A DNA stretch of 36,650 nucleotides, from contig CAYHRN010000001.1 of assembly GCA_964359155.1 (NCBI GenBank), positions 1 through 36,650 of the forward strand, written 5' to 3'. The position numbers and the translations under genes were made by a program. How positions within the stretch are numbered: position 1 is the stretch's first letter; the number at the start of each line of letters is the position of its first letter. A model generated the notes under the pieces. It searched no databases, had not been told where the DNA came from, and saw only the letters and a list, made by a program, of their open reading frames with translations. Origin of the DNA: an uncultured Gammaproteobacteria bacterium. GTDB taxonomy: Bacteria; Patescibacteriota; Patescibacteriia; CAYHRN01. Below, piece by piece: positions 1 to 36,650 of this stretch.

Positions 1-952
1 CCCCTACTACTTCAGGAATAGACGCGCAGCGTGAGGCCACAATCGGCACACCGCTTGCCATGGCTTCCAGTAATGGAATGCCAAAACCTTCATACAGCGA
101 GGGGAATACAAAAGCAAAGGCACCGGCCATAAGTAAAGGAAGATCTTCGTCGGGTACATACCCCAAAATATGTATATTACTCTCTGGTGATTTGGTTAGG
201 CTGCTGTATTTCTTTAAAGAAAAGCCATAGCCAGGTTTGCCGGCCAGGACTAAAGAATAGCCACTAGCAAAAAGGGAGAAGGCACGGAGAAGGGTGGGGG
301 TATTTTTTTTGTCTTCCAAGCGGCCGATGTAGAAAAAATAGGGCTTTCGTAGATTATACTTTGTGAGGACGATTTGGATCTCTTCGGGCGTATATCTGGT
401 ATGAAAGCGCGGATCAACGCCATGGGGAATCACTACAATTTTCTTGGGGTCTCCGCCCAGTTCTTTTTTGGTAAATTCTGAAGGTACAATAATGCGGTAG
501 GCTTTGCGGAGCGCTAAGCGAAGTGCAAAACGGTGATACCACCCTTCTTGGCGTGCATAAAAACCACTATTGGCTTTAAAACCAATGTCATGAATGGTGG
601 TAATAGTTTTTTGAGGATGAATAAAGGGAATGGCGTGGCTGGGTACAAAAAGTACGTCGGGCTTGCGCCAGAGCATTTGTAGCGCAAGGCGGCCTTGCGT
701 CCAGAGTTTTTTAAAAGGCCAACGCAGCACACGGCTTTCCCAGTGTGCAGGAAGTAGGGCAAGATCGCCCGTAAGCGGCGTGGGAGAGTACAGGATTACC
801 TTACAAGGTCTCACCTTGTCATCCGACGAGGTGAGACCTTGTTGAGGGGCTTCCGTTCGTTTCTTCAGCTCTTGAATAAGGTGGTACGAATACCACTCAG
901 TACCGGTTTTCTCCTTTTTGTTGGCACGTGAGGCATCAATGCCGATGGTCAT
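1..952 (-). CDS. Glycosyltransferase family 4 (GT-B fold), C-terminal end runs off the window
   Basis: Absent from the ORF track because no stop lies in the window. My translation from ATG at 952 (MTIGIDASRANKKEKTGTEWYSYHLIQELKK...) stays open to base 1. It ends ...FVFPSLYEGFGIPLLEAMASGVPIVASRCASIPEVVG, the typical GT4 nucleotide-sugar binding region. Confidence 0.8.
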   Translation of the reverse strand, partial: MTIGIDASRANKKEKTGTEWYSYHLIQELKKRTEAPQQGLTSSDDKVRPCKVILYSPTPLTGDLALLPAHWESRVLRWPFKKLWTQGRLALQMLWRKPDVLFVPSHAIPFIHPQKTITTIHDIGFKANSGFYARQEGWYHRFALRLALRKAYRIIVPSEFTKKELGGDPKKIVVIPHGVDPRFHTRYTPEEIQIVLTKYNLRKPYFFYIGRLEDKKNTPTLLRAFSLFASGYSLVLAGKPGYGFSLKKYSSLTKSPESNIHILGYVPDEDLPLLMAGAFAFVFPSLYEGFGIPLLEAMASGVPIVASRCASIPEVVG

Positions 953-976
953 AGAATAAAGCTACTAGTGGCTAGT

Positions 977-1984
977 TCACTTTGTAGCCAATATGCTCTT
1001 CTTATAGAGATCAAGGTTTTCCAGTGCTACGCCGGTGCCGCGCGCAACACAAAGAATGGGGTCATCCGCAATTACCGTGGTGACGCCGGTGGCTTGGGCA
1101 ATAAGCTGATCAAAATTACGCAGCATGGAAGAGCCACCCGACATCACAATCCCCTTTTCCATAATATCGGCAGAAAGTTCGGGTGGGGTAAGGTTCAGTA
1201 GCTCGCGCACGGCAGAAACAATGCCGTCTAAACACCCTTGAATAGCTTCACTGACATCGTCTGAAGTGACGGTAATAATTTTGGGGAGTCCCGAAATCAT
1301 GTCGCGGCCCTTCACTTCAATCGTCAGTTTTTCTTGCAAGCGCATAGCACTGCCCACGGCAATTTTAATACGCTCTGAAGTTTGTTCGCCAATTGCCAGC
1401 CCATGTTTTTTGCGAATATAATCGGTGATTGCCGCATCAAATTTAGTACCCCCTACTCGTACTGAATTCGACGTCACAATGCCCCCCAAGGATATTACGG
1501 CCATCTCGCTCGTGCCTCCACCAATATCGATAATCATATGGCCTGAGGCACTCCCTATGGGGATACCGGCGCCAATTGCGGCGGCAATAGGTTCTTTAAT
1601 AATATACGCAGCTTTGGCACCCGCAGAAAGCGCGGCATCAATCACGGCACGTTTTTCGGTGCTGGTGATACCTGCAGGAGTAGCAATCATGACTTCGGGC
1701 CTAAACCAGCGAATACCGCCCGTTGCTTTATGAATAAAATACCGCAACATGGCCTCGGTGGTTTTATAGTCAGCAATCACGCCCTCTTTTAAGGGGCGGC
1801 GTGCCACAATCATATCGGGCGTACGGCCGATCATTTCTTTGGCTTCTTCACCCACGGCAAGTATTTTTTTATCCACCGTGGAAAGCGCCACCACCGATGG
1901 CTCATTAATCACAATGCCACGTTTGGGTAAGTATACACGAATAGTGGTAGTGCCAAGGTCAATGCCAATTTTGCGGATAATCAT
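977..1984 (-). CDS. mreB: Rod shape-determining actin homologue MreB
   Basis: 335 aa. IGIDLGTTTIRVY phosphate-1 motif, DIGGGTSEMAV phosphate-2 motif and GIVMSGGSSML adenosine motif. ATG start. Confidence 0.95.
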   Translation of the reverse strand: MIIRKIGIDLGTTTIRVYLPKRGIVINEPSVVALSTVDKKILAVGEEAKEMIGRTPDMIVARRPLKEGVIADYKTTEAMLRYFIHKATGGIRWFRPEVMIATPAGITSTEKRAVIDAALSAGAKAAYIIKEPIAAAIGAGIPIGSASGHMIIDIGGGTSEMAVISLGGIVTSNSVRVGGTKFDAAITDYIRKKHGLAIGEQTSERIKIAVGSAMRLQEKLTIEVKGRDMISGLPKIITVTSDDVSEAIQGCLDGIVSAVRELLNLTPPELSADIMEKGIVMSGGSSMLRNFDQLIAQATGVTTVIADDPILCVARGTGVALENLDLYKKSILATK

Positions 1985-3789
1985 AGAGAAATAGTTCGAT
2001 CGGTTTTCAAATCAGTTTGAATCTGTTTGGTTATCTTCGCAGAGTTTATACTGAAAGTCAAAGGAATTGCAGGCGTGCCAGCCTGCTTGATAAGCTTCAG
2101 GGTATAGATGCCCGCCTTGACTTGTTCTGCTACGGCTGCGGCGAGTATATACCGAAAGCTAATAGTTTTTTCTTGCCCAGGATCGACAGTAAAAAATGTA
2201 CCAAAGGTGGTATGCCCAAGCTCGGACGCAGTTTCTATACCCTGATCATTGCCTTTAAGTACTGAGCCTTCGGGCACCAAAATGCGCGTATAGCTGCGAT
2301 AGGTACCCCATTTCCATGAATATGTGCCGGTATTTTTATAGGTACTACGTACTTCGGCAGTAAGTGAAGTGTCGGTGTTTTGCGTCACCGTGTAGGTTAT
2401 ACTTTTTTGCATGACTTGATCGGTTTTAAGTGCGCGCATATTAGCATCCAGCACTATCAGCACATCCTCACCTGGCTTTGGCGTGTCAACTACTGGGCCT
2501 GCAACATTATGGGTAGCAAGAGTGCGATTGATGGAAGGGTCAAGCGTCCACGCCATGAGGGCGCGTTCTTGGGCACTTTCCATAAGTACATCAAGCACCC
2601 TTTGCCATTCACCAATAGGTAAGCGCAGGAGGGCGGTTTTTAATGCATGGGCAAAAGGCCCAATAATTTCTTTACGTTGCGTTTTAGGAATGCGTTTGCC
2701 AATATAGCCTTTTTCTACATGCCATTCGAGTACATCAAAAATAGTGCTGGCAGTAAATGTTTCGCCTTCCACACTTATGGGCCCCGTAAGCTCTAATAGT
2801 TTTGCAATAAGGGTGGGGGTGAGTGCAATAACGCCATTGATATTCTCTGCATGAGCCCCTTGTTCAAGACGATAAAAACTTAACGCGCGTTGTGCGTTTA
2901 TGGCAAAGTCGGGCGACCAATTACTATCACGCAGCAGCCATTTATTAAATGAGGGCGTAAGAAGGTATTTACTCATAGGTGGCGGTGGCGTTACGCTAAG
3001 GCGCGCATGCGAGGGACGATCCAGATTATAAATATCGTCGGTCGTGAGATCTTGCACTTCGCCGTCGGTAACCTTCAGCACGCCATAGGTGCCAATAAAT
3101 CCTCCGCCTGGGCGCAGCTCAAAATTATTCATCAAAAGCAATAAGTAGCTTTGAGATGTCCTGTATCCGGCCATATAGGGCACAATATCAACAAAAGATT
3201 GGAGTTTTTTAGCACCAGGTATTACAGCAGTGAGTAGTTCCTGCGCTTGTGCTACATAGTCACCCAAAGGGTTAAGAAGTGCTTCAGGTTGAAGTGCCTT
3301 CAGCGTGGTAAGTGTTTGCTCACTATGGGTAGTAAAGGTGGTAAGTAGTGGTGCGCTTTCGATGGCCATGCGGAGTAATTGACGTCGTGCTTCTGGCGGT
3401 ACATCTTCTATACGCTCTATAGTAGGGACTAGTTGCAATATGCGCTGCACCTGAAATGCTAAGGGAAGCATATCGTCTATAGTAGTAGCTGCCGCAGCAC
3501 TTAGTGTACGCATGGCAGAAATTTGGGTGCCAAGTATTGGTAAACGTGGAAGAAGGCGGAGGTATTGAAGATCATTATTAAGTTGGGCGATTTCTGGGGC
3601 AAGTGTTTCAATGGTATTGAGCATGATGCTGATATCATTGCTGCGGTAGGCGGCTTGCACGCCCTCTCCTTCTTGTCTTAAGAGTCGCACGTCACGCACG
3701 ACGCGCGCAGTAAAAAACGCATCATAGGTGAGGAGCCCCCCAAGGCCGCCTAGCAGAACAATGATAAGGATGCGTAAGAATGATTTCAT
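1981..3789 (-). CDS. DUF4012-like membrane-anchored protein
   Basis: N-terminal TM helix. The core LLLLMNNFELRPGGGFIGTYGVLKV matches the NNxExRxxGG signature I associate with DUF4012. The track start at 3798 is TTG; the ATG at 3789 (MKSFLRILIIV) is more likely. Confidence 0.6.
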   Translation of the reverse strand: MKSFLRILIIVLLGGLGGLLTYDAFFTARVVRDVRLLRQEGEGVQAAYRSNDISIMLNTIETLAPEIAQLNNDLQYLRLLPRLPILGTQISAMRTLSAAAATTIDDMLPLAFQVQRILQLVPTIERIEDVPPEARRQLLRMAIESAPLLTTFTTHSEQTLTTLKALQPEALLNPLGDYVAQAQELLTAVIPGAKKLQSFVDIVPYMAGYRTSQSYLLLLMNNFELRPGGGFIGTYGVLKVTDGEVQDLTTDDIYNLDRPSHARLSVTPPPPMSKYLLTPSFNKWLLRDSNWSPDFAINAQRALSFYRLEQGAHAENINGVIALTPTLIAKLLELTGPISVEGETFTASTIFDVLEWHVEKGYIGKRIPKTQRKEIIGPFAHALKTALLRLPIGEWQRVLDVLMESAQERALMAWTLDPSINRTLATHNVAGPVVDTPKPGEDVLIVLDANMRALKTDQVMQKSITYTVTQNTDTSLTAEVRSTYKNTGTYSWKWGTYRSYTRILVPEGSVLKGNDQGIETASELGHTTFGTFFTVDPGQEKTISFRYILAAAVAEQVKAGIYTLKLIKQAGTPAIPLTFSINSAKITKQIQTDLKTDRTISL

Positions 3790-3794
3790 ATAGT

Positions 3795-4595
3795 TCAACG
3801 CGGGAGTGCGCGATTACAATACTTCCAAAAATATTTAAAGCCCGAGGCAATATGAGCGCGCATAGGGCGAGAACATAATGCATGCAAAATACTTTCATTG
3901 GCTGACATGCGCCTATGGTAATGAATCATATGCGCATGTGGTAGGTATACCACCTTTAGGTGATGTTCCCAAAATCGTCGGCAGAAATCAGTGTCTTCAA
4001 AATATAAAAAAAAGCGTTCATCAAGGAATCCCACGGTTTTGATATGTTTACGTTTAAACATCAAGCATGCTCCTAATAGCCAATCTACTTCTTGGGTTGC
4101 AGTGTGGTCTGCATCTATCATAATGTAGCTCCGCACTGCCTGTTGACCTTGTGGTAATCGCCCCAGTGGTGTACGGCGATACAGCGGCGTAAGAATGGTG
4201 GGGAAGTGTGCACATGAGTATTGAATGCTCCCATCAGGATTTGAAAGTTGTGGCCCTACGAGGCCTACATCTTCATGTAGCTTGAGGTATTCCACCATTG
4301 CTTCAAGTGCACCTTGTTGCACCACGATATCGGGGTTCATGAGCATCACATACTCCCCCTGTGCTCTGCGGAGCCCCATATTGTTGCCCGCAGCAAAGCC
4401 GCAGTTATAAGGAGATGGTATGAACTGCACATCTTTGAACTCATGCTGTATCATTGCTGCGGTGCCGTCACTCGAGGCATTGTCAATAACAATAATTTCA
4501 TAGCGCAACTCCGGCTTTGCACGGGCAATGCCTTTTAGGCAGTATTTAAGAAGTCCTTTGGTGTTATAGTTGAGGATGACAATAGATAGGTCCAT
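3795..4595 (-). CDS. Glycosyltransferase family 2
   Basis: 266 aa. LSIVILNYNTKGLL...VIDNASSDGT...NCGFAAGNN and a DxD-like FEDTDF motif. ATG start. Confidence 0.85.
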   Translation of the reverse strand: MDLSIVILNYNTKGLLKYCLKGIARAKPELRYEIIVIDNASSDGTAAMIQHEFKDVQFIPSPYNCGFAAGNNMGLRRAQGEYVMLMNPDIVVQQGALEAMVEYLKLHEDVGLVGPQLSNPDGSIQYSCAHFPTILTPLYRRTPLGRLPQGQQAVRSYIMIDADHTATQEVDWLLGACLMFKRKHIKTVGFLDERFFLYFEDTDFCRRFWEHHLKVVYLPHAHMIHYHRRMSANESILHALCSRPMRAHIASGFKYFWKYCNRALPR

Positions 4596-5505
4596 ACGAA
4601 CGTTTTTTTATCATAAGGCGCATGTTTTTACCAACCTCTTTGAGCGCATAGAGTGTGCGCGGCTGCGTAAAAAGATAATAACAAAATTTTGCTATTTCAT
4701 ACGGCGCTACCAAGGGTACATGCACAAGAAAGCTGCGCCATGTTTCGTTTTTGAGTAAGGTGTAGAAATGGTTTCGATATGACCATTGATTAATATGCAA
4801 GGGGCGCTTGCCATGGCTTTTATCCTTGCCAATACCACGTGCATGATATGCCTGCGCGCAGGGCATGTATAAAAAGCTCCAACCCTTGCGTTGCATACGC
4901 CAACTAATGTCTACATCTTCTTTGTAGCAAAAAAAATCCTGGTCGAAATATTCCTCATTTTGTTTCACGTCCTCTAGTGCTGACATGCGATATAGGGCGC
5001 AGGCGCCGGAGATGCCCCAGACCGCATGGGGAGAAGAGTTGGTAGTTAAAGAGCCGGCGTTACGTTCCCGTACGTGCCGTGTGGGTAGCATTTCTAATCC
5101 TTCAGAATCAATGATATTCGTTTTGACGACTGTATCTCCTTCAAATTTAAAACGCAGTAGTTGTCCAGTGATGCCGGCGGTTTTTTGATTCTGCTCCATT
5201 ATTGCTACCAGGCTGATAAGATAATTTGGTGTAAGAATAACATCAGGGTTGAGCACCAAAACATATGAGCTGGTAGCTAAATACTGAATTCCCTGATTTT
5301 GGGCTGCGGCAAATCCCCTATTGGTAGTATTTTTAATCACGGGAATATGGGGGTAATGTGCAGCAAGGAATTCCAATGTGCCGTCGGTGGATGCATTGTC
5401 AATAATCACTATTGAAGTGTTTCTGTAGGTTTGCGTTTCAAGCGAGGCAAGGCAATGGGGCAAGACAGAGCGCGAGTTCCAAGTGACAATGCTGATTAAG
5501 ACCAT
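4564..5505 (-). CDS. Glycosyltransferase family 2
   Basis: 313 aa. ISIVTWNSRSVL...IIDNASTDGT...NRGFAAAQN and YKEDVDISWR. Overlaps the next GT2 by 32 nt. Confidence 0.85.
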   Translation of the reverse strand: MVLISIVTWNSRSVLPHCLASLETQTYRNTSIVIIDNASTDGTLEFLAAHYPHIPVIKNTTNRGFAAAQNQGIQYLATSSYVLVLNPDVILTPNYLISLVAIMEQNQKTAGITGQLLRFKFEGDTVVKTNIIDSEGLEMLPTRHVRERNAGSLTTNSSPHAVWGISGACALYRMSALEDVKQNEEYFDQDFFCYKEDVDISWRMQRKGWSFLYMPCAQAYHARGIGKDKSHGKRPLHINQWSYRNHFYTLLKNETWRSFLVHVPLVAPYEIAKFCYYLFTQPRTLYALKEVGKNMRLMIKKRSYGPIYCHPQL

Positions 5506-5506
5506 A

Positions 5507-5884
5507 TTATGATCTTTTCATTTTGATGCTGATAAGCTCGGTAAGCACCGCGAGCACCATAAGAATTCCTACATGGGTGATGGTGAAACGTTGCACATGA
5601 AGTAGTGCAAGGCTTACCGTAAGCACGGTAGTAAGGAGTAAGCCTTGGCGAAATGAGATTACGACACGGTCATGCATGCTGGCTTGTTTGTGTGCCCATA
5701 TACGTACCAAAAACCCAAGCGTACTGAAGGTGCCTAAGAAGGCTAGACCAAGTGTAGTAAAAAAAGCCGCAGGGGCAAGCCAACTTCCTTGTTGGGGGTT
5801 CATTTTTAACAATACAAAAAGCCAAAACAACCAGCAGGTGCTGGTTGTAAGGGTCATGAAGAAAAGATATTTTGCAAGGCTCAT
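5507..5884 (-). CDS. Small integral membrane protein, unknown function
   Basis: 125 aa with about four hydrophobic helices and an ATG start. Tightly packed between RNase J and GT2. The antisense ORFs in the track are shadows. Confidence 0.5.
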   Translation of the reverse strand: MSLAKYLFFMTLTTSTCWLFWLFVLLKMNPQQGSWLAPAAFFTTLGLAFLGTFSTLGFLVRIWAHKQASMHDRVVISFRQGLLLTTVLTVSLALLHVQRFTITHVGILMVLAVLTELISIKMKRS

Positions 5885-5897
5885 ACATGCGCGCCTT

Positions 5898-7775
5898 CTA
5901 TATTTTAATCACCACGGGCAAGATCATGGGTCTTCGTTTGGTTTTGGCGAACAAAAATTGTGCCAATTCATTGCGCAATTTATTTTTAATGTAATTGTCA
6001 TCAGGGGGGCTTTTGAGGTCACGATCAGTGGCAATGTGTTTTGCTTTCATGCGCGTTTGTTCAATAAGATCGCGGTTTTCTTTCATATGAATAAACCCAC
6101 GCGAGATAAGGTCGGGATTGCCCAGCAATTTGCCCGTGTGGTTATCGACCGTGACAATTACTACCAACATGCCGTCTGCGGCCAACACTTGCCGATCGCG
6201 CAATACAATGTCGCTCACATCCCCCACCCCAAGGCCATCTACCATGACATAGTCGGTGGGCGCTTGTTCTTTGGTAACTTCGGCCGATGTTTTACTGATT
6301 TCGATTACTTGGCCATTGTCGGCCAAGAGTACGCGGTTTTCGGGAATACCTACTTCTTGAGCAAGCTTCCCGTGAATATCCAGCATGTACCGGTTGGCTT
6401 CGATGGGAATAAAAAAGGTAGGCTTTACGAGGTTCAAGAAAAATTTTAAATCTTCTTGATGCGCATGGCCACCGGCATGAATATCCATAAACTTATAGTG
6501 CACAATACGCGCACCTTTACGGGCAAAGCTATCTTTTAATGTTTGCACCGTGCGTTCATTCCCTGGCACTACTGATGAGGAAAAAATAATGGTGTCACCT
6601 TTTTTAATATCAAGTAATGGGTGTTCACCCATGGCAGCACGCATCAGTACGGCGCGTTCTTCGCCTTGGGCCCCTGTACACAGAAGCACGAGTTTATCAT
6701 CGGGCACCTGGGCAATTTCATTGTCTTCAATAATCACACCCTGCGGTATGGTAAGGTAGCCCAGGGAATGCGTAAGCTCCACATTGTCGCGCATACTGCG
6801 GCCAATAATACCCACTTTGCGATTATGTTTTTTGGCAAGTGTAATAATTTGTTGAATACGCGAGATGAGACTGGCAAAAGTACCAATAATAATGCGGCCA
6901 CGGCTATCGATAAAAAGTTTATCGAGCTGTACGCCCACTTCCGATTCCGACATTTGTTTTCCTGGCTGTTCGGCGTTGGTGGAGTCTGCCATCAGCACCA
7001 GTACTCCGGCATTGCCCAAGGCTGCCACACGGTTAAGATCCATGGGTTTGTCGTTCACGGGGGTAGCATCAATCTTGAAGTCGCCGGTATGAATGAGCGT
7101 GCCTACAGGGGTTGTCACCACAATGGCAAAGCTATCGGGAATATTATGATTTACGCCAAAAAATTCTACCTTAAACTTTCCAAGGGTAAGTTTGGAATCT
7201 TCATTGATAAGCTGAATATTCAGTTTAGGTGCATTGCGGTATTCGCGTTGGCGTTTTTGAATAAGCCCGGCAGAGAGTTTTCCCGTGTAGAGCGGTGGAT
7301 TGCCTAAGGGGCCCATAAGGTGAGGAATAGCACCAATGTGGTCGAAGTGGCCATGGGTAATAATCACGCCCTTAATATTGCGCTCTTTGCCCTTAAGATA
7401 GGAGATATTAGGAATAATATAATCAATACCCGGCGTATCTTCTTCGGGAAATTGTAATCCCATGTCTATAATAATGATGTCATTGTCGTATTCGAGCACG
7501 GTCATATTGCGCCCTACTTCTTCGAGCCCGCCCAGCACAATCACGCGTAGTTTCGGTGTTTTACGGATAGGTGTGGGCCGAAGGTCCCGAGTAGGCCCGA
7601 GGGATCGGGGATTTTCTGCGCTCTTAGGGGCATGAGGTGGGACACTGCGCGCATGCCGAGGGTCCCGAGTATTGGCGAGGGGCGCGCGCCGGCGTGGCAG
7701 GCGTTTTAAGGGGTTGGTGCCTGTTGACGTATAGGTTTCTGTTCTTACTGCTGATGTTGAGGGAATAAAATTCAT
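5898..7775 (-). CDS. rnj: Ribonuclease J (metallo-beta-lactamase / beta-CASP), with an N-terminal extension of about 75 aa
   Basis: LRVIVLGGLEEVGRNMTVLEYD, ITHGHFDHIGAIPHL (HxHxDH) and HAGGHAHQEDL. The N-terminal 75 aa are Pro/Arg-rich and GC-rich. Confidence 0.9.
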   Translation of the reverse strand: MNFIPSTSAVRTETYTSTGTNPLKRLPRRRAPLANTRDPRHARSVPPHAPKSAENPRSLGPTRDLRPTPIRKTPKLRVIVLGGLEEVGRNMTVLEYDNDIIIIDMGLQFPEEDTPGIDYIIPNISYLKGKERNIKGVIITHGHFDHIGAIPHLMGPLGNPPLYTGKLSAGLIQKRQREYRNAPKLNIQLINEDSKLTLGKFKVEFFGVNHNIPDSFAIVVTTPVGTLIHTGDFKIDATPVNDKPMDLNRVAALGNAGVLVLMADSTNAEQPGKQMSESEVGVQLDKLFIDSRGRIIIGTFASLISRIQQIITLAKKHNRKVGIIGRSMRDNVELTHSLGYLTIPQGVIIEDNEIAQVPDDKLVLLCTGAQGEERAVLMRAAMGEHPLLDIKKGDTIIFSSSVVPGNERTVQTLKDSFARKGARIVHYKFMDIHAGGHAHQEDLKFFLNLVKPTFFIPIEANRYMLDIHGKLAQEVGIPENRVLLADNGQVIEISKTSAEVTKEQAPTDYVMVDGLGVGDVSDIVLRDRQVLAADGMLVVIVTVDNHTGKLLGNPDLISRGFIHMKENRDLIEQTRMKAKHIATDRDLKSPPDDNYIKNKLRNELAQFLFAKTKRRPMILPVVIKI

Positions 7776-7833
7776 AGATTAATTTTTTTTTGTTAGTTTT
7801 TTAGAGATGAGATGTAGATGTGGTTGCACAAAA

Positions 7834-7917
7834 TGCCCAGGGGGAGATTTGAACTCCCACAACCTTGCGGTTACAGCGCCCTGAACGCTGCGTGTCTGCC
7901 AGTTCCACCACCTGGGC
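7834..7917 (-). tRNA. tRNA-Leu (anticodon CAG), class II with long variable arm, no encoded CCA
   Basis: Hand-folded from the reverse complement. Acceptor GCCCAGG/CCTGGGC plus discriminator A. D region GGTGGTGGAACTGGCAGACAC. Anticodon stem CAGCG/CGCTG with loop TTCAGGG. 15-nt variable arm. T arm GGGAG-TTCAAAT-CTCCC. Confidence 0.9.
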
Positions 7918-7925
7918 CGATTGTA

Positions 7926-9704
7926 TTACCAAGAGCGTTTTTCTTTAGTGTACCACTCTGCAATATGGGCAAAGCGATCTTGAGTAGCAGAAAGACCTTT
8001 AAGCGTGACGCCTGAAAATGAGGGTGCTATAAGGTATAAATAATGCGAGCGCCACAGCATAATGGCAGGGATTTGTTTATTAATGATGGTGGCAAGCGCT
8101 TGGTATTTTTCTTTTTGTGCAGTTTCATTATAGGTGGCACGTGCTTGTGTCATAAGGGTGTCGGCCTCTGTATCGGAAAATAACCCTAAGTTCAACCCAG
8201 GCCATTCTCGTTGCGAAGAATGCCAAAAGATATAAGGATCTTGTGTGCCATCGGTTTTTAAAGAAAACAATAATACTTCATAATCGCGCGTTCGTACTAT
8301 TTCTCGTTTTATTTTACTGCTTTCTACGGTTTTTACGGTGGTAGGAATGCCAAGCGCGGTCCAGGAGGCAGCAATTTTTTCTGCGATCGCGATTTGTCCT
8401 GGGTTTGATGAGGCAGTAAGAGTAAGGCTGGGTGAGGGCGCTAAAGGCGGCGGGGTAGATTTTTTAGCTTTAGTTTTTGTTGGTTTTGGTTTCATGCCTT
8501 CTTGCCATGCTTGCAATATTTTTTTTGCTTCCAGTATATTGCCATTAGGCAAGCCTTGAAGTGTCTTGACAAAGGGTAGTAGCGGGGTATCAATAATTTC
8601 TACATCACTACCGTATAATTCTTGCGCCATAGATTGTTTGGGTAAGGCAAGGAGAAGTGCCTGGCGTACTTCTTTATACCGGAGCCATTGATTCTTCTGT
8701 TCATTTAAGAAAAGACCAGTGTATTGCGGGAACGCCAAAGAGAAGGCATGGAAATGTTCACGGAGCGCCAAGGGTAAAGGCTCATCTGCATCAGGAAGCA
8801 TGCCTGCAGCGTCAATGCTTTTTTCTTGCAATGCGGCGACGAGCTCTGCGCGTGTGGGGAATAGCTTGATAATAAGATTTTCTATATATACAGGCGCGGT
8901 AAGCAAAAAGCGGGTATTGCCTTTGAGTTCTATGCTACGTATTGCCCCTTGGGTATCTTTGCGTATGCGTTCAAATGCAAAGGGCCCTGTACCCACCGGA
9001 TTCAGATTCGCCTCACTCAAAGGGAACGCCGCAGGATTGATTTGTTGAAATACATGGGCAGGTATAATACCGAAGGTTAATACCGAAGGCAAAAATGCAT
9101 ACGGAGTTTCTAGGGTAAGAATAATGGTGTATTGATCCTGTTTTTTTACTTTCATGCCCTTAAGGCTTGCGCCCAATGGACTTTTGTACGCAGGGTCCAT
9201 GGCGATTTCTAGAGTGAACAGTACATCATCTGCATCAAACGGCTCTGCATCATGCCAAGTAATATTCTTACGCAAGGTAAGGGTATAGGTTTTTTCATCC
9301 GAACTTACTTCCATATGATCTACCAGGTCTGGTACGAAAGTTTCTTGCACTGGATCGTATTTAAAAAGACTTGAGAATATAAGGGACGAGATTTCCAGAT
9401 CTACTTTTTCTGTGGCTAAGATAGGGTTAAAACTATGCGCGTTTCCCACCATGCCTTCGCGTAAGGTGCCACCCTGTGAAGGCACCATATGAGTGGAGGT
9501 TTGATAAAGGTATACATTCAATACCACAAGACTTGTGAGCATGACCAATGCCAAGCTACGCACCACCAAAAGTTCTCGGGGTGATAGCATATGCATCAGG
9601 TAGGCAAAATGACGTCGGGACGGAAATGATTTTTTTTGCAACGAACTCACAAGATTCCGTGCCAACGACACGTGATCAGGCGAATCCTTTTCTTGAAAAG
9701 GCAT
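7926..9704 (-). CDS. ABC transporter substrate-binding protein, family 5 (peptide/nickel type), membrane anchored
   Basis: 592 aa with an N-terminal TM helix. The stretch GTLREGMVGNAHSFNPILA...TYTLTLRKNITWHDAEPFDADDVLFTL is typical of SBP_bac_5. Contains a low-complexity KPKPTKTKAKKSTPPP insert. Confidence 0.8.
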   Translation of the reverse strand: MPFQEKDSPDHVSLARNLVSSLQKKSFPSRRHFAYLMHMLSPRELLVVRSLALVMLTSLVVLNVYLYQTSTHMVPSQGGTLREGMVGNAHSFNPILATEKVDLEISSLIFSSLFKYDPVQETFVPDLVDHMEVSSDEKTYTLTLRKNITWHDAEPFDADDVLFTLEIAMDPAYKSPLGASLKGMKVKKQDQYTIILTLETPYAFLPSVLTFGIIPAHVFQQINPAAFPLSEANLNPVGTGPFAFERIRKDTQGAIRSIELKGNTRFLLTAPVYIENLIIKLFPTRAELVAALQEKSIDAAGMLPDADEPLPLALREHFHAFSLAFPQYTGLFLNEQKNQWLRYKEVRQALLLALPKQSMAQELYGSDVEIIDTPLLPFVKTLQGLPNGNILEAKKILQAWQEGMKPKPTKTKAKKSTPPPLAPSPSLTLTASSNPGQIAIAEKIAASWTALGIPTTVKTVESSKIKREIVRTRDYEVLLFSLKTDGTQDPYIFWHSSQREWPGLNLGLFSDTEADTLMTQARATYNETAQKEKYQALATIINKQIPAIMLWRSHYLYLIAPSFSGVTLKGLSATQDRFAHIAEWYTKEKRSW

Positions 9705-9931
9705 TAGAGTGCAAGGCCTAGCATGTGAACCAACGCAAGGCCAAAAAAAGCAATAGCAAGAATAATAGTTGCGATAAACAAGATTCGTTCAACGCCTCGT
9801 TTGGTGCGGTATACCTCGCCACCGCCACCAAAGGTAGAGCCAAGATCACCACCACGAGATTGGAGCAGAATACTACTCACTAAAAAAATTGCAATAACAA
9901 TTTGTATAATGACGAGTGATTGGGTCAGCAT
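9704..9931 (-). CDS. secG: Preprotein translocase subunit SecG
   Basis: 75 aa with two TM helices flanking LLQSRGGDLGSTFGGGG, the SecG glycine-rich loop. Confidence 0.85.
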   Translation of the reverse strand: MLTQSLVIIQIVIAIFLVSSILLQSRGGDLGSTFGGGGEVYRTKRGVERILFIATIILAIAFFGLALVHMLGLAL

Positions 9932-10107
9932 AAGAATAAACGTTCTCCATGATAAAGTAATATACCCTACTTTTTTTCTTTCGTCAAGGCCTTCTTAAGT
10001 ACAAAGACGCTTTTCCCGCTTACCTTCATGCGGCGCCGGGTTTCGCGCACCCTTCTTTCCCATTTATTATTGGTAACTTTCATATAAGTTTAGTATACTC
10101 CCCTAAG

Positions 10108-10794
10108 ATGCCTTACGCTATGGGAAAGAAAATTCTTTGGATGCTATTGGGAGTTCTAGGAATATTTGTTATTTTTTTTGGCGTTCGTGTATATTGGTTT
10201 GTGCAAGAGTTACGAAACACTCATACGCCTTCTGGCTTTACAGCGTCCCGGGTAGATTTTCGTGAAGTTATTCTAGAATCACAGAATATACTAGTTCCTC
10301 AGGATGCCCCTTCAATAGGTGCTTCACAGGCTGCTTTGCGCGTACAAGTATTTTGTGATTTTCAGTGCCCGTATTGCGGTGCTGCCTACCCTATTATTCG
10401 TGAATTTGTGACGCGCCATCAAGACCAGGTACAGCTTGTGTTTCGGCATTTCCCGAATGAAGAGTCACATCCGTATGCGGGCGTTGCGGCAGTCGCCGCA
10501 GAGTGCGCCAAGGCACAGGGCATGTTTTGGCCCTATCATGATACCTTATTTCAACACCAAGACCAACTTGATCCTACAAGTCTTCGGCAGTTTGCTGTAC
10601 GCGTGGGCCTTAAGGAAAAGAGCTTCATGCAGTGCGTACAAGATAATGGGCGTAAGGCGCGTGTGGACCAAGATTTAGCAGAGGCATTGAAGCTGGGAGT
10701 GCGTGGTACTCCTACCTGGTTTATCAATGGGAAAAAAGTAGAAGGCGTATTGCCGTTACATGTGTGGGAAGAGGTCTTGAGTAAAGTAAAATGA
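10108..10794 (+). CDS. DsbA-family thiol:disulfide oxidoreductase (thioredoxin fold), membrane anchored
   Basis: 228 aa. N-terminal TM helix, CPYC active site (FCDFQCPYCGAA) and C-terminal GVRGTPTWFINGKKV. Confidence 0.8.
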   Translation: MPYAMGKKILWMLLGVLGIFVIFFGVRVYWFVQELRNTHTPSGFTASRVDFREVILESQNILVPQDAPSIGASQAALRVQVFCDFQCPYCGAAYPIIREFVTRHQDQVQLVFRHFPNEESHPYAGVAAVAAECAKAQGMFWPYHDTLFQHQDQLDPTSLRQFAVRVGLKEKSFMQCVQDNGRKARVDQDLAEALKLGVRGTPTWFINGKKVEGVLPLHVWEEVLSKVK

Positions 10795-10796
10795 GT

Positions 10797-12068
10797 TTAA
10801 GACACCAGCAATTCTTGTGCTCGTAATGGTTCTGCCATAAGTTCTTGCGTGATTTTCTCAAAATGCATGGCGCGTGAGGCCTTTATCAGCACCACATCAT
10901 GTGGTTGTAGTTTTTTTTGCACAAATTTTCCTGCTTCTTGTGGCGTGTTGAAATGAAATACTCTATCTTCTTCCATGCCATTTTCTTGCGCTGCACTGCT
11001 GATCATTGCGCCGCATTCCCCCACCGTGATCAGCCAATCCAAGTTGCTGCCCGCAGCACTTTTTCCTATTTCGTAGTGGAGTTCACGGGTGAGCGCACCC
11101 AGTTCTTTCATATCGCCCAGTATTGCCCATTTTTCTGCGCCGCCCGGCATGCGAAGTTTTTGTAAGACTTCAAGGGCCATACGGCATGCTTTGGGAGAAG
11201 CATTGTAAGAGTCGTCCAGTAATAAGGTTTGTTTAATGCCAGGGACTAGCCTCATGCGACCAGGGGGTGGTATATAGGTTTTTAGTCGCGTGGTTACCTC
11301 TCGCAGCATGAGCCCCATGTATTCACCCACGGCAAGCGCAAACAGTGCGCTCATCATATGCCCTTCCCCCAGCACGCCCTTCTGGGAGATCGGCACAAGG
11401 CTACCTTTGCGTTGCATCTTCATGCGCATGCCCAATGGCACAGGATTTCCCTCCACTTCTTCGTACACTACTTCTAATTCCCGTGCACTAAAATCCGCCT
11501 TGAGGTGTTGCCCTACGCTTACTAAATTTGCGCGCGTGCCGGCTCGTAGCGCCCATATGCGTTCATCGTCACGATTCACCAGCGCAAGGCCCTGAGGAGG
11601 AAGGCATGCAATAATATGTTTTTTTTCTTCCAGTAGGGCGCTTGGAGTTTTAAAAAATTCCATATGTGCTTCCCAAATGCCCGTAAGAATACCAATCGTG
11701 GGAGGTGCCATAGAAGTAAGGTACGCAAGATCCCCTGGTTTACTGGCACCCATTTCAAGTATAAGAATTTGTGGATAATGCGGAGCGTTCCCCAGGAGAA
11801 GGCGGAAGCTTCGTGCAAACAGCAACAGCCACTCTGGTATATTTTTCCCATGCGTGTGTTCTCCTAATATGGTGAGGGGCACTCCGAGTTCATTATTATA
11901 GCTTTTAATGCTTGCGCGTACACGAAATGAAGGCCGTAGCACTGCCTCGATGGCATTGCGTGTGGAGGTTTTGCCTACGCTGCCAGTGATACCAATGATA
12001 AGAGGATGATACTTACGTACCACTGCAGAGGCAATGAATTTTAATAGGTAGTGGAGAATGCGCCGCAT
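10797..12068 (-). CDS. murF: UDP-N-acetylmuramoyl-tripeptide--D-alanyl-D-alanine ligase
   Basis: 423 aa. ITGSVGKTSTRN P-loop, LLLDDSYNASP and Mur ligase C-terminal domain features. Last gene of the dcw block. Confidence 0.85.
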   Translation of the reverse strand: MRRILHYLLKFIASAVVRKYHPLIIGITGSVGKTSTRNAIEAVLRPSFRVRASIKSYNNELGVPLTILGEHTHGKNIPEWLLLFARSFRLLLGNAPHYPQILILEMGASKPGDLAYLTSMAPPTIGILTGIWEAHMEFFKTPSALLEEKKHIIACLPPQGLALVNRDDERIWALRAGTRANLVSVGQHLKADFSARELEVVYEEVEGNPVPLGMRMKMQRKGSLVPISQKGVLGEGHMMSALFALAVGEYMGLMLREVTTRLKTYIPPPGRMRLVPGIKQTLLLDDSYNASPKACRMALEVLQKLRMPGGAEKWAILGDMKELGALTRELHYEIGKSAAGSNLDWLITVGECGAMISSAAQENGMEEDRVFHFNTPQEAGKFVQKKLQPHDVVLIKASRAMHFEKITQELMAEPLRAQELLVS

Positions 12069-12073
12069 AATTG

Positions 12074-13825
12074 TTACTTGTCTTTTGGTACTTCAAGGTA
12101 CTGTAGCAAGAACTTGGCAATTTCACCAAATAAGGGTGCTGCCGTGCTTTCGGCATAGATTACATCTTGTGGATTATCAATACGTACTGCCATCACAAAG
12201 CGTGGGTTTTCTACGGGTGCAAACCCCACAAAAGACCCAATATATTTACCTTCTTCGTATCCCTTGGCATGCTGCTTTGCTACTTGTGAGGTGCCTGTTT
12301 TACCTCCTACGCTGTAGCCTGCAACGCTCGCACGTTTACCATGGCCACGCTCTACAACTGCTTGTAACATGCTGCGCATCATGCGCGCGGTGCCTTCCGA
12401 GATCACGCGGCGAATCATTCTGGGATTTGAGCTTATTTTTTCTCCTCCGGGTATGCTAATCTCTTCCACCACATACGGCTTCATGAGGCTACCGCCATTG
12501 GCAATTACCCCGTAGGCAAGGGCCATTTGTAAGGGGGTTGCAGTAATGCCTTGTCCAAAAGAAGCTGTGGCAGCAAAAATGGCGCCTTTTTTTGCAAGCG
12601 AGCTCGTAGTGCCCTCTACTTCACCCGGAAGCTCGATACCAGTTTTCTGGCCCATGCCAAAATTTTCTACATATGTTTTAAACGCTTCATTACCCAATTG
12701 TTCTTGGGCAAACACTGCCCCTGTATTAATAGAATTTTCTAATACTTGCGTCATGGTTTGCATGCCATACACTTTGTGGTCGGCATTGCGTATGGTAAAT
12801 TCATGCATTTTAATACTGCCTTCATCGTTATAGCGGGTAAGCGGCGTAATTTTCCCTGCATCCAGCGCGGAGGCTATGGTTAAGGTTTTAAAAATAGAGC
12901 CAGGTTCCCAGGCACCGAAAATAACTTGATTGTTAAATACGGCAATGTCCTTCACGTCGCGGTATTGGTTGGGGTCAAAGGTAGGATGAGAACAGAGGCC
13001 TATGATTTTACCAGTTGCGGGCTCTAAAATGAGCACACTACCCCCAGTAGCGCTGTGCCGTTTCACTGCCTCGTTCAGCGCATTGCAGGCAAAAAATTCA
13101 ATACTCCTGTCCAGCGTGGTAGTAAGAGTGGCACCGCCTTCTGCAGGGTAGAGTTGCCGATCGCCCAACATAAGAGGTCTTCCTTTATTATCTTGTTCTT
13201 GGCGCAAAAGCCCTTGCCTGCCGCGCAAGAGTTCTTCAAAATATTCTTCCAGGCCATAATTGCCCCGTAGCCCCTGCTCAGTTTCACCTACAAACCCAAG
13301 CACATGCGCGCCTATTGATTTTTCTGGGTATGTTCTGCCAGGTACGGTCTGTGTACCAATACCTTTCCATTGCTGCTCAGTGAGTGTTGCCACAATATCG
13401 GCTGATACTTCTTTTTTGAGCACTACGTAGCGTTTTTCTTTGTCGGTAATTTTTTCTTGCACTTCCTGCAGGGGTAGGGTTAAAATTGATGCCAGTGCCT
13501 GCATTTCTTCTTCCTTTAATGCAATTTCTGATGGGTCGGCAAATACCAAGTGGGTAGTGGTAGTGGTGGCCAGGGGTGAAGCGCGGCGTTCGCGGTCAAG
13601 GCTTAGTATTTCCCCTCGTTCTGGAAATAATTTTTGCAATACTTCGTGCTGTTCAGAGGCTAGGGCCCTGTAGCGTGCGCCATTCATGATTTGTAACATC
13701 ATAAGGCGCGCAACAATACCAAGGGCAAAGAGCACGATCATGGTTCCTGCTATAAGAATACGCCCATGTGTGGGGGGAATTGTTGCCACACTTTTTTTGG
13801 ATGTTGCACGACGCGGCGTTCTCAT
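12074..13825 (-). CDS. ftsI: Penicillin-binding protein 2 / FtsI-type transpeptidase
   Basis: 583 aa. N-terminal TM helix, SxxK (PGSIFK), SxN (ENSINTG) and KTG (GGKTGTSQ). Confidence 0.9.
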   Translation of the reverse strand: MRTPRRATSKKSVATIPPTHGRILIAGTMIVLFALGIVARLMMLQIMNGARYRALASEQHEVLQKLFPERGEILSLDRERRASPLATTTTTHLVFADPSEIALKEEEMQALASILTLPLQEVQEKITDKEKRYVVLKKEVSADIVATLTEQQWKGIGTQTVPGRTYPEKSIGAHVLGFVGETEQGLRGNYGLEEYFEELLRGRQGLLRQEQDNKGRPLMLGDRQLYPAEGGATLTTTLDRSIEFFACNALNEAVKRHSATGGSVLILEPATGKIIGLCSHPTFDPNQYRDVKDIAVFNNQVIFGAWEPGSIFKTLTIASALDAGKITPLTRYNDEGSIKMHEFTIRNADHKVYGMQTMTQVLENSINTGAVFAQEQLGNEAFKTYVENFGMGQKTGIELPGEVEGTTSSLAKKGAIFAATASFGQGITATPLQMALAYGVIANGGSLMKPYVVEEISIPGGEKISSNPRMIRRVISEGTARMMRSMLQAVVERGHGKRASVAGYSVGGKTGTSQVAKQHAKGYEEGKYIGSFVGFAPVENPRFVMAVRIDNPQDVIYAESTAAPLFGEIAKFLLQYLEVPKDK

Positions 13826-13843
13826 AAGTGTGAGGCCGCGTGG

Positions 13844-14209
13844 TTACTGAAGATAGGCAACAGTAGGCTTCTCTGATGCCACATAGTGCACCGCAGCACT
13901 TTTAGTGAATGCAAGCGCGTTGACGCGTGCGGCAACTGCATCCATGGCTTGCATATTTGCAAGTTCTGCCTGCAAGGTGGCGTTTACTTCTGCTAATGTT
14001 GCTTGCTGTTCTTGAAGCAATTTTATTTTGTACCCCGCGCTCGTGCTGGTATTCATGCTCAAGAGCGACATGCCAACTAGCGCAAGAGTAAGCACCGCAA
14101 GGCTTATATTAATAACTACGGTGTAGCGAAAAAGGCTGCGAAGCGTTTTTTCAAGACCACACAGATTTATATGGGGTAGCGCATGAGCACTCATAAAATA
14201 CTTAGGCAT
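13844..14209 (-). CDS. ftsL: FtsL-like cell division protein (TM helix plus coiled coil)
   Basis: 121 aa. Single TM helix followed by the heptad-like LLQEQQATLAEVNATLQAELANMQ. Sits in the canonical position between rsmH and ftsI. Confidence 0.5.
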   Translation of the reverse strand: MPKYFMSAHALPHINLCGLEKTLRSLFRYTVVINISLAVLTLALVGMSLLSMNTSTSAGYKIKLLQEQQATLAEVNATLQAELANMQAMDAVAARVNALAFTKSAAVHYVASEKPTVAYLQ

Positions 14210-14213
14210 ATGA

Positions 14214-15086
14214 TTATTTTTTTTCTGCTACTCTTAATTTAGCGCTACGACTACGGGGATTAGTTTGTAATTCTTCTTTACTGGGCACGATTGGTTTTTT
14301 TGTAAGAATTATGAGCGAGTCGGTATGAGTTTTCAAAAATGTTTTCACAATACGATCTTCGAGTGAGTGGTAGCTTATTACGGCGAGGCGCCCATGAGGG
14401 GCTAAAATGTCGATGCTGTCGCGTAGGGTATGTTCGAGAATCTCTAATTCTCGGTTTACGGCAATGCGGAGGGCTTGAAACGTGCGGGTAGCGGGGTGGA
14501 TTTTGCCGCGGCGGGGTGCAACTGCTTCAATTGCTTTCACTAAGTCGAAGGTGGTGATAATGGGTTTTTGTTGCCGGTGGTGAATGATGGACTTTACAAT
14601 GCTGCGTGCGTGGGGTTCTTCGCCATATTCAGTAAGGATGCGTTCTAGGGTTTCGGGGTCTGCTTGGTTTACCAGCTCTACTGCCGGCACGCCTTCCTCG
14701 CCATAACGCATGTCTAAAGGCTCGTCGCGTTGAAAGCTGAATCCCCTGCCGCTTTGTTCTAATATTCTTGAGGAAAGGCCAAGATCGAGTAGGATGCCAT
14801 GAATGGTAATGAATTCATTGGTGCGCGTAATTTCTTTTATATTGCTAAAATTACCTTGGACAAGAATCAGTCGGTCAGTTATCAGTTTGTCAGTTGTGAG
14901 TTTTTCTTGAGCGATTTTTAGGGTGCCAGTATTTAAATCTATGCCAAGGAGTTTTCCGTGTGGCGTCGTTCGTTCCAGTATTGCGGCGCTGTGCCCTCCT
15001 TCGCCCAGGGTGCCATCAACAAAGTTTTGATTCGGTTGTGGGTTCAGTAGGTCAATCGTTTCTTTTAGTAGTACCGGGATGTGCAT
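14214..15086 (-). CDS. rsmH: 16S rRNA (cytosine1402-N4)-methyltransferase
   Basis: 290 aa. MHIPVLLKETIDLL...DGTLGEGGHS...DLGLSS...ISYHSLEDRIVK, all classic RsmH/MraW motifs. Confidence 0.95.
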   Translation of the reverse strand: MHIPVLLKETIDLLNPQPNQNFVDGTLGEGGHSAAILERTTPHGKLLGIDLNTGTLKIAQEKLTTDKLITDRLILVQGNFSNIKEITRTNEFITIHGILLDLGLSSRILEQSGRGFSFQRDEPLDMRYGEEGVPAVELVNQADPETLERILTEYGEEPHARSIVKSIIHHRQQKPIITTFDLVKAIEAVAPRRGKIHPATRTFQALRIAVNRELEILEHTLRDSIDILAPHGRLAVISYHSLEDRIVKTFLKTHTDSLIILTKKPIVPSKEELQTNPRSRSAKLRVAEKK

Positions 15087-15087
15087 A

Positions 15088-15522
15088 TTAGTACATGCCG
15101 AGTTCGCCTAATTTTTCTGCCATACCCAGCATGTCTTTTTCAGCGCCTACCCGGAATGCATGCCATTTTTCTTTGTCCCATACTTCCAAGCGATTCAGTA
15201 CGCCCACCATGACGACTTCTTTTTTTAAATCTGCATACCCTTTCAAAGGGTCGGGAATGAGCACGCGCCCCAGAGCATCGGGCATAACTTCTTCTGCGCT
15301 ACTAAACATCAGCCGTACAAAGTTGCGAGTTGTTTCTTGGCCAATGGGGAGTTGTGAAAGTTTTTTGGCGATTTCTTCCCACACAGGGTAGGGGTACACA
15401 AACAAACATTGGTCGGGGCCACGGGTGATTACCACGCGTTCGCCCATTTGCCCACGCAGCTTTGCCGGAATAGCAAGGCGTTTTTTTACATCAATACTGT
15501 ACTGATATTCGCCTGTGAGCAT
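15088..15522 (-). CDS. mraZ: Transcriptional regulator MraZ
   Basis: 144 aa with duplicated SpoVT/AbrB-like halves (DVKKRLAIPAKLR and DALGRVLIPDPLK). First gene of the dcw cluster. Confidence 0.95.
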   Translation of the reverse strand: MLTGEYQYSIDVKKRLAIPAKLRGQMGERVVITRGPDQCLFVYPYPVWEEIAKKLSQLPIGQETTRNFVRLMFSSAEEVMPDALGRVLIPDPLKGYADLKKEVVMVGVLNRLEVWDKEKWHAFRVGAEKDMLGMAEKLGELGMY

Positions 15523-15560
15523 AGATTGAGAATGAGTTATCCCCTTTTAAGCCTGCTTAT

Positions 15561-15642
15561 CCACCACTCTATCCACTTTTCGCCACTTTTGATTCATTCT
15601 ACGCCACTTTTGAATACTCGTCAATAGTTTTCTCCCACTTTT
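15561..15642 (-). promoter_or_regulatory. mraZ promoter (TTGACG-17-TAGAAT) with an overlapping array of AAAAGTGG MraZ-box repeats
   Basis: On the minus strand the -35 box TTGACG is 15619-15624 and the -10 box TAGAAT is 15596-15601, with a 17-nt spacer. CCACTTTT (minus strand AAAAGTGG) starts at 15573, 15583, 15604 and 15635. A GTGGTGG lies at 15561-15568. Box spacings are 10, 21 and 31 nt, i.e. helical phasing. Confidence 0.6.
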
Positions 15643-15745
15643 CTGCCTTCGCCTCTCCCTTTACGGGACCCAGTAGGTCAATGTACTCATTGAGAGGCCC
15701 CGCCAGTAGGCGGGGGTGAGGGTGAATTCGCTCGGGATTCCTGCA

Positions 15746-15786
15746 CGAAAAAACGCGGTCAAATGTCCCTGCGAGACATTTGCCGC
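15746..15786 (-). terminator. Putative intrinsic terminator (minus strand)
   Basis: Minus strand reads GCGG-c-AAATGTC-tcgcagg-GACATTT-ga-CCGC followed by GTTTTTTCG. Confidence 0.5.
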
Positions 15787-15984
15787 TCGTATCTCGGCCG
15801 TTCGCTCGGCAGATACGCCCTGACGACACGCATAATTTTGTGCTCAAAATTTGCTCCGACTCGTGCCGGTCGCACTCCGTAGGGTCGGCCAAGAGGAATA
15901 CCTCACGTCATTTTGGAATTCTCCAGGTTATTGTTTTTCCTCCCCTTAGGATAAGGGGAGGTTAGGAGGGGTTACGAACCTTTC

Positions 15985-16090
15985 AAAAATGAAGAGCCCC
16001 GCTAAGTCGTGTCGACCGCGCGGGGCTGGGGGTTTCGCAATTGAGCGATATGACGTCGGGGGTGGTTGCCGCGGTTGTGCTGCCCGCAGC
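15985..16090 (-). ncRNA. Candidate small RNA of about 100 nt (predicted promoter to hairpin terminator)
   Basis: Minus-strand promoter TTGGAA (16117-16122), 17-nt spacer, TATTAT (16094-16099). GC-rich body with no ATG. Hairpin AGCCCCGC/GCGGGGCT (15995-16002 / 16020-16027) followed by CTTCATTTTT. No family recognised. Confidence 0.3.
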
Positions 16091-16207
16091 GCAATAATAA
16101 TTAAGCCGTTTTTCTATTCCAATGCACAAATCAATAGCCACGCCCGATTGTTTTCTTGCTTACTTTTTACTTTTCTATCGCAATTATTTAAAGGACGACG
16201 AGTTACT

Positions 16208-16636
16208 TTACGATAGGCCGTTCAGGAACGCATCCAGCGCATCGTCGCGTTGTTTGCTCTTCTTCTGCTCGGCCTCGAAGTCCTGGATTTCGAGTAGCGT
16301 ACATGAGAGTGCCGGAAAGGAAATGTGCCGCCACTGCCGTTTTTGTTCTATTGCGAGGACACCCTCTCTTTTGAACGCCACCGAGATGCATTCTTTACAG
16401 ATCCAATTGATCTGCCAACTGCCGTCGGCGTTCCGCACCAGTTTCCCTGCGCGATTATTCACCTGTGTATTTTCTGCCCTACCGCGCTGGCAGAATACGC
16501 ACACTCTGTTCTCCCAACCGGGCGGGATCTCTATGCGCCAGGCGTGTTTTCTTTTGCACGCATGACAGATCCCGCAGGTAGCACACACGGTGCCGTCGAA
16601 GGTGGTGCCTCCACAGATGCACCGCTTGTCGGCCAT
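16208..16636 (-). CDS. Cysteine-rich (multi-CxxC, zinc-ribbon-like) protein, unknown function
   Basis: I take the internal ATG at 16636, preceded by AGGAG; the 5' part of the track ORF overlaps the upstream gene. 142 aa: MADKRCICGG...CATCGICHAC...CVFC...CKEC, with an acidic helical tail. Codon third positions are G/C-rich, unlike neighbouring genes. Confidence 0.6.
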   Translation of the reverse strand: MADKRCICGGTTFDGTVCATCGICHACKRKHAWRIEIPPGWENRVCVFCQRGRAENTQVNNRAGKLVRNADGSWQINWICKECISVAFKREGVLAIEQKRQWRHISFPALSCTLLEIQDFEAEQKKSKQRDDALDAFLNGLS

Positions 16637-16655
16637 GATACGAGCTCCTAAGTTG

Positions 16656-17027
16656 TCAAGTTTTGAAAAAATTGAATTCGTCGCGGCGGTCAATAAGATC
16701 AAAGGCAAGGGGCATGTGAAGGGGCGGGTAAAGGTAAATGATTTTAAATGTGCCACTGGTGGTTTTGGTTATGTAATCGTGCTTAACCTCTAAAATATGC
16801 ACCAGGCCCCAGTACAGCCAGCGGCCATTAATATTTTGTACTAAAAAATTACGCACAGGTGCAGCCTGGTACATGCGTATGTCGGGTTTTTTAAATTCAA
16901 AAACTTTGCCTTCAAACTGTTGGGCAGTGAAAGGTTTATTGTTATGCATCTCATACACCAGCTCGGCAGGAAACCCCTGCTCAAGGGTAAGTTGTAAAGT
17001 GTCGTTGAGTGTCACCGTGCTGCCCAT
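16656..17027 (-). CDS. Hypothetical protein (123 aa), beta-rich, unknown function
   Basis: Complete ORF with an ATG start. Lies 19 nt downstream of vapC and 19 nt upstream of the Cys-rich gene. AT-rich host-like codon usage. No motif I can name. Confidence 0.6.
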   Translation of the reverse strand: MGSTVTLNDTLQLTLEQGFPAELVYEMHNNKPFTAQQFEGKVFEFKKPDIRMYQAAPVRNFLVQNINGRWLYWGLVHILEVKHDYITKTTSGTFKIIYLYPPLHMPLAFDLIDRRDEFNFFKT

Positions 17028-17046
17028 AGCGTTTATATATTTCTCA

Positions 17047-17430
17047 TTAAGGCCATTCAGTAAGGATATTCAAGTTTTTAATCTTCTTAAAATCACGTAC
17101 GTTATGGGTAACAAGAGGTATATTATAGAGCAATGCGGTGGAAGCAATAAACAAATCATTGGGGGTGCCACGGTACTGACGTGAAAGTAATGCTGCCGTG
17201 GTTGCCACACGATGATCCACTGGCTGGATGTTCATTTCTTTAAGTAAAAGTCCAATGCTAGCCTCCTCGTGTGCGGTAAGCTTTGGATAGGCTAATAATT
17301 CAAATTCAGTTATGACTGAAATATCAATTTTAATAGTTCCCTCACCGAATGCGTCAAAAAGAGGAACAACACCGCCTTCCCCATGTAGATACTCAAGAAT
17401 AATATTGGTATCAAGTAGTAGACGTGGCAT
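17047..17430 (-). CDS. vapC: PIN-domain ribonuclease toxin VapC
   Basis: Start taken at the ATG giving MPRLLLDTNIILEYL (PIN N-terminal acidic D). Further conserved acidic positions (ITEFEL, ...ASTALLYNIPLVTHNVRDF). 127 aa. Confidence 0.85.
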   Translation of the reverse strand: MPRLLLDTNIILEYLHGEGGVVPLFDAFGEGTIKIDISVITEFELLAYPKLTAHEEASIGLLLKEMNIQPVDHRVATTAALLSRQYRGTPNDLFIASTALLYNIPLVTHNVRDFKKIKNLNILTEWP

Positions 17431-17614
17431 AGCGCATGCGTTTTTTATCTCGAGCACGAAGTTTTCGTTGCCAGGTAACAGGGTCTGCTCGACGCGATAG
17501 TGTGCCACGTGCTTTTGCAAGAATCATTTTGCGTACCGCAAGTTCAGTGGGGAGAGTATCCCAAAGAGAAAGTGTTAATGGTGCTGATGTAGTAAGTATT
17601 TTCTCTTGTTTCAT
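17411..17614 (-). CDS. Putative VapB-type antitoxin
   Basis: 67 aa ORF directly upstream of the PIN gene and overlapping it by 20 nt. Basic C-terminus (WQRKLRARDKKRM). Assignment rests on position and size only. Confidence 0.55.
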   Translation of the reverse strand: MKQEKILTTSAPLTLSLWDTLPTELAVRKMILAKARGTLSRRADPVTWQRKLRARDKKRMRYATSTT

Positions 17615-17633
17615 AGAGAGTTATGATAGTTTC

Positions 17634-17663
17634 ACTATACACCCTGTGATTATGTTGGGTCAA
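17634..17663 (-). promoter_or_regulatory. Candidate sigma70-type promoter of the vapB cassette (TTGACC-18-TATAGT)
   Basis: Minus strand -35 TTGACC is 17658-17663 and -10 TATAGT is 17634-17639. It sits about 20 nt upstream of the vapB ATG and immediately downstream of a terminator. Confidence 0.4.
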
Positions 17664-17685
17664 CCGCATGATTGCGCGTTATCTT

Positions 17686-17725
17686 TTAAAAAATGAGGCC
17701 GCAACCGGGGTGCCGGCGGCGGCCT
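17686..17725 (-). terminator. Intrinsic terminator after the 112-aa GC-rich gene
   Basis: Minus strand reads AGGCCGC-cg-CCGG-cacc-CCGG-tt-GCGGCCT followed by CATTTTTT. Outer stems are at 17696-17702 and 17719-17725. Confidence 0.6.
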
Positions 17726-17751
17726 GGGGAACGCGGAGGTGGTGGGCATCG

Positions 17752-18090
17752 CTAGCCCACTCCTGCGATGCCATCTTCAATCCTCTTGCGGAATGCGGCG
17801 TTCGGGTCGGAGCTCCTCGTGTGTTCAGGGATCTCGTTGGATCCCCTAATCTTCTCGAACAGAGCGCTGGCTTCTTCGGCAGTCAACTTGCCGGCGTGCT
17901 GCGCTTCCTCCAGCGCGACCCGCGCTTCATCCTTGCTACAGAACGTGATCCGCAGATCAGTGAACTCGCCCTCAAAGATGCTGCAGTGGGAGAAATGCAG
18001 CTTGTCAACGAGAAGGCCTTCTGGAGAGCGTTCCGGTTCCGCGCACTCCGCGATATCGCGAGAGATAATTACTTGCAGGTTCCGTGCCAT
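17752..18090 (-). CDS. Hypothetical protein (112 aa), GC3-rich, likely foreign origin
   Basis: I prefer the ATG at 18090, preceded by GGAGAAG. Sequence MARNLQVIISRDIAECAEPERSPEGLLVDKLHF...KLTAEEASALFEKIRG.... Strong G/C preference at codon position 3 in this frame. The overlapping plus-strand ORFs look like GC-rich shadows. Confidence 0.55.
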   Translation of the reverse strand: MARNLQVIISRDIAECAEPERSPEGLLVDKLHFSHCSIFEGEFTDLRITFCSKDEARVALEEAQHAGKLTAEEASALFEKIRGSNEIPEHTRSSDPNAAFRKRIEDGIAGVG

Positions 18091-18427
18091 GCTGTTCTTC
18101 TCCAAAAGTGGATGTGCGAGGGAGGGAAGGATGGTGGCATCGATCCCCCCTCGCTTTAAGGCCGCCTGATGGCGTTTGCCGCACCCGAATAGGCACCAAA
18201 CAGAGGCAACCGCACACTCAAGCGAGTAAAGAAGCAGGGACGCATTAGGGGCGTGCAAGCACGCGTGCTGCGTATGTCTTTACGGAGGCTGAGTGGTGTT
18301 GGTGCATGTGATGTGCCCAGCGCCATAGGGTGGCGCTTGTTCGCTTGGCCTTTCGGCCTCTGAAGACAAACTACTCGCCCTTATCGATAAAGACCTCCTT
18401 TCTCTTAAGAGTTGCAACACGAAGTTT

Positions 18428-19573
18428 CTACCCCTCCTTGGGTTCTTGTACCATAAGCATCGTGAAGAGTGCAAGAAGGGTCATGGCGAGCGCAAAGGAG
18501 AATGGGGCAAGCGGGCCGTAGGCGTCCCAGAGAACGCCGGCAATGAAGCTGGCAGGAAGGGCGCAGAGGCCGGTGATCATTTTGAAAAATCCTAAGATGC
18601 TGGCGCGTTGCTCCGCGGGTGCGCTTTCAGAAACAAAAGCACTTTGTGCGGGCTTCAATGCGCCTTTGTGCATGCCATACAGCGCAAATAATATGCCGGC
18701 AGAAACCCAAGAAAGCGCCGGCATGGCAATAAATGCTACGGTGACCACCGCCCATAAGGTGAAAGAAATAATTAAAGTAAGGCGGCGGCTAAACCGGTCG
18801 GCAAATTTGCCTGAAAGCCCCGAAAAAATAGAAGCAGAAAGTGAAAAGATTAAATAAAACACCGGCAGACTAGTGAGGGGAAATTGCTGATCTTTCAAGT
18901 ATAAAATCAAAAATGAGTAACTAAAAAACCCTAGGGTGAAAAAGATGTTACTTAGGGTGAAAAGATTAAAATTGCGCCCTAAGTTTTTCCATGCGAGGTC
19001 TTTGAATACATTTCCATCGCGCGTATCCTGTATGAAAAGTATCACCAGCAGCACCGAAATCAGCGTAGGAATAGCGGCAATAAGAAAAATGGTTTTGAGG
19101 TCGAGAAAAGTGATAAGCCAAATGGAAAGGAGAATGCCAAGCACTGCCCCGGCATTGTCCCACGCTTCAATAATACCAAAATTGCGTGCACGGTTTTGCC
19201 GCGTGCTGATGTCGGCCACCATGGCATCCCGTGGCGCGTCCCTCATTTTACCTGCGCGATCCAAAAATATGGCAGGGAAGAGCATCCCCCAATGACTGCT
19301 TATTGCATACCCCACGCGGCTGAGTGCGCCACACAAATACCCTGCCCAAATAAAAATTTTGCGTTTTTTAAGCCGATCAGAAAGATAACCAGAAAATACT
19401 TGCGAAATACTGGTGATGCTTTCCTTAAACCCGTCGAGTATGCCGATAACCTTGAAAGGTGCACCTAGGGTTTCCTTCAAAAACACGGGCCAAAGAGGCG
19501 CAATAATATCAGAGCCAATGTCGTTAAAAAATGAAGCTGCGGCAAAGGTACGCACCGTACGTTTAGTTTTCAT
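18428..19573 (-). CDS. MFS transporter
   Basis: 381 aa with about 11-12 hydrophobic helices. Contains an MFS loop 2-3 motif (GYLSDRLKKRK). Confidence 0.85.
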   Translation of the reverse strand: MKTKRTVRTFAAASFFNDIGSDIIAPLWPVFLKETLGAPFKVIGILDGFKESITSISQVFSGYLSDRLKKRKIFIWAGYLCGALSRVGYAISSHWGMLFPAIFLDRAGKMRDAPRDAMVADISTRQNRARNFGIIEAWDNAGAVLGILLSIWLITFLDLKTIFLIAAIPTLISVLLVILFIQDTRDGNVFKDLAWKNLGRNFNLFTLSNIFFTLGFFSYSFLILYLKDQQFPLTSLPVFYLIFSLSASIFSGLSGKFADRFSRRLTLIISFTLWAVVTVAFIAMPALSWVSAGILFALYGMHKGALKPAQSAFVSESAPAEQRASILGFFKMITGLCALPASFIAGVLWDAYGPLAPFSFALAMTLLALFTMLMVQEPKEG

Positions 19574-19589
19574 ATGTTAATTAGAGTTT

Positions 19590-21293
19590 TTACAGCACAT
19601 ACGCCAGTACATGCACGGCATGCCAATCAAGAGCGGTTTTTGGTACGCGCTTAAATTTTTTAATGAATTGCTTTAATGCTTTTTGTTCTTTCGTGATATC
19701 ACGTGCGTTCGTCGTGTCATAGATTAACGCATCCCATATGTTTTGATGGTTTTGTTTTTTGGCATTGAAGTTTGCACCCACTACTATTTTAAACGTTCGT
19801 AATGCAGAGGGCTTCATACGTTGCTCCAACTTAGTATCGCGCAGAATGGCAGGAGGCGCCATTACTACCTGTACTACTTTTGGGATTTCCGGGAGATAAA
19901 ATACCGACCGGTATACAGGTTCTAGCCCTGGTAATTTTAAGCACACCACGCGTTCGCCAGGCTCCCCTTCTGCAAGACGCCAGGGCAGGGTTGCAGCGTA
20001 GGGCATTTCGGCAACATTCGTAAAATTACAAATGGGCGAGGCAAGCGGGTTGCCGTTCGTCACTTGCAATGTGGTGGCATTGGTAGCCGCAACGGAAACT
20101 GTTGTGTCGAGTGCGGTGGTGGTAGCATTTCCACTATTCACGGTAAAACTTTGCAAGGTGATGGGTGGAGGTAATAGTGTTTTTAATGCGTTGAGAGCTT
20201 TTGCAGCATTTACTCTTCCTTTGCCTAATTTTCCTACATAATTAGGATTCACTGCATCAATGGGGTCGGCAGAATCCACCAGTACTTGAATAAGTTTTGT
20301 GGCAGGCAGATGTGGTGCCACGGCACGCATTAACGCTAAGGTGCCGCTTACTACAGGCGCTGCAAGGCTGGTACCTTGCCACAAACCACCATAGGGAGTT
20401 TGAAAATCGGTGTCGCTTGAATTGCTATACTGGGCTCCATAGATACCCTTTCCTGGTGCAGCGATGTCGACACAATTGGCACCAAAATGAGCAAACTTTG
20501 CTTTTTGATCTTGTTGGTCAAGTGCCGTCACGCCTACCACTATTTCTTTCCCCTCGCCTTCAAAACAAATAGGGTAATGGGGGGTAGCATCAAGATCCAC
20601 GCCATTGCCAGTTTTATCATTACCCGCCGCTGCCACCACAATGACATTTTTTTGCGCCGCCGTTTTGAGCACCTCACGAAACGCCTCACCCACATTCCCA
20701 GTGCCTACAAAACTCATATTAATAATACTGGCGCCCTGCGCCATAGCATATTCCATGGCATGTGCCACACGGCTTGCCTCTGAAGTGCCCTGCGCGTCCA
20801 GTGCCTTCAGCGCCATAATGCTTACATGCCAATTAATGCCGCTCACGCCCTCGCTATTATTTCCCTGGGCGCCAATAATACCGGCTACCAAGCTTCCATG
20901 ATGCGTGACGGCCCTATACTCGGCAAATCCTTTATCAATAGTAGGGTTGAGATTATTGTTGGCATCAATAAAATTCCATCCGTGCACGTCGTCGATAAAT
21001 CCATTACCATCATCGTCCATGTTGTTGCCTGCGATTTCACGCGGATTTACCCACAAATTATTTTTAAAATCTGGGTGGTCAATATTAAAGCCCGAATCAA
21101 TCACGGCTACAATAACTTGTTTATCGCCCGTGCTGATATCCCATGCATTGGGGGCATCAATCTGGCGTAAATACCATTGCTCGTGATACAGAGGGTCGTT
21201 GGGGAGTACCGCGGCAAAGGCAGGAGTAATGGTGAGTATTAAAAATGTCATCCCGATGAAAATGACAGAATGAAAAAAATGTTTTGTTACCAT
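19590..21293 (-). CDS. Secreted subtilisin-like serine protease (peptidase S8) with an uncharacterised C-terminal extension
   Basis: Catalytic triad contexts VAVIDSGF (Asp), HHGSLVAGIIG (His) and GTSLAAPVVSG (Ser). Signal peptide after the ATG at 21293; the track start at 21320 is GTG. Confidence 0.9.
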   Translation of the reverse strand: MVTKHFFHSVIFIGMTFLILTITPAFAAVLPNDPLYHEQWYLRQIDAPNAWDISTGDKQVIVAVIDSGFNIDHPDFKNNLWVNPREIAGNNMDDDGNGFIDDVHGWNFIDANNNLNPTIDKGFAEYRAVTHHGSLVAGIIGAQGNNSEGVSGINWHVSIMALKALDAQGTSEASRVAHAMEYAMAQGASIINMSFVGTGNVGEAFREVLKTAAQKNVIVVAAAGNDKTGNGVDLDATPHYPICFEGEGKEIVVGVTALDQQDQKAKFAHFGANCVDIAAPGKGIYGAQYSNSSDTDFQTPYGGLWQGTSLAAPVVSGTLALMRAVAPHLPATKLIQVLVDSADPIDAVNPNYVGKLGKGRVNAAKALNALKTLLPPPITLQSFTVNSGNATTTALDTTVSVAATNATTLQVTNGNPLASPICNFTNVAEMPYAATLPWRLAEGEPGERVVCLKLPGLEPVYRSVFYLPEIPKVVQVVMAPPAILRDTKLEQRMKPSALRTFKIVVGANFNAKKQNHQNIWDALIYDTTNARDITKEQKALKQFIKKFKRVPKTALDWHAVHVLAYVL

Positions 21294-22390
21294 ATTATTA
21301 TTCCCCGAATGATCCACCACACGGCGCTAAAAAATGGGTTTGCCACATATGTCAAGAGGGGGGATGAAATTTCTTGATAGTTAATGCACCCTGTAAACAG
21401 ACGCGTTGCCTCTTTATCACTTATGACGCGTGAGTTCTGCACTTCCTTCCTTTTTTTAAGTATATCATGCCACACCGATTGTGAGAAAAAATAGCGGTAT
21501 ACGCGTAGCTTTTCACGCCACCAGCCCATGCGGAAGGCCTGGAAAAGAAGTCCCAGCTCCATGAGCAATAAGAAGGGTGATAGAGAGATGAGCGTGAGGA
21601 AATGATAATTTTGCAACATGGTGATAAACCTGTTGCGTTCCATGAAATAGTATTTGGTGATGCTTTTACTAAAAGAGTATTTATGGTACACCACTGACTT
21701 GGGTGCCAGTACCACGCGCCACCCTTTAAGCCTCGCACGCCAGCACAAGTCCAGGTCTTCGTGATACATGAAGTATTTTTCATCAAAAAGGCCGATCTGC
21801 TGGTATAGGGAGTTGCGGACGAGCATCGCTGCTCCGGAGGCGTAGGGAATTTCGGGATAGGTTCTAGGTTCTAGGTTATAGGTTATAGAAGAGAGCGGGT
21901 CGCGGTATCCACGAGAAAAACCAAAACCCAAGAAATGGATTTCATTGCCAAGAGAGTTAATAAGGTTGGTTTGTGGATGAAGCAACAATAGCGATTGCGC
22001 AATGCCAATTTTGTTGTTGCTCTCCCCTGCTGCCACTAATTCTTTGAGCCAGTTTGCGTTTACCACCGTGTCTTGATTGAGCAATACCAGGTAGTCAGGA
22101 TTAAATTGTTGTGCGTGAGCTGCAGCAACATTATTGCCACCTGCAAAGGCGGTATTTTCTTTGCTTTCTATAATATCCATGGCGATGCTCAACTTTTGGA
22201 AGTGAGACTTCCAAAAGTTGAGCTGTGCTACGGTGTCGTCACTTGAGGCGTTATCGACGACCATCACATGCCAACGATCAGGCGGATAATCGGTATTGAC
22301 TAGGCTACTAAAACAATCGCCCAGGTAGCTCTGGGCGTTGTACATGACCATCAGGACCGCGACGCGAGGGGTAGCGTTATTGTTTGTCAT
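21287..22390 (-). CDS. Glycosyltransferase family 2 (rhamnosyltransferase-like)
   Basis: VAVLMVMYNAQSYL...VVDNASSDDT...FAGGNN...YHEDLDLCWR. ATG at 22390; the track start is TTG. Confidence 0.85.
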   Translation of the reverse strand: MTNNNATPRVAVLMVMYNAQSYLGDCFSSLVNTDYPPDRWHVMVVDNASSDDTVAQLNFWKSHFQKLSIAMDIIESKENTAFAGGNNVAAAHAQQFNPDYLVLLNQDTVVNANWLKELVAAGESNNKIGIAQSLLLLHPQTNLINSLGNEIHFLGFGFSRGYRDPLSSITYNLEPRTYPEIPYASGAAMLVRNSLYQQIGLFDEKYFMYHEDLDLCWRARLKGWRVVLAPKSVVYHKYSFSKSITKYYFMERNRFITMLQNYHFLTLISLSPFLLLMELGLLFQAFRMGWWREKLRVYRYFFSQSVWHDILKKRKEVQNSRVISDKEATRLFTGCINYQEISSPLLTYVANPFFSAVWWIIRGIIIW

Positions 22391-22715
22391 TTTTAATATC
22401 TTTAAGCGCAAGTGCGGTGACAATTTTGCTTATATCTTGGTCGAGTTGATCAACCGTCACAATGAGATAAAATACTAAAGAAAAAAGAATAATCATGCCT
22501 ATATAGAGCATAAGATCAGCGCCACGCCCCACGCCTACCATGGTGGCAAGCCGCGAGGTGATGTCTGGATTAAGCGCGATAAGAGTAATGCTTCCCCATA
22601 CCAGAATCCAAAACAGCAATGCATTCCATGCAATGCGACGTTGGAGAAAACGCTTGCATGTTCGTATAAGAGCAAGAACACTTATCCCTACAAGAATAAA
22701 TTGGATGGGCGTCAT
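22377..22715 (-). CDS. DUF2304 family small membrane protein
   Basis: 112 aa with the hallmark GVGRGADL between TM helices. Shows the usual pairing with an adjacent GT2 gene. Confidence 0.75.
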   Translation of the reverse strand: MTPIQFILVGISVLALIRTCKRFLQRRIAWNALLFWILVWGSITLIALNPDITSRLATMVGVGRGADLMLYIGMIILFSLVFYLIVTVDQLDQDISKIVTALALKDIKNDKQ

Positions 22716-22718
22716 AGG

Positions 22719-23408
22719 TTAACTCATCAAACGCCTTAAAATAAGGTGCCATGCTGTGGTAAATCCCAATTTTATATTTTGTCCCTTGGAAAGAGCATAC
22801 GATGTATAAATAGGATGAATTGCAATTTCTGCAACGCGAAGGTGCTGATGAAAGAGCTCTCCCACAATGCCACTCGATACTTCCATGCGCATACTTTCCA
22901 AATTAAGTTTTAATAATGCCGCGCGTGAAAATGCACGCAGACCACTTTGCGTGTCGCTCATGTAGCGACCATATAAAATGAATGTAAGAATATTAGCCAC
23001 CAATCCGCCCAAACGCCTATGCGCGCCTCCGTTCTTCCATTGTGTGCTTTTATTCGCAAGAAATCGTGATCCAATTACTGCATCAGCCTCGCCTTTCATA
23101 ATAAGTTCTTTCATGCGAGGAATATCGCGCGCATCGTGTTGCAAGTCAGCATCAAAGGTAATAATAATATCGGCGCCCTTTAGGAGTGCGCCCGCAATAC
23201 CAGTACGCAGTGCCGCGCCCAAGGTGTAGCGGCGATTAATAATATGGGTAAGTACGGTGGCACCCGCTTGCGTAGCAAGCGTTGCGGTATTATCGCGTGA
23301 GCCATCATTCACCACGATCACTTCATCACAAAAGGCTCTCGCATTGCGTACAGCCTCAGCCACGGTTGTTTTTTCATTGTATGCAGGTATTACTACAATG
23401 GTTTTCAT
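22719..23408 (-). CDS. Glycosyltransferase family 2 (polyprenol-phosphate glycosyltransferase-like)
   Basis: 229 aa. VVIPAYNEKTTV...VVNDGSRDNT...DADLQHD. Confidence 0.85.
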   Translation of the reverse strand: MKTIVVIPAYNEKTTVAEAVRNARAFCDEVIVVNDGSRDNTATLATQAGATVLTHIINRRYTLGAALRTGIAGALLKGADIIITFDADLQHDARDIPRMKELIMKGEADAVIGSRFLANKSTQWKNGGAHRRLGGLVANILTFILYGRYMSDTQSGLRAFSRAALLKLNLESMRMEVSSGIVGELFHQHLRVAEIAIHPIYTSYALSKGQNIKLGFTTAWHLILRRLMS

Positions 23409-23411
23409 ATA

Positions 23412-24413
23412 CTACATTCCCAAGATTCCTTTATGCGCCAAAATATAATCGTAGGTGCGGCGGATGCCATCAGTAAGGGGCACCAAAGGAAACCACGAAA
23501 TAGTTTCTCGTGCTTTATGAATATCGGGCAAGGCAAGCGGAAGCTTTTCTTCATTGCCTGCTTCACTATGTATATTTGAAGTAGAACCCGTGATTTGCAC
23601 TACCGATTGCGCAACATCACTCAAAAGTACTGGCTGATCAGAACCAATATTCAGGAGTAAAAACCCTTGGCTATCCCCCATCATTTTCACCAGTGCGTCA
23701 ATAACATCGCTGACATAGCATAGACTTGCTTTCGCTTGCGGGTTGCCCTTGATCACCAAATTCTCGTTGCTAATGGCTTCATCAATGAGGTCGGCAATTA
23801 AATTGCCTTGCCCCACGGCCATACGGGGGCCATAAATACCGAACAAACGCGCTATCCGTACGGGGAATTGAAACCGTTGTTGATACATAAAGCTTGCCAT
23901 TTCGCCAAAGCGTTTACCTTCGTCGTACGCCGCACACGATGAGAACAGGTTTACAATCCCTTCATCTTCTTCTTTAAGTGGTGTGTCGCTCCTGCGAGGC
24001 CCATACACCACGGCTGAAGAGGCAAACAAAAATTTCGCATTGTATTTTTGGGCAATTTGCAAGGTTTGCAAGGTACCCATGGAGCATACCGAAAGCGTTT
24101 CAATGGAATGTTCATCGGCTTTGCCCGGGGTATTGGGGCAGGCCAAATGCCACACTTCTTGAATGCCTTGGAACGCTACTTTAAAGCGGCTAAGGGCCGG
24201 TAAGGTACCAAGGTCGATGGGTTGATTGATATCGTGGCGGACAAATTCAAAATCGGGATTAGAAAGCAAATGATCAATATTGCGTTCACTGCCAGAAATA
24301 AAATTATCCACACAAATCACTTTATTGTGTTTGAGGAGTTCTTCGCATACGTGGCTCCCTAAAAAACCGGCGCCGCCGGTAACCAGTACATTGGGTTTGG
24401 TGAATAAGGGCAT
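23412..24413 (-). CDS. UDP-glucuronate decarboxylase-like SDR (UXS family)
   Basis: VLVTGGAGFLGSH Rossmann motif, CVDNFISGSERNIDHL and catalytic AAYDEGKR (YxxxK). ATG at 24413; the track start is TTG. Confidence 0.8.
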   Translation of the reverse strand: MPLFTKPNVLVTGGAGFLGSHVCEELLKHNKVICVDNFISGSERNIDHLLSNPDFEFVRHDINQPIDLGTLPALSRFKVAFQGIQEVWHLACPNTPGKADEHSIETLSVCSMGTLQTLQIAQKYNAKFLFASSAVVYGPRRSDTPLKEEDEGIVNLFSSCAAYDEGKRFGEMASFMYQQRFQFPVRIARLFGIYGPRMAVGQGNLIADLIDEAISNENLVIKGNPQAKASLCYVSDVIDALVKMMGDSQGFLLLNIGSDQPVLLSDVAQSVVQITGSTSNIHSEAGNEEKLPLALPDIHKARETISWFPLVPLTDGIRRTYDYILAHKGILGM

Positions 24414-24458
24414 ATAAAAAAGTTCAAATATCAAAGCTCAAATGTCAAAATTATGGTA

Positions 24459-24947
24459 TCATTCTTTTTTCTTTTTTGGAAGGGTGATGGTGGGCGGTGC
24501 GCTGTAATGCGGAGCCAAGGGTTGATAGTCATTATGCGGCGTAGGGTCATCCACTTGTTGTAATGGAATATGCAAAGCCCACGCCATGGTATTTAGAACC
24601 GTGATTACATTTCGTATGATAGTAAATGTGGGTGCACTATTCACCATTTTAATGCGCTTAAGGTGTTGTGGTGTTATTTTTTCTGCATGCAGAAAATCGT
24701 CAATAATACCAAGAAGCTCTTCTGAGTGAGCATAGCACACACTTTTGCTCGGCCGAGCATTTTGGTGTGGTTCACTAATTTGGAGTGTCATACTCCCCTC
24801 ATGCGAGGGATCAAGGAAAAGGTACATAGGTTTATTGGATATGCCGCTTAAGGCGTTCGTAAAATCCTGGGCGAGAACCTGCATAGTGAATAGTGATCGA
24901 TGATGCGCCCTCGTTAATAGTGTAAGCGATGCGATACTTGATGCCAT
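24459..24947 (-). CDS. tsaB: Divergent, short TsaB (YeaZ)-like protein
   Basis: From MYLFLDPSHEG onward the pattern follows TsaB: ..AHSEELLGIIDDFL...I....SAPTFTIIRNVITVLNTMAWALHIPL corresponds to ..EHTQRILPMV...GPGSFTGVRIG..A.GLA. The likely true start is the ATG at 24827, because a terminator abuts 24947. Confidence 0.45.
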   Translation of the reverse strand: MASSIASLTLLTRAHHRSLFTMQVLAQDFTNALSGISNKPMYLFLDPSHEGSMTLQISEPHQNARPSKSVCYAHSEELLGIIDDFLHAEKITPQHLKRIKMVNSAPTFTIIRNVITVLNTMAWALHIPLQQVDDPTPHNDYQPLAPHYSAPPTITLPKKKKE

Positions 24948-24949
24948 TT

Positions 24950-24991
24950 AAGGAAAAATGAAAACTCCGGAGTCACGAAAGCGATCCGGAG
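24950..24991 (-). terminator. Intrinsic terminator
   Basis: Minus strand reads CTCCGGA-tcgctttcgtgac-TCCGGAG followed by TTTTCATTTTTCC. Confidence 0.55.
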
Positions 24992-25016
24992 AGTTGGTTA
25001 CCTATCGCGCCATAGA

Positions 25017-25208
25017 TTATAATTCTTTGAGCATGCCTTGCGTGGCCTCATGAGCACTTTTCGTGATGATGTTCATGGCTTTTTTATCCATGAGAAGTTC
25101 GAGCGTTTCAATGTCGCGTTCAGACATTTGCGCCAAGGCGCTGGCAATTTGTGGAAGGGTAATAGGCAGCGCAAAGGTAGGAGATGTTATAGTTTGAGCA
25201 GTAGACAT
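25017..25208 (-). CDS. Small hypothetical protein (63 aa) with an antitoxin-like C-terminal motif
   Basis: ATG at 25208; the track start at 25259 is GTG. The stretch ETLELLMDKKAMNIITKSAHEATQG resembles the C-terminal helix of Phd/YefM-type antitoxins. No toxin partner is visible. Confidence 0.4.
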   Translation of the reverse strand: MSTAQTITSPTFALPITLPQIASALAQMSERDIETLELLMDKKAMNIITKSAHEATQGMLKEL

Positions 25209-25274
25209 AGTACGAGTATAAATACTTAAGACATATCTTAGTATATTCCTTGTAGCCACATGAAGTCAATAATC

Positions 25275-26153
25275 TTATTTTTGTGTTTTAAAACGAATAT
25301 CTGTACCATCACTCGTCATGGCGATATCGCCATTTTGGTCAGTACGATAGATTGTTGCTCTATGTTCTTGTAATCGTTGTACCACGGTGGGGTGTGGGTG
25401 TCCATAACCGTTGTTGGCACCAACCGAGATGACTGCGTAATCAGGATTTACTGCCTTCAGCCAGGCTTCGGTGGTAGAAGTTTTACTGCCATGATGGCCT
25501 ACTTTTAATACGTCAGCGGCAAGATTATGCTGTTGGGCGATAAGGTGCTTTTCGCCTTGGGCCTCTAAGTCGCCCTCAAGCATCACTGAAGTATCTTTGA
25601 ATCGCAATAGCCCCACCACCGATGAGTTATTCATATTTTTGTATGCGCCAAGGGTGCGGTCGGGGTACAAGATATCAAGCGTGAGGCTATCCCCCATACG
25701 AATACGGAGTGGTTCATGAATAAACGTGGTGGGAATATTACGCGTGGTGAGTTCTTCCAAAAATTTGGTGTAGATAGCATTGGGTGCGTCCACACTGCTT
25801 ACAAGGGCTTGCTTTACTTTGTAGCGTTTCAACACATCGAATAAGCCTTTGTAATGGTCGGTATGGGGGTGACTCACCACCATAAGTTCAATGTCTCTGT
25901 CCCAGAACGGCAAGGTGCGGCCCACTTTGCCTACGAAAGCGTTATTGGGGCCGCCGTCGATAATAATATCTTGGCGGTAGGGCGTGCGAATAAGGATGCC
26001 ATCGCCCTGCTCCACATCAAAAAACCACATACGAAGGCTGCTATCGCTTGCATCGCTCGTGAGGGCAATAAGTGCCACGCCGCTTAATGCCCAGGCAATG
26101 GCGAGTACGGCAAGAATAAGGCGAAGGGTTTTAGTGGTCATAGATTGTAACAT
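25275..26153 (-). CDS. ComEC-type metallo-beta-lactamase domain protein (separate ORF with its own TM helix)
   Basis: 292 aa. VSHPHTDHYKGL (HxHxDH) and KVGHHGSKTSTT, typical of the ComEC/Rec2 C-terminal MBL domain. N-terminal TM segment. Confidence 0.8.
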   Translation of the reverse strand: MLQSMTTKTLRLILAVLAIAWALSGVALIALTSDASDSSLRMWFFDVEQGDGILIRTPYRQDIIIDGGPNNAFVGKVGRTLPFWDRDIELMVVSHPHTDHYKGLFDVLKRYKVKQALVSSVDAPNAIYTKFLEELTTRNIPTTFIHEPLRIRMGDSLTLDILYPDRTLGAYKNMNNSSVVGLLRFKDTSVMLEGDLEAQGEKHLIAQQHNLAADVLKVGHHGSKTSTTEAWLKAVNPDYAVISVGANNGYGHPHPTVVQRLQEHRATIYRTDQNGDIAMTSDGTDIRFKTQK

Positions 26154-26244
26154 GTCATTCCGAGTGAAACGAGTTTAGGTTTTGGTAGCCGCAGGCTTCA
26201 GCCTGCGTTCATCTAAGGTTCGCAAGCTAAAGCTTGCGCCTACC
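26153..26244 (+). repeat. Composite intergenic repeat: a TGTCAT-type unit plus a REP doublet (REPIN-like)
   Basis: tgtcattccgagtgaaacgag occupies 26153-26173. ggtagccgcaggcttcagcctgcg-ttcatctaaggt-tcgcaagctaaagcttgcgcctacc occupies 26184-26244. By hand alignment it matches the 33560-33620 doublet at 54 of 61 positions, with compensatory stem changes. Confidence 0.75.
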
Positions 26245-27396
26245 GTCATTCTCCTTCTTTACAATAGTAAAGAGAATGATATATATCCCCCACATTAAGC
26301 CTAATGACATTTTAGGAAAATTCATTGCTGCAAAGGGTAAAGCGGCAAACCATTCACTGATGCGAATAATATATTCAAGTGGTACAAAAGTAATGGCGCC
26401 AAGGAGTGATCCCACTGGTGGCGCAATAATACCGACCATGCCAGTAATAATCCCCAACAACATCACGAGCGGTACTACGGGTACTACTAAGAGATTGGTG
26501 ATAAGTGCCACAAAAGAGAATCGGCCAAACACATGCAAGATTAGTGGGGTAGTAGCTATCAGCGCGCCGAGGCTGGTGGCGATAATGCCTCGAAGGCCCC
26601 ATAAGCGAGGAGTAAATTTAGTTAAGCCTGTTTCAATAATGGGGGTAAGAAACAACAATCCTGCCATGGCCAAAAATGTGAGTTCAAACCCAAGATCAAA
26701 CACCAAAAGACGCGGGTTCACAGCAAGCATTGCGCCCGCTACGATGATGAGAATATTAAAGGGTTTCCCTATGCGCCCTACCACATGGCTTAACCCTAAG
26801 AGCGCTGCCATAATGCCGGCTCGCACCACCGATGCTTCTGCCCCCACCATGAGTACAAATGAAAGCACCATGCCAAGGCTTATGGCATATCGCATGCGTG
26901 GCGAAAGGGAGAACAGTGTCAGTATGCCCAGTATCATTCCTACTACAATAGTAATATTGTACCCCGACACGGCAATAATATGGCTAAGCCCTGCATCGCG
27001 AAAATCAACAATAAGATTTTTGGGGAGGTCTTTATTTTTGCCCAATAAAATACTGCGCATAAGGCTTGCATGGGGTTCGGGCAATGCCGCGTTGAGCGCA
27101 TCATCAAAATGCGTTTTTATATTCACCAGGAATGCAGGAATTTGTGGCGGCGGTGGTTTTTCTGGGCTTGCGTTGAATCGTGCAGCGCCTAAAAATGCAC
27201 TCGCACTACATGCGAGTGCTACAAGTAAGAGAGTTCCTCTATGATACGAATACGGCCGCAGCAGTAGTATGTATATTAAAAAAAGCGCAGATGCGCTTAG
27301 GGGAATTAGTATCCAGAATTCAATTTGTAATGATGCAAAAGCAATACCCAATATAAAGGCCAAAAAAAGTGTTACGAGCACACGCGAAGGGCTCAT
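26227..27396 (-). CDS. comEC: ComEC/Rec2 competence (DNA channel) membrane domain protein
   Basis: 389 aa and polytopic. LLGKNKDLPKNLIVDFRDAGLSHIIAVSGYNITIV is the competence-domain signature. The last codons and the stop lie inside the REP element. Confidence 0.85.
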   Translation of the reverse strand: MSPSRVLVTLFLAFILGIAFASLQIEFWILIPLSASALFLIYILLLRPYSYHRGTLLLVALACSASAFLGAARFNASPEKPPPPQIPAFLVNIKTHFDDALNAALPEPHASLMRSILLGKNKDLPKNLIVDFRDAGLSHIIAVSGYNITIVVGMILGILTLFSLSPRMRYAISLGMVLSFVLMVGAEASVVRAGIMAALLGLSHVVGRIGKPFNILIIVAGAMLAVNPRLLVFDLGFELTFLAMAGLLFLTPIIETGLTKFTPRLWGLRGIIATSLGALIATTPLILHVFGRFSFVALITNLLVVPVVPLVMLLGIITGMVGIIAPPVGSLLGAITFVPLEYIIRISEWFAALPFAAMNFPKMSLGLMWGIYIILFTIVKKENDGRRKL

Positions 27397-27405
27397 GGGA
27401 TTATG

Positions 27406-28353
27406 TTAGTGATTCTTTTTATAACACCATTGCAGCCACGTTACGGTTTTTTGTAAGCCTTGCTCAAGGGATGTTTTTGGCGTCCAACCAAGCTCTTGGT
27501 GAATATGCCTGGCACTCAAGCAGCTACGGTTTACGTCCCCTGGTCGTTCTGGGCCATAATGCGCAGGTTGTTGTGTGGTGAGTATCTTCGCCAGGTGTGC
27601 GTAGAGCGTAGTAATGGAAGTTTCTTTTCCCGTAGCCACATTAAAAAATCCCGTGGTATTCCCCTTCAGCGCCGCAAGATAGGCTTGTACTACATCACCC
27701 ACATATACAAAATCGCGGGTTTGATTACCGCTGCCATGAATAGTAGGCATTTCCCCTTTTAAAAGTTGGCTTGCAAGTATTGCTACCACACCACCTTCCC
27801 CACTAGCATCTTGCCGTGGCCCGTATACATTGGCAAAGCGCAACGATACAAAGGGAATGCCGTACCTGCGTTGGTAATACATTAAATAACTTTCTGTTGT
27901 AAATTTAGAAATACAATAGGGTGAGGTAGTCCAAGAAAATATATTGCGCGCAGGGTAATCTTCGGGTGTTGGCACGATAGCGGCTTCACTGTAAATAGCC
28001 CCACCGCTTGAAGCAAAAATTATTTTTTTAACCCCCCACCTACGTGCGTGTTCAAGAATATTAAGAGTACCAAGAATATTGGTATGGGCATCATGCACGG
28101 GGTCTTGTATGGAATGCGGCACGCTAATATGGGCTGCATTATGAATTACTACTTCGGGTTGCTCGCGTTCAAAAATAGCAGCAATTGAGCTATCGCAAAT
28201 ATCAACAAAGTAAAAGCGCGCATGAGGGGAAATGTATTCTTGTTTCCCATGGCATAGATTGTCTATCACAATAACATGGTGCCCCTCCTGTATCAGGGCA
28301 TCAGCAACATGACTTCCAATAAACCCAGCACCTCCTGTAATAAGAATTTTCAT
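27406..28353 (-). CDS. NAD-dependent epimerase/dehydratase (GalE-like)
   Basis: KILITGGAGFIGSH, catalytic YCISK (YxxxK). About 315 aa from the ATG at 28353; the track start is TTG. Confidence 0.85.
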   Translation of the reverse strand: MKILITGGAGFIGSHVADALIQEGHHVIVIDNLCHGKQEYISPHARFYFVDICDSSIAAIFEREQPEVVIHNAAHISVPHSIQDPVHDAHTNILGTLNILEHARRWGVKKIIFASSGGAIYSEAAIVPTPEDYPARNIFSWTTSPYCISKFTTESYLMYYQRRYGIPFVSLRFANVYGPRQDASGEGGVVAILASQLLKGEMPTIHGSGNQTRDFVYVGDVVQAYLAALKGNTTGFFNVATGKETSITTLYAHLAKILTTQQPAHYGPERPGDVNRSCLSARHIHQELGWTPKTSLEQGLQKTVTWLQWCYKKNH

Positions 28354-28437
28354 ATAACACAATAGCGCAGTATAGCAGAATACACGGTTTTACCAACCCT
28401 TGCCTTTTTAATGCTTATGTGTTAAAAGAATACCTAT

Positions 28438-30504
28438 ATGAAAATCGCGCTTTTGGGCCATCGGGGCATACCTAATACCTATGGTGGATTTGAAACATTA
28501 GCCCAAGAATTAAGTGTACGCCTTGCTGCCCTTAACAACAAGGTTATTTGTTATTGCCGCACGCAATACTTCAAGGAACATCCTACAAGTTACGAGGGTG
28601 TGAGCTTGGTGTATGTTCGTACGATTCCCTGGAAAAGTTTGGACACGTTGTACCATACATTTGTGAGTGCTTTGCACCTGATTTTTAAGAATACTGCTTC
28701 TACGGCCCTTGTAGTGAATGTGGGTAATGCACCCGCTGCCTTGTTGCTCAAAGTATGCGGCAAAAAAGTGGTGTTATGCGTGGATGGTCTTGATTGGCAA
28801 CGTAAAAAATGGGGGTATTTTGCAAAGCTGTATCTACAAGCCTGTTCGTATCTTGCGCCCTACGCAGCGCATGCGGTGGTAACCGATGCTGCTAGTGTGC
28901 ATACTTGGTATAAGAGCGTACGCAAAGTAAACAGCACCATGATCCCCTATGGCACTGACATTGAAGATGCAGCAGGGCACCCCACGATTCTTGTTGATTT
29001 AAAATTAACACCAAAAAAGTATTTTTTATACGTAGCGCGGCTTGAGCGTGAGAATAACCCTTTATACGTGGTGAAAGAATTTGTGCGTGCAAAAAGTCCT
29101 TATCCTTTAGTGATGATGGGTGAGAACCATTATAACAAGGCGTATGTACAAGAAGTGCAAACTGCTGCGGGTAAAGCTCGCGTGATCTTTACGGGAGCTT
29201 TATTTGGCACTGCGTACAAAACATTATTAAAAAATTCTTTGGCGTATATTCGCGCAGCAGAGGTAGGCGGCGCCTCGCCTGCCGTGATTGAAGCCATGGG
29301 CAGGGGCGTATGCGTGCTTGCCAATGACAAGCCTGAAAATAAAGAAATGCTTGGTGATACAGGAATATTTTATAACTTTACTCCAGGTGCTTTAGGGAAA
29401 CTGTTCACACGCGTGAATAAGAATCCTCGCGAAGCAGTTGCGTTGGGCGTGAAGGCGCAAGAACGCGCAGCCAAGCTGTATTCATGGGAGCATATCACCA
29501 TGACATATCAAGAACTTCTCCAAAATGTACAAAAGAAGGCTGCAATATCTATCCCCCCCATTCTCATTACGGGTGCCGGGGGTATGTTGGGTAAAGAATT
29601 ATATGATTATTTTTCACCGCATTATAAAGTAGTCGCTACCGATATTAATCTCACGAGCCCGTACATAGAATATTTAGATGTGCGCAAGTTCCGCGACTAT
29701 GAACGCATGATTTTGCGTGTGCGTCCGCAGTATATTTTCCACTTAGCTGCGCTCACCAATTTAGAGCAATGCGAGGCGCAGCGAACTAATGCTTTTACCA
29801 CCAATGCCATATCAGTAAAATATGCTGCGAAGCTTGCGTACAAGTATGGTGCCAAGTTGGTGTATATTAGTTCTGCGGGCGTTTTTGATGGGCGAAAAAA
29901 ATGGTATACCGAAACAGATGAACCTAAGCCTATTAATATATACGGGTTTACCAAATATTGCGGTGAACTGTTAGCCAAGCAATATGCGCCTGATTCACTC
30001 ATTCTTCGTTCGGGGTGGATGATGGGGGGCGGTGAGGCGCGTGATAAAAAGTTTGTGGCAGCGCTCGTGAAACAGATTGCCGAAGGCGCGAAAACTCTGC
30101 ATGTGGTGAATGATAAGTTTGGCACGCCTACCTATGGGTATGATGTGGCGCGTAATCTTGAAGTGCTCTTGAAGCACAAGGCTTCGGGCCTGTACCACAT
30201 GGTATGTGGCGGTTCGGCCAGCCGTTATGAAATTGCGTGTGCAATTGTAAAGAATCTTGGGTACAAAAACACCATTCAAGTGAAGCCGGTAAGCTCTCCC
30301 TATTTTAAAACCACGTATAGCGCCCCGCGCCCTCGCTCGGAGAATCTTGTGAATGCACGGCTCAATGCTGAAGGCTTGAACCGCATGCAGCCATGGGAGC
30401 ATTGTTTACGGCAGTATTTGGAGAGGGAGTTCTCGTATGCACGGAATCCTGTGGCGCGACGAGCACTTCTCTCGCTTAGATTCCAATTTCCAGGAACTAA
30501 GTAA
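28438..30504 (+). CDS. Fusion protein: DUF1972/GT4-type glycosyltransferase (N-terminal) plus RmlD-like dTDP-4-dehydrorhamnose reductase (C-terminal)
   Basis: 688 aa. N-terminus MKIALLGHRGIPNTYGGFETL (DUF1972-type GT) with a GT1 C-terminal lobe (EVGGASPAVIEAMGRG). From about aa 375, ILITGAGGMLGKELYDYF, YGFTKYCGE (YxxxK) and VNDKFGTPTY are typical of RmlD. Confidence 0.8.
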   Translation: MKIALLGHRGIPNTYGGFETLAQELSVRLAALNNKVICYCRTQYFKEHPTSYEGVSLVYVRTIPWKSLDTLYHTFVSALHLIFKNTASTALVVNVGNAPAALLLKVCGKKVVLCVDGLDWQRKKWGYFAKLYLQACSYLAPYAAHAVVTDAASVHTWYKSVRKVNSTMIPYGTDIEDAAGHPTILVDLKLTPKKYFLYVARLERENNPLYVVKEFVRAKSPYPLVMMGENHYNKAYVQEVQTAAGKARVIFTGALFGTAYKTLLKNSLAYIRAAEVGGASPAVIEAMGRGVCVLANDKPENKEMLGDTGIFYNFTPGALGKLFTRVNKNPREAVALGVKAQERAAKLYSWEHITMTYQELLQNVQKKAAISIPPILITGAGGMLGKELYDYFSPHYKVVATDINLTSPYIEYLDVRKFRDYERMILRVRPQYIFHLAALTNLEQCEAQRTNAFTTNAISVKYAAKLAYKYGAKLVYISSAGVFDGRKKWYTETDEPKPINIYGFTKYCGELLAKQYAPDSLILRSGWMMGGGEARDKKFVAALVKQIAEGAKTLHVVNDKFGTPTYGYDVARNLEVLLKHKASGLYHMVCGGSASRYEIACAIVKNLGYKNTIQVKPVSSPYFKTTYSAPRPRSENLVNARLNAEGLNRMQPWEHCLRQYLEREFSYARNPVARRALLSLRFQFPGTK

Positions 30505-30511
30505 CACATGA

Positions 30512-30600
30512 TGTCATCCTGAGCGGAGCGAAGGATCGCTTCAACGACCTTTTACGCTATATGCTACGTTAAGGGATTCCTCATTGCATTCGGAATGACA
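30512..30600. repeat. TGTCAT-family palindromic element of about 89 bp (two inverted units of about 34 nt)
   Basis: The left arm tgtcatcctgagcggagcgaaggatcgcttcaacg resembles the reverse complement of the right arm, tgtcattccgaatgcaatgaggaatcccttaacg. Sits between convergent genes. Confidence 0.6.
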
Positions 30601-30602
30601 GA

Positions 30603-31716
30603 CTAAGATAGCTTCCATGTTTGATAGCTTGCAATAAATTCTCCTAAGTTTCCCTCCAACACGCTTTCGGCATCATTGGTTTCAAACTTGGTGCGGTGGT
30701 CTTTCACCATTTTGTACGGGTGCAGTACATAGCTGCGTATTTGACTGCTCCATTCGGGTGCCAGCACTTTACCGCGAATACTTTGTTTTTCTTTGTCGAA
30801 TTTCTGCTCTTCTAGCTGCAGTAATTTTGTTTTTAAAATCGCTAGCGCCTTTTCTTTATTTTGTAGCTGGCTGCGTTCTTCTTGGCAGCTCACGGCAATA
30901 TTGGTGGGAATATGTACCACGCGTACGGCGGAATATGTGGTCTGCACGCTTTGGCCACCATGGCCGCCTGCTAAAAATACATCAATGCGCAGGTCTTCGG
31001 GCTTAATAACAATTTCGGGCACATCATCAAGTTCGGGCAATATTTCTACCAGCGCAAACGAGGTGTGGCGCATTTTTTCTGCATCAAAGGGGGAAATACG
31101 TACCAGGCGGTGTACCCCTGCCTCGCCTTTCAAATACCCAAAGGCATAGGCGCCGCTCACTTCTATGGTAACGCTTTTTAAACCCGCCTCTTGCCCTCGG
31201 CTTTCATCCAGCACATGCGCAGGCCATTTACGGCTATCGCAATATCTTAAATACATACGCAGCAACATGGCTACCCAGTCTTGTGCTTCAGTGCCCCCCA
31301 CCCCGGCATGGATAGAAAGAATGGCGCTGCGTTGGTCGTACTTGCCGCCAAATGAACGTGTGAAGGCACGGTCGCTAACGCGTTTTTCGAGTGAGGCGAG
31401 AGTCTTCTCTATTTCTTCTTGGTAGTCGCCGGCTTTAATTGAGGTATTTTCGTCGGGATCCAAATTTAATTCTGATAATTCTTCCAACTCGTGCAGTTCT
31501 TTTTCGTCCTTCTCTAATATTTCCAGTGACTCACTTAATTCTGCCAGCCTCTGACTTTTTTCTTTGGCCGTTTTTTGATCATTCCAAAAACCAGGGTTGT
31601 TCATCTCTTGCTCTAATACAGCAATTTCCTTGCTCCGCTTGGCAGGGTCAAAGAAACCTCCTCTCCTCGTCAAGCTTTTTTTGTAGCTCTTCGAGCCGAT
31701 TTGAAAATTCGGACAT
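30603..31716 (-). CDS. prfB: Peptide chain release factor 2, requires programmed +1 frameshift
   Basis: Frame 0 runs from ATG at 31716 (MSEFSNRLEELQKKLDEERRFL) to an in-frame TGA. The +1 frame continues DPAKRSKEIAVLEQ... to 30603. It contains the SPF motif (RISPFDAE) and the GGQ motif (GGHGGQSV). Confidence 0.9.
31647..31662 (-). promoter_or_regulatory. RF2 autoregulatory +1 frameshift site (AGGAGG-TTT-CTT-TGA-C)
   Basis: Slippery CTT TGA C is at 31653-31647. The internal Shine-Dalgarno-like AGGAGG lies 3 nt upstream (31662-31657), the same architecture as E. coli prfB. Confidence 0.85.
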
Positions 31717-31721
31717 AGATT

Positions 31722-32264
31722 TTAATGGGTATCTTTTGATTTTTTTTCCATGGCTTCACGTACCATTTTAGCTAGAGAGCTTTCTGGTTCTTCATGTGTT
31801 GTAGTTGCCTTTATTACTGCCTCTAATAGTACTATTGCGTCTTCTGGGTCAATCATGAAATTGGCATCTGCTGGAATTAGTTCTTCTGCTCCTATTAGGT
31901 TTTTTCGTTTCCAAGCATCCTCTTTATTAAAAGTATTCGCAGGAATAAGTTGTTTGGCTTCCTGAAGTAGCGCGCGAGCTTTTGGGAGTAGCTTTGCCCG
32001 ACGTTCGTATTCTTGTTTACGATCCAGTATTTTTTGGAGCGTCAATCGTACCGTGCCCAAAATATCTTCGAGAGTTAATTCTGTCCCAATTTCGTCTTTG
32101 CTCTCAAAAACCCCCACTGCATAATTATAATCTAGGTTTAGGCAAGAATTTAAATATTTTGCACCCCTCTCCGCACAAAGCGTTCTGATGTGCTGAATAA
32201 TATTTGTTATCTTTGTTTCTGGTGGTAATTCACTTTCAGGAGTTGGTCTTTGGTAATCGCTCAT
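31722..32264 (-). CDS. Hypothetical protein (180 aa)
   Basis: Complete ATG ORF with host-like composition, predicted helical and charged. Tightly placed between rmlA and prfB. No recognisable motif. Confidence 0.55.
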   Translation of the reverse strand: MSDYQRPTPESELPPETKITNIIQHIRTLCAERGAKYLNSCLNLDYNYAVGVFESKDEIGTELTLEDILGTVRLTLQKILDRKQEYERRAKLLPKARALLQEAKQLIPANTFNKEDAWKRKNLIGAEELIPADANFMIDPEDAIVLLEAVIKATTTHEEPESSLAKMVREAMEKKSKDTH

Positions 32265-32297
32265 ATGTTCTTATGAGTTTTTTAGTTTAGGTATATT

Positions 32298-33092
32298 TTA
32301 TAACTTTTTCTTCACTAACATTTTTAGCTCTTCGTTAAATTTTTCTATTGCAGTATTAATAAGCGGGTGGAACTGTTCATACAGTTTTTTCTGTTGCACG
32401 TAATTACTTGCCTCCATGAGCGAGTCAAAAGTACCGGCATCAAACCATTTACCCTTTAGTAGCCCTACTTCCAGCTCGCCTTTTTGTAAGTACCAATTGT
32501 GAAGGTCTACAATTTCTAATTCTCCCCTTGCGCTGGGTTTTACTTGCTTAGCTACTTCTACCACGCGTTCATCATACATATACATCCCAGGAATAGCGTA
32601 GTCACTGATCCAGGTTTTTGGTTTTTCTACAATCGCAGTTGCTTTCATCTGGACATCAAACTGTACCACACCGCTACGTTCGGGGTCGGGCACTTTTACG
32701 GCGAAAACTTTGCCACCTTTTTTAAAGGTTTGTATATCATGCGAAAAGTCGTCTTCAAAAATGTTATCACCCAAAATCATAGCAACACTGTCGTGGTCAA
32801 TAAAGCTTTCGCCCACAACAAAAGCATCAGCAAGCCCTCGTGGCACTTTTTGTACTTTAAACTCCAGGCGAATGTCATTGCGATCAAACATCGAGCCCAG
32901 CAAATTGATAAAATGCCCTGAATGCTCGGGGGCAATAATAATAAGAATGTCTTTAATGCCGCCCTTCACCAGCACATTCAGCGGATAAAAAATCATTTGC
33001 CGGTCGTACACAGGCAATAATTGTTTTGAGGTGGTGGCAGTAAGAGGAAACAGCCTTGTGGCTGCCCCTGCGGCGAGGATGATACCTTTCAT
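32298..33092 (-). CDS. rmlA: Glucose-1-phosphate thymidylyltransferase-like sugar nucleotidyltransferase
   Basis: 264 aa. MKGIILAAGAATRLFPLTATTSKQLLPVYDRQMIFYPL is the RmlA N-terminal signature. Confidence 0.8.
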   Translation of the reverse strand: MKGIILAAGAATRLFPLTATTSKQLLPVYDRQMIFYPLNVLVKGGIKDILIIIAPEHSGHFINLLGSMFDRNDIRLEFKVQKVPRGLADAFVVGESFIDHDSVAMILGDNIFEDDFSHDIQTFKKGGKVFAVKVPDPERSGVVQFDVQMKATAIVEKPKTWISDYAIPGMYMYDERVVEVAKQVKPSARGELEIVDLHNWYLQKGELEVGLLKGKWFDAGTFDSLMEASNYVQQKKLYEQFHPLINTAIEKFNEELKMLVKKKL

Positions 33093-33120
33093 ATTTGTTT
33101 ATTCTATACGCTATATCTGC

Positions 33121-33160
33121 GCACAACAATATTGACAGATTATTATTATTGTGCTATATA
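33121..33160 (+). promoter_or_regulatory. Near-consensus sigma70 promoter (TTGACA-17-TATATA) with an overlapping imperfect palindrome
   Basis: TTGACA is 33132-33137 and TATATA is 33155-33160. The inverted repeat gcacaacaat (33121-33130) / attattgtgc (33145-33154) matches at 9 of 10 positions and brackets the -35 box. Confidence 0.5.
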
Positions 33161-33222
33161 TTTCAAAGTCGTTTCGATTTCCTATGCATCCGGAAGACTC
33201 TTTTAGCAAGAGGTGAGTGGTC

Positions 33223-33396
33223 ATGACGAACTTGCAGGTGAAGTGTTTTTTTTCCGGAGGTGACCTAGAGCAGGTTGTCAACGCGTGGCTCAAGGCTACG
33301 AGTGGGGTTGAAGTCGTGTCCGTGGTTCAGTCGTGCGTATCGGGGGAGGCCGGCTACACCATCGTGTTGACCATTTTCTATAGGAAGAACGACTAG
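33223..33396 (+). CDS. Small protein (57 aa), GC3-rich, unknown function
   Basis: Below the ORF-track size cutoff. AGAGGTGAG Shine-Dalgarno 5 nt before the ATG. Sequence MTNLQVKCFFSGGDLEQVVNAWLKATSGVEVVSVVQSCVSGEAGYTIVLTIFYRKND. The pattern loosely recalls Cse60-type small proteins. Has its own promoter and terminator. Confidence 0.5.
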   Translation: MTNLQVKCFFSGGDLEQVVNAWLKATSGVEVVSVVQSCVSGEAGYTIVLTIFYRKND

Positions 33397-33487
33397 GGTC
33401 GAGATGCGATGATGATGTGGTGGTCCGCGGGGCGGATGACGCACAGTTGCGTGCCGCCCAGGGGATCTTCGGAAATGCAAGGGAGGG

Positions 33488-33547
33488 GGCGGAGGGGGTG
33501 AACCAGAGCACTGGCACTCCCCTCCGCCTTATTTTTTTATTTTTTAG
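33488..33547 (+). terminator. Strong intrinsic terminator
   Basis: GGCGGAGGGG (33488-33497) pairs with CCCCTCCGCC (33519-33528), followed by TTATTTTTTTATTTTTT. Confidence 0.7.
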
Positions 33548-33559
33548 GAATTCATTTCT

Positions 33560-33620
33560 GGTAGGCGCGGGCTTTAGCCCGCGTTCATCTAAGGTGCGCA
33601 GGCTAAAGCCTGCGCCTACC
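33560..33620 (+). repeat. REP doublet (REPIN-like): two inverted GTAG-hairpin units
   Basis: ggtaggcgcgggctttagcccgcg - ttcatctaaggt - gcgcaggctaaagcctgcgcctacc. Each half is GTAG plus a 7-8 bp GC stem with a 4-nt loop, and the halves are reverse complements of each other. Confidence 0.8.
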
Positions 33621-33640
33621 AGACGCACAATTCGTTTATA

Positions 33641-34171
33641 TTAAATTTCATTCCATGTATCGAAGTTATACAGCGTTGATCCTTTAAAAGGATATTGTTG
33701 CCAATTTTGTACAAGGTTTTTGCGTAATGGATTCGCAAGAATATACTTTACTTGTTTTGTAATATCTTCGTCTTTTCTGAGGATGTGATCGTAAAAATCT
33801 TTTTGCCACGCTGCGCCACTCTTGCATTGAGAGAGCCAATAGCCTGTTTTTTGTTTAAAGTTTTTCATGCACGTATAGAGATCGGACGATTCTTGTGTAC
33901 CTGTTAGAAGAATATGAATATGATCTGGCATAAAGAGATACACGTGGGCTTCGCAGGAATATGTTTTCAAGGATTGAAGTAATATAGCCTCGATTGCATT
34001 GAATCGTTCTTGTGCAGTAAAGAACAGCATTCTATTTTTTACACACATAGTAAATGCGGCACACACGGTGCCAGTATAAAGACTCCGATCTAGGCGATGC
34101 GATTTTTCGAGGATTGGTTGCATAGGCATATTGGATTTATTGGTAGTCGCAACCTTTAGGTTGCGTTCCAT
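33641..34171 (-). mobile_element. REP-associated tyrosine transposase (RAYT; IS200/IS605 Y1 HUH family) gene
   Basis: HUH motif in YLFMPDHIHILLTG and the catalytic Tyr context VKYILANPLRKNL. The first roughly 10 codons of the track ORF are a REP hairpin, so the real start is probably the ATG at 34129 or 34123. REP copies lie on both sides. Confidence 0.85.
34142..34165 (+). repeat. REP unit variant (GTAG plus hairpin CGCAACC-TTTA-GGTTGCG)
   Basis: ggtagtcgcaacctttaggttgcg. Relative to ggtaggcgcgggctttagcccgcg, three stem positions differ and all three are compensated on the opposite arm. Confidence 0.55.
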
Positions 34172-34244
34172 GGCTTTGGTTCTATAAAATCATTTTGTCA
34201 TTATAACAGAAGAGCCTGGCATACGCCCGGCTCTTTTTAGAAAG

Positions 34245-34274
34245 AAGGTGCGCAGGCTAAAGCCTGCGCCTACC
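34245..34274 (+). repeat. REP unit (single), identical to the right half of the 33560-33620 doublet
   Basis: aaggtgcgcaggctaaagcctgcgcctacc is identical over 30 nt to 33591-33620. Confidence 0.8.
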
Positions 34275-34290
34275 ATTTTGATGTTACAGT

Positions 34291-34318
34291 AAATAAAAAG
34301 GCGGGCAAAATGCCCGCC
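34291..34318 (-). terminator. Intrinsic terminator of the pyrophosphatase gene
   Basis: Minus strand reads GGCGGGC-atttt-GCCCGCC followed by TTTTTATTT, directly after the stop at 34325. Confidence 0.7.
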
Positions 34319-34324
34319 TTCCTT

Positions 34325-36364
34325 TTACACAAACAATGGCGCAAGGACAAGGGTGAGCGTTGCAAGAAGTTTAATCAATACATGCAAGCTGGGGCCGGCG
34401 GTGTCTTTGAAAGGGTCGCCCACAGTATCGCCGGTAACCGCTGCTTTATGCGTATCGCTGCCCTTACCACCAAAATTACCTTCTTCAATCCATTTTTTCG
34501 CATTGTCCCATGCGCCACCCGCATTGTTAAAGTAGGTGGCCATAAGAATGCCGGCAATGGTGCCCACCATCAAAAGCCCAGCCTCTGCTTCGGCTCCCAG
34601 CCATATGCCAATAACAATCGGTACCACAATGGCTAATGCCCCAGGGAGCACCATTTCCTTTAAGGCCCCGCGGGTAGTAATATCAATGGCTTTGGAATAA
34701 TCTGGAAGTTCAGTGCCTTTCATAATACCAGGGTGTTCTTTAAATTGGCGGCGTACTTCGTTCACAATATAAAACGCAGCTTTACCTACGGCGCGAATAG
34801 CCAAAGAAGAAAATACAAATACCAAACCCGCACCCACTAGGCCACCCACAAACACTTCTACTTTTGCTAAGTCTACCGTTTCCAGTTTTGCTTCTTCTAA
34901 GTAGGCAGAAAAAAGTAAAAATGCCGCAAGCGCTGCGGAACCAATGGCGTACCCTTTGGTTAACGCTTTGGTGGTATTGCCCGCGGTGTCCAGTTTATCC
35001 ATGACTTTGCGGTACTCTTGTGCCTCGCCACTAAGCTCCACAATACCTGCGCCATTGTCGGTAATGGGGCCAAACGTGTCCATGGCCAAAATATACGCAG
35101 CTGTGGCAAGCATACCCATAGTGGCCATGGCCGTGCCATACAGTCCCCCGCCTTCTACCCCAGAATGAGTTCCCAGCCAATAGCTGGCCAAAAGCGCGCC
35201 GCCAATGGTAAGCACGGTTAAGCCCGTGCTCTCAAGCCCCACCGCAGTACCGGCAATAATATTGGTGCCATGCCCCGTGCGAGAAGCTTGAGTAATGCTG
35301 CTTACCGGCCTAAAGCGCCCTTCGGTGTAGTATTGAGTAATATACACAAATACTAAACTGGTAAGAATACCCACCACGCCGGCAGCAAAAAACCACATAT
35401 TGCCCAGGAGCAAAAATTTCGTGCAGAAATAAAACGCCACTACCGCAAGCGCAAGGGTTACATAGTAACCACGGTTCAGTGCGCTCATGGCAGGTTCATT
35501 CTCTTTCGCGCGTACACTAAAAATACCCACAATCGTGGCAAGTAACCCAAACGCACGAAGCACCAAGGGAAACAAAATGCCACCAACCCCAAATGTGGGG
35601 TAAAGTGCCGCGCCCAAAATCATAGCACCAATGTTTTCGGCTGCGGTGCTTTCAAAAAGATCTGCACCACGGCCTGCACAATCGCCCACATTGTCACCTA
35701 CTAAATCCGCAATCACGGCAGGGTTGCGGGGGTCATCTTCCGGAATACCTGCTTCAATTTTACCTACTAAGTCTGCGCCTACATCGGCTGCTTTGGTGTA
35801 AATGCCACCACCCAATTGCGCAAACAGCGCCACGAGCGACGCACCAAACCCATACCCTACTAACATGCCAGGAATGGCAGTCACTTCATAGCCAAAATAT
35901 TTATATACCAAGTACATTCCTGCAATACCAAGAAGCGATAAACTTACCACAATCAAACCAGTAATGGCACCGCCCTTGAGTGCCACTTGTAAGGCGGCAT
36001 TAAAACCATGTTTAGAAGCTGCCGCACTGCGTACATTGGCAATGGTGCTCATGACCATACCAATAATACCTGCCAAGGCGCTGGAGACGGCCCCCAGTAA
36101 AAGCGCCACCGCAGTTTGCCAGCCCAAGGTGGCGTTCCCGTTTCCTGCGTATACTGCATACATACCTGCGGCCAAAAGTAAGGTAATAAGGCCAATAGTT
36201 TTATATTGGCGTTTTACAAAGGCATTGCTGCCCTGGCGTATGGCTAATGCAACCTTTTGCATTTGCGCAGTGCCTTGTGGCTGGCGCTTGATCCAGTTAA
36301 TTAAAAATCCCACTACAGCGAGTGAGAACACCGAGATGCCAATAGGCAGGTATTCGAGGGTCAT
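34325..36364 (-). CDS. hppA: Membrane-bound proton/sodium-translocating pyrophosphatase
   Basis: About 679 aa from the ATG at 36364 ([13 protein letters not shown]...). Motifs [34 protein letters not shown] and [11 protein letters not shown]. The track's longer N-terminus is translated repeat sequence (IPAYAGMT). Confidence 0.9.
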
Positions 36365-36388
36365 AGGGTATTTATTTATTAAAAAAAA

Positions 36389-36504
36389 TGTCATTCCCGC
36401 GTAGGCGGGAATCCAGGCCCGTATTAACCTGGATTCCGGGGTTGCGCCGGCACATGCGCGTTGGTACGCGCAGTATCTCCTCACCTTCGTTCGTCGAGAT
36501 GACA
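36389..36504. repeat. TGTCAT-family palindromic element of about 116 bp upstream of hppA
   Basis: The left end is tgtcattcccgcgtaggcgggaatccagg. A 10-bp stem ggaatccagg/cctggattcc spans 36408-36437. A tgcgcg/cgcgca hairpin follows. The right end reverse complement, tgtcatctcgacgaacgaaggtgag, resembles the 30512 unit. Confidence 0.6.
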
Positions 36505-36650
36505 AAATAACTCTACCTATTTCCCAGCATTTTTGCAAATTATGTTGGCATTGACGAGATTATTTTAAAGTGTCCTTATATTTTATAGCTGGTGCCCTGA
36601 ATTCACCCCTCAATTAGGACACTCTCTCTTGAATTAATTTCATACTACCC

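Follow-up and report, generated by a model that had tools for sequence, protein, structure and literature searches.

Hairpin-rich spacer beside mraZ in a Patescibacteria genome is probably a landing zone for several palindromic repeat families

The closest described counterparts of the locus reported here are the REP/BIME/REPIN repeats, ERIC sequences and Rickettsia palindromic elements. The REP/BIME/REPIN repeats of Proteobacteria, for which the mobilising enzyme is RAYT, a Y1 tyrosine transposase, are short many-copy palindromes that cluster in intergenic mosaics. REPs are extragenic and carry a GTAG-type terminal tetranucleotide, REPINs combine conserved ends with a variable middle, and in REP-RAYT systems the cognate RAYT gene is flanked by the same repeats, while MITEs have conserved terminal inverted repeats and target-site duplications. 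ERIC sequences are imperfect palindromes of ~127 bp whose central part is the best conserved region, and in pneumococcus RUP is a third repeat family of the kind represented by BOX and SPRITE. Very small nested repeats of cyanobacteria were reportedly described by Elhai et al. in 2008. REPIN hairpins are kept by compensatory changes (PMC3116915). According to a review (PMC10969869), ERIC copies are mostly intergenic, lie in either orientation in transcription units, are occasionally intragenic and possibly affect mRNA fate through RNase cleavage. The same review describes palindromic elements of ~100-150 bp in the reduced genome of Rickettsia, which are inserted in frame in unrelated essential genes and translated, as well as pneumococcal BOX and SPRITE repeats that cluster and insert into one another (PMC10969869). 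One pneumococcal family looks like a rho-independent terminator.

Here we analyzed a hairpin-dense block (15643-16122) within a 36,650-nt stretch of DNA (the window) from a Patescibacteria genome, an 806-kb assembly of 85 contigs estimated to be 95% complete. An initial annotation had read the block as noncoding DNA that suggested one or two stable small RNAs of about 100 and 200 nt. The block sits in a 685-nt intergenic spacer (15523-16207), and the comparison set consisted of the 60 nearest representatives in the genome collection, whose kinship with the host genome is at class level only. The features of the locus are as follows (strand is given where it applies).

15088-15522, minus strand: mraZ (Pfam MraZ, E = 1.1e-33), flanking the spacer
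15561-15644, minus strand: mraZ promoter stretch with TTGACG-17-TAGAAT at 15624-15596 and AAAAGTGG direct repeats, outside the block under study
15649-15726, strand not applicable: family A element, a polypyrimidine/polypurine double hairpin that contains hairpin 1
15669-15693, strand not applicable: nested 25-nt mini-hairpin, CCCAGTAGG plus TCAATG-TACT-CATTGA, splitting an arm of the family A copy between GGGA and GAGG
15698-15715: hairpin 1, CCCCGCC/GGCGGGG, the second stem of the family A unit
15746-15786, minus strand: segment F, a terminator-like hairpin, GCGGCAAATGTC-TCGCAGG-GACATTTGACCGC then GTTTTTTCG (z = -3.63)
~15785-15925, minus strand: family B copy (covariance-model match 15909-15802), containing hairpins 2 and 3
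15788-15817: hairpin 2, CGTATCT/AGATACG, a small hairpin in the C25-type flank, common to one other family B copy
15856-15888: hairpin 3, CCGAC/GTCGG, within the family B core
15934-15980, strand not applicable: family C palindrome, CCTCCCCTT-AGGAT-AAGGGGAGG plus TTAGGAGGGGTTACG, with hairpin 4
15939-15961: hairpin 4, CCTCCCCTT/AAGGGGAGG, a 9-bp stem at the centre of the family C palindrome
15985-16090, minus strand: segment E, comprising a 5' hairpin, a single-stranded region rich in C (CCACCCCC, AACCCCCA) and, at 16027-15995, a terminator-like hairpin (hairpin 5)
15995-16027: hairpin 5, AGCCCCGC/GCGGGGCT, in segment E
16094-16122, minus strand: promoter-like TTGGAA-17-TATTAT (9/12 matches, a consensus match only), just upstream of segment E
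16208-16756, minus strand: orphan cysteine-rich ORF (Zn-ribbon gene) without Pfam match, the other flank of the spacer

All five stems on which the initial annotation was built are present at these positions, and the block is, as had been claimed, GC-richer than its surroundings (54.8% against a genome mean of 46.7%, sd 3.9% in 480-nt windows; 97.6th percentile). The enrichment is real but moderate, and it arises because the repeat arms are GC-rich. The view that the block holds no convincing ORF also stood: no frame had a Pfam match, and a 97-aa ORF (15599-15892, minus strand) and two smaller ORFs, likewise without Pfam match, run across repeat copies. Nor did any protein-level match in Pfam indicate the decayed pseudogene that had been named as a possible counter-reading. 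A scan of the whole window with Rfam 15 at gathering thresholds gave no match, which ruled out tmRNA, RNase P, SRP, 6S, riboswitches and ribozymes and agreed with the earlier failure to recognize hallmarks of the first four. At E values up to 10, only chance-level matches (E > 2) were obtained in 15400-16350, the top scores being those of Chlorobi-1 (12.8 bits against 50) and sR23 (11 bits against 45), and ARAGORN reported a distant tRNA-Leu only. The 685-nt spacer folded better than its shuffles on both strands (z = -3.06 and -3.16), and this near-equal folding therefore argues for DNA palindromes and against one strand-specific RNA.

When the spacer was compared by BLAST with its own 806-kb genome, we found 34 matches in three sharply bounded stretches, ~266 nt in total out of 480. 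Dispersed repeats of three families (A, B and C) make up ~55% of the block, and segments E and F, ~170 nt, each occur once in this genome. Read along the minus strand, the features are, in order, the Zn-ribbon gene, the promoter-like site, segment E with its terminator hairpin, family C, a chimeric family B copy, the second terminator hairpin, family A with the nested GTAG mini-hairpin, and the mraZ promoter with the AAAAGTGG boxes. Since hairpins 1, 3 and 4 are copies of dispersed families, they do not belong to one or two dedicated small RNAs. Of the earlier proposal of an undescribed structured RNA or a foreign-element remnant, the noncoding and structured character thus held and the second option came near the truth, but these three hairpins are dispersed repeats. 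The ~200-nt small RNA had to be given up, its unit consisting of family C, then the chimeric family B copy, then a terminator-like hairpin, with no promoter of its own found.

We consider it likely that the block represents a landing zone within a long spacer, where at least three probably selfish palindromic repeat families piled up beside two hairpin terminators. For these families, whose multi-copy nature, structures, distribution and occurrence in genes we observed directly, spread would have taken place by transposition-like copying. Each repeat, being a DNA palindrome, forms a hairpin on either strand, which accounts for both the GC-stem-packed look of the block and the equal folding of its two strands; one repeat nested inside another and one recombinant copy add further stems. 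At this locus the repeats are probably passengers with at most side effects, for example on transcript stabilisation or termination. The closest available mraZ loci elsewhere (53-55% protein identity) are too distant for a presence/absence comparison of the repeats, and neither an empty site nor a target-site duplication or excision product was observed. Four relatives match the MraZ-box stretch of the spacer only (query 34-102, 76-84% identity), and the AAAAGTGG direct repeats are probably MraZ boxes. A CRISPR-like array was ruled out for the 34-nt repeat, whose copies are dispersed with irregular spacing.

The canonical family A unit is ~50 nt long (TCGCCTCTCCC-loop-GGGAGAGG plus CCCCGCC-loop-GGCGGGG plus GTGAGGGTG) and has a sister form (CCCTCACCCC..CCCTCTCCC-loop-GGGAGAGGG..GGGTGAGGG). 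This genome holds ~25 close copies by BLAST and 39 by a strict hairpin pattern, overall about 40 or more. Thirty of the 39 strict A-type hairpins fall within open frames of 150 codons or more, a share near the 70% found for random positions, and genes are therefore not avoided. Indeed, family A is translated in frame in LeuRS, RecG, a UvrD-like helicase, PolA (DNA polymerase I), a P-type ATPase and IleRS/ValRS, and the peptides read from such copies include PSPQPSPARGEG and RLSLEGRGPAVGGGEGE. To judge from the sequence, the family may be tolerated in genes because its all-pyrimidine/all-purine arms cannot hold stops in any frame on either strand. Relative to uninterrupted copies (e.g. C32:3530-3574), the one in the window is changed solely by the 25-nt insert. 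Six other A copies carry this GTAG-plus-hairpin module as an insert too, with stem variants that are compensatory, and the genome contains its CC[CT]AGTAGGT motif 21 times. The module looks like a miniature GTAG-type REP inside another repeat; a 2-nt GA target duplication is possible, though ambiguous. Family C has a unit of about 40-52 nt (TTAACCCCNCC..CCTCCCCTTA-N-TAAGGGGAGG..GGNGGGGTTAA), of which the window copy is without the left outer half. It occupies about 6 loci in this genome, and a search of the 60 other same-class genomes found it in 12 (84-98% identity).

Family B is an imperfect palindrome of 110-150 nt with a conserved apical core of ~55 nt that forms a three-way junction, and its core consensus across genomes is C...CG.AG-CGCGAC-GGCGCG-AG...GAG-CAAATTTTCAGCAGAAAATTATGCG. 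The core rests on a stem of 20-38 bp, which varies in sequence among copies and keeps its pairing, and two GA-rich internal loops recur (e.g. GUGAGG/CCGAAG). Both sides were changed in 22 of 33 pairs, and 93.4% of the alignment cells were paired against 31-54% when the partners were slid, values that none of 500 shuffles reached. The covariation for which the initial annotation had proposed a test is hence strong, but it belongs to family B as a multi-copy element and not to a dedicated RNA at this locus. Across many Patescibacteria lineages the core is conserved at >90%, in contrast to the arms, which show no sequence relationship. G-U mismatches outnumbered A-C mismatches in the stems by 75:24, favouring one strand (minus in the window), an excess that may be inflated as the alignment was fitted to the strand of the model. 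For most copies, the fold of the complementary strand was the poorer one. The wobble bias and the poorer complementary fold therefore suggest that one family B strand is constrained as a single strand. The window copy is chimeric, with a C7-like 5' arm and a C25-like 3' arm, so that its long outer stem cannot form; it scored 90 bits against 102-119 bits for 9 of the 10 other copies used in model building, and its local fold reached a z of only -1.35. Hammerhead, twister and kink-turn identities of the junction were dismissed, no consensus core being seen by eye or by Rfam, and a kink-turn at the GA/GA internal loops also because the 3-nt bulge is missing. No description of family A, B or C was found in Rfam or by full-text literature searches, and family B is seemingly an undescribed hairpin family that occurs across Patescibacteria.

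The covariance model found 13 family B copies in this genome and 10 in the same-class genome G005, with none in the 59 other same-class relatives (carriers, 2 of 61). In the species-representative genome collection, the strict core pattern gave 48 stretches, most of them labelled as Patescibacteria lineages (Parcubacteria, Nomurabacteria, Kaiserbacteria, Paceibacterota and Minisyncoccia), and the model recovered 55 copies in the strict-pattern loci. The lineage labels of these loci place the present genome in the Patescibacteria (CPR). Five further carrier genomes had 10, 6, 8, 2 and 3 copies, some of them adjacent inverted doublets. Such a patchy, multi-copy pattern is typical of mobile repeats rather than a housekeeping RNA. 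With respect to the genes beside them, the copies were oriented near 50:50. In other genomes, family B sits in frame and in the sense direction in dnaE (two genomes, same site), prmC (two genomes), miaA and tsaD; these copies are stop-free and use two different reading frames, so conservation acts at the nucleotide level without a conserved peptide. The two dnaE-resident copies differ at ~2 of 55 core positions (~96% identity) while the flanking dnaE sequences are 65-70% identical, and their arms are unrelated to each other yet each is still paired. Part of the sense bias among the in-gene copies is forced, as stops occur on the antisense strand in two of three core-hairpin frames.

A role of family B as a conserved regulator or upstream element of mraZ was ruled out, as no copy lay near mraZ in 27 metagenomic mraZ loci, and phage origin found no support in viral contigs, where the strict pattern had 0 matches. 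Outer arms differ between copies, and no direct repeats were seen flanking the copies in the alignments. As to enzymes, this genome has three Y1-transposase-like genes, TnpB is absent from both this genome and G005, and G005, in spite of its 10 copies, gave no match to a Y1 transposase, TnpB or reverse transcriptase; mobilisation of the IS200/IS605 type or by reverse transcriptase is accordingly unsupported. On a single 455-kb contig, copies within 60 kb of one another are mixed in orientation, and this speaks against insertion being linked to one particular replication strand. The RAYT gene in the window (33641-34171) is flanked by a different GTAG-REP repeat (GGTAGGCGCAGGCTTTAGCCTGCGC), and no copy of family A, B or C borders the RAYT genes checked.

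By analogy, the block resembles BIME-type repeat mosaics functionally, and none of A, B and C is a sequence member of the REP/BIME, ERIC or Rickettsia families. It shares with REP/BIME/REPIN the short, clustered palindromes and the compensatory changes, and with REP-RAYT the presence of Y1-transposase-like genes, one of them in the window between GTAG hairpins; the nested 25-nt module has the GTAG-plus-hairpin layout. Unlike the extragenic REPs, however, family A lies in genes as often as chance allows, and all three families are without a terminal GTAG, though A often has GTAG in its loop. Family B reverses the REPIN design, its centre being conserved and its ends variable, it is not accompanied by a cognate RAYT gene with copies of B at its flanks, and it is present in G005 without a detectable Y1 transposase. 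In contrast to MITEs, its arms differ and direct repeats were not seen at its borders. Family B is like ERIC in size class, in its imperfect palindromic form, in occurring in either orientation, in having tens of copies or fewer and in its patchy copy number, but there is no sequence similarity, the phylum is different, the apex is a branched three-way junction, and the outer arms are near-perfectly paired yet essentially unrelated between copies. The likeness to the Rickettsia elements is that families A and B both sit in frame and stop-free in otherwise conserved genes, a functional analogy and not sequence membership. Rickettsia families are said to encode a conserved peptide, whereas family B is read in at least two frames without peptide conservation, family A units (33-50 nt) are much shorter, and the host lineage is Patescibacteria. 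Segment F resembles the terminator-like pneumococcal family, and the nested element of ~25 nt fits the size class of the cyanobacterial repeats, but the sequences are unrelated and nesting was found here for one module only.

The two unrepeated segments both end as terminators might, and the earlier observation that T-runs follow two minus-strand hairpins was confirmed. In segment F, the hairpin (15755-15786) precedes a T6 run at 15748-15753; it is single-copy in this genome, and G025 has a hairpin of 77% identity, its stem altered by compensatory changes, between convergent genes, a terminator-like position. In segment E, the terminator-like hairpin is followed by CTTCATTTTT with T5 at 15985-15989. 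Segment E is thus a candidate orphan RNA of ~100 nt, or simply the terminator of the upstream vapBC/Zn-ribbon transcript. If it is an independent small RNA (~16090-15985), TTGGAA-17-TATTAT would be its promoter, and its unpaired C-rich stretches would bind to ribosome-binding sites rich in G or to the G-rich family A arms in mRNAs; this reading would be compatible with the repeat explanation for the rest of the block. The promoter-like site is at the right distance, the fold is strand-specific (minus strand, z = -4.09; plus strand, z = -0.78), an open C-rich region precedes the terminator hairpin and T-run, and the segment is outside all repeat families. The site exists where it had been reported, but the promoter does not deserve the grade "good" that it was given: the scan found 3 sites where 2.0 +/- 1.7 were expected, and without enrichment over shuffles the site alone is therefore weak. 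Further, segment E is single-copy in the genome and lacks relatives in the 60 same-class genomes, its T-run begins 6 nt past the stem, and the hairpin may just terminate the vapBC/Zn-ribbon transcript, for which reasons we regard the small RNA as a tentative possibility. Far less probable, indeed hardly credible, is that the block is a decayed protein-coding gene or a remnant of a larger foreign element (prophage or insertion-sequence fragment). The GC content at the 97.6th percentile and the overlapping 97-aa ORF would fit such an origin, but the GC-rich repeat arms account for the former, and the ORF, in a block where no frame matches Pfam, is itself built of repeat copies, its ...PLNEYIDLLGP... 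stretch being an A/mini-hairpin module that RecG also carries.

The repeats of family B might also be more than selfish DNA, namely a host-functional structured RNA or single-stranded DNA module, whose three-way junction and two GA-rich loops would bind a protein and whose long perfect stem would act as a processing or stability signal, e.g. for RNase III, in the carrier transcript; the window copy would then be a damaged member, and a mobile origin would still be compatible. The core is more conserved than expected of a decaying parasite, which counts against our main explanation. This conservation holds across many lineages with unrelated arms and, at the dnaE site, in both copies against far more divergent flanks, each differing arm remaining paired. 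The compensatory changes in 22 of 33 pairs, unmatched in 500 shuffles, and the sense orientation of every in-gene copy point the same way, and the 75:24 G-U bias, which points to a single-strand constraint on one strand, could mean host function. However, selfish REPINs likewise show compensatory changes (PMC3116915), and covariation alone is therefore no proof of host function; the G-U excess is subject to the alignment caveat given above, and the sense bias is partly forced, the in-frame, stop-free copies being read through rather than removed. Moreover, carriers are patchy (2 of 61 same-class genomes), copy number ranges from 2 to 13, and orientation relative to neighbouring genes is random. 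On this evidence we think a host function for family B unlikely. We are equally doubtful of its stronger form, that family B is an undescribed functional module widespread in Patescibacteria (RNA or ssDNA, recruiting a protein or acting as an RNase III-type signal in mRNAs) whose copies in dnaE, prmC, miaA and tsaD are kept by selection.

With the block read as a landing zone of repeats, a false lead is removed, as it is neither a new housekeeping RNA nor a regulator of the cell-division operon. A streamlined Patescibacteria genome of 0.8 Mb tolerates several palindromic repeat families, even in essential genes; to our knowledge, in-gene palindromic repeats in reduced genomes have until now been documented mainly for Rickettsia. 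Such repeats confound gene calling, small-RNA prediction and protein alignments in metagenome-assembled genomes, and they are possible markers of lineage history. Family B is now defined by a consensus and a covariance model, and its invariant branched apex on a perfectly paired stem of free sequence is an unusual form of conservation. If family B is functional, it would represent a new structural module of RNA or DNA from a large and little understood section of the bacterial tree.

In the source genome (G000), repeats of family A, the polypyrimidine/polypurine double hairpin, are read in frame within essential genes, with up to four repeats per gene, and the PSP..GEG-type peptides are the translation product of these in-gene repeats. 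Long open frames hold 30 of the 39 strict family A copies, which is about the proportion expected by chance. The genes with in-frame family A repeats are as follows (contig and positions in G000).

C35:5436-8144, LeuRS
C31:7978-9609, RecG
C21:9443-12496, UvrD-like helicase
C22:5012-7696, PolA
C36:1571-3895, P-type ATPase
C8:1-2376, IleRS/ValRS
C64:1435-2847, methyltransferase

The family B hairpin element likewise lies in frame and in sense orientation within essential genes of other Patescibacteria genomes, at the following loci.

L057:5753-5857 and L051:3674-3780, sense, dnaE
L062:2683-2789 and L068:182-289 (the same as L014), sense, prmC
L035:2989-3097, sense, miaA
L056:2710-2815, sense, tsaD

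The two dnaE-resident copies occupy the same site and have a nearly identical core, with arms that are unrelated yet paired. Another family B copy, L066:7707-7870, carries an additional hairpin of about 56 nt within the loop of its second helix, which is another case of nesting. The Parcubacteria genome G061 has adjacent inverted doublets of family B at C2:88869-89087 and C2:110398-110624, and the copies on one 455-kb contig point in both directions.

On the minus strand, the mraZ promoter, TTGACG-17-TAGAAT, is overlapped by five AAAAGTGG-type direct repeats (window 15561-15644), which are probably MraZ operator boxes, and four same-class genomes (G031, G035, G046 and G047) have matches to this stretch at 76-84% identity. 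A pair of AAAAGTAA direct repeats (GAAAAGTAAAAAGTAAGC; window 16150-16180, minus strand), located roughly 550 nt upstream of mraZ, is similar to the AAAAGTGG boxes; these repeats might represent additional weak MraZ sites or be due to chance. A hairpin 77% identical to segment F, the terminator-like hairpin of the window, with compensatory stem changes, is located in the same-class genome G025 (C13; L069:800-880) between folD and an exonuclease-like gene, which are convergent, and this hairpin may represent a terminator-like element that is dispersed.

The 806-kb source genome contains three transposase genes of the Y1 (IS200/RAYT-like) type (window 33641-34171, C46:3110-3847 and C21:2-898); GGTAGGCGCAGGCTTTAGCCTGCGC-type REP hairpins flank the one in the window, and a doublet of this REP lies at window 26184-26244. 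The single reverse-transcriptase gene of G000 (C13:6556-7170; RVT_1, E = 3.6e-28) adjoins no family B copy.

Further palindromic repeat families are apparently translated within proteins at C55:2212-3954, in LeuRS (C35) and PolA (C22), and at the start of window ORF 34325-36538, as the peptides ...IPAKAGIQ...LDPDFHRGD..., ...SGESRNPD...GSRVEHEMT..., ...HPERSEGS...PTAQNDN... and ...IPAYAGMT.... The repeat families of the source genome therefore number more than the three of the block (A, B and C).

Follow-up and report, generated by a model that had tools for sequence, protein, structure and literature searches.

We consider it likely that the locus described here is a juxtaposition, within one probable transcription unit, of a mobile VapBC-type pair, an independent conserved gene (ORF C) and an orphan gene (ORF D), and nothing supports a functional coupling of the four genes. 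The locus lies in a 36,650-nt stretch of DNA, referred to here as the window. A preliminary description had outlined four minus-strand ORFs with their overlap, spacers, promoter, AGGAG site, CxxC clusters and a last gene with a high GC content at third codon positions (GC3), and the coordinates of all of these were confirmed. The features, in the order of transcription, are the following:

17687..17725, minus strand: terminator-like hairpin with a U-run, end of the upstream GC-rich unit (GGCCGCC.GCCGG....CCGGU.GCGGCC, then UCAUUUUUU)
17634..17663, minus strand: sigma-70-like promoter of the vapBC unit, TTGACC-18-TATAGT (10/12 consensus positions)
17411..17614, minus strand: ORF A, 67 aa, putative antitoxin of VapB type, family unclassified (from its pairing with the PIN gene)
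17047..17430, minus strand: predicted VapC-type PIN-domain toxin, 127 aa from its ATG (MPRLLLDTN; Pfam PF01850)
16656..17027, minus strand: ORF C, 123 aa, from a large and very conserved family without a name (from homologue searches)
16208..16636, minus strand: ORF D, 142 aa, cysteine-rich multi-CxxC orphan with a predicted C-terminal helix (self-match only)
15982..16027, minus strand: terminator-like hairpin with a U-rich tract, about 180 nt past the ORF D stop (then CUCUUCAUUUUUG)

A single transcript shared by the four genes, as originally proposed, is plausible, given the terminator-like hairpins on either side of the unit. The hairpin upstream of the promoter (-25.5 kcal/mol, z=-2.98) marks the 5' limit of the transcription unit, and the one that follows ORF D (-24.9 kcal/mol, z=-4.87) is its probable 3' end; in both cases 0/200 shuffles fold as well, and no internal terminator was seen among the four ORFs. 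The match to TTGACC-18-TATAGT is not significant by itself, since the scan returned 5 promoter-like sites versus 3.6+/-2.1 in shuffles. The closest vapBC homologue, L090, carries TTGACT-17-TATTAT with the same GGTG in front as in the window, a comparison made by eye, with MAFFT aligning the -35 box only. All four ORFs appear to depend on one promoter and hence may be co-expressed, and the reading of ORF C and ORF D from an autoregulated vapBC promoter would likely be a side effect.

ORF A and the PIN gene overlap by 20 nt (17411-17430), and two 19-nt spacers of dissimilar sequence separate the PIN gene from ORF C (17028-17046) and ORF C from ORF D (16637-16655). Such tight stacking is the norm of this genome and not an unusual trait, because co-oriented neighbours in the window have a median gap of 13 nt, with 20 of the 29 gaps at 25 nt or less. 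The short spacers would reflect a compact genome, not the translational coupling of a four-part system, and in compact genomes, genes stacked like an operon call for comparative support before they are interpreted as a functional module.

The first two genes are, as had been recognised, a vapBC-like pair. The longest ORF of the PIN gene begins at a TTG (17520), and the ATG was preferred as its start because a protein starting there matches Pfam PIN from residue 5 onwards and because the L090 homologue shares this codon. The protein matches PF01850 over profile positions 2-118 of 120 (E 3.6e-16, 60.3 bits against a cut-off of 23.6), as well as the solved VapC structures 7by2_B (6e-7) and 6nkl_A (9e-5), to which its acidic tetrad D7/E43/D92/D113, together with T108-x-N110 and D113-F, can be aligned. 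ORF A gave no match at E<=1 in Pfam, NCBIfam, PADLOC or PHROGs and none among PDB sequences, and no AbrB/SpoVT, RHH, Phd/YefM or HTH DNA-binding domain was detected in it, the family consisting of only two sequences, with which a profile search is impossible. Downstream of its single known relative (P0123, 72-73% identity) there is likewise a PIN gene, and the two overlap by 20 nt.

Promoter, ORF A and PIN gene recur together in a groundwater contig (L090/L091) at 76.6% nucleotide identity and with the same overlap. There, the unit comes directly after the 3' end of an ORF for a DDE (rve-like) transposase, a remnant, so that its 5' context differs from that in the window; the L090/L091 contigs end inside the PIN gene. 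Relative to the L090 homologue, ORF A has a dN/dS of 0.23 and the PIN gene one of 0.11, and both are under purifying selection. Another copy, L089, is 96.7% identical, but its 79 gap openings and a coverage of 1.1 point to an error-ridden assembly, uninformative on selection. Among PIN relatives elsewhere, no C-like or D-like gene comes next. These comparisons suggest that ORF A and the PIN gene form a self-contained, mobile two-gene VapBC-type pair, which on its 5' side appears to move alone. By analogy with characterised VapBC systems, the toxin would cleave RNA, the labile antitoxin would block it, and the complex of the two would repress its own promoter. Our literature search on toxin-antitoxin (TA) systems in Patescibacteria found no directly relevant paper.

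Beyond the pair, the preliminary description had recognised no family for either extra protein, and the scans agree: in Pfam, NCBIfam, PADLOC and PHROGs, the PIN domain alone was recognised, and PADLOC-DB v2 at E<=1 returned no match for any of the four proteins or for the upstream ORF. Searches of the PDB by sequence and profile gave nothing usable for ORF A, ORF C or ORF D. The further proposal that the two extra genes extend a TA or defence module could be confronted with genomic neighbourhoods in the case of ORF C. For ORF D, which lacks any homologue, a co-occurrence with PIN genes is impossible.

ORF C belongs to a large family without a name. Its 561 homologues at 60-70% identity contain no Pfam domain, and members are present in 363 species-representative genomes (55-94% identity), whose hosts are Patescibacteria, DPANN archaea and metagenome-assembled gut Clostridia (Firmicutes). 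Identity between Archaea and CPR sequences averages 0.69 and reaches 0.94, compared with 0.66 within CPR, and this lack of separation by domain argues for frequent horizontal transfer. An alignment of 30 sequences contains 35 invariant columns, and in this small, beta-rich domain many of the invariant residues are basic, His or Asp. Neither Pfam nor NCBIfam has a matching model, no PDB chain is matched by sequence or profile, and phage, plasmid and IMG/VR collections gave no match. The AF2 model is confident (pLDDT 92.3); Foldseek found nothing in the PDB better than E 0.085 and TM 0.34, which is noise level, and the one significant match in BFVD, the best by structure, is to a phage protein without a name (A7KUZ5, E 8e-5, TM 0.52). 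An apparent 369-aa fusion in locus L041 was dismissed, the additional length being an in-frame stop-free upstream run with no domain. That ORF C might bind or process a nucleotide-like ligand is a weak guess.

The survey of 80 loci with ORF C homologues (460,771 nt) found a PIN gene within 3 kb in just one, and there a cupin gene stands between the two, so that homologues essentially never neighbour PIN or TA genes, which is what the preliminary description had itself named as a result that would speak against its module. The 155 immediate neighbours are diverse (74 families upstream and 85 downstream, with GNAT, NUDIX, HAD, MazG and others). Integrase, resolvase or GIY-YIG genes make up a few of them, and no TA family was seen more than once. 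Three long contigs with ORF C homologues show unrelated neighbours and no PIN gene. In the locus L034, the order is a tsaB-like gene, the ORF C homologue, an intrinsic terminator and mraZ-rsmH, without vapBC and without ORF D. ORF C thus appears to be an independent, stand-alone chromosomal gene that is not linked to TA systems; the vapBC pair would have landed upstream of or beside the position of ORF C, and ORF D sits between ORF C and the mraZ promoter.

ORF D is probably coding, because its enrichment in CxxC goes beyond chance. It has 11 Cys where 3.5 are expected, with CxxC motifs starting at residues 18, 21, 24, 46 and 80 in addition to C6-x-C8, and four or more CxxC would arise with a probability of 4e-5 in random ORFs matched in composition and of 0.003 after shuffling of its own residues. 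It is also foreign-looking: its GC3 of 0.664 lies far above that of the 30 genes of the window (0.443+/-0.054; z=+4.1), as had been noted of the last gene, and an AGGAG Shine-Dalgarno sequence, present at no other gene of the window, lies 8 nt before its ATG. Among 5.8 billion clustered and 1.84 billion representative proteins, the latter covered by a full HMMER search, only ORF D itself was found, and IMG/VR contained none. Three non-self HMMER matches (P0124-P0126) are giant repeat proteins that share only a repeated 'LVxNxDGSW' (DGSW) motif and were discarded as artefacts. The best Pfam match, zf-C4pol, is below threshold (E 0.27), and the single-sequence AF2 model, built with no alignment, is unusable (pLDDT 48.8). 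The protein would be a lineage-specific orphan, probably acquired horizontally and, given its multiple CxxC motifs, most likely a putative zinc-binding protein.

It is unlikely that ORF D is instead a non-functional frame, open by chance or in decay, within GC-rich DNA that is foreign or intergenic, which would leave a cassette of three genes. Such a reading would fit the complete lack of homologues, the low-confidence model, a 147-aa shadow ORF on the opposite strand, and the long doubtful ORFs held by the adjoining GC-rich stretches, as well as the fact that the exact 142-aa product is recorded only from a small ENA contig and not from the 36,650-nt NCBI record. The cysteine pattern, with its five CxxC, and the canonical AGGAG site speak against it, as does the length of the frame, 143 codons being improbable by chance in about 1.1 kb according to our own estimate. 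Composition bears as well on how the other genes came together. The three upstream genes had been taken as host-like, which holds for ORF C (GC3 0.50, z=+1.1) but not for ORF A (0.265, z=-3.3) or the PIN gene (0.328, z=-2.1), both AT-rich outliers, a departure from host genes that favours an autonomous vapBC unit. Overall GC falls to 0.36-0.47 over approximately 16650-17700, a span that runs from the promoter through ORF C, versus 0.51-0.65 in the flanks. This sharp drop, exactly delimited as it is, could mean that vapBC and ORF C arrived jointly as one mobile block, with ORF C as an often-transferred cargo that entered a GC-richer region in company with an addiction module, and ORF D belonging to the recipient or to another foreign flank. 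The frequent horizontal transfer of ORF C and the integrase, resolvase or GIY-YIG genes beside some of its homologues agree with this scenario, which we nevertheless regard as quite improbable: the GC3 of vapBC (0.27-0.33) is strongly unlike that of ORF C, the flanks show no direct or inverted repeats marking an insertion beyond short chance matches, ORF C is absent from the phage, plasmid and IMG/VR collections, its homologues have a PIN gene nearby only exceptionally, and in L034 the gene stands beside mraZ without vapBC. Rfam contributed nothing at gathering thresholds in the whole window, and at E<=1 over 15400-18500 only two chance eukaryotic matches.

Most improbable of all would be a lineage-specific four-gene module in which ORF C and ORF D, as accessory parts (a sensor, chaperone or regulator), extended a TA or defence system of VapBC type. 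The shared promoter with no internal terminator, the common orientation and the short spacers are what such a module would present, and tripartite TA systems do exist. Against it, ORF C is associated neither with PIN genes nor with any TA family across the surveyed loci, PIN relatives lack C-like and D-like neighbours, no conserved module is demonstrable for a protein without homologues such as ORF D, PADLOC matches none of the proteins, the spacing is typical of the genome, and the three parts have three different compositions. The juxtaposition of a VapBC-type pair, ORF C and ORF D is the reading that we retain.

As a TA finding, the locus carries little weight, representing one more VapBC pair, with an unclassified antitoxin, from a groundwater Patescibacteria-like genome. 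The most interesting by-product of its analysis is the family of ORF C. Possibly, although we hold it doubtful, ORF C is the first flagged member of an uncharacterised and extremely constrained family of about 125 aa with repeated inter-domain transfer and a confident fold without a solved homologue, the function of which, perhaps nucleotide-related, would be important for reduced-genome or symbiotic lifestyles. Still more speculative is the idea that the family would here have come under the control of a VapBC-autoregulated promoter. Being conserved, spread over two domains, without a name or a Pfam model, and confidently modelled, ORF C lends itself well to structural and biochemical studies of CPR and DPANN biology. 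The families of unknown function that DPANN and bacteria have in common are reportedly few (PMC8204110).

When compared with known systems, the locus most resembles type II TA modules of the VapBC class (solved VapCs 7by2, 6nkl and 3zvk), with which it shares a PIN domain bearing the D/E/D/D acidic residues. As in those modules, a short gene precedes the toxin gene and overlaps its start by 20 nt, the pair has a sigma-70-like promoter of its own, both genes are under purifying selection, and the distribution is patchy and mobile, beside a transposase remnant. What sets the locus apart is that the 67-aa protein encoded ahead of the toxin shows no match to any known family of antitoxin DNA-binding domains, and that the same probable transcript continues into two unrelated genes. 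Tripartite TA systems are toxin-antitoxin-chaperone and similar three-gene operons, whose third gene is conserved along with the TA pair. The extra co-oriented genes placed directly after the TA pair under one promoter recall this arrangement; however, the family of the third gene stands by PIN or TA genes in 1/80 loci, the fourth gene is without relatives, and no SecB-like or other chaperone signature was found here. As regards the two extra proteins, ORF C, as a small beta-rich domain of about 120 aa, is reminiscent of the PUA-like and PilZ-like barrels (SRA, EVE/THYN1, YTH, PilZ) that head its Foldseek PDB list, yet at noise level (E >= 0.085, TM <= 0.34). ORF D shares with zinc-ribbon and multi-CxxC zinc-binding proteins its paired CxxC motifs, the number of which exceeds chance (P(>=4) 4e-5).

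We consider the four minus-strand ORFs A, PIN, C and D to be, quite probably, a mobile VapBC pair lying ahead of two other genes, one conserved and independent, the other an orphan of zinc-binding type, within a compact genome. The preliminary description had proposed an extended four-gene toxin-antitoxin or defence module, holding that this would fail if the homologues of the extra genes never neighboured PIN or toxin-antitoxin genes elsewhere. The genomic context of the ORF C homologues is the decisive test, and since they lie near a PIN gene in only 1 of 80 loci, the module reading is unsupported. The layout itself had been described accurately, with all four ORFs, the 20-nt overlap of A and PIN, and the two 19-nt spacers:

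17411..17614, minus strand, ORF A, putative VapB-type antitoxin, 67 aa
17047..17430, minus strand, PIN, VapC-type toxin, 127 aa counted from ATG
16656..17027, minus strand, ORF C, member of an unnamed conserved family, 123 aa
16208..16636, minus strand, ORF D, Cys-rich orphan, 142 aa

The two spacers are unrelated in sequence. Co-oriented neighbours in the window are separated by a median gap of 13 nt (25 nt or less in 20 of 29 gaps), so such tight stacking is nothing special in this genome.

ORF A and PIN form a self-contained, mobile, two-gene VapBC-type module, whose antitoxin family is unclassified. ORF A gave no match in any library searched, and its sole relative found is P0123 (72% identity), encoded on two contigs from another Hainich well, L090 and L091, where it is followed by a PIN gene, again with a 20-nt overlap. 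Over ORF A plus the initial 101 codons of PIN, the two units share 76.6% DNA identity, and the Nei-Gojobori dN/dS values (ORF A 0.23, PIN 0.11) identify both as real genes under selection. The promoter architecture, TTGAC(C/T), GGTG and then TAT(A/T)(G/A)T, is common to both units as judged by eye, the MAFFT alignment having matched the -35 box alone. In L091 the promoter follows the 3' end of a transposase ORF of DDE (rve-like) type, a context very unlike that of the window and consistent with a vapBC pair moving with, or beside, an IS element. None of the PIN relatives retrieved from metagenomes (35-47% identity) is followed by C-like or D-like genes. The transposase-like C-terminal end (...HTYPRTPKMNAHCERFNRTIQEEF...WYNGERPHWGL...) stands directly upstream of the vapBC relative at L091 1-330 and L090 1-200.

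ORF C belongs to a widespread family. A word-indexed search returned 561 relatives at 60-70% identity, none of them with a Pfam domain, and those named come from Patescibacteria plus Woese-, Pace- and Micrarchaeota. Scanning GTDB species representatives placed the family in 363 genomes, including Patescibacteria, DPANN and many gut 'Clostridia' MAGs, together with some labelled Gammaproteobacteria or Methanosarcinales, labels that may be unreliable. Neither Pfam nor NCBIfam holds a model for it, and it was not found in phage, plasmid and IMG/VR collections. The family alignment has 35 invariant columns in 30 sequences, including an N-terminal MGS, NDTLQ, QGFP and WxYWGL. These sequences are not separated by domain: identity between Archaea and CPR (mean 0.69, maximum 0.94) is no lower than within CPR (0.66), which suggests repeated transfer between domains together with strong constraint. 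AF2 with the alignment predicts a small beta-rich domain (pLDDT 92.3). Foldseek found no fold match in the PDB (best E 0.085, TM 0.34), the list being led by PilZ, SRA, EVE and YTH barrels, all at noise level; in BFVD the single significant structural match, A7KUZ5 (E 8e-5, TM 0.52), is a phage protein without a name. Families of unknown function common to DPANN and bacteria are reportedly few (PMC8204110), and this one merits follow-up in its own right.

The neighbourhoods of this family are variable. When the ORFs immediately upstream and downstream of ORF C in the 80 loci were scanned against Pfam, 74 families appeared upstream and 85 downstream, most commonly GNAT, NUDIX, HAD, LD-carboxypeptidase, S51, MazG and MFS; no toxin-antitoxin family occurred twice, and a Cys-rich ORF adjoined none of the 80. 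Searching 460,771 nt around the homologues, by phmmer with the window PIN and with an HMM built from five PINs, yielded a single PIN gene, in locus L039, where a cupin gene lies between the ORF C homologue and a Phd-like and PIN pair. Neighbours were also unrelated in three long contigs carrying a homologue. In L034, from a Patescibacteria MAG, the order is tsaB-like gene, ORF C, clean intrinsic terminator, promoter, leader and mraZ-rsmH, with neither vapBC nor ORF D. Over L034 2395-2914, the terminator closing ORF C is of textbook form, and ahead of mraZ stand a promoter-like TTGACA..TATAAT accompanied by GTGG boxes and then a ~330-nt leader with several GC-rich hairpins, a long leader perhaps worth comparing across Patescibacteria.

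ORF D has its own particularities. Its high GC3 was borne out (0.664 versus 0.443+/-0.054 in 30 window genes, z=+4.1), as were the AGGAG, 8 nt before the ATG, and the cysteine clusters (11 Cys in total, CxxC beginning at residues 18, 21, 24, 46 and 80). ORF D is likely to code for a protein, because random ORFs of equal composition carry at least four CxxC with a probability of only 4e-5, and shuffled versions of its own sequence with one of 0.003, and Cys makes up 7.7% of it versus 0.78% of window genes. Its AGGAG is the only full one in the window, where most genes lack Shine-Dalgarno motifs, and this, together with the high GC3, points to a foreign origin. About 5 of 34 ORFs have a Shine-Dalgarno-like motif, mostly a weak 4-mer, at up to 22 nt from the start, a count that is approximate because starts were taken from the longest ORFs. 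Searches of 5.8 billion clusters, and exhaustively by HMMER of 1.84 billion representatives, returned only ORF D's own copy; three further matches among the latter were rejected as repeat proteins matching a DGSW motif. The single-sequence AF2 model was unusable (pLDDT 48.8).

The three upstream genes had been called host-like, which holds for ORF C (GC3 0.50) but not for the AT-rich outliers ORF A (0.265, z=-3.3) and PIN (0.328, z=-2.1). Even though an AT-richer block from promoter to ORF C (16650-17700) within GC-richer flanks would suit a joint arrival of vapBC and ORF C as one block, we regard this as a minor alternative: the GC3 values of vapBC and ORF C are very different, flanking repeats were looked for and none found, and the comparative data speak against it. 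Upstream of the vapBC promoter, a stretch with GC 0.51-0.65 has long candidate ORFs on both strands:

within 17752-18258, plus strand, candidate ORF, 163 aa, NCBI/ENA product on record
within 17752-18258, minus strand, candidate ORF, 168 aa, or 112 aa from ATG at 18090

No family exceeded the threshold for these (best SHOCT-like, E 0.067, and DVU_2496, E 0.0013). The minus-strand ORF has a GC3 of 0.675, similar to ORF D.

The proposed promoter TTGACC-18-TATAGT is present at 17663..17634, but the match by itself is weak proof, since the scan gave 5 sites versus 3.6+/-2.1 in shuffles, that is, no excess. A terminator-like hairpin with a U-run (17725-17687, z=-3.0) lies just upstream of it, and the next convincing one (16027-15982, z=-4.9) is ~180 nt past ORF D; this bracketing makes a single transcript for all four ORFs plausible. 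Co-transcription does not imply a shared function. From ORF D to the mraZ promoter (15625-16207) runs a stretch of ~580 nt with no convincing ORF, a GC of up to 0.59 in parts, strong local hairpins (a 276-nt segment, z=-2.3; 16027-15995, z=-4.9) and no Rfam match at E<=1; it may represent a 3' UTR, the remains of a gene or some RNA not yet described.

The window is an entire contig of 36,650 nt, recorded in both NCBI and ENA, and short contigs nearly identical to it were obtained from groundwater well H52 at Hainich. Downstream of the cassette are mraZ and rsmH, read from the ORF layout as the head of a division and cell-wall gene cluster. The promoter-like site of mraZ itself, TTGACG-17-TAGAAT (15624..15596), sits among AAAGTGG repeats, an arrangement resembling the operators of direct repeats to which MraZ binds in other bacteria; the boxes at 15560-15625 (minus strand) include a 21-nt tandem pair at 15571-15612. 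The ORF upstream of the cassette is taken to be an MFS-type transporter, from Pfam MFS_1 annotations on the fragmented copy in L089, an ENA contig of the same population (ERZ1300416, 5389 nt, coverage 1.1). L089 aligns to window 16231-21743 (96.7% identity) with 79 gap openings, of which almost all are deletions, and it breaks up ORF A, PIN, ORF C and also the MFS gene; real pseudogenisation was rejected, an assembly or sequencing-error artefact being almost certain.

The closest known counterparts of the mobile pair are the VapBC systems. PIN matches Pfam PF01850 with 60.3 bits (cut-off 23.6) and, aligned to the solved VapCs 7by2_B and 6nkl_A, keeps D7, E43, D92, T108-x-N110 and D113-F. By analogy with these systems, we infer that the PIN protein would be toxic, that ORF A would neutralise it, and that the pair would regulate its own expression.

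Follow-up and report, generated by a model that had tools for sequence, protein, structure and literature searches.

Results

The RAYT Locus and Its Hairpins

The window, by which we mean the whole stretch of 36,650 nt that was analysed, harbors on its minus strand a gene for a RAYT (TnpA-REP), a Y1/HUH protein of 160 aa (33641..34123) with its HUH motif at H68-I-H70 and the catalytic tyrosine, Y127, within YILANP. The ORF is intact and carries PDHIHIL and KYILANP. At its maximal extent it covers 33641-34171 on the minus strand (176 aa); the start is probably the ATG at 34123 (MQPILEKSHRL...) instead, since the homologues span 155-165 aa and the public annotation likewise gives 160 aa. With this start, a REP at 34143-34165 would fall upstream of the gene and outside it. 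The gene is single-copy, a point that the original prediction had wanted checked: it gave one match in the genome assembly (806 kb, 95% complete). The protein is encoded on one other public contig as well, which proved to be the same DNA (2 mismatches over 1755 nt, REPs unchanged).

The neighboring genes encode an H+-pyrophosphatase (H+-PPase) and a nucleotidyl transferase (RmlA), and no tnpB adjoins the RAYT gene. The intrinsic terminator of the upstream H+-PPase gene (34295..34323, minus strand) marks the boundary of the REP-RAYT-REP unit. On the minus strand we found, as had the original prediction, TGTTATAAT at 34208-34200 (feature 34200..34208), an extended -10-like element that a consensus promoter scan did not flag because it is not accompanied by a -35. 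It is plausible that this element is the RAYT promoter, in which case the proximal REP would be part of the 5′ UTR.

Downstream of the gene lies a REP doublet, 33560-33620, built as GGTAGGCGCGGGCTTTAGCCCGCG-TTCATCTAAGGT-GCGCAGGCTAAAGCCTGCGCCTACC. Its outer arm is the unit GTAGGCGCGGGCTTTAGCCCGCG (33561..33583, plus strand) and its inner arm the unit GTAGGCGCAGGCTTTAGCCTGCG (33597..33619, minus strand), sense to the RAYT gene and 21 nt past its stop. On the other side, the unit GTAGTCGCAACCTTTAGGTTGCG (34143..34165, plus strand) runs antisense to the gene, 19 nt ahead of its start codon and within the putative 5′ UTR, and a further unit at 34251..34273 (minus strand) is identical in sequence to that at 33597-33619. 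The gene is thus bracketed by a perfect 31-nt direct repeat (33591-33621 and 34245-34275), and its innermost REPs, 34143-34165 (plus) and 33597-33619 (minus), are inverted. Another doublet stands apart at 26185..26243, with arms at 26185-26207 (plus) and 26221-26243 (minus) and a 12-nt spacer, TTCATCTAAGGT, that it has in common with the RAYT-proximal doublet. Counted on the sequences, 26184-26244 and 33560-33620 agree at 54 of 61 positions; two compensated pairs account for four of the seven mismatches.

The original prediction had placed a doublet at 33560-33620, a REP variant at 34142-34165, an oppositely oriented REP at 34245-34274 and a third-locus doublet at 26184-26244 with the same 54/61 count, and REPs were found at each of these places, the second at 34143-34165 and the third on the opposite strand at 34251-34273. 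The GTAG-hairpin architecture that it described also stood, but its total of five hairpins did not: the window holds six.

When folded as single-stranded DNA, the doublet at 33560-33620 forms one long REPIN-like hairpin (-31 kcal/mol). The arms of the 26185 doublet are more dissimilar, and it folds as two separate hairpins. The latter doublet occupies the gap between an ORF for the ComEC channel and the MBL ORF. We considered that it might have split a ComEC gene and rejected this, as in 24 of 26 relatives the MBL half stands alone as an ORF (~240-540 aa), the fused form (about 890-900 aa) occurring in only two.

Identity of the Protein

Profile searches placed the protein among RAYTs. It matches Pfam Y1_Tnp (PF01797) with 35.2 bits and the NCBIfam RAYT model NF047646 (REP_Tyr_transpos) with 89.8 bits, above the curated cut-off of 80, whereas the IS200 model NF033573 gave 22.9 bits, below its cut-off of 55. 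In a phmmer search of the PDB, E. coli TnpAREP (4ER8) was the sole significant solved relative (4.6e-8, as against 0.76 for ISDra2). An AlphaFold (AF2) model with 26 homologues as input reached a pLDDT of 92.6, and its top Foldseek match in the PDB was again 4ER8 (TM 0.69, rmsd 2.4 Å); the fold match to IS200, IS608 and ISDra2 was TM ~0.53. The placement among RAYTs rather than IS200 transposases, on which the original prediction depended, is therefore borne out by the family models (NF047646 passed, NF033573 failed) and by 4ER8 being the best relative in both sequence and fold.

Residue-level comparison gave the same picture. H68/H70 and Y127 align with H59/H61 and Tyr115 of E. coli RayT, and the HUH histidines and the tyrosine are invariant across 26 homologues. 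The residues of E. coli TnpAREP that contact GTAG are W94, Q95, W99, E100, H101 and R104 (supplement, PMC6006769); their equivalents here are W106, Q107, Y111, D112, H113 and R116, four of the six being identical and two conservative, and these six positions are invariant or nearly so within the family. Motifs described as RAYT-specific include an N-terminal Thr and NP(L/V)(R/K)xG after the tyrosine (Nunvar 2010, PMC2817692). The Thr is present as T25; the post-tyrosine motif reads NPLRKN, with N in place of G, and the family consensus is NPVRKG. JGI annotates some of the homologues as "REP element-mobilizing transposase RayT". The gene is a RAYT (TnpA-REP) and not an IS200 transposase.

Two further Y1 genes are found in the genome, on contigs C46 and C21. 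Both are longer, carry NHFH/FQ/YIH[CL]NP motifs, score just 37 bits with the RAYT model and represent another subfamily, one that resembles Quentin subclass 2.1.

The REP Family and Stem Covariation

Across the genome, the REP family takes the form GTAGNCGCnnnCTTyAGnnnGCG, that is, GTAG followed by a 7-bp stem with a TTYA loop. The pattern GTAGNCGCNNNCTTNAGNNNGCG, in which 14 bases are specified, has 24 exact matches in 0.806 Mb, where we estimate ~0.006 by chance, and its reversed control has none. When mild mismatches are allowed, 12 contigs carry ~26 hairpins, grouped at 18 loci, numbers that are lower bounds since the assembly is fragmented (85 contigs, 95% complete). The original prediction called for a genome-wide count, and this one does reveal a wider population. 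The density, ~30 per Mb, is substantial for a 0.8 Mb genome. Nearly all REP loci fall between long ORFs, and the REPs adjoin intrinsic terminators and gene ends. Half of the loci (9/18) hold inverted doublets, eight tail-to-tail and one head-to-head. A REP on contig C2 was examined as an in-frame part of ThrRS, a reading that we rejected: the REP lies upstream of ThrRS. Rfam returned only sub-threshold long-hairpin noise.

Aligning 27 units, we found GTAG, the basal pairs CGC/GCG and the closing C-G pair to be fixed or almost so, with good conservation of the TTYA loop. Stem pairs 4-6 vary yet stay paired (AU/GC, AU/GC and GC/CG/AU, respectively). The stems are paired at 90%, against 23-38% for slid partners, and the covariation, with 24 doubly-changed cells, was of a value reached in none of 500 shuffles. 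The impression from the window alone that stem differences are compensated thus extends to the genome, with the covariation residing in the middle pairs. Such compensation could come from selection by the enzyme; it could also come from hairpin-templated correction of quasi-palindromes.

Host and Occurrence within the Class

The host genome (0.8 Mb) comes from a 0.2 µm sample of Hainich groundwater. Taxon labels of such MAGs are the submitters' own, and one genome labelled Gammaproteobacteria (G401) lies in the CPR class. Two genomes of the same GTDB class, G039 and G128, are the NCBI records of "Candidatus Uhrbacteria", recognized by identical match coordinates, and Uhrbacteria belong to the Patescibacteria/Parcubacteria group. 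The host genome is therefore CPR, and what had been called CPR-like from the sequence is a 0.8 Mb genome sharing its GTDB class with two Uhrbacteria. It is the sole member of its family among the genomes searched.

At least three copies of the REP occur in 9 of 401 genomes of the class (50, 24, 19, 10, 10, 6, 3, 3 and 3 copies), and the RAYT clade in 7 of the 401. The RAYT is present in 5/9 REP-bearing genomes versus 2/392 of the others. The REP-bearing genomes are of different families yet related, so we take this co-occurrence as an association and attach no formal test to it. Four class genomes, one of them rated 100% complete, have REPs and no RAYT match at E ≤ 1e-20.

RAYT-family genes in the broad sense are common in the class: 54 of 200 genomes exceed the curated cut-off, some with at least 10 copies. 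At 12 of 30 inspected RAYT-family loci of the class we found two or more GTAG hairpins, several of them within the ORF, a situation described for Quentin subclass 2.4. A RAYT-REP system in a CPR genome had been expected to be unusual. The system is indeed in a CPR genome, but with RAYT-family genes in 54 of 200 class genomes, the taxon is less exceptional than was assumed.

The RAYT-REP Pair across Phyla

Homologues 45-61% identical to the RAYT were found in Patescibacteria, Ignavibacteriota, Bacteroidota, Nitrospirota, Zixibacteria, WOR-3, Planctomycetota and others, several on contigs of 0.2-3.7 Mb. The search of genomes gave 368 hits. An essentially identical REP brackets the gene at 74 of 81 homologous loci, across many phyla. 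The usual layout is a plus/minus doublet 20-100 nt upstream and a plus unit no more than ~30 nt from the stop. Selecting on GTAG and CTTYAG only, we collected 262 units in 446 kb; their six remaining pairs are Watson-Crick in 96% of cases, versus 17-27% for shifted partners, and each pair shows three or four pair types.

Around more divergent RAYTs of the class (G056 and G095, 37% identical), the bracketing REP keeps its layout and has an altered stem base, GTAGCGGAnnnCTTyAGnnnTCC, where GGA pairs with TCC; the stem base thus changes together with the protein. Genomes with two RAYT copies hold divergent paralogues and not duplicates (L031/L065 and L057/L099). The REP was also found on ~40 contigs predicted as viral by IMG/VR, and one match of the RAYT lineage is in a bin labelled as a DPANN archaeon.

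What is new here is that RAYTs 45-60% identical share essentially one REP in Ignavibacteriota, Bacteroidota, Nitrospirota, Planctomycetota, Uhrbacteria and other groups, and that the REP of distant homologues has a changed stem base. Searching the literature in full text, we came across no publication that connects REP, RAYT or REPIN with Patescibacteria or CPR.

Inheritance

A maximum likelihood tree built from 86 proteins joins the query to two Uhrbacteria (support 90/81), the backbone being unresolved. Phylum labels change 25 times along this tree, against a minimum of 12. Constraining the seven CPR rows to one group lowers the log-likelihood by 14.5 units, yet the AU test does not reject the constraint (p = 0.17); polyphyly of the RAYT in CPR is thus not demonstrable. 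At no homologous RAYT locus did we find the neighbors seen here, H+-PPase and the RmlA nucleotidyl transferase.

In the literature, RAYTs are described as vertically inherited and the establishment of REPINs in new hosts as very unlikely. Given the unresolved backbone, the AU result and the lack of shared neighbors, our data fit either repeated transfer of the whole REPtron or one old acquisition followed by many losses. The original prediction spoke of a domesticated RAYT-REPIN system; the RAYT-REP pairing holds, but the position, which is not syntenic with relatives, and the patchy distribution lend domestication no support.

Discussion

Nearly all work on REP/RAYT systems has dealt with large genomes of Proteobacteria, and the systems are presented as ancient, vertically inherited partners of their hosts. 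The locus described here is a genuine yet fairly ordinary REP/RAYT system in a little-documented lineage. We consider it quite probable that it is a functional REPtron, in which a single-copy RAYT tightly bracketed by its cognate REPs is accompanied by a small population of dispersed intergenic hairpins, both singlets and inverted REPIN/BIME-like doublets. The ground for this reading is what we observed directly: that the gene is a RAYT, that the repeats form a family with covarying stems, and that RAYT and REP are linked across many genomes.

By homology with E. coli TnpAREP, a monomeric HUH enzyme would bind the folded REP hairpin in single-stranded DNA and read the unpaired 5′ GTAG through the conserved WQxxF(Y/W)(D/E)HxxR segment. 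The strand would then be cleaved and rejoined through Y127, with H68/H70 holding the metal, and such cleavage and rejoining could spread or rearrange REPs in trans. The pattern of fixed and covarying positions suggests that the enzyme reads GTAG, the stem base CGC/GCG and the C-TTYA-G apex, the three middle pairs being free as long as they are paired. Catalysis and mobilisation in trans, as well as acquisition of the REP-RAYT-REP unit as a block, we infer.

Model REP/REPIN systems have more than 100 copies per genome and an abundant master sequence. With ~26 hairpins, the copy number here is far below the >100 typical of them, and an abundant master sequence is absent from the host genome. Nor is there any sign of recent amplification in this genome: 23-mers reach three copies at most, and the sole identical 24-mers are the two that flank the RAYT gene. 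The N found where RAYTs usually have the G of NP(L/V)(R/K)xG also weighs against a functional system. The main rival is a relic, whereby a REPtron arrived once and its RAYT is now inactive on the dispersed REPs, these being kept because they serve the host as hairpins at transcript ends or as insulators beside terminators, or else slowly decaying. The heterogeneity of the population and its few identical copies speak for such a history, and so do the position of REPs beside intrinsic terminators and at gene ends and the class genomes that keep REPs with no detectable RAYT. G401, in which 34 of 35 pattern matches are one identical sequence, shows what a recently active population looks like, and the host genome is unlike that. 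On the other hand, the ORF is intact with all catalytic and GTAG-contacting residues conserved, and the stems remain 90-100% paired, arguing for continuing constraint or turnover. On balance, we regard the relic as unlikely, though it deserves to be taken seriously.

A less favorable case can be made for an ordinary autonomous insertion sequence of the IS200/IS605 type, in which case the hairpins would mark the subterminal ends of a selfish element that moves horizontally, and the dispersed copies would be its MITE-like derivatives. The system does resemble IS608 and ISDra2 in several respects. The HUH/Y1 chemistry on single-stranded DNA would be common to both, as would the recognition of subterminal hairpins with a nearby tetranucleotide, each by homology on our side; in both, moreover, the gene is bracketed by hairpins of the same orientation, here a 31-nt perfect direct repeat of the REP reminiscent of left- and right-end hairpins. 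The patchy distribution across phyla and within the class, and the lack of synteny with relatives, would also suit such an element. However, the IS200 model failed with a score far below its cut-off, the fold match was TM ~0.53, the tyrosine motif is YILANP and not Y-x3-Q, there is no adjacent tnpB, and the gene is single-copy, with two-copy genomes elsewhere holding divergent paralogues. Unlike the ends of an IS, the hairpins are also dispersed without the gene. We therefore find this reading highly improbable. Chance adjacency, with the hairpins being host regulatory or terminator repeats unrelated to the transposase, has in its favor solely their position near terminators and is effectively refuted by a REP that brackets the gene at 74/81 loci across phyla and changes as the protein diverges.

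Having set a functional REPtron against these readings, we can ask which known system it resembles. With E. coli TnpAREP/RayT (YafM; PDB 4ER8; Bertels group 2, Quentin subclass 2.2), it shares the Y1/HUH fold and the RAYT C-terminal elements, and the HUH motif, the catalytic tyrosine and the residues that contact GTAG are conserved in both. Both genes are single-copy and flanked by REPs. Like the REPs and BIMEs of E. coli, the repeats are GTAG-tagged hairpins whose doublets are built from two different REP types. The two proteins, though, are only about 22-24% identical, and the motifs are DHIH/WQ/YILANP here versus EHMH/WQ/YIYINP in E. coli RayT. The REP stem here is perfect and short, at 7 bp, and carries a TTYA loop, whereas the REP of E. 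coli has a long bulged stem, and ~26 REPs in a 0.8 Mb CPR genome contrast with hundreds in E. coli.

A closer likeness in motifs and REP layout is found with RAYTs of Pseudomonas and Xanthomonads (Bertels group 3, Quentin subclass 2.5), which are characterized by DH[LF]H, WQ and YI[VI]ANP, a length of ~151 aa and short REPs; against this pattern, the RAYT here has MPDHIH, WQ, YILANP, 160 aa and a short REP. The lengths are thus similar (~150-160 aa), the motif pattern MPDHxH/WQ/YI[VIL]ANP is shared, and so is the REP layout of GTAG, 1-2 nt, a stem of 6-7 bp and a TTTA or TTCA loop. In both, inverted doublets are able to fold as one long hairpin. Going by motifs and REP layout, this would be the nearest published group. 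The RAYT here differs in being without an abundant master REP sequence, and its patchy, multi-phylum distribution departs from the vertical inheritance reported for subclass 2.5/group 3.

Profile scores bear on the same question. A profile of the family gave 139-152 bits for even distant members of the RAYT's own clade, compared with 75 and 63 bits for Pseudoalteromonas and Pseudomonas proteins that have 2.5-type motifs, 72 bits for a Bernardetia protein and 46 bits for E. coli RayT. Judged by these scores, the RAYT would belong to a distinct clade, separate from subclass 2.5-type proteins, in a comparison by profile scores whose set beyond the clade comprised three plasmid or chromid genes and E. 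coli RayT.

We tentatively propose, at somewhat less than even confidence, that the locus belongs to an undescribed compact REPtron lineage, arranged as REP doublet, 160-aa RAYT and REP, with a single REP code and a patchy occurrence in at least 10 phyla, including the ultra-small Patescibacteria. The proposed code consists of GTAG, the CGC/GCG stem base, a free middle triplet and the C-TTYA-G apex.

Several implications follow for the host and for the family. In this 0.8 Mb genome of the symbiont type, with intergenic bases at a premium, extragenic REPs, inverted doublets and a single RAYT make up a clean classical example. On the practical side, REPs sit at gene ends, fill junctions such as that at ComEC and can be mis-translated as N-terminal extensions. 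The positions that are fixed, those that covary and those that change with the protein together make a natural experiment on how hairpins are read. What most deserves further work is the spread of one conserved REP over many phyla. The recurrence of the REP-RAYT pair also provides a test case for whether REPtrons move between hosts. If the proposed lineage is real, a RAYT and its REP can take hold jointly in new hosts through horizontal transfer, which would contradict the prevailing view of REPIN-RAYT systems as almost strictly vertically inherited.

REP Doublet and Hairpin in the Window

The gap between the ComEC channel ORF, which matches Pfam Competence, and the separate ORF carrying the MBL domain (window 26153-26243) is occupied by a REP doublet that supplies the final codons and the stop of the ComEC channel ORF. 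We considered REP as the cause of this two-ORF split and rejected it, since the MBL half is separate in 24 of 26 relatives, where it forms an open frame of roughly 240-540 aa; only the remaining two have a fused frame, of about 890-900 aa.

The stretch that separates the distal REP from the putative RAYT promoter contains a further hairpin (window 34211-34238), AGAGCC...GGCTCT with TTTT after it; on the opposite strand, an A-run comes before it. This hairpin may be an insulator or terminator separating the H+-pyrophosphatase gene from the RAYT.

Other Repeats and Y1/HUH Genes of the Genome

The RAYT-linked REP does not supply the commonest 16-mers of the genome; these belong to other GC-rich repeat families, for instance CACCCTCACCCCCGCC with 17 copies and the hairpin CCCTCTCCCGCAAGGGGAGAGG with 12; therefore, several repeat families are present in this 0.8 Mb genome.

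The same genome has two further Y1/HUH genes, encoding about 245-258 aa with the motifs NHFH, FQ and YIH[CL]NP, each bordered on both sides by its own version of a long perfect palindrome: CAGGGCCTCGCCCTG-TA-CAGGGCGAGGCCCTG on contig C21 (positions 60-110 and 835-885; locus L003) and CAAGGATCATCCCTG-TA-CAGGGATGATCCTTG on contig C46 (2435-2480, 3080-3125 and 3820-3865; locus L002). The two palindromes have the core CCCTGTACAGGG in common, and their arms co-vary. All five copies adjoin their Y1/HUH genes and none is dispersed in the genome, a gene-bound layout that resembles the 'TIRtron' arrangement. In other genomes of the CPR class, GTAG...CTAC palindromes, such as GTAGGCGAGGATGATCATCCTCGCCTAC, are found within the reading frames of RAYT-family genes (L113, L115, L122, L131, L137 and L140), which matches the description of TnpAY1 subclass 2.4.

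REPs and RAYTs across the Class

G401, a 1.0 Mb MAG (locus L092), is placed in the CPR class of the Uhrbacteria genomes, and its NCBI title, “uncultured Gammaproteobacteria bacterium”, therefore looks wrong. The RAYT family model NF047646 has five matches in it. A single identical sequence makes up 34 of its 35 REP matches, which looks like a recent burst.

The REP pattern was also matched 72 times on contigs predicted to be viral by IMG/VR (L150-L204), some of which carry 3-5 copies. The middle triplet is perfectly complementary in 56 of these matches, with about one expected by chance, and no RAYT was found on the retrieved stretches of the REP-bearing contigs. Such copies could reflect REP carriage by phages or proviruses, or host DNA among the viral calls.

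The RAYTs of G095 (L110) and G056 (L109 and L138), 37% identical to that of the window, have a variant REP, GTAGCGGAnnnCTTyAGnnnTCC, on both sides; despite this, the CGC-type REP is present in 19 copies at other places in the G095 genome. Either the RAYT to which these copies belonged has been lost, leaving them as orphans, or both REP types are served by the divergent enzyme. Four other genomes of the class contain copies of the REP pattern (10 in G335, 6 in G217, and 3 each in G212 and G396), and no RAYT of the clade to which the window's RAYT belongs was found in any of them at a cut-off of E ≤ 1e-20; the completeness rating of G335 is 100%. The REP populations of these four genomes may have outlived their RAYT.
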